From Dehalococcoidia bacterium (GTDB taxonomy: Bacteria > Chloroflexota > Dehalococcoidia > GIF9 > UBA5629): DNA of 64,000 bases. This document shows, one piece after another, positions 1 through 64,000 of this stretch. The position numbers and the translations under genes are program-made. Each line of letters begins with the position of its first letter. Within the stretch, counting starts at the first letter, position 1. The notes below the pieces were generated by a model, which did not search any database, was not told the origin of the DNA, and saw only the letters and a list, made by a program, of their open reading frames with translations. The stretch is from positions 5,994 through 69,993 of the forward strand of contig DAOTVU010000060.1 in NCBI GenBank assembly GCA_034436215.1, given 5' to 3'.

Positions 1-334
1 CACCGATAAGTATCAATCCCGTGGCAAGGTCATGTAACCGGCCAAGCAGCAGTAGAGCCAGCAGCCAGCATAAAAAGGGTGCAAAAATGAAGTTAAGACC
101 GAGTCCCAAAATAAACGCTCGCCAATCACGAATTGCCATAGCAATGCCCCTTATAACGACAGTAAAGCCCATGGCCCCAATCATGATGACAATCAGCGGA
201 GTATTAAACTGCCTGATAAAAATACCCGGAGCAGGTGATATCAATCCTGTTATTATACCTATGCCAAGGGCACATAAAATTAAATAAGCGTAATTCTTAC
301 GTACAAATTCAGCATAAGCCTGCAACCATTTCAT
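1..334 (-). CDS. BART-superfamily (ACR3/BASS-like) transporter, 5' fragment (N-terminal ~111 aa; rest lies beyond window start)
   Basis: Minus-strand translation from ATG at 334: MKWLQAYAEFVRKNYAYLILCALGIGIITGLISPAPGIFIRQF... hydrophobic multi-TM. ATGA overlap with stop of the next gene. Absent from the ORF track because the ORF is open at the window edge. Confidence 0.45.
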   Translation of the reverse strand, partial: MKWLQAYAEFVRKNYAYLILCALGIGIITGLISPAPGIFIRQFNTPLIVIMIGAMGFTVVIRGIAMAIRDWRAFILGLGLNFIFAPFLCWLLALLLLGRLHDLATGLILIG

Positions 335-1083
335 TTCAACAAATCCCAGACCATTTTTATGGCAATTAAATACAGCACAATCCCTAAAGTCAGTTTAACC
401 TGAGATGGGTTCAGCTTTTTCCTCATTAAATAAGCTCCCAGAAGCGCACCACCTATAGAACCGACGACGCAGAGAGCTAACAGGTAGATATCTACATTCC
501 CCGTGCTTACATGACTTAGAAACCCGGCCAGTGAAGAAAATATCACTATAAAAGCCGTAGTAGCCACCGCTTTCCTGGTATCAATCCCCAGCAAGACCAG
601 TGCCGGCGCAATGATATTTCCTCCACCCACTCCCAGAAGACCGCCCAGAAAACCCGCCAGAGAACCAACGCCCGCACCGAAAGCAATTTCTTTATTAGGG
701 CTTGCTTCAATATGTCTGTCATGTGGTCTGTAAAACAACATCATTGTCGCTGCAAAAACAATAAAGCCTGTTAATATCCATTTAAGCAGACTCTCGGGCA
801 GGCGGCCGGCGGTAACAGCTCCCAGGGGAGACAGTACGGTAGCAGCGACCAGCACAGGTACAGCCGTTCTGAAAAGGATCAGCTTTGCCCGGCTAAAGCT
901 GATTGAGGCAAAAGCCATGGATACGGAATTCAGTAAAAGCGCAGTCGACATGGCAGTCAGCAACGGAATACCCATGGCGATAAAAACGGGGATAAGAATG
1001 AAGGCCGCTCCTACGCCGGATATCGTCAGCACCGTGGTAAAAGCAAAGGTTATCAGAGCCGCAATAAGATACAGTTGGTTCAT
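331..1083 (-). CDS. TauE/SafE family anion (sulfite) exporter, membrane protein
   Basis: 250 aa, ~8 TM, Gly-rich repeats (GLLGVGGG) typical of DUF81/TauE. Confidence 0.7.
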   Translation of the reverse strand: MNQLYLIAALITFAFTTVLTISGVGAAFILIPVFIAMGIPLLTAMSTALLLNSVSMAFASISFSRAKLILFRTAVPVLVAATVLSPLGAVTAGRLPESLLKWILTGFIVFAATMMLFYRPHDRHIEASPNKEIAFGAGVGSLAGFLGGLLGVGGGNIIAPALVLLGIDTRKAVATTAFIVIFSSLAGFLSHVSTGNVDIYLLALCVVGSIGGALLGAYLMRKKLNPSQVKLTLGIVLYLIAIKMVWDLLK

Positions 1084-1169
1084 TTAATCAGTACTCCCGT
1101 ATCATCTCCCGCTTTAGATACAAGATACAAGCTTTAAACTTTTACAAAGCAGTACATGGGCCATTCGAT

Positions 1170-1817
1170 TCAACTGTAAATCGCCTCTACCCATATCAGG
1201 TTATTAGCACTGACGACTTCCTTTAATTGTTCTACCATCGGACGTATGTCCTCCATCTGTGTGGATGTAATGTAAAAGCTCATATATCCGGGAGTCTTTT
1301 CCATAAGGCCTTTGATGGTGGGAATATCAAGCTTCAATTCAACTATATCGAACGGTTTATCCTTAATCAAATCCTCTAATTTAAGTAAAAAGCGCTGCTC
1401 TCCGAACACGCCAGAGATACGTATCTGTGCCCGCGTGGCCCTTGATGTGATTTTTTCTTCTGCTATTTTACGATCCTCAGCTACCTCAGATTTAGTGCGT
1501 TTAGCCGCCGCCTCTTTATGCACCTCCTTGAAAATCTTGTACTCCCGTTCTATTTTCCAGACAGTATCCCTCGAAGGAAAGGCAATGGCCTGAGTAGGAC
1601 AGACCATGGCACAGGTAGTGCAACCTACCATGCAGTTATAAGGACGCTCTACAGTTGCTTTATGCCTGTTATCAGGATTAATCTCAAAAACTTCTCGGCC
1701 GCAGGTTACATAGCATAATTCACACCCGATGCATTTCTCAGCATCGATTGTCGGAAACCATGGGATATTCTTCCTGGGCACACCGTGCCATAATGTCTGG
1801 CTTAAATCCTTAGCCAT
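1170..1817 (-). CDS. 2x[4Fe-4S] ferredoxin-domain protein with C-terminal NIL-like domain
   Basis: Two CxxCxxCxxxCP motifs (CIGCELCYVTCGREV; CMVGCTTCAMVCP). C-terminal ~110 aa extension. Confidence 0.7.
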   Translation of the reverse strand: MAKDLSQTLWHGVPRKNIPWFPTIDAEKCIGCELCYVTCGREVFEINPDNRHKATVERPYNCMVGCTTCAMVCPTQAIAFPSRDTVWKIEREYKIFKEVHKEAAAKRTKSEVAEDRKIAEEKITSRATRAQIRISGVFGEQRFLLKLEDLIKDKPFDIVELKLDIPTIKGLMEKTPGYMSFYITSTQMEDIRPMVEQLKEVVSANNLIWVEAIYS

Positions 1818-1926
1818 TTTATACCTCCTTATAACTCGGGTATGAAACCCATACCTGTTTTTTTCAATTTACCGGTTAATAAATCCCGGAATAATGAATA
1901 TACCCAAAATCTACATAATGAATTTT

Positions 1927-2964
1927 TCATTTTAATTTTCTTATCTTCCTCAGCATCAATGAAACGGGATGCCGCTTCTTTCTTTTTTCTAACTCATTTT
2001 CGACAAATTCTTGCTCTTCTTTCCTGATAAATCTGTAGAATAAACTCAACATCGGCATTTGAACGATAAAACAAAAAATCACAGCCAGAACGATGGGGCC
2101 GGAAAAAGTTGAAAGTGCCAGGGCGATGCCAATGGAGAGGTTTTTGGAAGTGGTACCATAAACAATGGGCATCTGATTGTCGTAGGAATTAATAAACAGG
2201 CCGGAAAAAAAGAGCGTGACCAGGAACGTAATCAGATAGTAACTTAATGAAAGCAGTAATCCCCAAATGATTAACTGGGGCTGGCTGATAATCGCTCCGA
2301 CTTTCAGGGAGACGGAGATAAAAACGACGAGCAGGGCACACATGCTGGAAATCGTGGATAAGGAAGGTTTCCATGATTTAATCTGTTTTGAGGAATATTT
2401 TTTCTTTAATAATAGCTGGGTAATAAAACCGGCAATTAAAGGCAGAAATATATAAAGCAGGAGATTTTGAATTAACAGCCATTGAGAAAACTTAACGGAG
2501 TTTGGAAGAAGCAAGGCCAGAGTTAAAGGTATGGTTAAAAGAGCTAAAATAAAAGTCGCAGTCTGTAAAATCATCGCTAATTCAATATTGGCATCCAGGA
2601 GTCCCGTCCAGGAGACGATCATTCCACCGGGTGGCATTGTAGCTGCCAGGATTAAGCCGCTCTTCAAATAATCGTATTTTTCTGGAAAAGCAAAATTTAT
2701 CAAATAAGCAACCAGCGGCGCCAAAACTAAAATCGCTAATATCCCCCAAACAAGTTCCCTCCTATATTTACGAATATCGACCAGTTCTTTAAAGTCTATG
2801 GCAATAACCATTACAAAAATCATTAAAAACAGAACGGGCACAATAAGAACCTGCAATAAAGAAGCTATATGAGGGAACAGCCAGCCGAAAAGAAAACCAA
2901 CTAATATCGAAGTTAAAACCAGTGAAAATAAATTCTTCCTAAAAAATTGATTGATTTTTTCCAT
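1927..2964 (-). CDS. BART-superfamily transporter (bile acid:Na+ symporter / ACR3-like fold)
   Basis: 345 aa, ~10 TM, two-repeat architecture. Lacks the conserved Cys of genuine ACR3 arsenite carriers, so substrate is left open. Confidence 0.55.
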   Translation of the reverse strand: MEKINQFFRKNLFSLVLTSILVGFLFGWLFPHIASLLQVLIVPVLFLMIFVMVIAIDFKELVDIRKYRRELVWGILAILVLAPLVAYLINFAFPEKYDYLKSGLILAATMPPGGMIVSWTGLLDANIELAMILQTATFILALLTIPLTLALLLPNSVKFSQWLLIQNLLLYIFLPLIAGFITQLLLKKKYSSKQIKSWKPSLSTISSMCALLVVFISVSLKVGAIISQPQLIIWGLLLSLSYYLITFLVTLFFSGLFINSYDNQMPIVYGTTSKNLSIGIALALSTFSGPIVLAVIFCFIVQMPMLSLFYRFIRKEEQEFVENELEKRKKRHPVSLMLRKIRKLK

Positions 2965-3014
2965 TTATACGTTGTCTCCCATGGGAGATAATAAGATTAT
3001 CCTAAATGGCACTC

Positions 3015-3452
3015 TCACTCTTTCAGGCTTTTCAAGATTAATTCCTTAGCCTTCCTCACATCGTCAGGATCTATATATTCCATCAGATCTTTTATTCCTT
3101 CACCTATATCTTCGTGAAGCGCTTTTTTCTTCATGCCGATATCTTTTACCAGCACAATACTTTTAGTCGGTTTCATGCCGGACTGTTCCACCGTCTTCCT
3201 CGCGCACTCAAACAGGCAGCCATCCACAGTGATGATTTTCTTGGCCGCCCTTGTCTTGCCGAGCACCGGCTTTACTCCCAGCGGCAGTGCTCCCAGACAG
3301 CCGATTGCCACCTTCTCCAGCCCTAACTCTTTGACGGCATCCAGACAGGCCAGCGCACTGGTAATACCGGTATTCGACAGACCACCAAAACAGGAAAAAA
3401 TGATGTTCTCATGTGTCTTCATTCCTTCTTCCCAGTGTTTTTCTTCTGCCAT
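3015..3452 (-). CDS. DGC-domain (putative Zn-binding) protein
   Basis: 145 aa with motif VDGCLFECARK and several conserved Cys. Confidence 0.5.
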   Translation of the reverse strand: MAEEKHWEEGMKTHENIIFSCFGGLSNTGITSALACLDAVKELGLEKVAIGCLGALPLGVKPVLGKTRAAKKIITVDGCLFECARKTVEQSGMKPTKSIVLVKDIGMKKKALHEDIGEGIKDLMEYIDPDDVRKAKELILKSLKE

Positions 3453-3525
3453 CTTAAAAATAAACTCCTTAAAAAATATATTATTCGTTATATGATGGTT
3501 ATATTACGTATTTCGTCCGTTTAGT

Positions 3526-5253
3526 TCACTTCAAATATGCATTGAGTATCTTCTCCAGCTCTGCTGCGCTATTGAATTGCAGGTTATTATTTAAAACTAT
3601 CCCCGACTTATCCAGCAGATAATATGTCGGGACAAACAAAACGTTATATGCGGCCCCGACTTTATTTTCGGCATCGTATAATACCGGAAATCTAAAATTC
3701 TCAGCGGTTACATAATTTTTGATGGCTGTTTCTCTGCCCGCTCCATGAATTGTAACTATGGCTACTTTATCCGTCGGGATCTTATCATACACTTCCTGAA
3801 CCATCGGCATTTTCATCTGGCAGGTGGGGCAGGATATGTTCCAGAAGGCCAACAGCGTAATTTTCCCGCGGAGCTGGTTTGAGTTAAAAGGCTCGCCATT
3901 AATGGTTTTAAGTTGAAACGAGGGTGCACGCTGGGTAACTGCAGTTCCGGCGGCCAGTGAAAAACTGCCCGTATATTCCGCCATCAGCCTGTGCCCGTAG
4001 GGGTCTATGGATTTAATCCTGAACTTATATATACCGTTTTCCGCCAGGCCGGTAAGCGAAACGGCATGATTTGTTGAAGCTTCAATTCCGGTGATAGACT
4101 GGAATTTATTTTCTCCTTCCAGCCAGTAATCCACCTCTGCCGTGGTAGGACGGTCAGTTTCCCATACGATAGTAACGGCATCGCCCGTCATATCCTTAAT
4201 GGCAGGATTTATGATAACAGGCGGCTTTTCCAGCGTGGTAAACGAATACTGCGGAGATATGCCTTTACCGCCTTTTCTGTCACTGAACAGTATCTGAAAA
4301 TAATATGTGGTGGCCTCATTAAGATTATCAATCACGATGCTGTGCACGGTGCGGGTTGTGTTCTCCGACCAGGTACCCGCTATTGCCCCATTTCTGTCAT
4401 ATACCAGTATATCTACGATTTCGGGATTTGCTGTGGTAAACGTAATACGGGCATTGCTGGAACCGATATCTACAACCGTAACGTTATCGGTTACAGCAAA
4501 GCCGTTCGTCTGCCCGCTGTTTTTTGCTTCTTTGAAGTTGATCGTGCCGGTCACTGTCAGGACTGCGAGAACAATACCCGCAATCCCGATCAAATAGCCC
4601 AGTGAGGCCCACAGGTTGTTACGATATAAGCGCGATAACTTCCATAAAGTGGTCGACCACAGGGAATTTACCCTGCTCTTTACCGGGCATGTCAGCGGTC
4701 GGCCGGCACTTAATCGAAGCGTTACGAAATCGATTAATTGTATGGCAGGCCACCGGCTGGCCAGAAACCTTCCCGGTTGCATGAATATAACGATTAAAGC
4801 CAGCAGCATCAGGACTATGTCAATGATCAGCGATTGCAGAGGTGTAAGGTGGCCGAATATCATCTCCCAGATACCGAAACAACCTGCACAGGTAGCATAA
4901 CTCCCGGCAATAATCGCCCATACATTGGTAGCGGCGAAAATCGCTGAGAGCGGTATACAGAGCAGTGCGGACAGACGCGGTACAAAACCCAGCAACAGTA
5001 GAATGCCCAGCAACAGTTCAGCAATGGGGAAGATATACGGCACAACTATTTTAACAATGAAATGCAGCAACCACGGCGACAGAAGAAATTCCGGCAACAC
5101 GGCATAAATAAAATTCATTACCTGAGACGATGTCTCCAATTCTCCGAGCAGTTTACCGGTCCCTGAGGCAAGAAAAGTCAGCCCGATCAACAGGCCTGCT
5201 ATCAGGCTGGAATATTCACGCACTGGTAACAATTTTGTGCTGTCAAGACGCAT
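3526..5253 (-). CDS. Fusion protein: MauE/DoxX-like membrane domain + FN3/Ig-like domain + TlpA-like thioredoxin (CPTC)
   Basis: N-terminal ~230 aa multi-TM, central beta-rich domains, C-terminal AFWNISCPTCQMKMPMV thioredoxin motif. Confidence 0.65.
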   Translation of the reverse strand: MRLDSTKLLPVREYSSLIAGLLIGLTFLASGTGKLLGELETSSQVMNFIYAVLPEFLLSPWLLHFIVKIVVPYIFPIAELLLGILLLLGFVPRLSALLCIPLSAIFAATNVWAIIAGSYATCAGCFGIWEMIFGHLTPLQSLIIDIVLMLLALIVIFMQPGRFLASRWPAIQLIDFVTLRLSAGRPLTCPVKSRVNSLWSTTLWKLSRLYRNNLWASLGYLIGIAGIVLAVLTVTGTINFKEAKNSGQTNGFAVTDNVTVVDIGSSNARITFTTANPEIVDILVYDRNGAIAGTWSENTTRTVHSIVIDNLNEATTYYFQILFSDRKGGKGISPQYSFTTLEKPPVIINPAIKDMTGDAVTIVWETDRPTTAEVDYWLEGENKFQSITGIEASTNHAVSLTGLAENGIYKFRIKSIDPYGHRLMAEYTGSFSLAAGTAVTQRAPSFQLKTINGEPFNSNQLRGKITLLAFWNISCPTCQMKMPMVQEVYDKIPTDKVAIVTIHGAGRETAIKNYVTAENFRFPVLYDAENKVGAAYNVLFVPTYYLLDKSGIVLNNNLQFNSAAELEKILNAYLK

Positions 5254-5271
5254 ATTATTCCTCCCTGCACA

Positions 5272-5964
5272 TCAATATCGGGGGCAACAAAATACATCGA
5301 AATCGACCTGACCTTTCGCTTCATTTCGCATTCCATCTTCAGCCATAACTGTAATCAGATAATGGCCGACATTCGGCGGGGCGGTGAAAAAAGCCGTATC
5401 GCATGAACCCGAATCCAGTGCTGGTGACCCGGGGTCGGCCTTTAAAAATCCACCGCTCTTAGACCATCGATATTTTATTTCTCCGCCTGCCGCATTATCT
5501 ACGATGCAGTGTATGCGTGTTCTGGTGCCGACTTTCACCGTACGTTTGATCAGTACATTTTCGCCTGATGACATGGAAAGCTTTAAATCGACATTGGGGG
5601 TTGTTGTGCCATCCGCATTGGTCAGCACCCGGATGCCAACCGATTTCGTGGCCACTCCGCCTTTTCCATCGCTGACCCTGACTTCTACAGTATAATCTCC
5701 CATCGTATCCGGCGTTATCCAGACTATGTTCGATCCACCGCCGTGAAACTGGCCACTATCCGCCGCCCACTCATATTTCAAAGGGTCGCCATCGGGATCC
5801 TCTGAGATACAGATCAGCTCAAGATCCTGTCGGGCCATGGCGTCGTGAGCGCAGACTAACTCCTTTATTACCGGAGCCGCATTGTGCGGTGCGGAAATTT
5901 TCGGCGGTTCTGCACAGCCGGCACATAGGGCAATCACAAAAGCAGCAACCATCAGCCGTCTCAT
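5272..5964 (-). CDS. PKD-domain lipoprotein ending in vicinal Cys pair (…DVFCCPRY)
   Basis: Signal/lipobox LCAGCA. PKD-like motif DPDGDPLKYEWAADSG. Paralog of 7105..7812. Confidence 0.55.
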   Translation of the reverse strand: MRRLMVAAFVIALCAGCAEPPKISAPHNAAPVIKELVCAHDAMARQDLELICISEDPDGDPLKYEWAADSGQFHGGGSNIVWITPDTMGDYTVEVRVSDGKGGVATKSVGIRVLTNADGTTTPNVDLKLSMSSGENVLIKRTVKVGTRTRIHCIVDNAAGGEIKYRWSKSGGFLKADPGSPALDSGSCDTAFFTAPPNVGHYLITVMAEDGMRNEAKGQVDFDVFCCPRY

Positions 5965-6590
5965 CGCTGAGATATCCCCACCTTTTCCAGTATCTTCAAT
6001 ATACTGTCCTTGTCTATATATCCGAGATTGCGTGCGACCTCCTTACCATCCGCAGTAAAAAATATCTGAGTCGGTATTGCCCTGATACCATAACGGGTAA
6101 CCAGCTTCTCCTGTTCGGGGTCATATACTTCCACAATTACCACATTCAACCGGTCTTTATATTCAACTGCCAGTTCTTCAAGAATGGGCTTCATAGCCTT
6201 GCAGGGGATGCACGTGCGCCAGCCGAAGTCGGCCAGCGTGGGTCTGCCGTTTCCCAGAACGCTATCCAGAGGTATCCTGGTTATATCAGCTCCGTCGCCA
6301 CTTTTATTTTGTCCGGACGTATCGACGCCGGTCTGTGTCCTGTCCATCGAGTTGCTACCGCCATCATTTTTATAAGGTATGTCGGCAACCGGCGTAGCAG
6401 CCGTCGATGTATTTGAACAGCCCAGCACGGCTGCAATCAGAATAAACAATGAAAATGTCAATATCGCTTTAACCCGAATAAATCCCCGCAATGCGCCTCC
6501 GGCAGACCTCATATTTATAGAAACTTTGCTTCCATCTTCACACATTTTTAACTTCTCCGGTTTAGCCGATATTTTCCAGCCGTTTTCCAC
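5961..6590 (-). CDS. Membrane-anchored thioredoxin-family protein (CIPC active site)
   Basis: N-terminal TM, Ser/Thr/Gly linker, WRTCIPCKAMKP...AIPTQIFF thioredoxin fold signature. Confidence 0.7.
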   Translation of the reverse strand: MENGWKISAKPEKLKMCEDGSKVSINMRSAGGALRGFIRVKAILTFSLFILIAAVLGCSNTSTAATPVADIPYKNDGGSNSMDRTQTGVDTSGQNKSGDGADITRIPLDSVLGNGRPTLADFGWRTCIPCKAMKPILEELAVEYKDRLNVVIVEVYDPEQEKLVTRYGIRAIPTQIFFTADGKEVARNLGYIDKDSILKILEKVGISQR

Positions 6591-6622
6591 GGCCCATTTT
6601 CGCCCTCAATTCCGTCCATATT

Positions 6623-7108
6623 TCAATAATCGCCCTCCAATGCTCTGGTGATAACCTGCTTCAAAGCCTGTTTGAACTTTGCCTTATCGGTAAAGTACTC
6701 CCAAACCTCATCAGCGAAAACGATACGCTGGGACTGACCATGAACTATGGTCATACCCAGACAAAATGGGGCAGGATCATATTTTTTGACAATGGCGGCA
6801 TTCTGAGCCACATCAGAGGCTACAAACAGGAACTTAAGTTTGCCCGATTCGATCTCATTTTTAAACTCCTGCGTCACGGTTTCTCTGATATTTTCACCCG
6901 CCTCGGCCAGACATTCACAGGGAGGCGGATTACTCTTATAAAAATAGACGACCTCGACGCTATCCGGAGGTCCGGAAGGCTTAGCAGTCCCCGAAGTACT
7001 GGCCACCGGCCTGCCGCATGACGTTAGTATTACCAAAACAACGATGGAAACAATTAATATAAATTTAGGATTAGTGGTATATTTCATAGGTCTCCTTTTT
7101 AAACTCAA
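6623..7108 (-). CDS. Lipoprotein with CxC motif (paralog of 8625..9221), possible thioredoxin-like/ArsD-like fold
   Basis: LTSCG lipobox. VEVVYFYKSNPPPCEC...SGKLKF shared with 8625..9221 (VDVIYFHPNQRCVTCLC...SGKLTY). Confidence 0.45.
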   Translation of the reverse strand: MSLKRRPMKYTTNPKFILIVSIVVLVILTSCGRPVASTSGTAKPSGPPDSVEVVYFYKSNPPPCECLAEAGENIRETVTQEFKNEIESGKLKFLFVASDVAQNAAIVKKYDPAPFCLGMTIVHGQSQRIVFADEVWEYFTDKAKFKQALKQVITRALEGDY

Positions 7109-7812
7109 TTACCGCAACAGAAAACATGTATGTTAACCTGCCCTCTGGCCTGCTTTCCGCTGCCATCTTTTACCACGACATCAACTGTATAATCACCGAT
7201 GCTACCGGGTGCTATCCATCCGATAGTATCTGCCCTTCCTTCCTGTAAATCTCTGGCTTTTATCTTCCCGCCGGTGGACGACCACGTATATGTCAGCCGG
7301 TCACCACCACCGTTTTCCACCAGACAGACTATATTGGTTGTTGTCCAGATACGGGCGCGCTGATTACCGAGAACAACCGGCTGGTCATTACCCAGTTTCA
7401 GTTTTAATTCTATAGTCGGCGTTGCAGTACCGTCAGCATTGGTAACCACTCTTATTTCAATAGTGCGATTAGCAACACCGCCTTTCCCATCCATCACCCT
7501 GACAGACACGGGATAGGTGCCCATTTTCCCAGGCGGAACCCACACAATACTTGCCCCATCACCCCGGATATTGCCTGCATCTGCTGTCCATGTATACATA
7601 AGATTATCGCCATCCGGATCACTGGCCACGCACTGTATTTCTACGTCCGAATTGGAGAATACATCTTTAGGATAAATCACGTCTTCAATTACAGGTGGCC
7701 TATTGGCCTGCATGGACACATGGCCTGTTCCCGAACACGAAAGCAACGACCCAAACAGTGTGGCTATCGTTATCAGCAGAAAAACCGTATATATTACTCC
7801 TGTTTGCCTCAA
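7105..7812 (-). CDS. PKD-domain lipoprotein ending in vicinal Cys pair (…HVFCCGN)
   Basis: DPDGDNLMYTWTADAG...MDGKGGVANRTIEIRVVTNADGTATP, near-identical blocks to 5272..5964. ATGA overlap with upstream gene. Confidence 0.55.
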   Translation of the reverse strand: MRQTGVIYTVFLLITIATLFGSLLSCSGTGHVSMQANRPPVIEDVIYPKDVFSNSDVEIQCVASDPDGDNLMYTWTADAGNIRGDGASIVWVPPGKMGTYPVSVRVMDGKGGVANRTIEIRVVTNADGTATPTIELKLKLGNDQPVVLGNQRARIWTTTNIVCLVENGGGDRLTYTWSSTGGKIKARDLQEGRADTIGWIAPGSIGDYTVDVVVKDGSGKQARGQVNIHVFCCGN

Positions 7813-7835
7813 GATATAATCATTCCTCCATCAAA

Positions 7836-8555
7836 TTAACTCTGGTTCAAGCCACTGAGAATCAGGGGAACCATGTAATAAATGCCGACGCCAATAAACA
7901 CCAGGGCAATGACAATACGCAGAATTTTTTCACTTCGTGTAACAGCATCAATCCATTTCGATAAACTGGCCACGCCAAGAGATATAAGCATTCCAAATAA
8001 TAACACAGGCAACCCGGTCCCGATAGCGAAAAAGGCCGGCAGAATCACGCCCTCGGTTGTTCTCAGAGCCAGTGGAATCAAAACGGCGAAAAACAGAACC
8101 GCGCTGTACGGACAGAAGGCCAGGGCAAAAATCGCACCCAGGGGCAATCCACCGATCATACCCAGGTCGGCAACTTTTCCTCCCGCCGATGAGAGGACAT
8201 TCCCACTGCTCCCGAAGGAAATCCGGTCTATAAAAAGCATTAACAGCCCGACGACAACTAGAAACGGGCCCAGTGCCTTCTCACCCACCTCCTGCACAAA
8301 TATCGAAATACCGGGAATGCTGAGGCCGAGGTAGATAATCAGCGCCCCCAGAACCGTATAGGTTAGCATGCGCCCTGCGGTATAAAGCGAAGCCGTCAGC
8401 ACTGCATACTTGCGATCGGTCAATTTGCGCCCCACATAGGCCAGGGCCGCAATGTTGGTGGCCATTGTACACGGGCCGATGGTCGCCATCAGCCCCAGGA
8501 AAAAGGCCGATATGATGGGGATATTGTTACCCGAGGTAAGCGCAGATAAATCCAT
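7836..8555 (-). CDS. CcdA/DsbD-family thiol:disulfide interchange membrane protein
   Basis: 239 aa, 6-8 TM, conserved Cys in TM1 (IGPCTMATN) typical of the DsbD transmembrane family. Confidence 0.6.
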   Translation of the reverse strand: MDLSALTSGNNIPIISAFFLGLMATIGPCTMATNIAALAYVGRKLTDRKYAVLTASLYTAGRMLTYTVLGALIIYLGLSIPGISIFVQEVGEKALGPFLVVVGLLMLFIDRISFGSSGNVLSSAGGKVADLGMIGGLPLGAIFALAFCPYSAVLFFAVLIPLALRTTEGVILPAFFAIGTGLPVLLFGMLISLGVASLSKWIDAVTRSEKILRIVIALVFIGVGIYYMVPLILSGLNQS

Positions 8556-8624
8556 TACATCTCCTATTTAATAATATTAATAATACATATTGCTTGAGCT
8601 TTATGCGCAACGTTCATTTTCTCA

Positions 8625-9221
8625 TCACTGTATTTTAAGCAGGCTCTGGTCAATAGCATCCTTAACCTTGAGCTGAAAGCCGCGAGGGTTTGTTTCACAT
8701 TTCCAGTTCCATATACCCTGAATATCCTTTATATTATCGACGCCCCCGATTATGGTGTTCACAAACAGCTGTGAACCCACGGCACGATATTTTCTGACGA
8801 TGTCAGCATTTTCCTGTTTCTGGATATTCAGAACCCTGTAGGTCAATTTCCCGCTGGCCATGGCATCCTGATAATATTTTTCTATTACCGTGTTGATATT
8901 TTGTTCAAAACACAAACAGGTCACACATCGCTGATTAGGGTGAAAATAAATGACATCCACACGGTTTATTTTATCCGAATTGGCCGGCGGTTGATGTTTA
9001 ACAGAATCTGCTGCCGCTGCGGCATCCTGATCGGATGAACTCTGACCTGCCGCTTGATTTCCAGCAGGGGGCTGGTCAGAATTCTTCTCTCCCGCCTGCG
9101 GTTGGCCTGCTGCCGGCACCTGAGGTTGTACACCGGATGATGCCGGGCTACAGCTCACCGCAACCGGCACAAAAATACAACTCACGATTATCAATAATAT
9201 CCCGATAAGCGTCGGCTTCAA
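8625..9221 (-). CDS. Lipoprotein with CxxCxC motif and Q/A/P-rich linker (paralog of 6623..7108)
   Basis: VAVSCS lipobox, low-complexity linker, conserved C-terminal domain shared with 6623..7108. Confidence 0.45.
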   Translation of the reverse strand: MKPTLIGILLIIVSCIFVPVAVSCSPASSGVQPQVPAAGQPQAGEKNSDQPPAGNQAAGQSSSDQDAAAAADSVKHQPPANSDKINRVDVIYFHPNQRCVTCLCFEQNINTVIEKYYQDAMASGKLTYRVLNIQKQENADIVRKYRAVGSQLFVNTIIGGVDNIKDIQGIWNWKCETNPRGFQLKVKDAIDQSLLKIQ

Positions 9222-9332
9222 AATATTCGCTCTCTCCCCATAGCAAATCGAGAATTCATTTCATGTGGATCATCCACGACAGGTTTAAATATAAACTGTA
9301 AATTTTCGCGGATAACCCACAAATTTATCCAT

Positions 9333-9599
9333 TTACCGGCTTTTGGCTTCTTCCTCATAAGCCATGGCGTTCATGATTAACTGTTCAACCTCGGCTCTGG
9401 TCGGAACCTTGCCGCTGAGTACCACCTTATCGTTAATAACCAAACCGGGGGTCATAAGTATAGGGTATTGCATAATCTTCCGCATATCCCTGACCTCCTC
9501 GACGGTAATATCAAGCTGCAAGGTGGATACCACTTCCTTAACAATTTTTTCCAGTGCCACACATTTGGCACATCCGGGACCGAGAACTTTGATATGCAT
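9333..9599 (-). CDS. Thioredoxin-like 'redox-active disulfide protein 2'
   Basis: 88 aa, MHIKVLGPGCAKC N-terminal CxxC, classic small thioredoxin-fold family. Confidence 0.75.
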   Translation of the reverse strand: MHIKVLGPGCAKCVALEKIVKEVVSTLQLDITVEEVRDMRKIMQYPILMTPGLVINDKVVLSGKVPTRAEVEQLIMNAMAYEEEAKSR

Positions 9600-9616
9600 G
9601 CATTTACCTCCGATTG

Positions 9617-10657
9617 CTATTTAGCGATAAATCCGAATATATATCCCGTAATAGTCGCCATGATACAAACCAGTGCTACATAAACCAGGGTCTTTTTCCA
9701 TCCCATTATTTTGCCCAGTGCCAGCATACTGGGCAAGGATAGCGCCGGACCCGCCAGCAGAAGGGCCAGCGCCGGCCCCTTACCCATTCCCATATCCAGA
9801 AAGGCCTTAACTATGGGAACCTCGGTGAGTGTGGCAAAATACATCAATGCACCGAAAATCGATGCCACGAAATTACCGAGTATGGTGTTACCTCCCACAA
9901 TGGATGCCACCACCTGCTGGGGCACAATTGCCTTTAATATGCCGGCGATAAACACACCTATCAGCAGCCACGGCACAATCAAAAGGAAAAACCGCCATGT
10001 TTCCTTCATCCACAGTTTGAACTCATCCAGGGTAAACCAGCGCCACAGGATAATGACCAGACCTGCAAGCAGAATACCCAGAACAAGCCACAGCTTGGAA
10101 GAGGCGGTGATAAGGATGCCCACCAGCAAGGCAAAATATATGATCTCCTGCCACCAGGGTTTTTCCGGGTCGGCAGCGGCCAGAGCCTCGAAACGGCCAT
10201 CATCGATTCTTTTCTTTTCTCCTCTGGCAAAAATATACGCCATAATTAGCCCGATGATTACCGAAAAAGAAACCGCTCCGATTACACGCGCCAGGCCGAT
10301 ATCCCAGCCCAGAAGTCTGGCCGAATATACAATGGCCAGCACATTAATAGCAGGCCCTGAATACAGAAACGCTATGGCGGGCCCCAATCCTGCTCCGGCC
10401 ATATATATACCGCTGAACAAGGGCAACACCGTGCAGGAACAAACAGCCAGGATTGTCCCTGAGACCGCACCAACTCCGTAGGCTAAGAATTTATTGGCAC
10501 CGGGTCCGAAATATTTTAGAACCGATGCCTGTGAGACGAACACCGATATGGCTCCCGCAATAAACAATGCCGGGACCAGACAGGTGAGTACATGAAGCGA
10601 TAGATAATCCAGAAGCGTATCCCAGCCCGATTTAAGCAACATTAAAATAAAATCCAT
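9617..10657 (-). CDS. Two-repeat permease (DUF318 family) commonly paired with ArsR and redox-active disulfide protein 2
   Basis: 346 aa, ~10 TM, internal duplication, SGTILAVCSCTVLPLF motif. Confidence 0.7.
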   Translation of the reverse strand: MDFILMLLKSGWDTLLDYLSLHVLTCLVPALFIAGAISVFVSQASVLKYFGPGANKFLAYGVGAVSGTILAVCSCTVLPLFSGIYMAGAGLGPAIAFLYSGPAINVLAIVYSARLLGWDIGLARVIGAVSFSVIIGLIMAYIFARGEKKRIDDGRFEALAAADPEKPWWQEIIYFALLVGILITASSKLWLVLGILLAGLVIILWRWFTLDEFKLWMKETWRFFLLIVPWLLIGVFIAGILKAIVPQQVVASIVGGNTILGNFVASIFGALMYFATLTEVPIVKAFLDMGMGKGPALALLLAGPALSLPSMLALGKIMGWKKTLVYVALVCIMATITGYIFGFIAK

Positions 10658-10700
10658 TTCATCTACCTTTTTGCTAATTTTCCGTAATCATGCACCGGTT

Positions 10701-11084
10701 TCAGGAAGAATGGACACATTCCGGATAAACACGGCATACAGTTGAGAGTTTCTCCAGATCGGACTTCGACAGCTCATTGACCATCAGTCGTTTCCTGACG
10801 GACTTTAAAAGATCGACGGTTGCTTCATCCATATTATCCCAATCGATCAGGTAAAATGAGAACAGTCCGCGATGTCTGACCTTTAATATCCCTGCATTGT
10901 GCATAATTCCGAGATGGTGAGAGACCCTGGGTTGCGATATCCCCAGCACCTGGATAATCTCACACACACAGCACTCACGCTCAAACAGCATATTGAGCAT
11001 CCTCAATCTCGTCTCATCGGCAAGCGCCTTCAATAATTTGACCGTGTCCTGCATATTTTTACTCCCGTAGAATCTATATAACAA
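10701..11084 (-). CDS. ArsR/SmtB-family metalloregulator (HTH)
   Basis: LADETRLRMLNMLFERECCVCEI...ISQPRVSHHL helix-turn-helix with metal-site Cys pair. Confidence 0.8.
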   Translation of the reverse strand: MLYRFYGSKNMQDTVKLLKALADETRLRMLNMLFERECCVCEIIQVLGISQPRVSHHLGIMHNAGILKVRHRGLFSFYLIDWDNMDEATVDLLKSVRKRLMVNELSKSDLEKLSTVCRVYPECVHSS

Positions 11085-11103
11085 TATTATTATATAGTTA
11101 TAT
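11076..11103. promoter_or_regulatory. Inverted repeat ATATAAC-N14-GTTATAT immediately upstream of arsR start (candidate ArsR operator)
   Basis: Read directly from sequence. AT-rich, overlaps the expected promoter of the minus-strand operon. Confidence 0.3.
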
Positions 11104-11448
11104 TTAGTTATAATGATATCGCTCGGATTTTTAGATTGTCAAATGGCAGCTATTTTGATAAATATACGGCCTACTATAGAAATGATGATTAAATGGCAGA
11201 TAAAATTATATGCAGACCAACACCGAAATGAAATCCGCAAAAAAGAACGGTTGCTGGATTTTCAATTTTTATCTGCCCCACATATTTGAATTGCATGGTT
11301 GCGCATTATTGCAATTATCTATGAGCTTTGATATCATTATATTTAGGTATTTAATATCCGTTCAATTTCAAATTAAGGGGGTAACTGCGATAGACGGGAT
11401 TAAATTAGAGAGAAATTCGCAACTGGAAAATATTTAAGGAGGTTTTAT

Positions 11449-11904
11449 ATGTTTGCCAAGGTACTCTACCCAACCGATTTTTCCGATGTATCCACCAAAG
11501 CTCTGGAGTATGTTAAAAAACTGAAGGAAGCCGGAACTACCGATGTTGTTGTCGCCCACATAATCGATAAAAGGGAAACTGTTTGCGTGGGACCATGTGC
11601 AGCGTGGGGAAATATGACAGTGAGCGAAGCTGAAGCAAACTTGAGAAAGACACTGGAAACAGACGCACAAAAAAAATTGCGCTCCATCGAGGCCAAATTA
11701 AGAAAATCCGGCTTCGAGGTCAAGATACGATTGGAAACGGGCAGCCCCGTACAGGAGATTTTAAAGATCGAAGAGGAGGAGAAGGTTTCTGTCATCGTCA
11801 TTGGTTCTCACGGCAAGAGCAATATCAAAGAAGTTTTTCTTGGCTCAGTTTCAGAGAATGTTATCAGACACTGTAAGAAGCCCGTTCTGGTCGTAAAGAG
11901 ATAG
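11449..11904 (+). CDS. Universal stress protein UspA
   Basis: 151 aa. VIGSHGKSNIKEVFLGSVSENVIRHCKKPVLVV C-terminal ATP-binding motif. RBS AAGGAGG upstream. Confidence 0.8.
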   Translation: MFAKVLYPTDFSDVSTKALEYVKKLKEAGTTDVVVAHIIDKRETVCVGPCAAWGNMTVSEAEANLRKTLETDAQKKLRSIEAKLRKSGFEVKIRLETGSPVQEILKIEEEEKVSVIVIGSHGKSNIKEVFLGSVSENVIRHCKKPVLVVKR

Positions 11905-11912
11905 GCATTAAA

Positions 11913-12260
11913 ATGCATAAGCTGGTGAAAATATCCAAAGCCCTCTCCGATGAGACGAGAATCAGGATGCTTAAGTTATTACTGGATGAGGACATCTGCG
12001 CCTGTGAAATGAGAAAAATATTCCCTCTTTCACTCCCCCAGCTATCGAGAAATCTGAAAATGCTGATGGAGGCGGGCTTTTTAAAATGCTGGCGTGATGG
12101 AAAATGTTTGGTTTACATAGCGGACAGAGACAGCGCTGATGACTATTGCCGTACACTGATGGATTTACTATCAGCCTCATATAATAATTCTGAAACGGTA
12201 TTAAAAGACCGTATGAAATTAAAACAGGTAAAAGCAAACAAAGTAAGGGTATGTTGTTAA
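11913..12260 (+). CDS. ArsR-family transcriptional regulator
   Basis: LSDETRIRMLKLLLDEDICACEM...SLPQLSRNL HTH. Confidence 0.75.
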   Translation: MHKLVKISKALSDETRIRMLKLLLDEDICACEMRKIFPLSLPQLSRNLKMLMEAGFLKCWRDGKCLVYIADRDSADDYCRTLMDLLSASYNNSETVLKDRMKLKQVKANKVRVCC

Positions 12261-12354
12261 TAACCGATATATTTTTAAATTTATACTTTCATGGTTGTGC
12301 ATAGCTACAATTATATAATTATAAAGACATATCTTCCCGAGGGAGGGAGTATTA

Positions 12355-13221
12355 ATGCCGCAGGTAGCTATAGTCACAGATAGTGCGTCATGTGTACCCG
12401 ATGAGTTAATTCAGCAATATGCCATCGAAGTGGCCCCCATGGTATTGATCTCCGAAGGTAAAGCCTATCGGGACGGAATAGATATCACATCACAGGAATT
12501 TTATGAGAGGCTTTCCCGCAATAATAACAGATGGACAACTTCCGCTCCCTCACCGGGTACTTATCTTGAACTTTTCAGAAAACTGGCCGGTAAAGTCAGT
12601 AGTATCTTGGTTATAACAACGTCATTAAAATTCAGCCATTCATTTGAGTCAGCCGTGATCGGCGTAGAAGCAGCCGGGGAAGAGTTAAGCAATCTGAAAA
12701 TAGAGGTCCTCGATTCCGGAACCGCTGCGGGTGGACTGGGACTCGTGGTAATAGCTGCAGCCAGAGCGGCGGAACAGGGAAAACCGTTGAGCGATGTGAT
12801 CGCTTCGGCACGGAGTACAATGTCTAAAGTCAATTTAATTGCATTTTTAGATACGCTTTACTACCTGGCCAGGGGCGGAAGGGTACCCCAAATAGCTGCG
12901 CTGGCAACTTCACTGCTCGATATCAAACCCGTTATAGAGCTACTTCCATTATCGCAGGGTATCCGTTCCTTACAGAAAGTCAGGACGAGACTTAATGCTG
13001 TTAATAAGCTGGAAAAGATCGTAAAAGAAAGAGTAAAAAGAAGTCCCGTTCACTGTATCGTTATGCATTCCAATGTTATCGACGAAGCCGAGGAGTTGAA
13101 AAAACACCTCGCCGGCGAACTCGACTGTGTCGAAATCTACGTTGCAGATTTTACGCCGGTAATGGGGGTGCACACGGGGCCCGGCCTTCTGGGGGTTGCT
13201 TTCTATGTGGAAAGCGGGTGA
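12355..13221 (+). CDS. DegV-family fatty-acid-binding protein (FakB-like)
   Basis: 288 aa, IVTDSASCVP N-terminus, full DegV fold length. Confidence 0.8.
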   Translation: MPQVAIVTDSASCVPDELIQQYAIEVAPMVLISEGKAYRDGIDITSQEFYERLSRNNNRWTTSAPSPGTYLELFRKLAGKVSSILVITTSLKFSHSFESAVIGVEAAGEELSNLKIEVLDSGTAAGGLGLVVIAAARAAEQGKPLSDVIASARSTMSKVNLIAFLDTLYYLARGGRVPQIAALATSLLDIKPVIELLPLSQGIRSLQKVRTRLNAVNKLEKIVKERVKRSPVHCIVMHSNVIDEAEELKKHLAGELDCVEIYVADFTPVMGVHTGPGLLGVAFYVESG

Positions 13222-13292
13222 AATTTAGAGATCCATATGAATATGCTGAATTTGCCATCACCATTTTATCTATCAAAATACAGTAAGTTTAA

Positions 13293-14090
13293 ATGGAGGT
13301 TATCATGAGTGCACTTGCATACGCTATACTATTTGTCGTCGGCATACTGGCCGGTGGTCTTGGCGGTTTGATCGGCATCGGAGGCTGCGTACTGATGATG
13401 CCAACCGTCCGCTTCGGTTTTAATTTTTCACCCGCACTGGCGGTGGGGACAACCTTGACGGCAGTGGTGTTCACCGCCGCATCCGGTGCCTATCAGCACT
13501 GGAAGCTGGGCAACGTCGACTGGCAATCAGTAAAATACATAGCTCCGGCCGGCATCCTCGGGGTAATAGTTGGCTCGGTTGTTTTTTACTATATTTCATC
13601 ATACGGTAAGGTTATCGATCTGATTGTTGGACTGGCCTTTATTTGGGCAGCTGCCAGAATGGTTTATGAAGGCTTCTTCCAGCGCAAAATGCCGGAGATC
13701 GCCGGTGACAAAATCGTGGGATCAAATGCGACCAAAGCCGGCATAGGCGGCGGAGTTGGCATCCTGACCGGCATTGTTGGACTGGGTGGTGGCTATGCAC
13801 TGGTGCCGAGCTTTATTTATATAACCAAATCTCCATTAAGGATAGCCGTAGGTTCATCACTGGCATCTTTCGTCTGGTTTGCTCTGGTGGGAGCTGCAAT
13901 TAAATATGTGGAAGGCTTTACCGACTTGGTGGCCGCACTGGTTATGGGCGTGGGCGCAGCCAGCGGAGCCATTCTGGGGGCAAGGCTTATGTCCAGGGTC
14001 AAGCCGGCAACACTGAAAGCCATTTTCGGCATTATCTTCCTTTATGTTTCACTTAAGTACATCCTGCTCTTCTGGAACATTCAGATATAA
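13293..14090 (+). CDS. TauE/SafE family anion exporter (second copy)
   Basis: 265 aa, multi-TM, GGLGGLIGIGG motifs. Confidence 0.7.
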   Translation: MEVIMSALAYAILFVVGILAGGLGGLIGIGGCVLMMPTVRFGFNFSPALAVGTTLTAVVFTAASGAYQHWKLGNVDWQSVKYIAPAGILGVIVGSVVFYYISSYGKVIDLIVGLAFIWAAARMVYEGFFQRKMPEIAGDKIVGSNATKAGIGGGVGILTGIVGLGGGYALVPSFIYITKSPLRIAVGSSLASFVWFALVGAAIKYVEGFTDLVAALVMGVGAASGAILGARLMSRVKPATLKAIFGIIFLYVSLKYILLFWNIQI

Positions 14091-14245
14091 TCGGGCTTAG
14101 TAGATAAAAGGTGAATAGATGGTGCACGGTGATTTTTCATTGCAATATGGGCAATAACATGACAACAATCGATAACAGCCTTTGAACAATATTTTGTGGT
14201 TGCCGGATGCCATGAATATGATTTTGATGGCCGTAACCGGACACC

Positions 14246-14878
14246 GTGATACAGGGTGCAATTGTGGAAATATGTTTAACCATAATACTGGCCATCGGTG
14301 CTTTCTGGCTGGGAGCATGTCCTTTTGCCGTCTGGATTGGCAGATGGAAGCTTCACAAGGACATCAGAGCATACGGCGACCACAATCCCGGAGCAGCTAA
14401 CGTTTTCAGAGCCGGCAGCATAAAATGGGGGGTTGTTGCCGGATTAATCGAGGTCGCAAAGGGCATGCCATTCGTAATGCTGGCACATCTATATTTCCTT
14501 CTGAGCGAACCGCAAATTTATTTGATCGCCCTGTGCCCGGTGGCTGGGCATGCCTTCTCACCATTCCTGAAATTTAAAGGGGGCAAAGCGACGGCAGCCA
14601 CATTTGGCGTTCTTTTGGCTATTCCCCCAAAGGAATTCATCCTGATTTTAATTATCATCCTCATTATCGGTTTTTTATTACTCGAAGGCGATGGCTGGAG
14701 AATATTTTTAGCTGTAGCCACGTGTTTAATTTACGCCATAACTGCAGGAAAGGGTATCTGGCTAACCCTATTTCTGGCTAGCATAACAGTGATTATAGCC
14801 TTTAAAAATCGGGGTGACCTAAAATCACTGCCATCTCGAAAGAAAAAAATCTATATTGGTTTTGGCCAGGAAAAATAA
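14246..14878 (+). CDS. plsY: Glycerol-3-phosphate acyltransferase PlsY (acyl-phosphate dependent)
   Basis: 210 aa membrane protein. HNPGAANVFRAGS (GSGNxGATN-like) and AGHAFSPFLKFKGGKATAATFG motifs. Confidence 0.7.
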   Translation: MIQGAIVEICLTIILAIGAFWLGACPFAVWIGRWKLHKDIRAYGDHNPGAANVFRAGSIKWGVVAGLIEVAKGMPFVMLAHLYFLLSEPQIYLIALCPVAGHAFSPFLKFKGGKATAATFGVLLAIPPKEFILILIIILIIGFLLLEGDGWRIFLAVATCLIYAITAGKGIWLTLFLASITVIIAFKNRGDLKSLPSRKKKIYIGFGQEK

Positions 14879-14900
14879 GATAGGATAAATGAGGGGATAA

Positions 14901-16028
14901 TTGCTTTACGATGTAATTATAAGTATATGCCTGGTCTTATTTACCTTCAATCTGATATTGAATCTGCGAAATCTAAAGGTGCCCAAAAACATCAGGATCC
15001 TACAACCGGCACCTATGGTATCCGTGCTCGTGCCGGCAAGAAATGAAGAGGACAACATAAGAAACTGCCTTACATCACTGCAAAATCAGGATTATTCCAA
15101 TTTTGAAGTGGTGGTGCTCGATGATAACTCAACGGACGGTACAGCGTCGATAGTACGTGAATTTGTAAAAAACGATAGCAGATTCCATTTGTTGACCGCT
15201 GAGCCACTGCCCGAAGGTTGGGTAGGAAAATCTTACGCCTGTTACCGGCTGGCTAAAAATGCTAACGGCACGTGGCTTCTATTTACAGATGCCGATACTA
15301 TCCACAGCCCCGTTATGATAAGCAGTGTGCTCACACTTTCCCTCGAAAACCAGCCCACCCTGCTTTCAGGGTTCCCACAGCAAAAAGCCGGTTCGTTTAT
15401 TGAAAAGATTACCATACCGGTATTTTATTTTATACTTATGACATGGATGCCACTGTGGTGGATGCAGCGTTCCAAAAAATTAAGGCCGAGCATGGCAAAT
15501 GGACAGTTCCTTCTGTTCAAACGGGAAGACTATTGGAAAATAGGCGGACACGAGGCTGTTAAATCGCGAATACTCGAGGATGTCTGGCTTGGCGCCGAAG
15601 TATACCGGAAAGGTGGGCGTGTGCTCGCAGTGGATCTATCACCCGTGGTCGCCTGCCGCATGTATAAGGATTTCGGTTCCATGTGGCAGGGATTTGCCAA
15701 AAGCATATACGGCGTTACCCGGTCAGCTCTTATTTTACTAATACTGGAAATATTTGGTTATATGCTTTTCTTGGGACCGATTTATGCATTATGTGATAAA
15801 TTTATCAATCAGGCATACTTGGAGCCATGCTTCGTACTTATTGCCACTCAGGTGCTGATTATAATCTTTATGCGCTTGCTTATGCGCTATCGATTCAAAG
15901 AATCCATTTATGCCACTATCCTGCATCCCCTGGGACTGCTCTTTTTTATGGGAAACGGTATTTATGTTATTTACCGGAGAGTATTCGGAAAAGGAATCGA
16001 ATGGAAGGAGCGTCATTACAATATATAA
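14901..16028 (+). CDS. Family-2 glycosyltransferase with C-terminal TM helices (lipid/glycolipid-type GT)
   Basis: VLVPARNEEDNIRNCL...VVVLDDNSTDGT (DxD), C-terminal 4 TM like diacylglycerol glycosyltransferases. Confidence 0.7.
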   Translation: MLYDVIISICLVLFTFNLILNLRNLKVPKNIRILQPAPMVSVLVPARNEEDNIRNCLTSLQNQDYSNFEVVVLDDNSTDGTASIVREFVKNDSRFHLLTAEPLPEGWVGKSYACYRLAKNANGTWLLFTDADTIHSPVMISSVLTLSLENQPTLLSGFPQQKAGSFIEKITIPVFYFILMTWMPLWWMQRSKKLRPSMANGQFLLFKREDYWKIGGHEAVKSRILEDVWLGAEVYRKGGRVLAVDLSPVVACRMYKDFGSMWQGFAKSIYGVTRSALILLILEIFGYMLFLGPIYALCDKFINQAYLEPCFVLIATQVLIIIFMRLLMRYRFKESIYATILHPLGLLFFMGNGIYVIYRRVFGKGIEWKERHYNI

Positions 16029-16074
16029 TATCACCACGATTTGATAAATCAGTTTTCAAGGTCGCTTATCACTG

Positions 16075-16935
16075 ATGGATCGCAATAATAAAAAGTTATA
16101 TGTGTTAGTAACGGGTGCCTCAAGAGGTATCGGAGAAGCCAGCGCACTGTATCTTGATAAACTGGGATTTATTGTTTTCGCCGGCATTCGAAAAGAAGAA
16201 GATGGATTAAAATTAAAGAAAAACTCATCAAATAGAATAATGCCTGTCTATCTCGAAGTTACCGACAGCCAATCGATTGAGAAAGCTGCCCGCACGGTCT
16301 CAAATGAAGTGGGAGAGCACGGGCTATACGGACTGGTCAATAACGCAGGTATCGCGATCGCAGGTCCACTTGAATTGATACCCGTCGATAAAATACGCGA
16401 ACAGTTCGAAATCAACGTAGTAGGTCAAATAGCTATAATACAGACATTCCTTCCACTCCTCAGGAAAGCAAATGGTCGAATTATAAATATAAGTTCAAAA
16501 GAAGGCTTATTAGCCACGCCTTTTGTCGGGCCCTACTGCGCCGCAAAATTTGCCATGGAGGCGTTTAGCGACGTCCTTCGTATAGAATTAAAACCATGGA
16601 AAATTCCGGTATCCATTATAGAGCCCGGTGTTGTTGCCACTCAGCTGCCGCGAAAATCTCTCAACGACGCCGAAATACTGATCAGCCAGCTACCCGGTCA
16701 GGCAAGCGATCTGTATAATTCCTGTATTGCTAATGTGCGCGGAATTGCTGAGAATATTATTAATTCAGCTATATCAGCAGATAAGGTAGCCATAACGATA
16801 GCCAAAGCGCTTACTGCCAGCAAACCGAAGAACCGGTATGTCGTTGGCGGTGATGCCCGGTTGATTGCATTTCTTGCAAAATTTGTACCTGAATGGCTGC
16901 GCGACCGGATGATAATCAAGCAACTAAAAATATAA
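16075..16935 (+). CDS. Short-chain dehydrogenase/reductase (SDR)
   Basis: TGASRGIGEA Rossmann motif. YCAAK catalytic Tyr/Lys. Confidence 0.8.
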   Translation: MDRNNKKLYVLVTGASRGIGEASALYLDKLGFIVFAGIRKEEDGLKLKKNSSNRIMPVYLEVTDSQSIEKAARTVSNEVGEHGLYGLVNNAGIAIAGPLELIPVDKIREQFEINVVGQIAIIQTFLPLLRKANGRIINISSKEGLLATPFVGPYCAAKFAMEAFSDVLRIELKPWKIPVSIIEPGVVATQLPRKSLNDAEILISQLPGQASDLYNSCIANVRGIAENIINSAISADKVAITIAKALTASKPKNRYVVGGDARLIAFLAKFVPEWLRDRMIIKQLKI

Positions 16936-17017
16936 CAGTTATTTTCCCTTACACAGACTCGCTCCTAAATATTAATAATAAAAGTTTAAATCGATCTTAA
17001 AAGGCGTAGAAATCGAT

Positions 17018-17422
17018 ATGATCGTTTTCATTTGCATTTTCAGTATATTAGTATATACTTATATTGTGATCGATTCTGAGCAGAAAACAACCGAACTGCA
17101 AGCAGCATTGTTCGGCACGTTAGCCGATCCTACCCGTCTTAAATTGATAAAATTGCTGTGCAGGCAGCAACCCCATGCCCTTTGTGTCAATGCCCTCGCA
17201 GGTATTTTGGGCGTCAGCCAGTCTGCTGTTTCCCAGCACTTAAGGTTGCTTAAATCCATCGGTCTGGTAAGAGGTGAAAGGCGCGGCTATCACATCCATT
17301 ATTACGTTAACGCGGACGTGATAAAAGGTTATCGGGATCTTGTATTGAACGTATTTACAATCGAAGAAACTCTCCCGGGACAGCCATGCCAGAACAATTG
17401 TTTAAAAAGGGAGGATGCTTAA
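17018..17422 (+). CDS. ArsR-family transcriptional regulator
   Basis: LADPTRLKLIKLLCRQQPHALCVNALAGILGVSQSAVSQHLRLL. Confidence 0.75.
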   Translation: MIVFICIFSILVYTYIVIDSEQKTTELQAALFGTLADPTRLKLIKLLCRQQPHALCVNALAGILGVSQSAVSQHLRLLKSIGLVRGERRGYHIHYYVNADVIKGYRDLVLNVFTIEETLPGQPCQNNCLKREDA

Positions 17423-17425
17423 AAT

Positions 17426-18376
17426 ATGTCTTTAAAAGAATTAAATCGTAATTTTATCATGGAGATAGATAATCTGACCAAGCATTTCGGAGAGCTTGTC
17501 GCCGTTGATCATTTAAGTTTTAAGGTAAAGGAAGGTGAATTTTTTGGCTTCCTGGGTCCCAACGGCGCGGGCAAGACAACTACCGTTCGCATTTTGACCG
17601 GCGTAATTAAAGCAGATGGGGGTGATGCGTTTATCGCCGGATTTCGTGCCGGCAGCCTGCGGGCCAAGCAAATAACAGGTGTGCTGCCCGAGATGGCCAA
17701 TGCTTATCCCGACCTGTCGGCCTGGGACAATATGATGCTGATGTGTGAGCTATACGGTGTTCCTGCTGGCATGGCACGAGAAAAAAGCAAAAGTATGCTC
17801 GAAGAAGTGGGGCTGTTTCAGCGCAGAAATGAGCCCACCAAGAGTTATTCCAAAGGCATGAAGCAACGCCTAATCCTGTGCATGGCACTTGTTAACGATC
17901 CCACAGTGCTATTTCTGGATGAACCGACTTCAGGGCTGGATGTGCAGAGCGCACGGCTGACGAAGGACATGCTACAAAAACTAAATCGTGCCGGCAAGAC
18001 CATATTCCTTACAACCCATAATATGGATGAGGCAAATCAGCTCTGCGACCGGGTTGCCATTATAAACAGAGGGAAAATAGTAGCTTTAGACACTCCTGAA
18101 AAATTGAGATTAGCCACAAGCAGCAAGCACTCCGTTGAAGTGAGCTTTGCCACACCTGTAGATGCTAATGCCCTGTCACAACTGCCAGGGGTGATCGATA
18201 TGCAAACGATCGGGGATAAGTACCGCCTGTACACCAAGGATCCAGGTGAACTGGCGGTATCATTGGTCAAATACTGCAGCGTACACGGTCACAGGATAAT
18301 ATCGCTGAACATACTGGCACCTTCACTCGAAGATGCCTTTGTAGCACTCACACAAAAGGAGAGTGAACATGCTTGA
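17426..18376 (+). CDS. ABC transporter ATP-binding protein (ABC-2 type exporter)
   Basis: Walker A GPNGAGKTTT, signature SGLDVQS-type, Walker B FLDEPTSGLD. Confidence 0.85.
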   Translation: MSLKELNRNFIMEIDNLTKHFGELVAVDHLSFKVKEGEFFGFLGPNGAGKTTTVRILTGVIKADGGDAFIAGFRAGSLRAKQITGVLPEMANAYPDLSAWDNMMLMCELYGVPAGMAREKSKSMLEEVGLFQRRNEPTKSYSKGMKQRLILCMALVNDPTVLFLDEPTSGLDVQSARLTKDMLQKLNRAGKTIFLTTHNMDEANQLCDRVAIINRGKIVALDTPEKLRLATSSKHSVEVSFATPVDANALSQLPGVIDMQTIGDKYRLYTKDPGELAVSLVKYCSVHGHRIISLNILAPSLEDAFVALTQKESEHA

Positions 18377-19124
18377 TACGATGGTAATATGGCAACAGAT
18401 ACAGAGGGCGTTAGCAATTGCTCGCAAAGATATCCATATCTATTATTCTAAAGGACCGGTAATTATATTTGGAGTACTTTTCCCCATTTTTTTATTCCTT
18501 TCTTTTACTATAGGCAGACAGCTCTCTATTGAGTTCATGCTACCCGGCCTCCTGGGGATGATTCTTTTCTTCACCGCTACCTCCGTATCACCTATCGTAG
18601 TGCCATGGGAGGCCCAGTCCAGAACCCTTGAGCGCCTCATGTCGTGCCCTATCAGGATAGAAACAATCATTATAGGCGACATGCTGGCATCATTCATTTT
18701 TGGTATTTGCATTGCACTTATCCCCCTTATTATCGGTCTTTTTATTGGAATAAATATATCAAATGCAATCGTCTTCAGCCTGGGACTTATACTGGCATCG
18801 CTTTGCTTTGCTTCACTGGGCAATATCTTCTCTATTCCACCTACTAATGTGCCAGCTACAGTCAACATGATTGCTGCAGTGGTGAAATTCCCGGTAGTTT
18901 TCATCAGCGGTATTTTCATACCGCTTGATCAGCTGCCCATTTATGGACAGGCGATTGCCTATATCTCCCCACTCACCTATTTTACCGATATCGCTCGCAG
19001 CAGCATTCAGGGCAGCAGCCATCTTCCTACTGCCGTTGATCTTCTTATTTTGCTGGCATTCACCATCATATTCCTGGCTGTAGCGATAAAAATGCATGCG
19101 AAAACAATGCCCCGTAGAATATAA
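18363..19124 (+). CDS. ABC-2 family transporter permease
   Basis: 253 aa, 6 TM, overlaps ATPase gene by 14 nt. Confidence 0.65.
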   Translation: MNMLDTMVIWQQIQRALAIARKDIHIYYSKGPVIIFGVLFPIFLFLSFTIGRQLSIEFMLPGLLGMILFFTATSVSPIVVPWEAQSRTLERLMSCPIRIETIIIGDMLASFIFGICIALIPLIIGLFIGINISNAIVFSLGLILASLCFASLGNIFSIPPTNVPATVNMIAAVVKFPVVFISGIFIPLDQLPIYGQAIAYISPLTYFTDIARSSIQGSSHLPTAVDLLILLAFTIIFLAVAIKMHAKTMPRRI

Positions 19125-19498
19125 TTACATAAATATATCCGATGCATCTTTGATTCTAAAGGATCTCACCATGCTCAGCCTAAACCACAGCGAGCTTGAT
19201 AAATAGCTATCCTTTCCCTGTATTGTGGACAAACTATTTGTGTTAAAATTATCCATAAGTAATGTCCGATGCCGTGTATTATATCTGTTTAAATTCAGGC
19301 CATATCGTGCGTAAGTTCCGCTATCACCATGAAGAGAGGCCGAAAGCAGTATATTGATGCGCTTTCCCCATTCCGATATGGAGGCCTTTGAGCGGGTGCT
19401 GGATAAAATGGCGGAGCCACAGTATCGGATATAAAATACCATTCATATAAAATACCGGAAAGGACGGCACGAATTCATTACGCTGAGGTGTGTAATCG

Positions 19499-20422
19499 AT
19501 GGAATACGAATTAAGATCTAAGCCCGACTGGTTAAAACCGTTATTCCCATGGAGGCAGAAATTCATCAAGGTCAACGGCTATCATATGGCCTATATCGAT
19601 GAGGGTGACCGCAACGGAAAGCCTGTTATACTGCTATCCGGAAATCCCACCTGGGGATTTCTCTACCGGGATTTTATCAATCCACTGGTTGAAGCCGGTT
19701 ACAGAGCAATTGCTCCCGACTGGATCGGCGCTGGATATTCCGATCATCCACGTATCGATGCCCGTCTGACCGCGGCACACCATATCGCCGACCTGGTTTC
19801 ATTTATGGACCAGCTCGAACTGAGGCGCTTTGTAATAGTGGGTCAGGACTGGGGTGGCCCCCAGGGTGTGGGAGCCGCACTTCAACGCATTGAACGGCTG
19901 ATTGCCGTAGTACTGATGAATACATGGCTGTACGTCGGCTACGTCGGCAAATTCCATTCATCCCCCAGGCCATGGACCACATGGCATGCACCTCTCATCG
20001 GTCAATACCTTCTGAAAAGACACAAGTTGCTCTCACACGGAGGACCATCTGTTGTAAGCAAACGGGGCATGTCAGAAGCCGAAGCACGCGGCTACCACCA
20101 TGTTTTCGATGAGCCGGATTCCGACCACGTGGTTCTGACATGGCCACGAACCATACCAATGAAGGAAGGAGACCGCGGCTGGAAGGATATGCAATACATC
20201 CAGAGTCGTCTGAACGAGCTATCGCAGACACCCATCCTGCTGCTGTGGGCACCCGAAGATAACGTCTTCCCAATGGAGTATGCCGTCAGATTGAAGGAGC
20301 TTCTGCCGCATGCTGAAGGCCCTATCACCTTTGATAAAGCCGGCCATTTTCTGCAGGATGACCGTGGATCGGCGCTGGTTAAAGCCATCATCGAGTTTCT
20401 GAAAAGGAGGTTACCGAAATAG
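19499..20422 (+). CDS. Haloalkane dehalogenase-like alpha/beta hydrolase (DhlA-type, HLD-I)
   Basis: GNPTWGFLYRDFI, nucleophile elbow VGQDWGGP, C-terminal His region. Confidence 0.75.
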   Translation: MEYELRSKPDWLKPLFPWRQKFIKVNGYHMAYIDEGDRNGKPVILLSGNPTWGFLYRDFINPLVEAGYRAIAPDWIGAGYSDHPRIDARLTAAHHIADLVSFMDQLELRRFVIVGQDWGGPQGVGAALQRIERLIAVVLMNTWLYVGYVGKFHSSPRPWTTWHAPLIGQYLLKRHKLLSHGGPSVVSKRGMSEAEARGYHHVFDEPDSDHVVLTWPRTIPMKEGDRGWKDMQYIQSRLNELSQTPILLLWAPEDNVFPMEYAVRLKELLPHAEGPITFDKAGHFLQDDRGSALVKAIIEFLKRRLPK

Positions 20423-20424
20423 CC

Positions 20425-21696
20425 ATGGATTTTATAAAGCCTGCCATTGAAGAACTATCCCATCTCCGTGAAGACCCTCTCCTGGTTGAACAGGAACTCG
20501 ACGTCCGCCCAGATGTTGCCCTGGCGCTGGAAAAAGCCACCGGCATACGCTCGGGACGCGTGTACTGGCGGTCGCAGCATGAATATCTGTACGCTCTCGA
20601 GCTGGGAGATCTGGGCAGAGGAAGGCCATCAACAGCTACCGTGTACGGTTTCTGGGATCGTTATGAGCCCAGGCCGGTTGATAATGAGATCGATGCTGAC
20701 CTTCTGGAATTCATCTACTGGTTTGCCGGTATAACAGAAAGCATTAATCCGGATGATGTTAAACAGACGGTCAAATTCGCACAGATTCAGTCCACCCATC
20801 TGGATGGGACCTGGCCTGCTGGCTCTTTTATGCGCACACCCGATGAGCGTTTTGGCGATCTGCCGGGCTTCGATTATCAGCCGCGATATGTAGATGTCGA
20901 AGGGTTGCGCATGGCCTATTATGAGGCAGGTGAAGGCAATCCCATACTGTGTCTGCATGGCGAGCCTATGTGGGGATACCTCTACCGACGTATGATTCCG
21001 ATCCTTGCAAAAGCGGGACGCGTTATCGTCCCCGACCTTATCGGTTTCGGCCGCTCGGACAAACCGGTTGCGGAAAACGCTTACAGCTATAAATCGCACG
21101 TCCGCTGGATGAAGAAATTTCTCGATGCACTTAAACTTGACCGGATTACAGTTATCGGACAGGACTGGGGCGGCTCGATTGGTCTACGGTTGCTGGCCGC
21201 GTTACCCGGTATCTTCACACACGCAATCTGGATGAATACCGGCATCGCAGGAGGGCTGCCGTTCGGTCAGGCGTTTGCGACATGGAGGCGCTTTTCACAG
21301 GACCAGGTTTTCATGGATGTGCCCGCACTGGTAAAACTATCACTTCAGCGGAAATTAAGCGAGTCCGAGTATGCCGCCTACGGTGCTCCCTTCCCATCAA
21401 AAGAATACTGCAGGGGAGCACTCGTCTTTCCGCGCCTTGTACCCATACGCCCCGATCATCCCGGCACTTACGACAATCTGAAAGCCATCGAAATCCTCAG
21501 GAAACTTGATATCCCCGTGCTTTTGTTATGGGGAGATAAAGACGATATCACCAAACCCGGAGTATATTTTTTGAAATCGATCTTCAAAACAGCAAATGAA
21601 CCGATCGTAATTAAAGGCGCCGGCCATTTTATCCAGGAAGATGCCGGCGAGGAAGTCGCCGATCGCATAGTAGAATGGCTGAAGAACAACAGTTAG
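20425..21696 (+). CDS. Haloalkane dehalogenase-like hydrolase with extra ~150-aa N-terminal domain
   Basis: LCLHGEPMWGYLYRRMIPILAKAGRVIVPDLIGFGRSDKP is almost DhlA-identical block. IGQDWGGS nucleophile. N-terminal domain has no recognisable family. Confidence 0.75.
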   Translation: MDFIKPAIEELSHLREDPLLVEQELDVRPDVALALEKATGIRSGRVYWRSQHEYLYALELGDLGRGRPSTATVYGFWDRYEPRPVDNEIDADLLEFIYWFAGITESINPDDVKQTVKFAQIQSTHLDGTWPAGSFMRTPDERFGDLPGFDYQPRYVDVEGLRMAYYEAGEGNPILCLHGEPMWGYLYRRMIPILAKAGRVIVPDLIGFGRSDKPVAENAYSYKSHVRWMKKFLDALKLDRITVIGQDWGGSIGLRLLAALPGIFTHAIWMNTGIAGGLPFGQAFATWRRFSQDQVFMDVPALVKLSLQRKLSESEYAAYGAPFPSKEYCRGALVFPRLVPIRPDHPGTYDNLKAIEILRKLDIPVLLLWGDKDDITKPGVYFLKSIFKTANEPIVIKGAGHFIQEDAGEEVADRIVEWLKNNS

Positions 21697-23231
21697 ATCT
21701 AAATGAGCAGTTCAAATACGCGCTCCACTTGATGGAGGATACTGGAAAGAGCGTTTTCATCACGGGGCGCGCCGGCACCGGCAAATCAACCCTTTTAAAC
21801 TATTTCCGCCAAACCACAGGGAAAAAAGTGGTAATTCTGGCTCCCACGGGAGTTGCCGCCCTCAATGTACGGGGGCAAACAATCCATTCCTTCTTTCGAT
21901 TCAAGCCCGATATCACGCCGGAAAAGGTTAAAAAACTCCGCTTCGATAATGATAATAAAAATATCTATAAAAAGCTGGATACGATCGTTATCGATGAGAT
22001 CTCCATGGTACGGGCAGACCTGCTCGATTGTGTGGATAAATTCCTGCGATTGAACGGACCGATGTTTGATAGGCCATTCGGAGGTCTGCAGATGATTTTT
22101 ATCGGAGATCTTTATCAGCTACCCCCGGTTGTAACCGGTGCTGAAAAAAAGGCCTTCACGGGCATTTATGAGACGCCTTATTTCTACAGCGCCGCTGTAT
22201 TTAATGCCATGGAAGCCGAGTTTGTAGAGCTGGAAAAGGTTTACCGGCAACATGACGAAGCATTTATAGACCTGCTTAATTCCATCCGGAATAGATCCAT
22301 TACTGAGGAGGGACTAAATCTGCTAAACCAGAGATATATCCCGGACTTCAAACCTCGCCCGGGCGATTTTTACGTTTATCTTACCACTACCAATGCCCTT
22401 GCCGATGAGATCAATAACAAAGAGCTTGCAAAGCTGAAAGGCAAACCCCACACATTCACCGGCCTCATCGAGGGTGAGTTCGGCAACGAATACCTGCCGA
22501 CGCTGGTCGATCTCAATGTTAAACCGGGGTCGCAGGTCATGATGCTGAACAATGATGCCCGCGGGCGCTGGGTAAACGGGAGTATAGGAAAAATCACCCG
22601 CATAATCCAGACAAGAAATGAGGACCCGATTATCGTCGTTGACCTGAAAAACGGCGAAACTGTGGATGTTACACCCCACACATGGGAAGTATTCCGCTTT
22701 TTTGCCGAAGAAGGCGAGCTGCGCTCGGAGGTCATCGGGAGCTTTACGCAGTATCCTCTCACGCTTGCCTGGGCATTGACCATACACAAAGGGCAGGGCA
22801 AGACTTTCGACAGAGTGATTATCGATATCGGCAAGGGAACATTTGCCCACGGCCAGACATACGTGGCACTGAGCAGATGCACCACGCTAAATGGCATCGT
22901 GCTGAAACAACCAATCCTGAAAAAACATATATGGACGGATCGCAAAGTGGTAGATTTCCTGACGAAATATCAGTACAAAAAGGCAGACCAGGCCCTTTCT
23001 GTAAATGCTAAAGTCGAGATAATAGAGAATGCAATCAGAGATAAGAAATTGCTTGAGATAGTATATCTTAAGCCGAACGATGAAAAATCCATCAGAATTA
23101 TAAAACCCGAGTGGGTGGGCGATATGGAGTACGGGGGCAAGTGCTATCTGGGGATGCAGGCATTCTGCATGAAGCGTAATGAGGAGAGGGTCTTCCGGGT
23201 CGACAGGATATTGAAAATACGGGTAGTGTAA
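21675..23231 (+). CDS. Pif1-family SF1B helicase with C-terminal WYL domain
   Basis: Walker A GRAGTGKST, DEISMV, QLPPV motifs. C-terminus GKCYLGMQAFCMKRNEERVFRVDRI matches the WYL consensus (…WYL…R.FRLDRI). Confidence 0.75.
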   Translation: MAEEQQLDLNEQFKYALHLMEDTGKSVFITGRAGTGKSTLLNYFRQTTGKKVVILAPTGVAALNVRGQTIHSFFRFKPDITPEKVKKLRFDNDNKNIYKKLDTIVIDEISMVRADLLDCVDKFLRLNGPMFDRPFGGLQMIFIGDLYQLPPVVTGAEKKAFTGIYETPYFYSAAVFNAMEAEFVELEKVYRQHDEAFIDLLNSIRNRSITEEGLNLLNQRYIPDFKPRPGDFYVYLTTTNALADEINNKELAKLKGKPHTFTGLIEGEFGNEYLPTLVDLNVKPGSQVMMLNNDARGRWVNGSIGKITRIIQTRNEDPIIVVDLKNGETVDVTPHTWEVFRFFAEEGELRSEVIGSFTQYPLTLAWALTIHKGQGKTFDRVIIDIGKGTFAHGQTYVALSRCTTLNGIVLKQPILKKHIWTDRKVVDFLTKYQYKKADQALSVNAKVEIIENAIRDKKLLEIVYLKPNDEKSIRIIKPEWVGDMEYGGKCYLGMQAFCMKRNEERVFRVDRILKIRVV

Positions 23232-23351
23232 AAAGGCGATCACCATAAATGGCGGAGGCAATTGATACAACCGTTAATTTGCAGGAACAGATACGAATTT
23301 TTGACATAGGCTGAGAAAATATGTTAAAATTATAAATAAAGTTGAAAGCAT

Positions 23352-23373
23352 GCCTCCGTATGGAGGCTTTTTT
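23352..23373 (+). terminator. Rho-independent terminator after pif1 (GCCTCC-GTAT-GGAGGC + T6)
   Basis: Perfect 6-bp GC stem followed by TTTTTTG. Confidence 0.6.
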
Positions 23374-23488
23374 GTTGCCCTTTAATATATGCGACAGCAA
23401 ACATCTCTTTTGCATTACCCGATTTGCCAGTATTTTTTCAACTCATTATACTCTTCACAGGTACAAGCTTAATGTTTGAGAGGTTAAC

Positions 23489-24475
23489 ATGATAAATTAT
23501 CCCAGGCCTTTTTCAGTCTTATTCGCGCTGTTTATTATTGCTCTGGTGTTAGTTTCATGCGGCACCAGTATCACCCATCACCCTTCTACGCTTCCGAGCA
23601 GGATTGCCTATTCTTCAGACCGCGACAACACCGTACACGTCTACACGATTAAGCCCGATGGAACCGACAACCGCTCCACGTCAAATGATCCTCAGATACT
23701 TGATGGATTGCCCACATGGTCACCCGACGGCACAGTGATCGCCTTCACCTCCAACCAGGCCGAAGACTTTGACCTGTGGATAATGAAAGAAGACGGCAGC
23801 AACCGCCTGCGGCTGACGTCTATGAAGGGGTGGGACGGATCACCAAGATGGTCTCCAGATGGTGGCAAAATAGTTTTTGTCGGCGAGCGCAACAACGCCG
23901 AAGGCCATAAGAGTTTCGAGATATTCATTATGAATTCCGATGGCAGCGGGGTTAAACAGCTTACCGACAGCGAATCATGGGGGCCCGAAGCCACAGGCGA
24001 TACCGGGGGACATGAGGAGCCTGTGCGATGGAACGGCTGTCCAACCTTTTCACCCGATGGAACTAAAATCCTCTTTGCCTCCAACCGCGGCGGCGACTAT
24101 GCCAGGCCCGTTCTCTACATTATGAATCTCGATGGCAGCGATCAGAAGAAATTCGGGTTCCCGTTTGAGATCGACGGCACCGATGCAGACTGGTCACCCG
24201 TCACCAACCGGATCGTTTTCTGCAGAGGAACGGCGGCCAAAGGCGAGATCTGGGTTATGGACGGCGGTTCTCCCTTCCCCCTCCTGACAGCCAAAAAAAT
24301 CACAAATAACACGGACAACAATCAAAATCCGGTCTGGTCGCCCGACGGCACGCAGATAGCCTTTGTCTCCGACACCTACGGCAACGACGACATTTTTATC
24401 ATGAACGCCGACGGCACCAACATCCGCCGCCTGACCTACGATAAGTCCAACGAGAGACATCCTTCCTGGCGGTAA
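23489..24475 (+). CDS. TolB-like periplasmic beta-propeller (PD40/WD40-like repeats) protein
   Basis: Signal peptide. Repeated WSPDG(T/G)xIAF/VFV motifs. Confidence 0.7.
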   Translation: MINYPRPFSVLFALFIIALVLVSCGTSITHHPSTLPSRIAYSSDRDNTVHVYTIKPDGTDNRSTSNDPQILDGLPTWSPDGTVIAFTSNQAEDFDLWIMKEDGSNRLRLTSMKGWDGSPRWSPDGGKIVFVGERNNAEGHKSFEIFIMNSDGSGVKQLTDSESWGPEATGDTGGHEEPVRWNGCPTFSPDGTKILFASNRGGDYARPVLYIMNLDGSDQKKFGFPFEIDGTDADWSPVTNRIVFCRGTAAKGEIWVMDGGSPFPLLTAKKITNNTDNNQNPVWSPDGTQIAFVSDTYGNDDIFIMNADGTNIRRLTYDKSNERHPSWR

Positions 24476-24508
24476 ACACCACCCGCACACTAACCGTCAT
24501 TCTCCAAC

Positions 24509-24538
24509 TTGACATTAGTACATTTGTTCTATTATAAT
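24509..24538 (+). promoter_or_regulatory. Sigma70-type promoter TTGACA-N18-TATAAT with embedded LexA-box-like palindrome AGTACATTTGTTCT (GAAC-N4-GTTC class)
   Basis: -35 at 24509-24514, -10 at 24533-24538, palindrome 24517-24530 in the spacer. Lies 35 bp upstream of the small ORF + dnaE2. Confidence 0.4.
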
Positions 24539-24571
24539 CGGATCACGCCTCTATAAAAGGAGAGTGGATCT

Positions 24572-24820
24572 GTGGCCAGACTGATCGATGAACCGATAGT
24601 TGTGCATGTCAGCGGCGAGTACAGTCCGGCGGCCTTCATCTGGCGTAAGCGTGTTTACCGTGTAACCGAGATACACGACTGGTGGCGCGAGCCGGCGGAA
24701 TGGTGGAACGGCGAGCCGGTGTGCCTGATCATCCGCCTCAGTGCCGGCGCCACCGCTTCGGGTCTTTATGAGCTATGCAAGCGCGGTTCCGGCTGGTATT
24801 TGCATCGAGTCCTTGACTGA
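24572..24820 (+). CDS. Small Trp-rich hypothetical protein (82 aa) co-operonic with dnaE2
   Basis: GTG start with AAGGAGAG RBS. Stop 20 nt before dnaE2 GTG. No recognisable family. Confidence 0.5.
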   Translation: MARLIDEPIVVHVSGEYSPAAFIWRKRVYRVTEIHDWWREPAEWWNGEPVCLIIRLSAGATASGLYELCKRGSGWYLHRVLD

Positions 24821-24839
24821 TCTCGAGGTGTAAACGAAC

Positions 24840-27800
24840 GTGTCTTTTGTACATCTTCATGTGCATTCTTATTACAGCTTTCTTGATGGTGCCGTCAGCC
24901 CGGCCGGTCTGGTGGACAGGGCGGCTCATTTCGACATGCCGGCACTGGCGCTTACCGATCACAACCGCCTTACCGGCGCCGTAAAGTTTTACGACTGTGC
25001 CCGCAGGGCCGGGATCAAACCAATCATCGGAGCCGAGATCGAGGTTGAGGAAGGGTACCACCTTACCCTTCTCTGCCGTGATATGACGGGCTACTCTAAT
25101 CTGTGCCGTCTGCTTACATCCATGCACTGTGATAAAAAGGGCAACAGGCCTGCTGCCACACGCAGCCTGCTGGCCGAGCGCAGCGAGGGGCTGATAGCGC
25201 TGTCAGGCTGCAGTCGGGGTGAGATACCCTCGCTGTTAAGAAAAAGAGAGATAAGGCTGGCAGAGGCAGCCGTCAGCTATTACAGAGAGGTTTATGGCGA
25301 TAATTTTTTCATCGAGTTATTTCGCTACCCCAGCAGGTACGGTACGCCGCTCTGTTGTGCACTCTATCAGTTCGCCAGAGACCGGTGTCTGCCTTTTGTG
25401 GCTACCAACAATATCCACTATGCGGGTATGCGCGACTACCGGCTGCATGAGCTTCTACGGGCGATTGACCTCCTCACACCGGTGGCACAGCTACCCGGCC
25501 CCCGTACGGTTGAACAATACTTCAAGTCACCGTCCGAGATGGAGCGGCTGTTTAAAGATTTTCCCGGTGCCACTGCCATGTCACTGGAGATAGCTGCCCG
25601 CTGCAATCTTGAATTGAAGCTCGGCATCCCCCGGATTCCCGAATTCAACCTCCCCACCGGTAAGAAAGCCTCAGCTCTCCTGCGCAGGCTGGCAGTAGAA
25701 GGAACAGAACGCAAATACGGCGAATTAACCCCAGATATAAGAGATCGACTGGAAAGAGAGCTCAACACTATCGAAGAACTGGGCTTCGATAGCTATTTCC
25801 TCATAGTCCATGATATCGTCCGCTGGGCCAGGGCGCACGGCATACGCTGTCAGGCACGCGGCAGTGCTGTGGACAGTCTGGTGGTCTATGCACTGGATAT
25901 CAGCGTAGTGGATCCCATCCATTATAACCTGCTATTTGAGCGCTTCATGCACCCGCTGCGCGGAGAGCCACCCGATATCGATCTGGACATCGACCGCCGC
26001 CGGCGCGATGAGGTCCGAGACTATATCTATAACAGGTACGGGCGGGACAATGTTGCCTGCGTGGCTACCGTGAACACTTATATGGCACGCAGCGCCATCC
26101 GTGATGCAGGCAAGGCACTTCAGCTGCCGCAGGCAACCATCGATGAAGCCTGCAGCGGCATACACTACCTGTCCGCCAGAAGCCTTCTGGAAAATGCAAA
26201 ATCCCTGCCCGAGCTCAGGCACAGCACCGTTTACAGACGTCCCGAGCTCAGGGAGTTCTTCGATCTGTGTGCTGCCATCGATGGTTTCCCCAGGCATCTC
26301 TCCGTACATCTGGGCGGGCTGCTCATTGGTGAGGGATATCTCTGCGACATCGTCCCGCTCGAGCCTTCCAGTGGCGGCGATGTCATCAGCCAGTACGATA
26401 AAGACGACATTGAAAGGCTGGGACTGGTCAAGCTGGACCTGCTGGCATTGCCGACCATTACTGTCATCGAGGATACGCTATCCAATATCAAACAATCCCG
26501 CGGCATCGAGCTAAATATCGATACAATACCACAGGATGATCAGGCCTGCTTTACCATGCTCCGGGAGGGCCGAACCATCGGCGTCTTCCAGCTCGAGTCG
26601 CCGGCACAACGCGAGATGGCCGGCAGGTTGCTGCCGCAGAGCTTCGACGACATTGTAATCTCCATCTCACTGGTAAGGCCGGGGCCGCTCAAGTCCAGCA
26701 TGGATAAGGTCTATCTATCCCGTCGGCACGGAAAGGAACCCATCAGCTATCCGCATCCCAATCTAAAGGATGCTCTGGAGGAGACGCTGGGTGTTATCCT
26801 GTACCAGGAACAGGTGCTGCGTGTAGCCCATGACCTGGCCGGCATGAGCTATGCGGAGGCAGACGGGTTCCGCCGCGGCATGACCCACAATCGTACCGTG
26901 GAAGAAATGGAGAAGATGCGTTTGACTTTCATCAATCATGCTATGAAGAACAACATTGCCCGGAGCGTGGCAGAGGAGATATTTGAACAAGTGGCCGCCT
27001 TTGCTGCCTACGGGTTCTGCAAGGGACATGCCGCAGCTTATGCTGTACTCGCCTATCAGACGCTCTGGCTCAAATGCCACTATCCTGCCGAATTCTTCGC
27101 CGCCCTTCTTTCCAACCAGCCCATGGGTTACTACCCTCCCCGCGTGCTGGTGTCAGATGCCCGGCGTTGCGGCATTACAATCCTCGCTCCCGATGTGAAT
27201 CACCCCTGTAATCACTACCAGGTCGAGAATGGAGCCATTCGAATAAGTCTTGCACAGGTAAAGGGAATCACGTCGCAAACACTATCTTCCATCATCCGTG
27301 AAAGAGAAAAGGGGCCGTTCACTTCCCTCCTCGACTTTGTAATGCGGATCGAGGCCAGCCGGCCTGAGATCGAGAACCTGATCAAAATCGGAGCACTCGA
27401 TGCCCTGGGTGGACGGGGCGATATGCTCGCCAGATTACCCCACATCCTTCTTTATAAACACCATACTCATCATGCCGGCCTTTTCTCCATACAGGATATC
27501 CACAGCAGTGCAGAACAGCCCAATTCTGTATCCACCAATGCCGGTAAAACCCGGGTTAACTATAAACAGGACATACGGGCATCGCTGCTTGCCGAGCGAG
27601 AGATACTCTCACTCGACCTGTCGGGGCATCCACTGGATTTCTGCAATCTTGACGAAGGATTTACCCGTATCAAGGATCTGCAGTTCTTATCCAGCGGGCA
27701 ACAAGTCAGGGTTGCCGGCTCCGTTATACGCTATCAGACACCACCCACCCGCAGCGGCAGACGCGTGGTGTACATCATCATGGAAGACGGTACCGGGGTG

Positions 27801-27965
27801 GTAGATGTGACCGTTTTCCAAGATGTCCAGGAGAAATTCGGCAGGGTGCTCTTCCGTTGCGGCTGGCTGGAAATCAGGGGCAAAATACAACGCCGCGGCC
27901 CCGGGGCCCTATCCCTCATTGCAGACGAGATAAAACCGCTCAGGTCGGGCACAATACCGGCCTAA
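24840..27965 (+). CDS. dnaE2: Error-prone DNA polymerase, DnaE2/ImuC-type PolIII alpha (PHP + polymerase core, no tau-binding tail)
   Basis: N-terminal PHP motif HLHVHSYYSFLDGA. 1041 aa (shorter than replicative DnaE1). FGFCKGHAAAYA and DIDLDI polymerase motifs. Confidence 0.8.
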   Translation: MSFVHLHVHSYYSFLDGAVSPAGLVDRAAHFDMPALALTDHNRLTGAVKFYDCARRAGIKPIIGAEIEVEEGYHLTLLCRDMTGYSNLCRLLTSMHCDKKGNRPAATRSLLAERSEGLIALSGCSRGEIPSLLRKREIRLAEAAVSYYREVYGDNFFIELFRYPSRYGTPLCCALYQFARDRCLPFVATNNIHYAGMRDYRLHELLRAIDLLTPVAQLPGPRTVEQYFKSPSEMERLFKDFPGATAMSLEIAARCNLELKLGIPRIPEFNLPTGKKASALLRRLAVEGTERKYGELTPDIRDRLERELNTIEELGFDSYFLIVHDIVRWARAHGIRCQARGSAVDSLVVYALDISVVDPIHYNLLFERFMHPLRGEPPDIDLDIDRRRRDEVRDYIYNRYGRDNVACVATVNTYMARSAIRDAGKALQLPQATIDEACSGIHYLSARSLLENAKSLPELRHSTVYRRPELREFFDLCAAIDGFPRHLSVHLGGLLIGEGYLCDIVPLEPSSGGDVISQYDKDDIERLGLVKLDLLALPTITVIEDTLSNIKQSRGIELNIDTIPQDDQACFTMLREGRTIGVFQLESPAQREMAGRLLPQSFDDIVISISLVRPGPLKSSMDKVYLSRRHGKEPISYPHPNLKDALEETLGVILYQEQVLRVAHDLAGMSYAEADGFRRGMTHNRTVEEMEKMRLTFINHAMKNNIARSVAEEIFEQVAAFAAYGFCKGHAAAYAVLAYQTLWLKCHYPAEFFAALLSNQPMGYYPPRVLVSDARRCGITILAPDVNHPCNHYQVENGAIRISLAQVKGITSQTLSSIIREREKGPFTSLLDFVMRIEASRPEIENLIKIGALDALGGRGDMLARLPHILLYKHHTHHAGLFSIQDIHSSAEQPNSVSTNAGKTRVNYKQDIRASLLAEREILSLDLSGHPLDFCNLDEGFTRIKDLQFLSSGQQVRVAGSVIRYQTPPTRSGRRVVYIIMEDGTGVVDVTVFQDVQEKFGRVLFRCGWLEIRGKIQRRGPGALSLIADEIKPLRSGTIPA

Positions 27966-28702
27966 GTTCCACCCATCCTTGGCCAACCTACAGCAGTAAG
28001 GTAAAGCACACTCTCCTGCTGGCCATCAACATCTATAATCGAGTTGACTTCATCATCATAAACAGCAGCCACAGGGCAACTTCCCAGCCCCAGCCCTGCT
28101 GAAGCCAGCGCCAGGTTCTGGGCGATATGCCCCGCATCCAGATAGATGTATCGATAGGCGCGCTCGCCATACTTATATTTACACCGGGCAAACACCGCAG
28201 TCCAGATAAATACGACGCCGGCACGTGCACAGAATGCCTGACCCATAGCGGCTGATGAAATACGCTGGCTGTAATCGCCCAGATGCAATTGCTCAAGCTC
28301 ATGCTCTCTGATACCGTAATGATAGATACCTTTTCCCAATCCCGCCACATTATTAACAACCACGTACGTCTCCACAGGGTAAAGCGCGCCTGCCGAAGGT
28401 ACAGTGCGGAATTCGCAGCCATTTTCAATTCTCTGGATACCCGTAGAAGCCCATAATAGATAGGATAGCTGTTCCAGCCTGATCGGAGCAGATGTAAATG
28501 TCCTTACACTGCGGCGGCGCCTTAAAGCATGATCAAGGAAAATCTCAACATCCATTCGGGCAAGAGGCAGCTTAATTTTTATACTGGCAGGGTAGATTTT
28601 ATACATGTCCGGCTCTACCGCGGGTTTGTTCTCCCACCGCGGCATCTTAAATGGATAGTATTTCGTCTCCTGTTGAAAACGATCGCCTATCCCTTCGGCC
28701 AT
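27962..28702 (-). CDS. SagB-type dehydrogenase (nitroreductase superfamily)
   Basis: RRSVRTF, YPVETYVVVN, GLGSCPVAAV motifs. 246 aa. Confidence 0.7.
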   Translation of the reverse strand: MAEGIGDRFQQETKYYPFKMPRWENKPAVEPDMYKIYPASIKIKLPLARMDVEIFLDHALRRRRSVRTFTSAPIRLEQLSYLLWASTGIQRIENGCEFRTVPSAGALYPVETYVVVNNVAGLGKGIYHYGIREHELEQLHLGDYSQRISSAAMGQAFCARAGVVFIWTAVFARCKYKYGERAYRYIYLDAGHIAQNLALASAGLGLGSCPVAAVYDDEVNSIIDVDGQQESVLYLTAVGWPRMGGT

Positions 28703-28767
28703 TATTTATCTCCTTTATGGTTTTATTTTACTTCAACAGATAATTCCTGTTAAACGTTCCGAAAAGC

Positions 28768-28797
28768 AGAAGGCGCCCGGGAATCGGGCGCCTTCTG
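28768..28797 (-). terminator. GC-rich hairpin AGAAGGCGCCCGG-GAAT-CGGGCGCCTTCT (candidate terminator of small-peptide gene)
   Basis: 13-bp perfect stem, 4-nt loop. Confidence 0.4.
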
Positions 28798-28821
28798 CCG
28801 TAGGAGGAGAACCGCAGAAAA

Positions 28822-28950
28822 CTATAACATGCAAGTTATCACAGCTACTGCGCACATGATTAAAGCCAGACAAACCACCATCGACCAGAAAAGGGCCATG
28901 GCCTTCCAATCCGTCCTAATTGTGGTGACCATGGTCTTAAGTGCCATCAT
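28822..28950 (-). CDS. Small hydrophobic peptide (42 aa, one TM, 4 Cys)
   Basis: MMALKTMVTTIRTDWKAMALFWSMVVCLALIMCAVAVITCML. RBS AAGGAAAGGA 5 nt upstream. Below the ORF-track size cutoff. Confidence 0.4.
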   Translation of the reverse strand: MMALKTMVTTIRTDWKAMALFWSMVVCLALIMCAVAVITCML

Positions 28951-29080
28951 TTTTCCTTTCCTTACTTTTTAACTTTTATCTGAGAATTATTTTATTTCCC
29001 ACCTATATGTTAAACAATAGCGTAACCGTACTGGTCTGTCTGTGACGTTAGTACTAATTCAGCGTCATTCCCATCGCCAT

Positions 29081-29111
29081 AAAATAAAAAAGGGGACGGA
29101 ATTCCGTCCCC
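29081..29111 (-). terminator. Rho-independent terminator: perfect palindrome GGGGACGGAATTCCGTCCCC followed by T-run on minus strand
   Basis: 20-bp perfect palindrome. Minus strand reads hairpin + TTTTTTATTTT directly after the 43-aa peptide gene. Confidence 0.6.
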
Positions 29112-29134
29112 TTTCAGCCGGTAATGCTTCAGAC

Positions 29135-29266
29135 TTACAGAGCAATGATAACACCCATGATTATCAAAGCAGCCAGCAACAGCCCATCGGCAATCATGCC
29201 ACCTGTCAGCAACCTTATTCTGCTGTCCTTTTTCCAGATTTCGCCGAAATTAATTCTCTGTTCCAT
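29135..29266 (-). CDS. Small membrane peptide (43 aa, single TM)
   Basis: MEQRINFGEIWKKDSRIRLLTGGMIADGLLLAALIIMGVIIAL. Strong SD GGGAGGT 7 nt upstream. Own terminator downstream. Confidence 0.45.
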   Translation of the reverse strand: MEQRINFGEIWKKDSRIRLLTGGMIADGLLLAALIIMGVIIAL

Positions 29267-29485
29267 GATAACCTCCCGGTATTTGCCTTTTCTGCTGTTT
29301 AATTTGTCTATTTAATTATGCTGTAATTAATCTGCAGATTAAACAGCATTGAGTACGGTTTAGAAGGCACTGGGAGTATGACTTTAACGGGAATAAGGTG
29401 GTAGTACCGGAGTATGACGGGCTAAGACTTACGGCGGGTGCAGAGTCCACGGCAGATTTCGTCAATCATTACAGAGGAGGGGAAA

Positions 29486-30253
29486 TCATGGCTTAAACCA
29501 GTTATATGTTAATTTAACATTTTCCCTTTTGAAGCATGGTATAAACCTGCTGTAGATGACGGTTTCGCCAGGCGGAAGAGTGGTAATTATCAATGCCGAA
29601 CCGGTGCTGGCAGAAATGGTAACATCCTTCATATACCACCATTTATCGGTATTGGTAATGCTTCCGCTGACCACACAGCTACTGGTTGACGCGTACTGCA
29701 CCAGATCGTTTTGATTCTTCCAGACAACGGCCGAATCGGCGGGCGGTAAAGCCAGGGCCACGGACTCTGGTACAGCCGATTTATCCTGTCCGAACCTGCC
29801 TGCACCCGGCTGGGAAACGGTCAGGAACACCGGTATATGATACGGGCTGCCCAGTGCTCCTTCAGCGGTAACTGTAACAATGCCTGTATATTCACCGCCG
29901 GCCATACCGGATGGATCGACTATAATCCTGACCACTCCGTTTTTACCTTTATCCGTAACCGCCTGATATTGCTCATCAATCCAGGGTACGTTATCACTGA
30001 CCGACCAGTTGAGCACCCCCCCGCACATACTCAATATGTTGATTGTGGCTTCCAGCGTTGATGTCTGCCCCTGCTGCACTACAAATTCAAGTCTATCCGG
30101 CCTGCAAATCAGGCACGGTTGAACGATTTCGGGTAGTGTTGGCGAAACCTGCGCGGCAGAACCGCAGCAGGCAAAGCAAAACAGTGCAACAACCACCCCC
30201 GATAAAGCAAAGCCCCTGACCAACTTACCGCCGTTCATTTCAACCCCTTCCAT
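29486..30253 (-). CDS. Secreted BACON-like domain protein
   Basis: Signal peptide, then LEFVVQQGQTSTLEATINILSMCGGVLNWSVSDNVPWI...GIVTVTAEG beta-sandwich signature. Confidence 0.4.
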   Translation of the reverse strand: MEGVEMNGGKLVRGFALSGVVVALFCFACCGSAAQVSPTLPEIVQPCLICRPDRLEFVVQQGQTSTLEATINILSMCGGVLNWSVSDNVPWIDEQYQAVTDKGKNGVVRIIVDPSGMAGGEYTGIVTVTAEGALGSPYHIPVFLTVSQPGAGRFGQDKSAVPESVALALPPADSAVVWKNQNDLVQYASTSSCVVSGSITNTDKWWYMKDVTISASTGSALIITTLPPGETVIYSRFIPCFKRENVKLTYNWFKP

Positions 30254-30322
30254 TTAAATATCTACAGAATTATAACTTTGACATATGATAATCTCAACTT
30301 TATGCTATAAACATACAGGAAA

Positions 30323-31141
30323 ATGGATAATAAGAATCAGTCTGCTGCAATCCGTACAGATTTAGTAATAATGCTTTTCTCAGTTTTCTGCCTGGCATTT
30401 ATGCCGTCATGTGTTACCAAGGAATATGCAGTTGTAGAAAACTACACGCGTACCGAATACAGATTTGATTACAACAGCAAAGCTCAAGAAGATAGACAGC
30501 AGGATCATGCTGCCGGTCAATCTGAAAATGTGGTATGCGAACTGACACCTTATTACCAATGGAATTCACGCGATATCCTTTTCAAGGACAGGGAAAACGT
30601 CTGGTACTATGGCTATGATCTGCCAGATTTCGCCACAGATAGTGTGCTGATAAAAATCCATATATTGCCACAGCTGCAGTATGAGCCCATGGCGATAAGC
30701 GTATTCGATATGACACAGGCAGGAGAGCTGGAACATCCCGATGCCATTGGCCCTACCGGTACCCTGGAGAAGGGTTTGATTGAATGGAACTGGATAACCG
30801 GCCTGAGTACCAGAGCCTGGCTGGACCGCGCTAACGAGCAGATGAACCACGCCAGGTTCCTGGCGGGCAGATCAAATCTCTGGTCTAAACCTTCTGATCA
30901 ACAGGTTATAGAGATCAATGTTTACCGGACCCGTATGCTTGCAGTTATAATCTGCGGACCCGAATATAAATGGAATGGAAGGGTTACCGTTACGGCCGAG
31001 CCCGCCGGGATAAAATTCGATAATCCACCGGCACGAAATGACAGCGATGGATATCATCCTGTACCCTACCAGGTACAGGAACAACACATGACTTATCACT
31101 TCAAACAAATCCCCATCTGGGAGGCTCTTTTCCAGCCATGA
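30323..31141 (+). CDS. Lipoprotein of unknown family (paralog A)
   Basis: Signal peptide + Cys. Shared blocks VWYYGYDL, SVFDMT, RFLAGRSNLW, IPIWEALFQP with downstream paralog. Confidence 0.5.
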   Translation: MDNKNQSAAIRTDLVIMLFSVFCLAFMPSCVTKEYAVVENYTRTEYRFDYNSKAQEDRQQDHAAGQSENVVCELTPYYQWNSRDILFKDRENVWYYGYDLPDFATDSVLIKIHILPQLQYEPMAISVFDMTQAGELEHPDAIGPTGTLEKGLIEWNWITGLSTRAWLDRANEQMNHARFLAGRSNLWSKPSDQQVIEINVYRTRMLAVIICGPEYKWNGRVTVTAEPAGIKFDNPPARNDSDGYHPVPYQVQEQHMTYHFKQIPIWEALFQP

Positions 31142-31941
31142 AATGCCGACGAAACATCTTTCTCATATGCCTTGTGCTAATTTCCTCTCCTACCTTCCCG
31201 GCGTGTTTGACAGTGGTCACACCCACCGAAGAAACATACACGTCCACTGAATACTACAGCGAAAACCGAACTGAAACCTATTTAGAAAAAAGCGCACAGG
31301 CAACAGTCATGTCCGGTGAGGATATAATTACTCCCTGTGTAGCCTGGAGCAATGGGGCACTTAAATTCAAGGGGCACCAGCGGGTCTGGTATTATGGGTA
31401 TGATCTCTCACTTCTGCAGCCCCATGACCGGGAGGGACTTAAAATCTATCTGAGCCAGCAGCAATTTTACGAATACACCATCCTCAGGGTATTCGATATG
31501 ACGTTTGTGGGCCATATACTACCACCACCGCAGATCTCCGTGACTGATGCAATACCACCATCGGGGATAAAAAGGGAGATACTCACTATGGGCGGAGACA
31601 CAAGCTCGCTGGATAACTGGTTGAACCTGGCTAATGTAAAGCTAAATCGAGCGCTCTTCCTGGGGGGTAAATCAGACTTGTGGCTGAATCGTGAAACTCC
31701 TCAGATATTAGAATTAAATATCCATGACGGCAGACAGGTAGCCATCGTCATCAGCGGGCCCAGCGTACCGCAGAATGTCCGTTTTAATACTGTAAGGACA
31801 TGGTCAGATATTAACAACGTGTACATGGAGCAAACCGCCACACGCGTTACAACCTATCAATTGGAAAAACCAGTAATGAGACACCTCTCCGTTCTTCAGT
31901 TCCGCCAGGTTCCATTCTGGGAAGCACTGCTGAATAGATAG
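31138..31941 (+). CDS. Lipoprotein of unknown family (paralog B)
   Basis: ATGA overlap with paralog A. VWYYGYDL, RVFDMT, LFLGGKSDLW, VPFWEALLNR. Confidence 0.5.
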   Translation: MKCRRNIFLICLVLISSPTFPACLTVVTPTEETYTSTEYYSENRTETYLEKSAQATVMSGEDIITPCVAWSNGALKFKGHQRVWYYGYDLSLLQPHDREGLKIYLSQQQFYEYTILRVFDMTFVGHILPPPQISVTDAIPPSGIKREILTMGGDTSSLDNWLNLANVKLNRALFLGGKSDLWLNRETPQILELNIHDGRQVAIVISGPSVPQNVRFNTVRTWSDINNVYMEQTATRVTTYQLEKPVMRHLSVLQFRQVPFWEALLNR

Positions 31942-32089
31942 ATAGCCATCTTCAATTACGATTTCCGAATTATAGAAGATTACATCTTAAACAGCCACGC
32001 CATATGATCCTGCTGGCTCATTTCAATTAGCCATCTGGATTGTATTTTTGAGCCAGCTGTCTCATAATTAAATTAAAGAGTGATTCCAT

Positions 32090-32458
32090 ATGGATATAAC
32101 AGTTACACAGACAGTCAAAAGAGAAAGGCAGGTGATCAACCGCGGTCATATGATATTTGCCCTGTCACTGATGGCACAGTTTCAACTGTGGGATGGCCTG
32201 ATAACTCAGACATTTGTCAAAAGGGGGCTGGCAGTTGAGGGCAATATGTTGATGAGCGGTCTGGTTCAGTCCGGTAGTTTTCTCATTTTTAAAATTATCG
32301 GTGTAGTGGCTGTATCAGCACTGCTGTGGCTGTTATATAAAATGTATCCCAGACTGGCCATCGGTGCTTCTATAGCCATAGCCGTATTCTATGCGGGAGT
32401 TGTTACATGGAATCTATTAGTTGTCTTCGATAAAGTTCTCCCGATCAGTTTCGCATAG
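32090..32458 (+). CDS. Small 3-TM membrane protein (DUF5658-like)
   Basis: LSLMAQFQLWDGLITQ...VEGNMLM motif pattern. 122 aa. Confidence 0.4.
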   Translation: MDITVTQTVKRERQVINRGHMIFALSLMAQFQLWDGLITQTFVKRGLAVEGNMLMSGLVQSGSFLIFKIIGVVAVSALLWLLYKMYPRLAIGASIAIAVFYAGVVTWNLLVVFDKVLPISFA

Positions 32459-34259
32459 CTATTTTGCTCGGTCTGGAAACGTCAAAATCGAAATCAAACT
32501 CGTTATGCTCCAGGATATCAAGCAGCAGATCAACCACCCTGGCATCGTAAAGACGGTCTCTACCGTTCTGCAACTCGCTTACTATCTCATCTCGTGATCG
32601 TGCTGGTCTGTACGGTCTATGGGAACCCATTGCTTCGACTACATCGCAAACGCCCAGGATCCTCGATTCGAGGCCAATCTTCTCACCGGTGATGCCGTTG
32701 GGATAACCGCTCCCATCCAATCTTTCATGATGCTGTAGTATCATATTCATAACGCGCTGGGGAAGGTTCATGTTCTGTAACATTTCGCAGCCACGTTTAA
32801 CATGCGAGCGGATAAGTATCCATTCTTCTTCGGTTAGCCGTCCGGGCTTGGCCAGAATTGTAGTGGGCACCGCTGCCTTACCGATATCATGCAACAGTGC
32901 CCCCACCTGAAGCCATTCAAGCTGTTCTTCGCTCAGGCCAAGACGTTCACCAACCATGCCCGCCAGAGTGGCCAGCCTTTCCTGATGGCTGACCGTATAA
33001 GGATCCACAGCAAGCAGGGCGCTGGAAATCATGCGCGTCATCTGAATGAAGTGCTGCTTTATCTGCCTGCTGGTTTGCATACGCTCGATAGCCTGTGCCA
33101 GCATGGTCGCAGATGTTGCCAGCAAATTGATTTCAACCGGTTTCCACCCTCTTGTTGCCGCCGATTTCTCAAACCCGATTACACCCGCAAACGCTGAGTT
33201 GACCATAATCGGTAGTATCACACTGGAAGTCTCTCCATTTACCGAACTGACAATCGCCCCTTCCTTCCTGGACAAGTCCATCAGCCCCGGCCTAACATTA
33301 TCACCCTTCAGGATAGTCATCGGTTTGATCTTTCCTCCAGAATTTCCATTTCCGTTTTTTACATCTTCGCCGACATAGCTCACATATGTCCTCTGCTCCT
33401 TAGGAGACCTGCGGCTTTTCTCATTTACATCATCGATCTTCGATGGTTTCCCGGTGCTAATAACCTCATCAGACGTTCTGTCGTTGAGAAGAATAAAAGC
33501 ATTGCTTATATCGGCTGTCTTGCAGAGTATTTCCAGTATCTTTTTATACGGTATATCCTTCCCCGTTTCCAGCAACAACTGTCCTACCCTTGCAATTGTC
33601 TTCAAATACTGTTCTTTCTCTTTCTGAGCTTTTTCCACCTCTCTTCTCTCGGTTATATCCCTGGCCACACCCTGAAAACCGGCCAGTTCGCCGTTCCTGG
33701 TTCTGATAGGCAGAAAACTCATTTCAACAGGCACTTTGCTGCCATCCATCTTCATTATATCTATATACAGATGTCTGCCGGCTATATCCTTATATTGCTT
33801 CAGTTGCTCAAGTATAAATGACCTGTATTCAGGAGCGAGTACGCTCTGGATATTGCTGGTTAATATTTTATCGATCGGTAAACCGCTCATATTTTCAATT
33901 GCCCGGTTGGCAAACGTAAAGTTGCCGGCTCTATCAAGTGTAAAAATAATATCCTGAGTCGAATCTATAATATGCTGCATTCTCTTTTCGGCTTTACCAG
34001 CCTGCTCCCGCTGTGCAATCAGCTCATTCTGCATTTTATATATCTCACGGAAGCTGAAATGCACAAGTAGAAATATAATAGACATGCCGAACAGCCAGTC
34101 CAGCAGCATCTGCAATGCCGTGATAGCGATGCCGGAGCTTAAAAATACGTAATGTATAATCTGCAGAGATGCAAGGGTGGCCCCTGCCATAAAAAGTATT
34201 AGAGCTTCCAGTTGCCTTATCTGAACCCTGGTTTCCCTTCTGATAAAATCATCCGACAT
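32445..34259 (-). CDS. HD-GYP c-di-GMP phosphodiesterase with N-terminal TM, PAS and GAF sensor domains
   Basis: HDIGKAAVP...QHHERLDGSGYPNG. PAS (FTFANRAIENMSG) and GAF regions. 604 aa. Confidence 0.8.
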   Translation of the reverse strand: MSDDFIRRETRVQIRQLEALILFMAGATLASLQIIHYVFLSSGIAITALQMLLDWLFGMSIIFLLVHFSFREIYKMQNELIAQREQAGKAEKRMQHIIDSTQDIIFTLDRAGNFTFANRAIENMSGLPIDKILTSNIQSVLAPEYRSFILEQLKQYKDIAGRHLYIDIMKMDGSKVPVEMSFLPIRTRNGELAGFQGVARDITERREVEKAQKEKEQYLKTIARVGQLLLETGKDIPYKKILEILCKTADISNAFILLNDRTSDEVISTGKPSKIDDVNEKSRRSPKEQRTYVSYVGEDVKNGNGNSGGKIKPMTILKGDNVRPGLMDLSRKEGAIVSSVNGETSSVILPIMVNSAFAGVIGFEKSAATRGWKPVEINLLATSATMLAQAIERMQTSRQIKQHFIQMTRMISSALLAVDPYTVSHQERLATLAGMVGERLGLSEEQLEWLQVGALLHDIGKAAVPTTILAKPGRLTEEEWILIRSHVKRGCEMLQNMNLPQRVMNMILQHHERLDGSGYPNGITGEKIGLESRILGVCDVVEAMGSHRPYRPARSRDEIVSELQNGRDRLYDARVVDLLLDILEHNEFDFDFDVSRPSKIAMRN

Positions 34260-34311
34260 TTCTTAATCCTCCAGAATAAAGCTTTAAGCTGTGTCCTTAC
34301 ATGCCTGAATA

Positions 34312-36120
34312 TTATTTCCCCTTCCAATCGTTTGAGCCGGAGTTATATCCGTACTCATTCGATGCATATTCATCCTCTTCCTCTTCGTATTCCTCATCGT
34401 CCAGGTTTCTGAGCTTACGTATCGTATGTCCGATCCAGAAGAACATAAAACCAAAGAGCGCCAGACCGAGGATAATCAGTATCCACTTCACCCATTCCGG
34501 CATATTGCTGACGATTGTAAAGAAGGTATGGCCTTTATAGAAGGAGCTGACCAGCGACCAGTTGCTTTCATTGGAGGCACGATCAACTGCCTTTACACGC
34601 CAGTAGTAAGGTTTATCCCTGCCGGGCAACATCTTGCTGTCTTCAGTTATATCAATATAATTAGCCACGATATTGGCCTGCGACATGATGATATTGGTAA
34701 ACTTGGGATCTTCGGCTATTTCCAGTGTATACGTGACGCCGCTCGGGTCTGATACCGGAGCCCATTCGAAATGAACATCCTTGGTCATACGCTCACCATC
34801 GGAAGGGAGTGATAGAGATGGAGCTGTAGGCGGCGTTGATTCAACGGTAAAAACAACGCGCTGCATATTCACACCATCGCTGGCCACGATGGTATGCTGA
34901 CCGAATCGGCTGACCGGGATTTTAAATATCTGTGAAAAACTTCCCGTTGAATCCACCGCCGTTCCTTCAAGTTTGATATTATCGTAAGTCAGGCTGACCG
35001 GGAAGCCCGGCCTGAAACCCAGGCCTCTAACCGCCACCTGCATACCTACAAATCCGGTTGCAGGGCTGATGGATAAAGCGGAACTCACGTTGATGTCTTT
35101 AAAAGCCTTATTAACACGATCATCAACTTTGATCCTGTGGGTGCCATCGCCACAGGCGGGCACGATGACCCCGGTGGTGAAGCTGCCGTTCGCATCGGTC
35201 TGGGTAACGCCGATGTCCTTATCATCCCAATAAATCAACACATCGGAAACGGTTTGAAAACCTGTTCCCATCACGGTAACGTTATCACCCACTGCGGCCG
35301 ATGTGGGTATAATATCCATCTGCTGTCTGACATTGAATACCTGCGTGGCAATGTTATTATCGCTATCCTGAGCTTTGATATGATGATTACCCCTGCCAAG
35401 TGCGGGTATGGTTAATTTCAAATCGTAAAAGCGCCCCTTTTCATCGGTTTCCGCAGTTACCAGTTTGGAATCGTCGACGCCTACATAAACGAGCTTTTTA
35501 CAGGCGAATCCGTAACCGTTAACCAGAACAGTATCACCGACAAAACCACTGACCGCATTATTTCCCAGGGTAATAGAGGGATTGACTTTAAACCCGGCGG
35601 TAAGTTTGTTGACTCCATCATCAGCCATGATGATATAGCGGCCGGCCGGGTAAATATCAATGGGAAAATCAACCACACCATAACCGGTGCTATCGGTCGT
35701 CAACCTGGTTGCCACAATAGTCTTGACTTCGGCTGTCGTACCGGTTCCAATTACAGTTGTCGTGCCGAAGGTAATAATTACCTGCTTGTTAACCTGATAA
35801 TTAATCACACGTATGTAAACCTGGGTGCCCACCGTCCCTTCCTGTGGCATTACTTCAAGTACAGGGGGACCAACGGTGGTTGAGTTATCCGCTACAACCC
35901 GCTCACAGGGAATATTTACACTCAGAATATACAACGGCAGTAACGAAAGCAATGTCAGCAATCTGATAATAACCACATAATAGCAGAAAGGTTTTGTTTT
36001 TCCCTTATTACATCCCCAGGTTGCAATCAGCCGGAAAAACGCTGACTTTATCACTTGCAGCACCTTGATAAAATTATCGACTATCATGTTTCCCTCCTCT
36101 TTATTCTGAGTGTAAACCAC
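34312..36120 (-). CDS. Large cell-surface protein: N-terminal TM, four Ig-like repeats, FN3, C-terminal TM and acidic cytoplasmic tail
   Basis: Repeats G.V.V.G.GF...HxIxAxD. HFEWAPVSDPSGVTYTLEIAEDPKF FN3. WILIILGLALFGFMFFWIG TM. DDEEYEEEEDEY tail. Directly downstream of arlJ in same orientation. Confidence 0.5.
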   Translation of the reverse strand: MVYTQNKEEGNMIVDNFIKVLQVIKSAFFRLIATWGCNKGKTKPFCYYVVIIRLLTLLSLLPLYILSVNIPCERVVADNSTTVGPPVLEVMPQEGTVGTQVYIRVINYQVNKQVIITFGTTTVIGTGTTAEVKTIVATRLTTDSTGYGVVDFPIDIYPAGRYIIMADDGVNKLTAGFKVNPSITLGNNAVSGFVGDTVLVNGYGFACKKLVYVGVDDSKLVTAETDEKGRFYDLKLTIPALGRGNHHIKAQDSDNNIATQVFNVRQQMDIIPTSAAVGDNVTVMGTGFQTVSDVLIYWDDKDIGVTQTDANGSFTTGVIVPACGDGTHRIKVDDRVNKAFKDINVSSALSISPATGFVGMQVAVRGLGFRPGFPVSLTYDNIKLEGTAVDSTGSFSQIFKIPVSRFGQHTIVASDGVNMQRVVFTVESTPPTAPSLSLPSDGERMTKDVHFEWAPVSDPSGVTYTLEIAEDPKFTNIIMSQANIVANYIDITEDSKMLPGRDKPYYWRVKAVDRASNESNWSLVSSFYKGHTFFTIVSNMPEWVKWILIILGLALFGFMFFWIGHTIRKLRNLDDEEYEEEEDEYASNEYGYNSGSNDWKGK

Positions 36121-36742
36121 CTAAAAACTGTGAAATTTCCGAACCCAATTTAGTTATATTATCTATATCCACATCAAAAAGATTGGCAGCCAGATCGGAG
36201 GTTGAGGAATCTTCAGCCTCTTCAACCTCGAAGACACTCATCAGGTCTACCTGCTCTTTAGGCATCTCCTGTTCTCCGTCGGTCAATGTATCCAGTGAAG
36301 GGAGATCAGGCAATTCCAATCCCCCGCCAGGTCGGTCGGCTGCCCGACCTGCAGGAGCAGCTTCCGATGCAGGCATTTCCGGTTCGGTGATGGCTTCCGG
36401 AAGAGTTATATTATCCTCCCCTTCCGTTTCAGCCATTTTCTGGGCTGCAGCCCTACTGCTATCTCTGTCACTCGACTTACCCGATGCACTGGCCTTCTCT
36501 TTCTTAGCTTTACCGTCCGGCAGGAGCCTGCTTTCGGGATATTCCTTAAGCTGCATCAGTCCATCCTGTTTATCTCTCTTTTTGCCATCGGCGGCAATTT
36601 GCGCCTTTCTCCCGCCAGCACCGCGCTTCACTCGACGCTTGCGAGGCACCATGCTTCTGATAATCATCCACATGACACCGAACACCGCGCCCGACGCTAC
36701 CAGTATCATCAGTAAATAGATACCAATCTCGTAAAAATCCAA
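36101..36742 (-). CDS. Single-TM protein with basic juxtamembrane segment and long acidic disordered tail
   Basis: MDFYEIGIYLLMILVASGAVFGVMWMIIRSMVPRKRRVKRG then Lys-rich, then E/D-rich low complexity. Confidence 0.4.
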   Translation of the reverse strand: MDFYEIGIYLLMILVASGAVFGVMWMIIRSMVPRKRRVKRGAGGRKAQIAADGKKRDKQDGLMQLKEYPESRLLPDGKAKKEKASASGKSSDRDSSRAAAQKMAETEGEDNITLPEAITEPEMPASEAAPAGRAADRPGGGLELPDLPSLDTLTDGEQEMPKEQVDLMSVFEVEEAEDSSTSDLAANLFDVDIDNITKLGSEISQFLGGLHSE

Positions 36743-36765
36743 GACCGACTCCTGTTTTATTTCAT

Positions 36766-38337
36766 TTAACCGCCCATAGGCATTGCTCCGAACATACCCT
36801 TAACCATGCCGGGAATAAATATGAATGCCAGACCCGATATAATCATCATGATTGTTAGAAGATAGAGATATTTATAGTTATGTCCTCCATCGACCACTTT
36901 TATAGCCGCCGGATTGACTACCGTAAGCATCAGAAGCATGGCCGTAACCATCAGGTTGAGTATCTGTAGCTGGCCTGTAGAATTGGAGAAAAAGGCAAAG
37001 GTTGGCAGAGATGATATAGCTGAGAGATCCTGTGTACCCCCGGTGGTCTGCATTTTCTGCATAGCCTGAGCGAAATTCCACATAATCTGATAGATGCCTA
37101 CCAGCAAAACAGCCATCGTCACATGCATGGCAACGCATAAATAAAAGAAGGCAGATGATACCGCCTTCCTTTTTCCACGCAGCAAAGCTATCTTCATAGC
37201 AAACATCGAAGCCTGATTACCTACCGCTCCAGGATCTCCGCCCACAGCGATACCGTCCCAGAATATGCGGACACAGCGATTTATATGCTCGCTGCCCGAT
37301 TCGCACACAAACTTATGCCAGCAAAGGTCAGGCCGAATGCCAAAGCGTAGAGCATTATTCAGTCTGATAACCGGCTTTTTAAGAGAAGCCAGCGAGCCGA
37401 AATCAAGCCGGCTGATGCCTTCGGTAATGGTTGCACCTATTACCTTGGTTATCCCGCCGAGAGACCTGAGAAAACCGGCTATATCGGCATCGTTCTTATC
37501 TATTTTCCTGTCATCCCACCATATCAAGATACCCGGCGGCGCGATAATAAGCGCTATAACTATCAGCGACCAGCCCATGCCGGCATTCATCAGAAATAAT
37601 ACCGGCAACGATAGCACTGCCAGTGGAACGGAAACATAGAACAATACCTTACGCGCCAGTTCCTGTGCCCTTGATGTCTCCGGCAGTGAGTGTGTTTTTA
37701 CCTCTTTGGGCGATGCCCTGTAAAGTATCCATGCACCTGCAATGACAGAAATCAGCATCAAAAAAGTAAGCACCGACGAAAAAGTGGGTGGCATGGGGAA
37801 AATCAGCATCGATACCACGCTGATAACAACCACCATAGAAGCCGAGATTATTAAAGCCGCATAAGCATCTGTCCACTTACGCAGGCTTTCGATCTGCCTT
37901 TCGTACTCATCAGCGTAAGTCTCACCCATAACTTCGGCTTCGCGCTTGAGAAACTGCGCCTCATCTTCACCCGAAGCCATAGCACCCGACATCCGCAATA
38001 AAATAGCCTTGGGCTCGGCCTCCCTGGTAGATTCACCGACCATGCGACACGCCTCCGAATAATCGTAATTCAATCTTTTAGCCAGGAAATGCACCTTGCG
38101 CAGATAAACCGAAGAAGTAAAATTCAACCGGGATGCATATTCAAACATCAGCGATCTGGGTAAAGATGACGTAGCCAGAGCCGACATATAAGTAATCTGA
38201 CAGAACAGGTCTCCCTTGAGAAGATCGGTGTTCATCTTGATCTTCCCGTTACCTGAGCCGGATATTACATCGGCTTCTGTACGCGAATTAGAAAAGCCCT
38301 TCCCGTTGTGCTTTAGCAAGGACCTTAAGGAGATCAT
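36766..38337 (-). CDS. arlJ: ArlJ/FlaJ-like polytopic membrane platform protein (TadC/GspF superfamily)
   Basis: 523 aa, two blocks of TM helices separated by cytoplasmic domains. Position immediately downstream of FlaI-like ATPase. Confidence 0.65.
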   Translation of the reverse strand: MISLRSLLKHNGKGFSNSRTEADVISGSGNGKIKMNTDLLKGDLFCQITYMSALATSSLPRSLMFEYASRLNFTSSVYLRKVHFLAKRLNYDYSEACRMVGESTREAEPKAILLRMSGAMASGEDEAQFLKREAEVMGETYADEYERQIESLRKWTDAYAALIISASMVVVISVVSMLIFPMPPTFSSVLTFLMLISVIAGAWILYRASPKEVKTHSLPETSRAQELARKVLFYVSVPLAVLSLPVLFLMNAGMGWSLIVIALIIAPPGILIWWDDRKIDKNDADIAGFLRSLGGITKVIGATITEGISRLDFGSLASLKKPVIRLNNALRFGIRPDLCWHKFVCESGSEHINRCVRIFWDGIAVGGDPGAVGNQASMFAMKIALLRGKRKAVSSAFFYLCVAMHVTMAVLLVGIYQIMWNFAQAMQKMQTTGGTQDLSAISSLPTFAFFSNSTGQLQILNLMVTAMLLMLTVVNPAAIKVVDGGHNYKYLYLLTIMMIISGLAFIFIPGMVKGMFGAMPMGG

Positions 38338-40066
38338 AGAAGTTCTTTACCCCCTGTTGACCCAGTTTTTCGAGTATTTTTGCCCGCCGTTCTACCTCAG
38401 CATAAATACGGCGCTTCTTATGCGGTGGTATTCCCAGCTTGGGTGCGATTTTATGTTCGAGGATGTAGCTGTTGCCATCACCCGAGAAAATAAAAGTATC
38501 GGTAATAGGGTCCCAGCGAAATGCCTCCACAAAAGAGAATGATTGAGCTACGGGATCGTAGCCTACGATTTCGTTTATACTGGTCATGCGTCTGCCAGTT
38601 TTGCCGTTGGGCAACTTGACCGCCTGCTGGATAATGCAGATATTCAGGTTATCCATATAGGATTTGGGCACATTGATGGGTGAACCGGTAAGACGTTGAA
38701 TAAGCCTTTCAACCGAGGCGGCGTGGAAGGTGGCCATAACGGAGTGGCCGGTCTGCATTGCCTGAAAAGCAATTGCACCCTCAACACCACGGATTTCACC
38801 CACGATGATTTCATTGGGCCTCTGACGTAATGCAGCCTTGAGCAGATCGAACATCCCCACGCCCGCATCCCCCTCCTTGGTAGTCGAAACAACCTCTCTA
38901 ATCCAGTTCTGGTGCGGCACCTGAAGTTCCGGTGTGTCTTCGATAGAGACAATTTTGGCATTTGGATGGATGAAGGTAGTCACCGCATTAAGGGTAGTGG
39001 TTTTACCGGAAGCCGTTTCCCCGCAGACAAATACATTCATTCCTTCACCGATGGTAATGGACAGGTATGCCGCCATCTTATAATCAAGGGTACCCATATC
39101 GATAAGCTCGAGTATCGACAGCGGTGTCTCGCTGAATTTTCTGATGGTGAAATTGGAACCGCGTTTGGAAACATCGGTACCGTAAACGATATTGATACGC
39201 GAGCCGTCCGGCAGAGTAGCATCCACTATCGGGCTATGCACGCTGACCGGCTTTTTAATTCTCTCGGCCAGTCTCATGACAAATTGATCGAGGTCTTCAG
39301 ATGTAGAAAAATTGATTACCGTTTTCAGACTTTTAAAGATTTTGTGCTCAACGAAAATCACACCCATGCCGCTGCAGCTCACATCCTCGACATATTTATC
39401 ATACACGATGGGATCCAGCACACCCATGCCCACCTTATCCCGTATAATCAGATATTTAATTTCCTGTAACTGCCGGGGTGTCACTTCCAGCGGCCTTATC
39501 CTGTTATTGACTGATATCCTGTCCATGAGACCGATACCGCCTTTACCTTTGCCATTTACATTTCCTCTGAGGCCATTTCGCATACCCATTGGCGAAGGCT
39601 GGCTACCCTTGATAACACATATCTCATCGATACAGCGTGAAAATGCCTCTCTTTTTTCTTCCTCAGTTTTTATGGAAAAGTCACCCAGTCTATCAGACAT
39701 ATCCAGCAGGCGTTTCTCCACTTCAATTAAAAGATGATCGATGTTATGTGTTAATGTAGGTTCGATCGGGATGTATGTATTTCTGCCGTCTCCGTGATCG
39801 TAAATTATATGTGTAAATACACCATCTTTAACCGGATAAATAAGATTGGGATTGGGGGTTGAGCCCATGCTGCGTTCGAGCTTCTCATAATATTTAGGCA
39901 TACCGTAGTTATCTATGGGCACCAGTTGCAGATACTCCAGGAGGTGTGGGTTCTTTTGAACGACCTCCTGAGCCTGTTTGGATAGCAGACTGAGTATATT
40001 ACAGCTATCAGGCCTTTTCTTATTTTTAGCATCTGCTACAGGGAAAGGGAGTATAATTTCCGGCAT
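38288..40066 (-). CDS. arlI: ArlI/FlaI-like secretion-superfamily ATPase (type IV filament assembly motor)
   Basis: Walker A VCGETASGKTTTLNA, Asp/His boxes, IIVGEIRG Walker B. 592 aa with long N-terminal domain as in archaeal FlaI. Confidence 0.8.
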   Translation of the reverse strand: MPEIILPFPVADAKNKKRPDSCNILSLLSKQAQEVVQKNPHLLEYLQLVPIDNYGMPKYYEKLERSMGSTPNPNLIYPVKDGVFTHIIYDHGDGRNTYIPIEPTLTHNIDHLLIEVEKRLLDMSDRLGDFSIKTEEEKREAFSRCIDEICVIKGSQPSPMGMRNGLRGNVNGKGKGGIGLMDRISVNNRIRPLEVTPRQLQEIKYLIIRDKVGMGVLDPIVYDKYVEDVSCSGMGVIFVEHKIFKSLKTVINFSTSEDLDQFVMRLAERIKKPVSVHSPIVDATLPDGSRINIVYGTDVSKRGSNFTIRKFSETPLSILELIDMGTLDYKMAAYLSITIGEGMNVFVCGETASGKTTTLNAVTTFIHPNAKIVSIEDTPELQVPHQNWIREVVSTTKEGDAGVGMFDLLKAALRQRPNEIIVGEIRGVEGAIAFQAMQTGHSVMATFHAASVERLIQRLTGSPINVPKSYMDNLNICIIQQAVKLPNGKTGRRMTSINEIVGYDPVAQSFSFVEAFRWDPITDTFIFSGDGNSYILEHKIAPKLGIPPHKKRRIYAEVERRAKILEKLGQQGVKNFYDLLKVLAKAQREGLF

Positions 40067-40090
40067 TTTGACAATTCCTTGAAAATAATC

Positions 40091-40816
40091 TTAAGCCCTG
40101 GCCCTGCCGATCGGCATCACGCGCATGCCGATACCCGGATCGACATCAAAGCTCATGATATTACCGGTATTTTTATCGGCACCGCGTACTTTAGCCACTT
40201 CCAGCACCTTGACCAGCTTGTCACCTACCTCCTCGATACGCAATCTCAAGTGGGCATCACAAACCGATCTAATGCGTATCAATACCTGTTCATCAAACGC
40301 ATATGTATGCGTGATATTAATTATTGTCCTGCCACCATCGCAGAGCTTCTTGCACTGCTCAAAATAATCGATAATCTGTTCGGTGGACGTATGGGCTATA
40401 ACCGGTGTGAGGGAATCCACTACAATCAACTTGTAAGTCGGATATGCCATGACTCCGGCTATGATAGTTGAGAAAGTATTGACGGTTTTCATCTTCGACG
40501 GTTCGATAGTAAATATTTTGATCCATCCCAGCAATAACGGGTCGAGTATGCTCAAACCGAGGCTTTCCATCTGGCTGTGCAGACTTTTAACCGTATTTTC
40601 GGTTGTAAACAGCAGCACTTTATGACGCGCATTCAGGGCACCCCACATCATCTGCTGTGAAAGGACCGATTTACCAGCGTCCGACTGTCCTTCGATCAAT
40701 GTCAGTGACCCGACGGGGATCCCGCCGCCCAGTCTTTTATCGATCTCTGAGTGACCCGTACATATTATTTCGTCCTGCGATCGTTCTTCTTCATCCGATG
40801 CCAGTATCTTCGTCAT
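40091..40816 (-). CDS. arlH: ArlH/FlaH-like KaiC/RecA-superfamily ATP-binding protein
   Basis: 241 aa. GIPVGSLTLIEGQSDAGKSVLSQQM Walker A in the FlaH arrangement. Located between arlG and arlI. Confidence 0.7.
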   Translation of the reverse strand: MTKILASDEEERSQDEIICTGHSEIDKRLGGGIPVGSLTLIEGQSDAGKSVLSQQMMWGALNARHKVLLFTTENTVKSLHSQMESLGLSILDPLLLGWIKIFTIEPSKMKTVNTFSTIIAGVMAYPTYKLIVVDSLTPVIAHTSTEQIIDYFEQCKKLCDGGRTIINITHTYAFDEQVLIRIRSVCDAHLRLRIEEVGDKLVKVLEVAKVRGADKNTGNIMSFDVDPGIGMRVMPIGRARA

Positions 40817-40976
40817 GTCAGCCTCGTATCCGTATAATCATTACCTTCACCATCCAAACGTAGCCTGGCTTTTCACGCCGTTGGGCGCAACCACTGTGAC
40901 CAGATTGGTGGTATTTTCTGTAACTGCCGGGCTTAGGTTTAGGGTTATTCTCATAGTTTCACCCGGATTCAAAATG

Positions 40977-41345
40977 TCAGGCTCGTAAATTTCCGGCTTC
41001 CCCTGGAAAAAAAAAGCCGGCCGTTACCCATCCCGGGATGGCAGTCCCATAGGGAATCCACAGGGTATCGCCATCCTGGTAACGTACGATTACATCCCAT
41101 TTAGAATAGTTATACAGGTCCGCTTTACCGGTATTCTGGATATCGACGTTGACCACAGACCCTCTGCTCAGTGTGGAGGTGGCGGTACAACTTATATTCG
41201 AATCGATCATGTTACGTGTAATCGATTCCTCGGTCCGCAGTGCCTCAGAAATACTGTTCACAGCGTTGAGTGTGCTGGTTGCAACCGACACCGCACCGAT
41301 AATTAATAAAGCAATGCACACAAGTGAGATAGCGAAATTCTCCAT
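40977..41345 (-). CDS. ArlG/ArlF-like N-terminally anchored beta-sandwich protein, probably truncated by a frameshift at an A9/T9 homopolymer (true end likely ~40847)
   Basis: N-terminal TM MENFAISLVCIALLIIGAV. ORF ends just after FFF (T9). +1 frame continues 52 codons open with protein-like sequence up to 40847. Confidence 0.45.
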   Translation of the reverse strand: MENFAISLVCIALLIIGAVSVATSTLNAVNSISEALRTEESITRNMIDSNISCTATSTLSRGSVVNVDIQNTGKADLYNYSKWDVIVRYQDGDTLWIPYGTAIPGWVTAGFFFPGEAGNLRA

Positions 41346-41821
41346 GGCACTCCAATACTCGTACTGTAAATTTCCTGGTCGGTTATACCGTTGGGCAGTA
41401 CAAACTTCAGATAATACGATCCGGACGGCGCAGAATTTAAATATATGGTGATCTTAATGGTAGCTGTGGGTTCCCAGGCGGAAGCATTTTCGATAATATA
41501 ATTCCAGCACGGTCTGCTTGATGCCAGCGCATCATAAGGTATCCTGCTGAAATCGCCTTCAGGCCCGAAAAACAGGTCGCTTTTATCAATGCCCAGTATA
41601 CGCGTCACCCCCACGTTTTTAACCCAGACGTAAACATTATTTCCGCTATCTGAAACTTCTATAATTTCGATTTTCGACCGGATTTTGTCATCGATTTTAC
41701 CCGTAGCCTCTGCGATAGCCCCTGTGCTGTCCATAATAGCCGGGAATATCGCATTAACCACCACCATACAGCACACCACACCGCCGATTATAAGTAGAAG
41801 CGTAACTATTACCTTATCCAC
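41303..41821 (-). CDS. ArlF/ArlG-like N-terminally anchored protein
   Basis: N-terminal TM LLLIIGGVVCCMVVV then beta-rich domain (VYVWVKNVG). Synteny between archaellin and arlH. Confidence 0.45.
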   Translation of the reverse strand: MDKVIVTLLLIIGGVVCCMVVVNAIFPAIMDSTGAIAEATGKIDDKIRSKIEIIEVSDSGNNVYVWVKNVGVTRILGIDKSDLFFGPEGDFSRIPYDALASSRPCWNYIIENASAWEPTATIKITIYLNSAPSGSYYLKFVLPNGITDQEIYSTSIGVPWRISLSHLCALLY

Positions 41822-42776
41822 GGGCTGACTCCTTCATCATAGACAGTACCGACAGCAGGGCATTATCCTGACCGGGTGAGCCGCCCATGAGGCTTTCCAG
41901 CTGTGCCAGCGTTGCCAGATAATCGGTAGCGGTTGGAGTCTGTCCGTTAGCCTCGTAGCGAGAAATGCGTATCATGCGTATCATCACATCTCTTAATTTT
42001 TCGGGTATTCTGCCCATAGCGGTAGACATTTCAACCAGTGCTTCCGTCCGGTCTTTGCCCAGCTTGGCTGTTGCCTGATCCACCCATTGAGTTAAGCCAG
42101 CTATAACCACCAGGTCGGCTCTGGTACCAACGGTAGAGCTGGCAAGGTTCTTTTTCTTTCCTCCACGTCCTGTTAAGCTCTTTGATGCCCGTCTATCCTC
42201 CTGATCTTCATCTTCCTCGTCAGCCTCCTCATGGAGTTCCATTTCCTCCTCGACTTCCATCTCTCTTTTCTTCCTGCTGCGCGAGCTTTTGGCTTTCTGA
42301 GCAGGTTCTGCGTCCTCTTCATCTTCCGTACGCAACTCGGTCTGAACCCCGGCTGACGATACCGGTCCGGATGACGGCCCCGGGCCGGCGGCTTCACCCA
42401 TACCTGCCTGTAAGCCGGGTTTATCCAATTTTCCTGTCAGATCGGGAAAAGGTTTACCGAAACTCATATCCGGCGTATCCTCAACAGGAGCAGGAGACAG
42501 CTGGTCGTTTTCTCCAATATCCACTTCCTCCTGGCTCACCTCTTCTGGATTATCCTTGATATCCGGGCTGACACCGGCAGGTGGCGTGCCGGTATTGGCC
42601 ACCAGGGCATTAAAGGGGTTCTGGATGTTCAAATATTGCTCTCTGATATCGAGCAGGATGGTTTTTACCTCGTTCTTCAGAATTTTCACTTCTTCTTCGA
42701 GCAATTTTATGCGCTGTTCTTCGTTCATGTTTTTCCCCTTTTTACAGTGGGCATCCGCTTTGCCGCGGATGCCCAC
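41814..42776 (-). CDS. Coiled-coil / acidic low-complexity protein with conserved C-terminal ~110-aa domain (candidate archaellum switch/stator-side component, ArlCDE/ArlX position)
   Basis: N-terminal heptad-like EEQRIKLLEEEVKILKNEVKTILLDIREQ. Long E/D-rich linker. Globular C-terminus. Confidence 0.4.
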   Translation of the reverse strand: MGIRGKADAHCKKGKNMNEEQRIKLLEEEVKILKNEVKTILLDIREQYLNIQNPFNALVANTGTPPAGVSPDIKDNPEEVSQEEVDIGENDQLSPAPVEDTPDMSFGKPFPDLTGKLDKPGLQAGMGEAAGPGPSSGPVSSAGVQTELRTEDEEDAEPAQKAKSSRSRKKREMEVEEEMELHEEADEEDEDQEDRRASKSLTGRGGKKKNLASSTVGTRADLVVIAGLTQWVDQATAKLGKDRTEALVEMSTAMGRIPEKLRDVMIRMIRISRYEANGQTPTATDYLATLAQLESLMGGSPGQDNALLSVLSMMKESARG

Positions 42777-42815
42777 CTTTCACATTACCACCTGTAAATC
42801 AATCGTCTTCAGTGA

Positions 42816-43430
42816 TTAGTGCAAATCCATAACCTTATTAAGAGAAGGCGGCAGTGTCCTCTGTACGGTGATGGTGGAGCCCAGGGACGGTTTAACCTGC
42901 AGGTTAAATGTATCATTGGCAGTCAGGTTTTCGGAAAGGGATTTATTATCGCCCAGATCAAACAGATCGATGGTTATTTCAAACTGCTCACCCTGCTCCA
43001 GCAGGTTGTTGCTGTTGGCTTTACCTATAGCAATTTTGCTCCATTTGACGTTATTGAGATAATCGTTCTTGGTTGTAAGGCTGATCACCGTCTTATTGGT
43101 TGCACTGGAAGTTCCGTCGCACTCGGTTAGATCGATAGGATTACCGGCAATAGCATTTTTAACCGTGAAGAGGATATATCTAACGTTTGTTTCGTCATCA
43201 CTCTTGGCCAGTACCGAGCCGGATAATTCCATATTGCTCTTGGCTTCCTCGAGGCCGGCATAGATGGTTTCCTTGCCTCTTTCGGCTGAGAAGAGGCCTG
43301 CGCTCAACACGGCATAGCCGAACACTGCTGCCACAGTGACGAAGGCAATAAGGATGATGGCGGTCTCGAGACCGGTCATACCTTTTTCACCTCTGTGCAG
43401 CTTTTCCATGGCTTTCATTAACTTCGACAT
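42816..43430 (-). CDS. arlB: Archaellin (ArlB/FlaB-type class III signal peptide filament subunit)
   Basis: MSKLMKAMEKLHRGEKG|MTGLETAIILIAFVTVAAVFGYAVLSAG : basic leader, KG cleavage site, conserved hydrophobic N-terminal helix. ATG with AAGGAGGAAAAA SD. Confidence 0.75.
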   Translation of the reverse strand: MSKLMKAMEKLHRGEKGMTGLETAIILIAFVTVAAVFGYAVLSAGLFSAERGKETIYAGLEEAKSNMELSGSVLAKSDDETNVRYILFTVKNAIAGNPIDLTECDGTSSATNKTVISLTTKNDYLNNVKWSKIAIGKANSNNLLEQGEQFEITIDLFDLGDNKSLSENLTANDTFNLQVKPSLGSTITVQRTLPPSLNKVMDLH

Positions 43431-43611
43431 TTTTTCCTCCTTTTCTTGGCTTTAATCTTTTGAATTTTGCGTTTTTCTTTTTAAAACCCTGAATCAAACA
43501 ATATTTACGCTTCCCCGGATAGGCATTCACCTCCTGCGCATTTTGTTATACGGCATTCATTTTGAACTTACCTGCACCTCCTTATCTGAACTCAAATAAA
43601 TCATTTCCAAC

Positions 43612-44076
43612 TCAAAGTTTTACCAGTGTAAAGTGACTCCCCTGCTGGAAGAGCACCATCCTCCACAGATGAACGATGCGGATGGCTCCGATTAAGTCGT
43701 TGCGGCCCACGTCTCCGGTCAGAAAGCCGGAAGCCCCATTCTCGATGGCCGGCACCAGGAAATCCTGCTCATCATTTAAAACAATGATGCCTACCTGGGG
43801 AGAATTCTCTTTTATATGAGAGATTACCCTGGTGCTGTCCATTCCCCGTAAGCCGCCGTCCAGAATCACGATATCCGGCATTACCTTCATCACCAAATCC
43901 AGGACTTCTTTACCGTTGCGTGCCTCGCCAACCACCTTAATACTGTCGTCTCCGGCCAGCATATGTCTGATTCCCTCCCGCATGGCCTCACTGCTGTCTG
44001 CTACCACCACACGTATTGCGTCATCAACAACACTCACACCGGCTTCTGGGTATATATCTGATGACCGCGTTATCAT
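43612..44076 (-). CDS. Stand-alone receiver (REC) domain protein with atypical active-site residues
   Basis: VVVADSSEAMREGIRHML...DIVILDGGLRGMD (phospho-Asp present, acidic pocket ADS instead of DD, Lys replaced). Confidence 0.6.
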   Translation of the reverse strand: MITRSSDIYPEAGVSVVDDAIRVVVADSSEAMREGIRHMLAGDDSIKVVGEARNGKEVLDLVMKVMPDIVILDGGLRGMDSTRVISHIKENSPQVGIIVLNDEQDFLVPAIENGASGFLTGDVGRNDLIGAIRIVHLWRMVLFQQGSHFTLVKL

Positions 44077-44255
44077 GACCCTCCTCAGTTCTCCTTAGTT
44101 TCACATACAGCAATCGCTGTTATGCTATATTTTGGCATTAAGAGCAGGAAGCTGTAAGTCCCAAACGGTTTCAGTCCGGTGACCGTTTTAGCTCAAACTT
44201 TTGACACCTTACCGGTAGCCGGCAGTAGCATATGAAATTGAGGATAATTGACCAA

Positions 44256-44285
44256 CAAAAAAGGCCCCGATGGGGCCCTATTTTC
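44256..44285 (-). terminator. Rho-independent terminator (GGCCCCGATGGGGCC flanked by A-run/T-run, bidirectional)
   Basis: AAAAAAGGCCCCGATGGGGCCCTATTTT 21 nt after the NarL-family gene stop. Confidence 0.65.
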
Positions 44286-44305
44286 ATGATGGTAGCATTT
44301 ATAAA

Positions 44306-44950
44306 TCACAACAGATTTCTGCGGTAGGCTTCGGCTACCGCCTGTGTACGATCAACCGCATCCAGTTTGGCGAATATCGTATTTGTTTCTCGTTTGATGG
44401 TCGCTTCGCTAACACATAATTTGGCTGCGATTTCCCTGTTGGTGACTCCGGCCGCAATAAGCCTTAGTATATCCAGTTGCCGCGGGGACAGGAGCGAATT
44501 ACGGCTGAGCTGGGCTACATTGCCGAACTGTGTAAAAAGCGTTCGGGTTATCGAAGGAGCAAACGGTGACTGTCCTTCATAGGCCAGTTTAATGGACCTG
44601 GAAAGGTCTTCCCGGCCGATATCTTTGAGCAGGTAACCTACAGCTCCCGCCTCGGCGGCCTGTGCCAGATATTTATCCTCGTAAACCGTTAAAATAATTA
44701 TATTTGCCCGGCAGTTCCTTGACTTTAATTGGCGGGTAGCTTCTATTCCTCCCATCCCGGGCATACGCACATCCATTAAAATAATATCCGGATCATATTC
44801 TTCGGCCTTGATAATCGCTTCTTCGCCCGATTTGGCTTCACCCACGACCTCGATCTCACCATCCAGCTCGAGCATACGACGCAGGCCTTCACGCACAAGC
44901 TGCTGGTCATCTACCAGCATCACCCTGATCTGCTTATCCGTCTTACTCAT
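44306..44950 (-). CDS. NarL/FixJ-family response regulator (REC + LuxR HTH)
   Basis: [16 protein letters not shown]...[15 protein letters not shown]-terminal [33 protein letters not shown]. Confidence 0.85.
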
Positions 44951-46538
44951 CCGTACCTATCACCGATGCAATATGTTTCACATCACCTGTTATCATCAGC
45001 GGCAACTGCACAAATATCTTCGTGCCTTCGCCCGGTGCCGTCTGTATCTCAAATTTGCCCCCGAGCATTTCCGCCCTCTCTTTCATCGTAATCAATCCGA
45101 TACTGCTCTTAGCCACCTTATCACTGAGTGCAAAGGCCAGGTCAAAACCCTGCCCATCATCTGTTACTTCAACTATGACATATTCTAAATCAAATTTCAA
45201 AACCAGGTCAACGTGTGAAGCACCAGCATGCTTTCGAATATTGTTCATAGCTTCGAGAATTATACGATAAATACTTACTTCCTGTATTAGCGATAGTGAA
45301 TCCATGCTGCCAATGATGCGGAAATCGCAGAACGCGCCGTTTTCACGGTTAAAACTTTCCACATATCGTCGCAATGCTTCGATCAGCCCCAGTTCAGCCA
45401 GCGCGATGGGATGCAGGTCGAGTATTATGCGCCTCAGCTCTTTCACGCTCTGTGTAAGAATATCATTGGTCCGTTTTATCTCATTAAGCGTATCTTCCTG
45501 GCGCTGACTGTTGAGAAAAGCCTCACACAGCTGTAAGCCATAGGAAGCGCTGACCAGCCATTGTGCCAGGCCATCATGCAGTTCGGACGAAATACGCCTG
45601 CGTTCATCTTCCTGTGCCGTCAGCGATTTCTTGAGGAACCTCTCCAGATTCCTCTGCTGCAGCCTTATGTTCTCAAAAAGGGTGGCGTTTTCAATAGCGA
45701 TAGCCGCCTGTCCCGCCAGGATATACAACAACTCGAGGTCACCTTCAGTAAACGGAGTACGAGATGTGATTTTACTGCAGTTAATCACGCCGATAACCTT
45801 CTTTTTAAGCAGCAACGGCACGCACAGAGATGATGCGATGCTGGAATTACCGCTCATGTTTATCTGTCTGGCTTCACCGTTAAGCAGAATTGCCCGGCCG
45901 GTATCAACCACAGACCAGGCTATGCTATCGTTGGATAAGTCCTCGGCTCTGCCGATAAATTCGCCGGGTAATCCTATGGCTGCCTTGATAACCAGCTGCT
46001 GTGTCTCGTCATCCAGCAGCATAAGCGATACACGGTCAGCTCTCGTTTCAATACACACCAGATTAACGATTCTGCTGAATATCTTCTGGGCATCCAGCTC
46101 AGAAACCAGTGATTTATTCAGCTCAAACAGCGGCAGCAGAGTTTTGAGCCGCATGTTTTCCTTGGCAAGCCTGCTCCTCTGAAGGACTTCTTCCACCACT
46201 TTTTTCAGGTTAGCATCATCCACCGGTTTTTCCAGAATCGACTGAGCCCCTGCCTGGAAAGCTTTTATAATCGCATCCGGCGGATCATTCTGCGTCATAA
46301 TGATAATGCCTATTTCCGGGCTGATAAAACGGGCACGCTGAAAGACTTCAAGACAGTTTCCCTGCGGCAGTGAAAGACTGTATATGAGGACATCTATACT
46401 TTTTTTCTGCATAATCGAAAGTGCTTCCGCGCCCGAACCCGTTTTTATAACAGAAAATCCCTCCTCTGACAGCACGTTTTTAACGGTCGTCAGTGTAGAT
46501 CGATCGTCATCGACCAGCAGTATGTTCTCTTTATACAT
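44943..46538 (-). CDS. Hybrid sensor: N-terminal REC + GAF + HisKA_3/HATPase histidine kinase (NarX-type)
   Basis: [11 protein letters not shown]...[14 protein letters not shown] core. H-box [10 protein letters not shown]. ATPase GDGQGFD. Overlaps the RR gene by 8 nt. Confidence 0.75.
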
Positions 46539-46598
46539 TCACAAATTAAAAACTATATTAATCAAATCACGAGAAGTTATCAATACCCGCATGCGGGT

Positions 46599-47162
46599 TT
46601 ATTTTTTCTTCGGCCACCACCCCCACCAGTTTTCCTGTCCGCATTTGGTGCATTTAACCTTTACGGCAACCACACCCACAGATCCGCAGGCGCTGCAGGT
46701 GAATACTTTGCTCAAATTATATCCGGCCGTGCCGCGCAATCCTTCTGAAATCACCTCCACCTGACTGCTCACGTTCTGTATCTGCTGTATGGCTGCTTTC
46801 AAAGCGGCCGGATTCACCTGTGCGGTCTGGTTTTTACCGCTTCCATCGAGTTTTGCCACCATCGCTTCAAGCCTGGAAACACGGTTGGCCAGTTCGCCCA
46901 GCCTCTCATACAAAGCATTGATATCGCCGGCGGCGATACACTCCTCATGGTGATGCCCCCCACCAGGAGGTGCTTCAGGCATGCTCTTTACCCTGGTCAC
47001 ACTCACCTGCTGAACATCGGAGGCCGTCGCCTGAGATGCCGGAATTACCTTGGGAGCAGGCGCCGCAGATACCACCTTGTGCGCGGGAGCAGGCTTACCC
47101 GGTGTTTTGGAAAACATCGCATCTATTTCTTCCTGGGTTAGCATCCTGCTTGTATCATCCAT
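46599..47162 (-). CDS. Small protein with FliM-N-terminus-like CheY-binding motif (LTQEEIDAMF), coiled coil and C-terminal CxxC...CxxC zinc ribbon
   Basis: ATG at 47162 with GGGGA SD (ORF-track start at 47186 is a TTG). MDDTSRMLTQEEIDAMFSK ~ FliM/FliY LSQxEIDALL. C-terminus CSACGSVGVVAVKVKCTKCG. Confidence 0.5.
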   Translation of the reverse strand: MDDTSRMLTQEEIDAMFSKTPGKPAPAHKVVSAAPAPKVIPASQATASDVQQVSVTRVKSMPEAPPGGGHHHEECIAAGDINALYERLGELANRVSRLEAMVAKLDGSGKNQTAQVNPAALKAAIQQIQNVSSQVEVISEGLRGTAGYNLSKVFTCSACGSVGVVAVKVKCTKCGQENWWGWWPKKK

Positions 47163-47194
47163 AGTATATCCCCGTTTAAATATCAATCACCTTT

Positions 47195-48376
47195 TCAAAA
47201 TTCACTTATCTCGCTGATCAGCACATTTCTTTTCGATTCCCTGGAAAGATCAATGTCCTTCTTAGACTCCTTTATCGTCTGACGCTCACTGCATTCAAGC
47301 TGACAGCCCGTACAGATACTGTTCGGCTCATCCACGTCTTTTATAGAGCCGCCGATTATTCTCAACTTTGGCCTGCGTACGCATTCAGGATTTGATTTAC
47401 TCACAATCCCGACCCTGCCGTCGTTCAATTTAACCATCGTCCCGGTGGGGTAAACCGGAACGACTCTGGTAAAAACCCGTACCAGTTCCGGATCGAAAAG
47501 CTCACCGCTGTATGCGTAGATATATTCTATGGCATCCTGAGATGAAACGATGCTCTGCTCAATGGCAAATGACGGCAAGAATTCTTCACGATGGGGACGT
47601 TTGGAAGCCAGTGCAAAACATACATCGGTTATACCGATTATTCCTGCCGATCTGGATATCTCCTGCTCACGCAAACCGTAGGGATATCCGCTGCCGTTCC
47701 ATCTTTCATGATGCTGGAGGACGATATCAACCACTTCCGGATCCACCCCGGTGTACTTTGCCAGAATCTGTGAACCATAGGTCGGATGCCTCTGCACGGC
47801 CTTTATCTCGGCGCTGTTTAAATAACCAGCCTTTTCCAAAATGCCCTGGGGAATAAGCATGTAACCGACATTCTGAAAAACCGCGGCCAAGCCCAGCTGT
47901 TTTATTTCACGTTCATCCATGCCGCATTCTTTCCCGACCAGGATGGACAGACTGGCAACCTTCACCGGATGAACGAAATTATAATCGCGCAGCGAGTAAC
48001 AGCCGGCGATAGATGCGTCTCCACGGTTGTTAGATAACAGATAGGCGATCAGCTCATCAATCAGATTGTTGAGCAATGAGAGATCAATTGGCTGCTGGCT
48101 GCGGCTGACCAGTACGGATCGGCAGTCTATCAGTGCCCGGCGCAATGCCTTTGATATGGCGCCCTCCAGTTCGGGTGGCACCAGAGGTATCACGTTGATA
48201 TCTTCGGTCTTTTTACTGCAGATGAATAGCTCACCCACACCTATATCGTCAACCTTGGCGATATCTCTGGCATCCAGCTTTGTGCCGGCCGGTAAAACCA
48301 TGTCGCCCCAGTTATCATACACCGGTCTGGCCAGCTCCATGCCGGGTTTTACATAGATAGCCGAAATACGCTGCAT
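47195..48376 (-). CDS. HD-GYP c-di-GMP phosphodiesterase (paralog 1) with N-terminal DUF3391-like domain and C-terminal Cys-rich tail
   Basis: QHHERWNGSGYPYGL. CTGCQLECSE near C-terminus. Confidence 0.75.
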   Translation of the reverse strand: MQRISAIYVKPGMELARPVYDNWGDMVLPAGTKLDARDIAKVDDIGVGELFICSKKTEDINVIPLVPPELEGAISKALRRALIDCRSVLVSRSQQPIDLSLLNNLIDELIAYLLSNNRGDASIAGCYSLRDYNFVHPVKVASLSILVGKECGMDEREIKQLGLAAVFQNVGYMLIPQGILEKAGYLNSAEIKAVQRHPTYGSQILAKYTGVDPEVVDIVLQHHERWNGSGYPYGLREQEISRSAGIIGITDVCFALASKRPHREEFLPSFAIEQSIVSSQDAIEYIYAYSGELFDPELVRVFTRVVPVYPTGTMVKLNDGRVGIVSKSNPECVRRPKLRIIGGSIKDVDEPNSICTGCQLECSERQTIKESKKDIDLSRESKRNVLISEISEF

Positions 48377-48403
48377 TTTCTTTCACCTTTGTGTCTCTGC
48401 CGG

Positions 48404-49558
48404 TTAATATTCCATCACCTCTACGATTAATTTACGCTGATGTTCGGCATCGGCCAGGTTTATATCCACGGGCTTTTCCAGCTCACGCAACTCGCTATCA
48501 TAGCAGATACGTACTTTCGGTCGTGAAAAATATCCGCAGTTGGCATTGGAAACGATGCCGACCTCTCCCGTATTCAGCTTTACCATAATGCCCGATGGAT
48601 AGGTCGGCAGTTGTTTGGTGAAGATTTTAACCAGATCGGGATCAAACAGCTCACCGCTGTAAGCAACGATAAACTCCATAGCCTGATGTGGCCGTAAAAA
48701 GTCAGCATCGCCCAGATCACCTGAAAAGGCGTTGACAAATTCCTGTGCCTCTCTGGGCAGGATACAGCCGCGATGCGGCCGTTTGGAAACAAGCGCCACC
48801 ACGCTATCGGTGATGGCGATTATACGTGCACCGTGGCAGATATTCCTCCCCTTCAACCCCGAGGGGTAGCCGCTGCCGTTCCAGCGCTCGTGATGCTGCT
48901 GGATTATCAGAACCGTTTCCTGTGAAGCCTGACCGTATCGTCGAACGATCTCAGCTCCGTAAGCGGCATGCTTCTGAACCGCCTTTGCTTCTGCCTCCGT
49001 CAGCGGCCCCTCTTTATCTATAACGCCCTGTGGCAGGGCAGCATAACCTATATTCTGCAACATAGAAGCCATACCAAGGTTGATAAGTTCGGTCTGACCC
49101 ATGCCGGCAGCTTTCCCGATCAGTAAAGACAGACTGGTTACCTTCACAGGATGTACAAAATCGTAATCCCTTACCGAGTGGCAACCCACAACTACCGGTT
49201 CACCCATAGCTACCGGGAAGAGCTGCTGCACCATCTCGAAAACACCCTGTCTGATGGCAGTTAGATCCAGCATCATGGCCTTCCTGGAGGTGATAATAGA
49301 CTGAGCCTTAAACAGAATCTGTTTCAATGCGGCGGCCAGCGACCCTTCAAGTTCCGGCGTTATGAGAGGCCAGGCAGTCACATCATCTACTCTTTTATCC
49401 ATGATAAAAAGCTCGCCTACGCCCACTTCATCCAGGCTGGCAATATGGGATGCTGTCAGCTTGGTTCCCTCCTTTAAAAGCATCCTGCCGTAAGGGTCGT
49501 AGAGGGCGCGGCCCAGCATCATCGTCGGCTTGGCATATCTGGCAGATATGCGACGCAT
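48404..49558 (-). CDS. HD-GYP c-di-GMP phosphodiesterase (paralog 2)
   Basis: QQHHERWNGSGYPSGL. Same architecture and N-terminal MRRISARYAKP... as paralog 1. Confidence 0.75.
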   Translation of the reverse strand: MRRISARYAKPTMMLGRALYDPYGRMLLKEGTKLTASHIASLDEVGVGELFIMDKRVDDVTAWPLITPELEGSLAAALKQILFKAQSIITSRKAMMLDLTAIRQGVFEMVQQLFPVAMGEPVVVGCHSVRDYDFVHPVKVTSLSLLIGKAAGMGQTELINLGMASMLQNIGYAALPQGVIDKEGPLTEAEAKAVQKHAAYGAEIVRRYGQASQETVLIIQQHHERWNGSGYPSGLKGRNICHGARIIAITDSVVALVSKRPHRGCILPREAQEFVNAFSGDLGDADFLRPHQAMEFIVAYSGELFDPDLVKIFTKQLPTYPSGIMVKLNTGEVGIVSNANCGYFSRPKVRICYDSELRELEKPVDINLADAEHQRKLIVEVMEY

Positions 49559-49587
49559 TCTATCCGCTCCTTTTCATATTTATCATT

Positions 49588-50385
49588 TCAAACATCCGCC
49601 GTTGACCTTGCAGCCTTCCGGTAAAAACAGGTACCCATCTTCTGATAGCCGGCCTTCAGCGCATTTATCATGAACTCGGTGGCGCCAACAAACAGGACTC
49701 CGTTTTCGTTAAGAGACCGGTAAAAACGCCTGTTTAAGGAATCCTTGGCTTCTTCTGTGAAATAGATGGTCACATTTCTGCAGGCGATCAGATCAAAACC
49801 CACTTCAAATGGATCCGATAAAAGGTTATGTTTTTTAAACACCACCCTATCCCTTATCTCCTTCTGCAACCAGAAATCGTCTCCGTCTCTGGAGAAGTAC
49901 CTGCTGAGGTATTGCGGTGGTACGTTTTTAAGCAGGTCTGCTCTGTAAGGGCCGCCTGCCCTGGCGCGTGATAAACTGATCTCGTCCATATCGGTACCGA
50001 GTATCTGAAATGATATCTTCCGCGGCAGACTGTTCAAAATCATGGCGATTGAATACGCTTCCGCACCGTTGGAACATCCCGCGCTCCATATATTTATACG
50101 CGTTTTATTTGCTATCAGTCCCGGCAGGACGTTCTTTTCCAGATCATCAAAAGCCCACTTATCGCGGAAGAACTCGGTTACGTTTATAGTTAGAAAATCG
50201 CAGAGCTTTCTGAGGCTCTCCTCATCTTTCTCGATAGTGCGGCAGTAGGTAATAACATCAGAGTAAAGATTCTCAATAAAAGACTCGAGGCGGCGGCGCA
50301 TCTGCTGGCTCTTATAGTTGTCGAGATCGATGCCGGTCATCGTCAGCACCTTCTTTTTCAGCAGCATATATTCCTGATCGGTCAT
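49588..50385 (-). CDS. cheR: Chemotaxis protein methyltransferase CheR
   Basis: VTEFFRDKWAF, SAM-binding IWSAGCSNGAEAYSIAMIL. Confidence 0.85.
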   Translation of the reverse strand: MTDQEYMLLKKKVLTMTGIDLDNYKSQQMRRRLESFIENLYSDVITYCRTIEKDEESLRKLCDFLTINVTEFFRDKWAFDDLEKNVLPGLIANKTRINIWSAGCSNGAEAYSIAMILNSLPRKISFQILGTDMDEISLSRARAGGPYRADLLKNVPPQYLSRYFSRDGDDFWLQKEIRDRVVFKKHNLLSDPFEVGFDLIACRNVTIYFTEEAKDSLNRRFYRSLNENGVLFVGATEFMINALKAGYQKMGTCFYRKAARSTADV

Positions 50386-51482
50386 AACTGCACCTTCATA
50401 TAGGCTTTATCCGGCTCACGACAAAAGGCAGTGATCTCACTGACCATCTTTTGAACCGGTGCCACCCTGTCTGCCAGACCCGCTTCGATGACACTTCTGG
50501 GCATCCCGTAGACCACACAGGTCGATTCATCTTCGGCCAGCACCTTTCCTCCGGCGGCCTTTATCAAAGCGCATCCGTGTGTGCCGTCCGAACCCATTCC
50601 CGTCATAACAACTCCGATGCAGCGTGAGCCATATATCTTTACAGCCGATTCCATAGTAACATCCACTGCCGGCCTCAAACCGCAGCGCGGTTTGTCCTGA
50701 TTGAGGGAGATCTGGCCACCGGGCATCACCGCCATATGATAGCCGCCGGGCGCAATGAGGGCCTGCCCCCTCCTGACCATGTCACCCACCTCAGCCTCCT
50801 TAACAGTCACCCGGCTCAGTTCGTTAAGCCTTTCCGCAATAGACCGGGTGAATTTAGGCGGCATATGTTGCACGATTAAGAATGCTGCGGGCAGATCATC
50901 GGGTAAATTGGGCACGACTTCATACAATGCCCTCGGTCCGCCCGTAGAACTGCCGATAATGACCACCCTGTCTATGTGGCCGTTGCGTAGCGGTGGTTTC
51001 TCCTTCTCTTTCCGGCTGCCGCGCTGCAAAATAGCCAGCACATTTTTCAAACGGGCGTTTATACCGGCCACATCCACGCGGGCGGCATTCTTAACTTTGC
51101 TGATGAGCTCGCTGTTATTTCCCTCGCCGACAGGACTGACGAGCGATTGTTTGAGAAAAAAATCGACTGCCCCCATTTCCAGCGATTTTATGGTCACCTC
51201 CGCGCCTTCGGCAGTAAGGGCGCTCAGCATAATGACAGGGGTGGGGCATTCGGTCATAATTTTCTCCAGCGCTGTGATGCCGTCCATACCCGGCATCTCG
51301 ACATCCAGAGTAACCACGTCCGGTTGAAGATTTTTTATCTTCGCAACAGCATCATTCCCGTTACGCGCCATTCCGATAATTTCTATTTCCGGATCAAGAG
51401 ACAGATTTCTGGCGATCATAAATCTGGCATAAGCAGAATCATCAACCACCAGGACTCTGACAAATTTATCGACGGTTTTCAT
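50382..51482 (-). CDS. cheB: Chemotaxis response regulator protein-glutamate methylesterase CheB
   Basis: N-terminal REC (VLVVDDSAYAR...VTLDVEMPGMDG) + esterase domain GSSTGGP. Confidence 0.85.
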   Translation of the reverse strand: MKTVDKFVRVLVVDDSAYARFMIARNLSLDPEIEIIGMARNGNDAVAKIKNLQPDVVTLDVEMPGMDGITALEKIMTECPTPVIMLSALTAEGAEVTIKSLEMGAVDFFLKQSLVSPVGEGNNSELISKVKNAARVDVAGINARLKNVLAILQRGSRKEKEKPPLRNGHIDRVVIIGSSTGGPRALYEVVPNLPDDLPAAFLIVQHMPPKFTRSIAERLNELSRVTVKEAEVGDMVRRGQALIAPGGYHMAVMPGGQISLNQDKPRCGLRPAVDVTMESAVKIYGSRCIGVVMTGMGSDGTHGCALIKAAGGKVLAEDESTCVVYGMPRSVIEAGLADRVAPVQKMVSEITAFCREPDKAYMKVQL

Positions 51483-51509
51483 TTAATCTACCTTCCAGCA
51501 GACGGAATC

Positions 51510-51866
51510 TCAACTTATCATCTTTTTAACCGCAGCCAGCACCCGATCAGCATCAAAGGGCTTGACCACAAAATCCCTGGCACCGCTTTTCAGAGCTTCC
51601 ATGACCATGGACTGCTGCCCCATTGCTGTAACCATGGCCACCCTGGCACCGGGATCGATCTTAATTATCTCCTTCAATGTGGTCAGCCCGTCCATATTTG
51701 GCATTGTTATGTCCAGCAACACCCCATCCGGTCTGCATTCACGGTATTTTTCAATGGCCTCTGCACCATCAGCAGCTTCGGCAATTTCATATCCATTATC
51801 TGCCAGCAGCTTGGTACATCTCATACGCATAAATGCCGCGTCATCGACTACGAGTATCCTGGCCAA
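51510..51866 (-). CDS. cheY: Chemotaxis response regulator CheY
   Basis: 118 aa REC: ILVVDDAAFMR...LLDITMPNMDG...VVKPF. Confidence 0.85.
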   Translation of the reverse strand: MARILVVDDAAFMRMRCTKLLADNGYEIAEAADGAEAIEKYRECRPDGVLLDITMPNMDGLTTLKEIIKIDPGARVAMVTAMGQQSMVMEALKSGARDFVVKPFDADRVLAAVKKMIS

Positions 51867-52049
51867 CGCTTACCTCCTGTAAAGCTGTCTCCAATTTTTC
51901 CAATCCTCATCATCCCGGGGAGTGGCCGCTGTCGGCAGACCCCCGAAACGATATACAGATTTTTCCCGTATCAATTTTCATCGAGCCCGTAATCCAGCAC
52001 AAGGCACACAAGGTTATATTTCATGAGCCAGGCGGCTATTCCCGTCATT

Positions 52050-54158
52050 TCACAGCTTCTGGTGAGAGACCTGCCGGCTGAAATCCTCAGCCGCCTGGAG
52101 CAGGGCCTTACTCATCTGTGCCACCTGCTGCATTTGAGCGGTGATTTCCTCGGCCGAAGCGGATACCTGTTCGGTAGAGGCGCTGTTCTGTTCGGCAATG
52201 CCCGCAACCGACTCTATCGATTTCGATACCTGCCTCGCCGTAGCCGCCATCTCTTCGGTGGCGGCGGTGTTCTCTTCCACCACCGCGCTTATGCTATCGC
52301 TCAGTTTGACCATTTCACTGCTGGCCTGTGCCAGTTCCTGTGTGGCCGCAGAAATCCTGGCCACCTTTTCTCCCATATCTTTAGAGCGGGCAAGGATCTC
52401 CTCCAGAGCTACACCTGCGCGGGTTGCCAGCTCATAACCCCCGGCAATCTGGCCTGTACCTTTTTCCATGGCAGCAATTGTCTGTGAAACACCCGCCTGG
52501 ATATTGCCGATAAGCTCGGCGATTTCCTTAGTAGAGGCAGATGAACGCTCTGCCAGCTTACGTACCTCATCGGCCACCACGGCAAAACCCCTTCCCTGTT
52601 CTCCGGCCCGTGCCGCCTCAATAGCGGCATTGAGTGCCAGCAGATTGGTTTGATCGGCTATATCATTGATAGTAGCTACGATTTTACCTATTTCCTTGGA
52701 CCTTGAACCTAACTCGCTTACCTTTTCCGATGCCTTGTCAATGGTATTCTTGATCTCTTCCATCTCTTTGATCGTCTTCTGCACCATCTGAGCACCGTTA
52801 TTGGCAGTCTCAGAAGCCGCCTTAGAACTATCTGTTGCCTGAACAGCATTCACGGATACCTGATTAATAGCGCCGGACACCTGATTGACCATGCCCACGT
52901 TTTTCTCTATCATCTTGGCCTGATCCTGTGCACCCCTGGCAATCTGGTCGATGGCACCGGCAAGCTGTTCCAGGGCTTTCAACGTATCCTGCATAGAATG
53001 TGCCTGCTCGGCGGCGCCTTTGGCTACCTGCTGGGTTGCGCCGGCGATCTGACCGGTAGCCTGTTCGGCCTGACCGGCAGCTTTAGAAAGATCTTGCGCC
53101 GATTCGTTCAAAAGCCTGGCCACATCACGCAGGCTGACGACCATGTTCCGGTTGTTATCGACCACCTTGTTGGTGGAATCCTTCAGTCTTATAAGATCTC
53201 CTTTAAAATCGCCCTCGACTCTGCAGGTCAAATCTCCGCCTGCCAGCCTGTACAAAACATCCGTTACCTCATTTACCGGTTTGATAATGGCATCGAGCAC
53301 ATTATTAATACCACCCACGATGTCCGCCCATGCTCCCTTAAATTTGCCCGGATCGCTCCTGGCATTCAGATCTCCCTCGCTGGCGGATCTGGTCAGCCTG
53401 TCGACCTCTGACATAAAATTATTTATGCTGTCAATAAATTCATTAAAGGCAATGGCCGACTCCCGCCACGCACCATACGAAGTTTCCTTCTGATCCGCCC
53501 AGCGCTCCAGATTTCTCTCACCCCGGCCGATTTTTAGAAAGTACTCATGATGCCCTCTGAAAAGACCCAGAAGGCCGTCGAGGCACAGGTTGGTACCCTT
53601 GGCCGCTTTGCGCAGAACACCGTCGTATTTTTTATAGTCCATTCTCGATTCGAGCTTGCCCTGACCGATATCGTTATATACACTCCCCATATCAAGCGCA
53701 AATAAGAGCTCGCGGCTGGCATCAATAAAATATTCAATTGCCCCGATTATCAGGCCGCTATCATCCTTAACCGGGATGGTAAAACTGCGGTAGAGACACT
53801 CACCGGCCGGGGATTTCAGCACCACTTCACTGCTGTATATCCTGCCATCGGCAAATACCCTCGCTGCCTGGCAGTTGGGCGTGTTGCACAGGGGGAACTT
53901 AAATACATCATGGCACTTACGGCCAGTACAATCTTCCCTGCTGCACCCCAGTGCTTCCGCCATGGACCGATTGGCAAAATGGATATTGAATTCCCGATCA
54001 AGAAATACCATCGGTACAGGCAGGATATCGATAAAGCTGAGACGTGAAAAGTCCGACCTCCCGTTCTTTTTCCCGAATGGTAATCTGCCCTTCATACCGG
54101 TCTTTCCGTCGCCAATTCTTTTTTTATCTATCAGTACTGCGCTCATATACCTCTCCAC
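52050..54158 (-). CDS. Soluble (no TM) methyl-accepting chemotaxis protein with N-terminal Cys-rich PAS-like sensor and HAMP repeats
   Basis: MCP signalling domain ([30 protein letters not shown]). N-terminus C-x7-C-x4-C-H...C-x4-C. Confidence 0.8.
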
Positions 54159-54334
54159 TGTATTTATTTATTTAATATTTGACATGTAAACAGATGCACG
54201 CCGAAAAATACCTCTGTCGGTTCACGACTTTCATTTGTGTACTTACTTTTTAATAATTTTCCCAATCACATAATCCCCGTACAAGTGGCAAACGTATCGT
54301 TATTGTGACCCGTATGGCTACCATTCCGTATCGG

Positions 54335-54847
54335 CTACAGCTCCACCACGGGACCGGCGGTTGTCCTGACACGGGTTACACCGGTAGCTATGTAAAGCCA
54401 CATCGAGCGTCCCAGTTTGCCCCTTAAATCGGCCGCCTTTAATTCCAGCCGGTTCTGTTCAATCGCCGTCATAACCGCCTCAATATTCCGTTCGCCGATA
54501 TCCAGCGCACTTTTACCGGGTATGGTATCGATAATCCTGGCGCCGCCGGCGATCTTGATTATCAGCCTGCTCCTGCTGGCACCATATTTTTCCATCTCCC
54601 TGAGCATAGCCGGCAGGGCGGTATCGGCATATCTGGCAGTAGACTTTTCCGAACCGGCATTGCTTGAGTGCGGCAGAACGACGTGAACCATGGCACCCAC
54701 CTTCGCTACCGGATCGTAGGCGCTTATGCCTATACATGAACCGAGACCCAGGCAGGAAAGCACAGTATTGGGGTCATTGGAGACATGCATCTCACCCAGC
54801 CCGACCATTATCGTCGTCTGCTGACCGACGTCCTGGCATGCCGTCAC
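54335..54847 (-). CDS. cheD: Chemoreceptor glutamine deamidase CheD
   Basis: 170 aa. GLGSCIGI catalytic Cys motif. Confidence 0.8.
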   Translation of the reverse strand: MTACQDVGQQTTIMVGLGEMHVSNDPNTVLSCLGLGSCIGISAYDPVAKVGAMVHVVLPHSSNAGSEKSTARYADTALPAMLREMEKYGASRSRLIIKIAGGARIIDTIPGKSALDIGERNIEAVMTAIEQNRLELKAADLRGKLGRSMWLYIATGVTRVRTTAGPVVEL

Positions 54848-55461
54848 CGCTTAGCTCCGCTTGGAGCTAACGGCAGCTGCAGGAAACTGGCATTGGGCAT
54901 AATCAGGAACTTCCCCTGAATAGTCCGATCGCTAACTCCAAACGAAGACTCCACAATAAACACATCGTCCCTTTCCGCCAGGATTTCCGCAAGTGCGATA
55001 TCCAGAATAGCTCCGGCCATATCATATAAAACTACAGGAGGAGATGGGTTGAGCGTTACACCCAGTGCATCGGCAACGGCATTCAGGAAAAACGTGCCGG
55101 TGACATTTCCCATCTCGCCCAGAGCAGACTGCGACATCTCATCCAGACTTTTACCTGTACCCCGTGGACTGCCTATAAGTAAATCGAGTATGGTGTAGGC
55201 GAATTCCGGCTGATGTGCCAGCAGGATATGGCCGTTGCTGGCGCCAGAAAATGTGATATAAATGCCCACCACCATACATTCAGGGCCGCCCAGCAGTTCG
55301 GGCATATCCACAGCGGATATCTGCCTGATATTTATGGAATTGATTTGAAACTCGCGGCCGACCATCTGCGAAAGACCGAAGATGGCGTTTGCCATACCCC
55401 GCCTGATCAACTGATCCCAGATCAACATACTGTTAAATTCTTTGGTCACATTGTTTTCCAT
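54844..55461 (-). CDS. cheC: CheY-P phosphatase CheC
   Basis: Two (A/S)ALGE(M/I)GN repeats characteristic of CheC/FliY. Confidence 0.8.
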   Translation of the reverse strand: MENNVTKEFNSMLIWDQLIRRGMANAIFGLSQMVGREFQINSINIRQISAVDMPELLGGPECMVVGIYITFSGASNGHILLAHQPEFAYTILDLLIGSPRGTGKSLDEMSQSALGEMGNVTGTFFLNAVADALGVTLNPSPPVVLYDMAGAILDIALAEILAERDDVFIVESSFGVSDRTIQGKFLIMPNASFLQLPLAPSGAKR

Positions 55462-55509
55462 TACGCAGTTACATCCTCCTGTAATCCATTACGTTTATAA
55501 TTTTTACAT

Positions 55510-57606
55510 TTAAGACCCCTGTTGGCCCTGCTGGGCAAACATCCGGATCAACGTAGGTACATCGAGTATAAGGGCGACCGTACCATCGCCCAGGATAGTC
55601 GCCCCGGCGATGCCCTTCAGCTCTCCCAAATACTTACCCAGCGATTTGATAACGAATTCCATCTGCTCCTTCAGCTCATCCACCACTATCCCGGCCACCC
55701 TGTCACCCGCCCTGACCACCAGCACATATTCCTCGTTCCTATCAACAGATTCCTGCCCTAAACCCAGCACCCGGCTCATCCTCATCAGAGGAACTATGGT
55801 ATCTCTGAGCACCAGCACCTCTCGCATCCGGACTGTTTTTATATCCCGTTTTCTGATTTTAATAGTCTCCACAACCGAGACCAGCGGTACAATGTAGCTG
55901 GCTCCGGACACGGTAACCACCAGACCCTGGAAAACCGCTACGGTAAGCGGAAGTTTGAGTATAAAAGTGGTACCACGATCGACACGTGTTTCCAGTGTAA
56001 TAGTGCCATTAAGCCGTTCTATATTGGTTCTGACTATATCCAGCCCCACACCACGGCCCGAAACCTCCGTTGTCCTTTCAGCAGTGGACATGCCCGAAGC
56101 AAAAATCAGGTCGATGGCCTCTGAATCCGACATTTTGGCCGCAGATTCTGCGCTGATAAAGCCCTTCCTCACAGCGGCCTCTCTAACCTTTTTCGGGTCT
56201 ATGCCGCGGCCGTCGTCTTCGAGCCGAATTACGATATGTCCCTCTTCGTGGTAGGCTTCCAGCCTTATCAATGCCCGCTCGGGTTTCCCTTTAGCCCTTC
56301 GTTCACCCGGGGATTCGACCCCGTGGTCGACAGCATTCCGCAGCAGATGGACCAGCGGATCCTGTATCTTTTCTATAATCGTTCGATCCAGTTCGGTACC
56401 TTCGCCTTTAATTACAAAGTCGAGGTTTTTTTGCTGTTTCTGTGCCAGATCGCGTACCAGCCGGGGGAACTTGTTGAAGACGAGACTGATGGGAACCATT
56501 CTCACCTTCATAATATCCTGATACAGCTCATTGATTACCTTTATTATATGGTTGGAGGTATCACCCAGATCTCCGACCAGCTCATCATCGGGGTATTTCC
56601 CTTCAAGTAGCCTGCCCACCTGGCTGATGCGTGAGCGGTCGATAACCAGCTCTTCGACCATGTTCATCAGGCTATCCAGAACCTTTACATCCACCCTGAT
56701 GCTGTTCAACGATTCCGATCTTATCTGTGAGGCCGGCACCTTCAGGTCCGATTTCTTTTCTTCCCTGTTTTCCGGCAGGGCACCACCCGATATATCATCT
56801 GCTGTGCCGGGCTTGATAAGGCTCCTGGCCTGAGCCGTACCGTACGGGGCAACAGACACCCTGACCACATCACCTATCAGCTTAAGCATATTCTCGATCT
56901 CATCGGCCTTTCGCAGGCAGCAGACAATTGCCGTATAATCACCATCGACGCTGCCCTGCTCTATCTCCGCAAGAGTTGGTCTGGAAGCTATAACCTCACC
57001 CATGGAAGCGAGATCATTGTTCACCTGCAGGGTTCTTACAGCCAGCCATTCGCTGGCAGGATCGAAGAAAACCCGTACCGTATAAGCAAGCTCTCCTTTC
57101 TTTACGGCATCATCCACCTTCTTCTGCCCGGCTTTATTGAGTTCCAGCGGCCTTCCCCGTTTCCTGTCGCTTGCAGGGCGTCCATTGTTCATCAAAGCCC
57201 CGTCTTTTTTAGTGCTCCCGGCCGCATCGTTAAGCTGTTTGACAATGGTGGCTACATCTAAATCGCTCTCCTGCCCGGTTCTGACCTCATCTTTTAACAC
57301 CTTAAGTGCATCCAGGCCGAACAGCAGTGCATCGATCACCCGGCTGCTGACAGCGATTTTCCTGTTGCGCAGTTTATCAAGCAGGCTTTCCATCGCATGC
57401 GTCACCTCGGCCATTCTCTCATGCCCGAGCATAGCCGAGGATCCCTTCAACGTGTGGGCAGATCGGAAAATCTCCTGCAGCAGTTCCTGGTTATCGCCTT
57501 CATTTTCCAGCTTTACCAGATCCTCATCCAGAAGCTGGATGTGCTCCTCCGCTTCCTCCATGAAAACCTTGAGCTCTTCAGGGCTGATTTCACAACTGAC
57601 AATCAT
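55510..57606 (-). CDS. cheA: Chemotaxis histidine kinase CheA
   Basis: Hpt HTLKGSSAMLG, dimerisation, HATPase (DDGRGID, GRGVGLD), C-terminal CheW-like P5. Confidence 0.9.
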   Translation of the reverse strand: MIVSCEISPEELKVFMEEAEEHIQLLDEDLVKLENEGDNQELLQEIFRSAHTLKGSSAMLGHERMAEVTHAMESLLDKLRNRKIAVSSRVIDALLFGLDALKVLKDEVRTGQESDLDVATIVKQLNDAAGSTKKDGALMNNGRPASDRKRGRPLELNKAGQKKVDDAVKKGELAYTVRVFFDPASEWLAVRTLQVNNDLASMGEVIASRPTLAEIEQGSVDGDYTAIVCCLRKADEIENMLKLIGDVVRVSVAPYGTAQARSLIKPGTADDISGGALPENREEKKSDLKVPASQIRSESLNSIRVDVKVLDSLMNMVEELVIDRSRISQVGRLLEGKYPDDELVGDLGDTSNHIIKVINELYQDIMKVRMVPISLVFNKFPRLVRDLAQKQQKNLDFVIKGEGTELDRTIIEKIQDPLVHLLRNAVDHGVESPGERRAKGKPERALIRLEAYHEEGHIVIRLEDDGRGIDPKKVREAAVRKGFISAESAAKMSDSEAIDLIFASGMSTAERTTEVSGRGVGLDIVRTNIERLNGTITLETRVDRGTTFILKLPLTVAVFQGLVVTVSGASYIVPLVSVVETIKIRKRDIKTVRMREVLVLRDTIVPLMRMSRVLGLGQESVDRNEEYVLVVRAGDRVAGIVVDELKEQMEFVIKSLGKYLGELKGIAGATILGDGTVALILDVPTLIRMFAQQGQQGS

Positions 57607-57723
57607 TTATTTTTCCCTTATATCAGCCGGCCGCCAGCGGTTTATTCACGTTCCTCATCATCTCTAAATCAATTCGACATTAAGACATAACTGCTAATAT
57701 CCCTTACATATAAAGGGCCTGTG

Positions 57724-58341
57724 TCAAACCTTGGCATATTCCTTGCTGTTATTTCCTCTGGGTGATTCCTGCTTCTTTTTAACGTGATTCCCATTTCCGG
57801 GCTCAGCAGACTGTTCTTCATAAACTTCGGTTCTGCCTTCGGCGAGGCTCTCGTTGATAACACGGGCGATTTCAGCGCTGTCCGCCCCGGTTGAAAGCAG
57901 CTTGTTCATATCGAGCAGGATGATAAGACGGTCGGTCAGCTTGGCAATGCCGCGCAGGTAGTCTGCATTTCCCCGGGTCACCATAGAGGAAGGCGGTTCA
58001 ATTGAAGACCCTGAAACGCGCAGTACCTCGGTAACAGCATCGACAATCACACCAACTTCTCCTTCACTGATATCGATAACCACAATACGGCTTTCCTCGG
58101 TCTGATCGGCTACCCTGAGACCCAGCCTTTTACGAAGGTCCAGAACCGGTAATACCTTACCTCTCAGATTTATAATCCCTTCGACATAAGAAGTTGCGCC
58201 CGGCACTCTGGTGATATTCTGCATGCGTATGATCTCCCTTACATCCGATATATCCACGCCGTAGTGCTCGGAGGCCAGATCGAAGACCACCAGTTGAATT
58301 TCAGTCACTGCATTATTATTTTTCTCCGCCATTGTAATCAA
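57724..58341 (-). CDS. cheW: Chemotaxis coupling protein CheW (with disordered C-terminal extension)
   Basis: QLVVFDLASEHYGVDISDVREII...INLRGKVLPVLDLRKRLG. Confidence 0.85.
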   Translation of the reverse strand: MITMAEKNNNAVTEIQLVVFDLASEHYGVDISDVREIIRMQNITRVPGATSYVEGIINLRGKVLPVLDLRKRLGLRVADQTEESRIVVIDISEGEVGVIVDAVTEVLRVSGSSIEPPSSMVTRGNADYLRGIAKLTDRLIILLDMNKLLSTGADSAEIARVINESLAEGRTEVYEEQSAEPGNGNHVKKKQESPRGNNSKEYAKV

Positions 58342-58540
58342 TCTCCTTCTTAATAATACTTATTGATACTGCGACCGCCGATCGCCTGTTGACGTCGTTT
58401 TTATACTATCAGCACCCGATACTCATATAGATTTTCCCAGCCGAAATGGGTTGTAACAAGTATTACAAGGTTAAACATCATGAGCCAAACGGTTATCTTC
58501 CAGCCGGAAAATACGCCCTGTTTTCAACCGGCGGGCAGTT

Positions 58541-58578
58541 GGTAACGGGTGCTACCGGAACCGGCAGCACCCGTTACC
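58541..58578. other. Perfect 13-bp stem hairpin GGTAACGGGTGCT-N12-AGCACCCGTTACC between MCP stop and cheW start
   Basis: Seen in sequence. No adjacent T-run on the minus strand, so an attenuator/RNA-processing site is as likely as a terminator. Confidence 0.3.
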
Positions 58579-58589
58579 GGCACCTTCAC

Positions 58590-61298
58590 TCAGTTTTTGC
58601 TAACTTTAACCTTTAAAGGAGCCGGCTGTCCGGACAGTTCAATCCGACTTTCGGATTCGCTTCCGTTGCCATGTCCGTTGCCGCCGGCCTTCCCATCATC
58701 AGCCAGCTTATATTTGGAAACGAGCTTATCGAACTCGTCGCCCATCTGTGCCAGCGTAGCGCCTGAAGCAACCACCTCTTCTACCTGAGCGCTGATTTCC
58801 TCGGCCGCGGCTGAAACCTGCTCGGCGGCGGCACTGTTCTCCTCGGCAACCCCGGCCACGCTTTCGACGGCTTTAGATACCTGTTTGGCGGTAGCCGCCA
58901 TTTCCTCGGTTGCCGCCGTGTTCTGTTCGACAATCGCACTGATATTATCGCTCAGCTTGACCATCTCCGTGCTCATAGCGGTCAGCTCCTCGACGGCACT
59001 GGAAATCTGCTCCACCTGCACACCAACATCTCTGGCATGGTTGAGGATTTGCTCCAGCGCCTCACCCGCCTTATTTGCCAGCTCATAGCCTGCGTCAACT
59101 TCCTTGTTCCCGTTTTCCATTGCCCGGATGGTCTCTGCCACCCCGTTCTGTATTCCCCCGATAAGGTCAGCGATCTCCTTGGTAGCCTCCTGCGAGCGTT
59201 CAGCGAGCTTCCTGACCTCATCAGCAACCACGGCGAAGCCGCGGCCCTGTTCACCCGCTCGTGCAGCCTCCACCGCCGCATTAAGCGCCAGCAGGTTGGT
59301 CTGGTCGGCTATATCATCGATGGCCGACACGATCTTGCCTATCTCTCTGGACCTTTCACCCAGCCCGTTGACCTTGCCGGAGGCCGCATCCATTGTTTTC
59401 TTGATATTCTCCATTCCACGAACGGTCTCACGCGCCATAGCAGCGCCCGTTTGAGCGGACTCGGATGCCACCCGGGCACCGGCCGCCGCCTTCTGTGCAC
59501 CTGCCGAAATGTCATTGATAGCGCTTGATACCTGGCTCACCAGCTGCACGTTTTTCTCAATCATCTGCGCCTGTTCCTGTGCGCCCCTGGCTATCTGGTC
59601 GATAGCACGGGAGAGATTTTCCATAGCCTTCATCGTCTCCTGCAGTGCGCCCGCCTGGTCGGCGGCTCCTTTAGCCACCTGCTGACTGGAAGCCGCTATC
59701 TGCTGTGTGGCCTGACCGGCCTGCTCCGACGCCATGATGAGCTGTTTGCTGGACTCCTGCAGTTCCCGGGTAACCTGCTTGAGTTTAACCACCACCGCTA
59801 TCCTGTTGTCCAGTGATGAGTTGATGGCATCTTTAAGCTTCTCCAGCTCTCCCTGGTAATTACCCGCCACATGTGTTGTCAGATCGTAATTAACCTCACG
59901 TGCCAGCACGGCACCCGCTTCATTAAGCGGTACAACGATACTATCAAGAGTTTTATTAAACCCGTTGATTATCCTCAGATAGTCCCCCTTGAACCTGCCG
60001 GCATCACCTCTCACGTCCAGTCTGCCTTCCGCCGCCGCCATAGTCAGTTCATCGAGCTCCTGTATGATGGCCATGAGATTGTTGCGCAGCATATCCATTT
60101 TCTCATTGGCAACAGCCTGCTTGCCCGGCAGCTTTTCCAGCACCGGCTTAAAATCGCCGTCCGCGTAGGAGCTCAGAATACCCAGTATTTTGAGTATGTT
60201 ATCCACGTGCATCCTGATGGCCGCATTAAAACCCTCGGCAACCTCTTTAAAGGCACCCCGATATTTATCAGCGGCCATATAGTAGTCTATATCTCCGGCC
60301 ATCTGCTCCAGATAAACCTTCTGCATATTGGAGATCAAATCCTTCAAATTGGCGACCACACTGCCGAAGGCATGGGAGAGTGCATCTTTGTCCGATTTAG
60401 GGGCAATCTCAACATTGAGGTCGCCTCCGGCCAGCTTTTCCGAGGCGGCGGCCAGATCCTTCATGTAGGCCACCACGTCGGCAAAAGCCCGGGTCGCCTC
60501 TCCGACCTCATCATCCGATTTTACGACAACATCCTGTTCAACATCACCAACCGCGACGGCTTTGCCCACGCCCACCAGTGATTTAAGCGGCCTGCTTATC
60601 ATAATTCTGACCAACCAGATGCAGAACAGCACGCTGACAAGCATGATTACCAGCGAGATTATCAATATCTGCGTTCGGACGGCACCTATCGTCTCTTCCA
60701 CATCCACGGTATAGATGTCCGTTCCCACAATCCAGCCCCACGGCTCAAAGGACTTAATATATGACGTTTTGGGTACGATGCGGTTGGCCTCGTTCTTGTA
60801 CTGCCACATATAGGAAGTGAACCCTTCCTTCTGCGATCTGGCCAGCGCGACCATCTTCTGGAACATAAGGTCTCCATTTGCATCCTTGTACTGGCTGACA
60901 TCGGTATCCACCAGCCTGGTATTGAAGGGATGCACAATCATATAAGGCCGATAATCGATAACAAAAAAATAGTTCATGTTCTCGGGCCCGTAACGCAGGG
61001 ATGCTATCGCGGTCTTGGCATCCTTCTGCGCATCCTCTCTGGTCATGGCACCGCATTCCTCAAACATATAATAGTACTGCAGTATACTGCAGACGGTCTG
61101 AACCTGATCCTGCGTTTCGACCTTTTTGGCCTCGTAAAGCGAGCTCTGCATCTGCGGCAGCAGGTAGCCGAGGATGAAGGCCATAAAGACTACCACCACC
61201 GCCATCACTATCAGAGTGACTTTCCACTGAACCCCCAGCCTGAATCTCTTTTTCCCACCCTGAGATGAACTGATGCTATTACCGGTCATAATAGTCAA
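58590..61298 (-). CDS. Transmembrane methyl-accepting chemotaxis protein with periplasmic Cache-like sensor, HAMP array and MCP signalling domain
   Basis: TM1 [20 protein letters not shown], ~190-aa periplasmic domain, TM2 [21 protein letters not shown]-terminal MCP motif identical in class to 52050..54158. Confidence 0.85.
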
Positions 61299-61481
61299 TC
61301 CTCCTCGATAATCATATTACGGCAAATACAAGCCTTTTTAATTTTTCCACATAATCTCCGGGTGGATAAGAGTCGGGAGGATAATTTTTTTGACCGCCGA
61401 GTCTCAGCAATAGTGAGCCGAAAAGTAACAATCACAAACGCAGGATACAGTTTGAAGGATGGATAGGTAAAGAGGGAAATT

Positions 61482-62297
61482 TTACAGCAACTGCGCTAGA
61501 TACCAGTGCAACAGCTCCCTCCCCCAGAGCATAGCCAGAACGGCGCCCAGACATAAAAATGGACCGAAGGGTATGGGGTCCTTTCTCCCTTTTCTGCGGG
61601 CAATCAGCAGCACCACCGCCACCAGACCGCCCACAATTACAGCCAGGAAGAGCGCAACCAGCACGGCGGGAAATCCGACCATAGCGCCGATCAGTGCCGC
61701 CAGCTTGACATCGCCCAGCGCCATCCCTCCCCGGGAAGCGACAACCACCAGCATTAAAAGCAGCAATCCGCAAAAGGCTCCGATTAAAATGTTATAGAAA
61801 TAGATGTTTACGAATGCCAGCATATCCGGCAGAGGGAGTACCAGAGACCAGGGAGGCCTCAGATGTAGAAGCGTTATGGATGCCGATAACAGCAGGGCTA
61901 TGATAAACCCGGGGTAGGTGATGGCATTGGGAAGGAGCATTTTCTCAGCATCGGTGATCATCAGTATCATCAACAGCAGTATGTAAATAGCGGACAGGGA
62001 AAGCACCCAGGAAAAGCCGTACCTGCAAAATATGCAGGTGAAAAGCAGCCCGCCGACTATCTCCACCAGCGGTATGCGCACCGACAGAGCGGCTCCGCAG
62101 CCGGGACACCTTCTTTTAGCCATAAAAAAGCCGGCAACCGGGATTATAAGGTATAAAGACCATGGTCTTCCGCACCCGGTACAGTTTGAAGGGATAAACG
62201 AACGCGGCTCGCGCAGCAGACCGGCGGCAACCAGATTGGCCAGACTGCCACAGCATAGCCCGACTAAAAAAAACAGGAAATACCGGACTATTTCCAT
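61482..62297 (-). CDS. pilD: Type IV prepilin-like leader peptidase (A24 family, PilD/FlaK-class) with N-terminal CxxC...CxxC Zn module
   Basis: CTGCG...CPGCG. Catalytic Asp in ITDAE and GMALGDVKL. 8 TM. Confidence 0.8.
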   Translation of the reverse strand: MEIVRYFLFFLVGLCCGSLANLVAAGLLREPRSFIPSNCTGCGRPWSLYLIIPVAGFFMAKRRCPGCGAALSVRIPLVEIVGGLLFTCIFCRYGFSWVLSLSAIYILLLMILMITDAEKMLLPNAITYPGFIIALLLSASITLLHLRPPWSLVLPLPDMLAFVNIYFYNILIGAFCGLLLLMLVVVASRGGMALGDVKLAALIGAMVGFPAVLVALFLAVIVGGLVAVVLLIARRKGRKDPIPFGPFLCLGAVLAMLWGRELLHWYLAQLL

Positions 62298-62358
62298 AAT
62301 AAAATAAATAAATGTAATTATTCTGTTAAATCAAAGGGAGGCAGGGTTCTCTGAACGT

Positions 62359-62514
62359 TCAGGATTTCTGCGCTATATCTCTCCATGCAGCCATAGCAAA
62401 GATCAGGCCGAGAAGGGCAAAAGCTACAGCAGTCAGCGGTGTGTGTTCGAAAAAGGAACCGGCAATGGCACCATAAATCGCGGCAACGGCCGCAAACAGC
62501 CATATATACTTCAT
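62359..62514 (-). CDS. Small 2-TM membrane protein (51 aa)
   Basis: MKYIWLFAAVAAIYGAIAGSFFEHTPLTAVAFALLGLIFAMAAWRDIAQKS. AAGGAGG SD 6 nt upstream (the longer ORF-track start lies inside the RBS). Confidence 0.35.
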   Translation of the reverse strand: MKYIWLFAAVAAIYGAIAGSFFEHTPLTAVAFALLGLIFAMAAWRDIAQKS

Positions 62515-62629
62515 ATCATGCCTCCTTTTTCTAATAATGCCCCAACAGGCCGCAAAGGTCAATAGGTGGCCGTGCACTTATTTTGTATAAATGATATGAT
62601 AAATACGTCACGATATTTTTAATTTTAAT

Positions 62630-63511
62630 GTGACATTTTATATTATGACTTCGACTATAAAATCTTTCTATTTAAGGCAGGCGATCAGCGGTGAAGGTGT
62701 ATTTTTCTGGCCTGTATATGAGGAAAAATTCCGAATCACCCATCGGGCCGGACGTCTGTTGTCCCCATCAAAGCATGGCGACACGGCCGATCTGGACAGC
62801 AGGCCTCCCTTCATAGTATGTGCAGGTAAAAGGAAGCGTTATTATGCCCCGTTGAGAAGTGTTCCCGTACTTCACCGCAGGTTCTGCTTGATTGAGGACG
62901 GCAGGGCAATGGTGGATTTCGCCTCCCGTTACGGTCTGCTGGGCTTTACCGCAGAACGGGTGAAATACAGTCGAAAAGGACTCCCTCCAGCCTTTCTGCT
63001 GGCTGAGTCCACGGCCAGGTGGCAGTTCGAGCTCAATGAGATGAGGCGGTTAATCTACCTGTGGGACCTGGTCAGAGAGGGGAAGGATTCAACTATCGCA
63101 TCCCTGATCTGCCGGGAAGATGACGGCCTGTATCTGAAGCTGGATAAACGAAGCCAGCTAATTGCCGCCGCCGATTCCCGTCTTTACCGTAAATGGCAGC
63201 TGCTGGGCGGGCGGCCCCGTGAAGCCGCCAGCCATTATATAATCGACCGCATCAATGAAAGGATAGGGGGATATGTCCGGCCGCAGATCAACCCGGAACA
63301 TGCGGGGCGCATTTATCTGCACCCCATTCGACTGCTGGATGCCATGTGGCTGATGTTTATGTGGGAGGTGATGGGAGAAGTTAGACCGGTCCGGTGTCCC
63401 ATCTGTCTGGAATGGTTCGATTCGGAAAGAAGCACGCGTAAGACCTGCAGCGATCGATGCCGCCAGAGGCTCTCGAGACTGAAGCGCAAATCATCCAGAG
63501 GCAAAGGTTAG
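62630..63511 (+). CDS. Hypothetical protein with C-terminal CxxC...CxxxC zinc-ribbon and basic tail
   Basis: VRCPICLEWFDSERSTRKTCSDRCRQRLSRLKRK. No family recognised for the N-terminal 250 aa. Confidence 0.4.
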   Translation: MTFYIMTSTIKSFYLRQAISGEGVFFWPVYEEKFRITHRAGRLLSPSKHGDTADLDSRPPFIVCAGKRKRYYAPLRSVPVLHRRFCLIEDGRAMVDFASRYGLLGFTAERVKYSRKGLPPAFLLAESTARWQFELNEMRRLIYLWDLVREGKDSTIASLICREDDGLYLKLDKRSQLIAAADSRLYRKWQLLGGRPREAASHYIIDRINERIGGYVRPQINPEHAGRIYLHPIRLLDAMWLMFMWEVMGEVRPVRCPICLEWFDSERSTRKTCSDRCRQRLSRLKRKSSRGKG

Positions 63512-63545
63512 CCGTGCCTTCCCCAAACTTCAATCAGCCCTGCCC

Positions 63546-64000
63546 TCAGTCACCATGTACATCCTGCAGAACATCCCCCTTCTCACGCAGGAGCTTGAGG
63601 CAGATATCCACCACCCGGGGGTCGTAAAGTATCCCTTTTTTCTGCTCCAGCTCCTCAATTGCCGCATCCATGCCGAGGGCGGCACGATAGGGGCGGTGTG
63701 AAACCATGGCTTCAACCACATCAGCCACAGCTAAAATCCTGGCCTCCAGCATGATCTCATCGTCCTTGAGCCCCCGGGGATATCCAGAACCATCCAATCT
63801 CTCATGATGCTGAAGGGCGATCTGTGCGATCGGCCAGGGAAACTCGATCTTGCTCAATATGTCATAGCTGCCCCGAGCATGGGTCCTGATCAGCTCCCAT
63901 TCTACGGGGCTGAGTTTACCCGGTTTGCTCAATATATCGGATGGGACATAAATCTTGCCGATATCATGGATAAGCGCTGCCGTCCTGATATACCGCACCT
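63546..64000 (-). CDS. HD-GYP c-di-GMP phosphodiesterase, C-terminal part (gene continues past window end)
   Basis: HDIGKIYVP...QHHERLDGSGYPRGL. ORF open at the window edge. Confidence 0.75.
   Translation of the reverse strand, partial: VRYIRTAALIHDIGKIYVPSDILSKPGKLSPVEWELIRTHARGSYDILSKIEFPWPIAQIALQHHERLDGSGYPRGLKDDEIMLEARILAVADVVEAMVSHRPYRAALGMDAAIEELEQKKGILYDPRVVDICLKLLREKGDVLQDVHGD

Follow-up and report, generated by a model that had tools for sequence, protein, structure and literature searches.

The DNA analysed here, referred to as the window, is a stretch of 64,000 nucleotides from a Dehalococcoidia bacterium (GenBank assembly GCA_034436215.1, contig DAOTVU010000060.1) that carries an archaellum (arl) operon. 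All arl genes of the window are on the minus strand, in the order archaellin, arlCDE-like, ArlG-like, ArlF-like, ArlH, ArlI, and ArlJ. The features that are considered below are as follows.

46599..47186, 195-aa coiled-coil/zinc-ribbon protein, between the che and arl genes
42816..43430, minus strand, archaellin ArlB, directly upstream of the arlCDE-like gene (PF01917, E 1.6e-25)
42746..42777, minus strand, conserved 13-bp GC-rich hairpin in the arlB-arlCDE intergenic region, stem-loop GGTGGGCATCCGC-ggcaaa-GCGGATGCCCACT
41814..42728, minus strand, arlCDE-like gene with corrected extent, 304 aa (stop codon 41814-41816; translation checked)
42609..42728, minus strand, N-terminal amphipathic coiled-coil-type helix ending in NPF, residues 1-40 of 304 aa (near-invariant columns, heptad periodicity)
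42138..42608, minus strand, disordered acidic Gly/Pro/Ser-rich linker of 157 aa (pLDDT <50 and composition)
41817..42137, minus strand, five-helix domain at the C-terminus (AlphaFold2 model), by profile comparison a divergent member of Arch_fla_DE (ArlD/E)
41303..41821, minus strand, ArlG-like, 172 aa, GTG start (NCBIfam ArlG, E 7.6e-8, under the curated cut-off)
40977..41345, minus strand, ArlF-like, 122 aa (NCBIfam ArlF, E 3.4e-5, under the curated cut-off)
40091..40816, minus strand, ArlH, KaiC-like (NCBIfam FlaH PRK06067, 272.8 bits, over the cut-off; PDB code: 4YDS, E 9.7e-32)
38288..40066, minus strand, ArlI motor ATPase (NCBIfam FlaI, 687 bits)
36766..38337, minus strand, ArlJ platform protein (NCBIfam ArlJ/FlaJ, E 8.4e-123)

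With a PF01917 archaellin on one side and the ArlG, ArlF, ArlH, ArlI, and ArlJ genes on the other, the arlCDE-like gene does occupy the arlCDE/arlX slot to which the original prediction had assigned it. ArlH, ArlI, and ArlJ score at or close to their NCBIfam cut-offs. The arlG-arlF order is the arl2 arrangement, which has been described for Chloroflexota (PMC12488501), and the close relatives of the window ArlH are all from Dehalococcoidia/Chloroflexota MAGs.

In the ORF listing, the arlCDE-like gene is a 320-aa ORF with a GTG start (41814..42776, minus strand). The layout that had been claimed for this ORF, a helix, an acidic region, and a compact domain, is present by AlphaFold2 and composition, and only the start has to be corrected. 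Nearly all homologues start with MNEEQR, which equals M17 of the 320-aa ORF, and the ATG at 42728 is preceded by GGGG with a 6-nt spacer. The 16 extra 5' codons of the longer ORF are the sequence of the 13-bp hairpin. An equivalent arlB-arlCDE hairpin was found in 16 of the 17 related loci that were folded, where the stem sequences differ and show compensatory changes; the arlB-arlCDE intergenic region folds at -33.1 kcal/mol (RNAfold). The 5' extension of the ORF is therefore spurious, since it corresponds to a conserved intergenic hairpin, and together with the homologue starts and the GGGG at 6 nt this sets the gene to 41814..42728; translation almost certainly begins at the ATG at 42728 and gives a product of 304 aa. 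The hairpin at 42746..42777 is not followed by a T-run, and it was not called by the terminator scan. At the other end of the gene, the GTG start of arlG overlaps the arlCDE-like stop region by 8 nt, and this overlap suggests that the two genes may be translationally coupled.

The full-length protein was modelled by AlphaFold2 with a 38-sequence alignment, and the C-terminal domain alone with 62 diverse sequences. In ORF numbering, residues 19-52 form the N-terminal helix with an a/d-type hydrophobic periodicity (pLDDT 85-90), residues 57-213 have no confident structure, and residues 214-312 form a five-helix domain (pLDDT 82-92). The domain-only model is all-helical with a mean pLDDT of 84.4 and a pTM of 0.73, and therefore a compact domain is indeed predicted at the C-terminus. 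In the linker, D+E make up 24% of the residues overall and 43% in residues 150-200, and G+P+S+A 36%. The N-terminal helix and the C-terminal domain are 60-70% identical between species, and the fast-evolving linker is unalignable across the family. The protein has a pI of 4.6, and no transmembrane segment (maximum Kyte-Doolittle 19-residue mean of 1.13) or signal segment was found in it; from its sequence, it is soluble and cytoplasmic in character.

A single-sequence search with the arlCDE-like protein gave 131 matches, among which the named organisms are Dehalococcoidia/Chloroflexi MAGs. When 1.84 billion cluster representatives (50% clustering) were searched with a C-terminal domain profile, 506 proteins reached E<=1e-3 and 213 reached E<=1e-10. 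Therefore, the original view that the protein has no obvious relatives has to be given up. The domain is at the C-terminus in every family member found by the profile search, and 200 of the 253 retrieved members also have an N-terminal helix with an [NS]PF end; in these 200 members the linker is 43-283 aa long, with a median of 142. Nearly all database entries of the family are labelled 'hypothetical protein', and two close homologues are named 'archaellum component FlaD/FlaE' by JGI. One JGI record carries the name 'ribosomal protein L12E...'.

To place the gene in its context, 60 related loci (19 GTDB genome loci and 41 metagenome loci) were retrieved via ArlH or the C-terminal domain. Wherever the contig covers the positions, the gene immediately follows arlB and is immediately followed by arlG, in 19/19 GTDB Dehalococcoidia/Chloroflexota loci and in 41/41 metagenome loci. 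The arlB-X-arlG-arlF-arlH-I-J order is also found around three distant family members. Since its position between arlB and arlG is constant in the related loci, the gene is a dedicated archaellum gene rather than a generic domain of unknown function. Absence from other bacterial arl clusters or occurrence outside motility loci would have spoken against the original prediction, and neither was observed.

Family models recognise little of this protein. The window protein matches no Pfam or NCBIfam model even at E<=1, and in Pfam the window protein and 38 close homologues have no match to PF04659 (Arch_fla_DE) even at E<=1. Matches of the same set to DREPP, SDA1, and Ribosomal_60s were rejected as low-complexity artefacts of the acidic linker. 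Ten long distant members, chosen by length, gave no informative Pfam match, and a homologue search with the 62-sequence domain alignment returned nine short fragments and no archaeal link. Among PDB chains nothing was found by sequence or profile search, and there was no fold match either. The absence of Pfam, NCBIfam, and PDB fold matches and the many 'hypothetical protein' labels would suit a new stator or switch element that arose within the lineage, has no kinship with ArlC/D/E or ArlX, and came to occupy the slot. However, the family spans more than one lineage, with its 506 representatives at 50% clustering, and the commonest weak Pfam match in its distant members is PF04659, which is matched by 7 of 65 of them (best E 0.0036, all sub-threshold).

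For comparison with archaea, M. jannaschii FlaH (PDB code: 4WIA) was used to reach archaeal FlaH proteins and from these their loci, which yielded FlaC, FlaD, and FlaE of Methanococcus voltae, a Thermococcus FlaD, an Archaeoglobus fragment, and three metagenomic loci. Each of the three metagenomic loci has one PF04659 gene, and two of these genes also have FlaC_arch. In the canonical-type loci L026, L027, L029, and L030, the PF04659 genes are in the same arl slot as the window gene. A family HMM was built from the 62 diverse C-terminal domains. Among all ORFs of five loci, one of them from M. voltae, its best matches outside the family were two PF04659 genes, FlaE with 22.2 bits and FlaD with 12.6 bits; the same HMM gave 23.0 bits for the Thermococcus FlaD, 16.6 for the L029 protein, and 12.7 for the L028 protein. 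When the family profile was aligned by hhalign with seven archaeal PF04659 domains, the probability was 94.7% (E 5.8e-8, score 46.3, 89 columns), with an invariant W and G and a later 'DYL'/'DHL' helix in register. In the controls, 100 column shuffles of the archaeal alignment scored 10.6 on average (sd 2.1, maximum 20.1) and the reversed alignment scored 11.5.

By these profile comparisons, the C-terminal domain is shown to be homologous to Arch_fla_DE (PF04659). With a profile of Dehalococcoidia only, the hhalign score drops to 24.7 and the probability to 17.7%, and it is because of this drop that standard annotation misses the ArlD/E link. Since the link is weak with the narrow profile, the homology depends on the profile having been broadened and on an archaeal alignment of no more than seven sequences. 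A small HMM of the seven archaeal DE domains gave no direct match to the window ORFs, so that the link is visible solely from a profile on the Chloroflexota side or from profile to profile. With a profile-to-profile match far outside the shuffle distribution, direct HMM matches to FlaD and FlaE, and a three-part layout as in FlaC_arch + Arch_fla_DE fusions, an origin as an unrelated lineage-specific element is very improbable. Two of the retrieved loci carry such a single-gene fusion, L030 in the same slot and L028, where the locus is rearranged, immediately upstream of ArlH.

The N-terminal helix is a less clear case. Archaeal FlaC regions are coiled coils that end in '...LYE[VL][VL]S..[IV][NS]PF', and the family N-terminal helix ends in '...LLDIRE.YLN..NPF'. 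No match to PF05377 (FlaC_arch) was found in 103 family members. By hhalign, the N-terminal helix was aligned with archaeal FlaC regions at a probability of 9.8% when unanchored and 15.7% over 14 columns when anchored on [NS]PF; the anchored global score was 11.5 as compared with a shuffle maximum of 9.2, although anchoring biases this comparison. The similarity of the two endings is suggestive, and the helix may be called ArlC-like in architecture, with homology to FlaC_arch unproven.

Overall, it appears that the gene encodes the Chloroflexota (Dehalococcoidia) form of ArlC/D/E, with an ArlC-like NPF helix, an acidic linker, and a diverged ArlD/E domain in one polypeptide; a probability of about 0.8 is assigned to this reading. 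The ArlCDE family then gains a strongly diverged and so far unannotated member; such a component was to be expected and is not new in kind. The archaeal ArlC/D/E proteins are likewise without membrane anchors, are often fused, and form a ring around ArlH/ArlI (PMC7534055, PMC8978795, PMC9126983). According to Sivabalasarma et al. (2025), most Chloroflexota arl loci, including those of Dehalococcoidales, have arlCDE homologues and not arlX (PMC12488501).

The last observation also bears on whether the protein may instead be a scaffold of the ArlX type, like the membrane-anchored coiled-coil ring protein of Crenarchaeota. The two share the operon slot and a coiled-coil segment, and the arl2 order arlG-arlF is common to the window and Sulfolobus (PMC12488501). 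ArlX is membrane-anchored (PMC8978795), however, and the window protein has no transmembrane helix and a C-terminal domain that matches ArlD/E, which together with the reported arlCDE content of Chloroflexota makes an ArlX-type protein hardly credible.

The most likely role of the ArlCDE-like protein would be that of a cytoplasmic ring and switch scaffold under ArlH/I/J. Ring formation, docking on ArlH, and a role in switching are taken here from archaeal homologues that share <20% identity with it, and their basis is the work on Haloferax and Pyrococcus (PMC7534055, PMC8978795). In this scheme, the protein may oligomerise through the coiled coil and the C-terminal domain into a cytoplasmic ring around ArlH/ArlI. 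The ring would dock on the motor through ArlH, its expected partner, and would be required for assembly of the archaellum; it may also be the surface through which the chemotaxis output alters rotation. Since the operon has a single such gene, the ring would be homo-oligomeric, unlike the ArlC/ArlD/ArlE or ArlCE/ArlD heteromers. In Haloferax, ArlCDE docks via ArlH, is needed for archaellation, and binds the CheY adaptor CheF (PMC7534055). Of the stator or switch role that was originally proposed, the switch (or ring) part is the best reading, and the stator part, in the sense of ArlF/G, has no support in a protein that lacks membrane and signal segments. As the archaellum operon of the window is complete with its own putative ArlCDE-family ring protein, no new motor part is needed.

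The window also has a complete che operon (CheR, CheB, CheY, two MCPs, CheD, CheC, CheA, and CheW) that is contiguous with the arl cluster, and a bacterial-type prepilin peptidase. No CheF-like match was found among the ORFs scanned in the che-arl region, and CheF has been reported to be absent from Chloroflexota (PMC12488501; bioRxiv 10.64898/2026.05.11.724246). Therefore, the step from CheY-P to the ring must differ from that in archaea. The window CheY is about equally close to the CheY proteins of Pyrococcus (143 bits) and Thermotoga (138 bits) and hence is uninformative on its partner.

The absence of CheF, the sole known signal adaptor that binds ArlCDE, can also be taken to mean that the protein, while truly homologous to ArlCDE, has no function beyond that of an assembly and structural scaffold. 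Chemotaxis would then bypass it, for example by way of ArlH/ArlI or of c-di-GMP/HD-domain proteins; the region between che and arl encodes two HD_5 proteins and also has three two-component genes. In addition, the Methanoperedens locus L024, which is of the canonical type, has che beside the arl genes and no PF04659 gene. Against such a bypass are the contiguity of the arl cluster with a complete che operon, including a CheY of 118 aa, and the conservation of both the N-terminal helix and the C-terminal domain, which suggests several binding partners. Moreover, the same family is the signal entry point in archaea (PMC7534055). A protein confined to the scaffold function is thus considered rather unlikely.

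If the ArlCDE-like ring does receive the signal, one candidate for the missing step is the 195-aa protein whose gene is located between che and arl. Translation probably starts at M9 or M15, and the protein then begins with 'MLTQEEIDAMF'; the remainder is made up of a coiled coil, a zinc ribbon (CxxC...CxxC), and a tail of 'WWGWWPKKK'. The N-terminal peptide of FliM/FliY has the consensus 'LSQxEIDALL', and 'MLTQEEIDAMF' closely resembles it. The conserved 'EIDALL' motif of FliM/FliY is the CheY-P binding site (PMC9126983, PMC6946799). When the six-frame ORFs of the window (69,615 residues) were scanned, a relaxed motif of the EIDAL type had no second occurrence. Among the related loci, the motif is confined to orthologues of the 195-aa protein; it was found in 8 of 11 of these and is degenerate in the three more distant ones. 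The 195-aa gene was not found in the upstream DNA available (up to 8 kb) in the clade of L017-L020; the metagenome relative L061 was inspected directly. A match of the 195-aa protein to an HMM of the archaeal FlaC region (E 0.0026) was judged to be coiled-coil noise.

It is conceivable, albeit speculative and with the odds against it, that the switch is chimeric, in that CheY-P would bind the FliM-like peptide of the 195-aa protein, which in turn would act on a homo-oligomeric ArlCDE-like ring. If true, this would be an independently evolved replacement of CheF, in which the EIDAL docking logic of the flagellum is reused on the archaellum. Sivabalasarma et al. (2025) asked how an archaellum is controlled by CheY in a bacterium without CheF. 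The arlCDE-like protein is the probable receiving surface, and the candidate partners in the window are CheY, the EIDAL-bearing 195-aa protein, the two HD-domain proteins, and a stand-alone receiver. Neither Pfam nor NCBIfam recognises the clade, and with a family model of its own many annotations (at least 506 cluster representatives) could be corrected.

Among known systems, the flagellar C-ring proteins FliG, FliM, and FliN are comparable by analogous role only, as a cytoplasmic ring that receives CheY-P; there is no homology, and the motors and energy sources differ. Crenarchaeal ArlX has the same slot, also in an arl2-type order, and the same presumed role as a scaffold ring around ArlH/I, but it is anchored by an N-terminal transmembrane segment and lacks a DE domain, whereas the window protein has neither an anchor nor detectable similarity to it.

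The ArlD/ArlE proteins of Euryarchaeota (PF04659; M. voltae FlaD/FlaE, Haloferax volcanii ArlD) are closer. They occupy the same slot between the archaellins and arlF/G and are also soluble and cytoplasmic; the profile comparison shows homology over the helical domain of about 100 aa at their C-terminus, where the W...G...G pattern and the second helix, 'D-[YH]-L', are in register, and an acidic linker is present in M. voltae FlaD and the L030 protein too. Identity to them is only about 18%, however, and the window protein is below every Pfam and NCBIfam threshold. Where ArlD/ArlE have the canonical 'YY..GWIS', the window family has 'E[MI]s..MG.[LI]P'; the window operon has a single copy instead of two to three paralogues, and its host is a bacterium without CheF.

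The fused ArlCDE/ArlCE proteins (PF05377 + PF04659; Haloferax ArlCE, L028, and L030) differ from the window protein in the helix, which in the latter stands at the very N-terminus, has a much smaller length (about 40 aa), and is matched to FlaC_arch at a probability of <=16%. Their layout is nevertheless the same, with a coiled coil that ends in [NS]PF, an acidic low-complexity linker, and a DE domain.

The stretch between the che and arl operons encodes a protein whose N-terminus recalls that of a flagellar switch component.

46599..47186, minus strand: 195-aa ORF in the che–arl interval

Its probable start is M9 (47162) or M15 (47144). The N-terminal sequence MLTQEEIDAMF resembles the CheY-P-binding peptide EIDALL of FliM/FliY. 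Behind it come a Pro/Ala-rich linker and a coiled coil; a CxxC..CxxC zinc ribbon then precedes the WWGWWPKKK tail. The EIDALL-like motif occurs only once in the window and is kept in eight of eleven syntenic orthologues. Judged from its sequence, the 195-aa protein is a candidate functional substitute for the absent CheF, the archaeal adaptor that links CheY to ArlCDE.

Putative regulatory genes flank this ORF on both sides.

47195..49558, minus strand: pair of HD_5 (HD-GYP-like) paralogues, 393 and 384 aa long, with cheR on one side and the arl regulators on the other
43612..46538, minus strand: receiver-containing histidine kinase (531 aa), LuxR-type response regulator (214 aa), and stand-alone receiver (154 aa)

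The HD_5 pair suggests a possible cyclic-di-GMP input into motility. The genes for the kinase, the LuxR-type regulator, and the stand-alone receiver directly precede arlB, a synteny kept in nearly all related loci, and this trio is likely the transcriptional control module for the arl operon.

Within the operon, the interval between arlB, the archaellin gene, and the arlCDE-like gene contains an inverted repeat.

42746..42777, minus strand: 13-bp GC-rich hairpin

Of the 17 related loci that were folded, 16 keep the hairpin, and the changes in their stems are compensatory. The sequence TTTACAGGTGGTAATGTGAAA, which is conserved among the closest loci, lies directly upstream of it, and an A-rich stretch and then a Shine-Dalgarno sequence, with no T-run, lie on its 3' side. 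The hairpin probably ends or stabilises an abundant archaellin transcript. Its sequence also creates a spurious 16-codon extension of the arlCDE-like ORF (320 aa, against 304 aa for the corrected gene).

At the distal edge of the che operon, a gene may bear on archaellin maturation.

61482..62297, minus strand: bacterial-type prepilin peptidase (A24_N_bact + Peptidase_A24)

Its presence is consistent with the processing of archaellins by bacterial PilD, as reported for non-SAR202 Chloroflexota (PMC12488501).

An archaeal arl locus, that of Ca. Methanoperedens (L024, 6466..11993), adjoins che genes and comprises archaellin, two genes of 130 and 147 aa, ArlH, ArlI, and ArlJ. It includes neither a gene of the ArlD/ArlE family PF04659 nor a match to the profile of the arlCDE-like family; therefore, ArlCDE is not universal, even next to che genes.

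Directly downstream of arlJ, two further genes keep their synteny across Dehalococcoidia loci.

36101..36742, minus strand: protein of 213 aa (TM helix at the N-terminus, K/R-rich stretch, acidic tail); no match in the family search
34312..36120, minus strand: protein of 602 aa that combines TIG and fibronectin-like Ig domains with a TM helix at the C-terminus

These two proteins may serve as envelope anchors of the motor. At the matching position, two canonical-type loci (L029 and L030) encode a giant Ig-domain protein.
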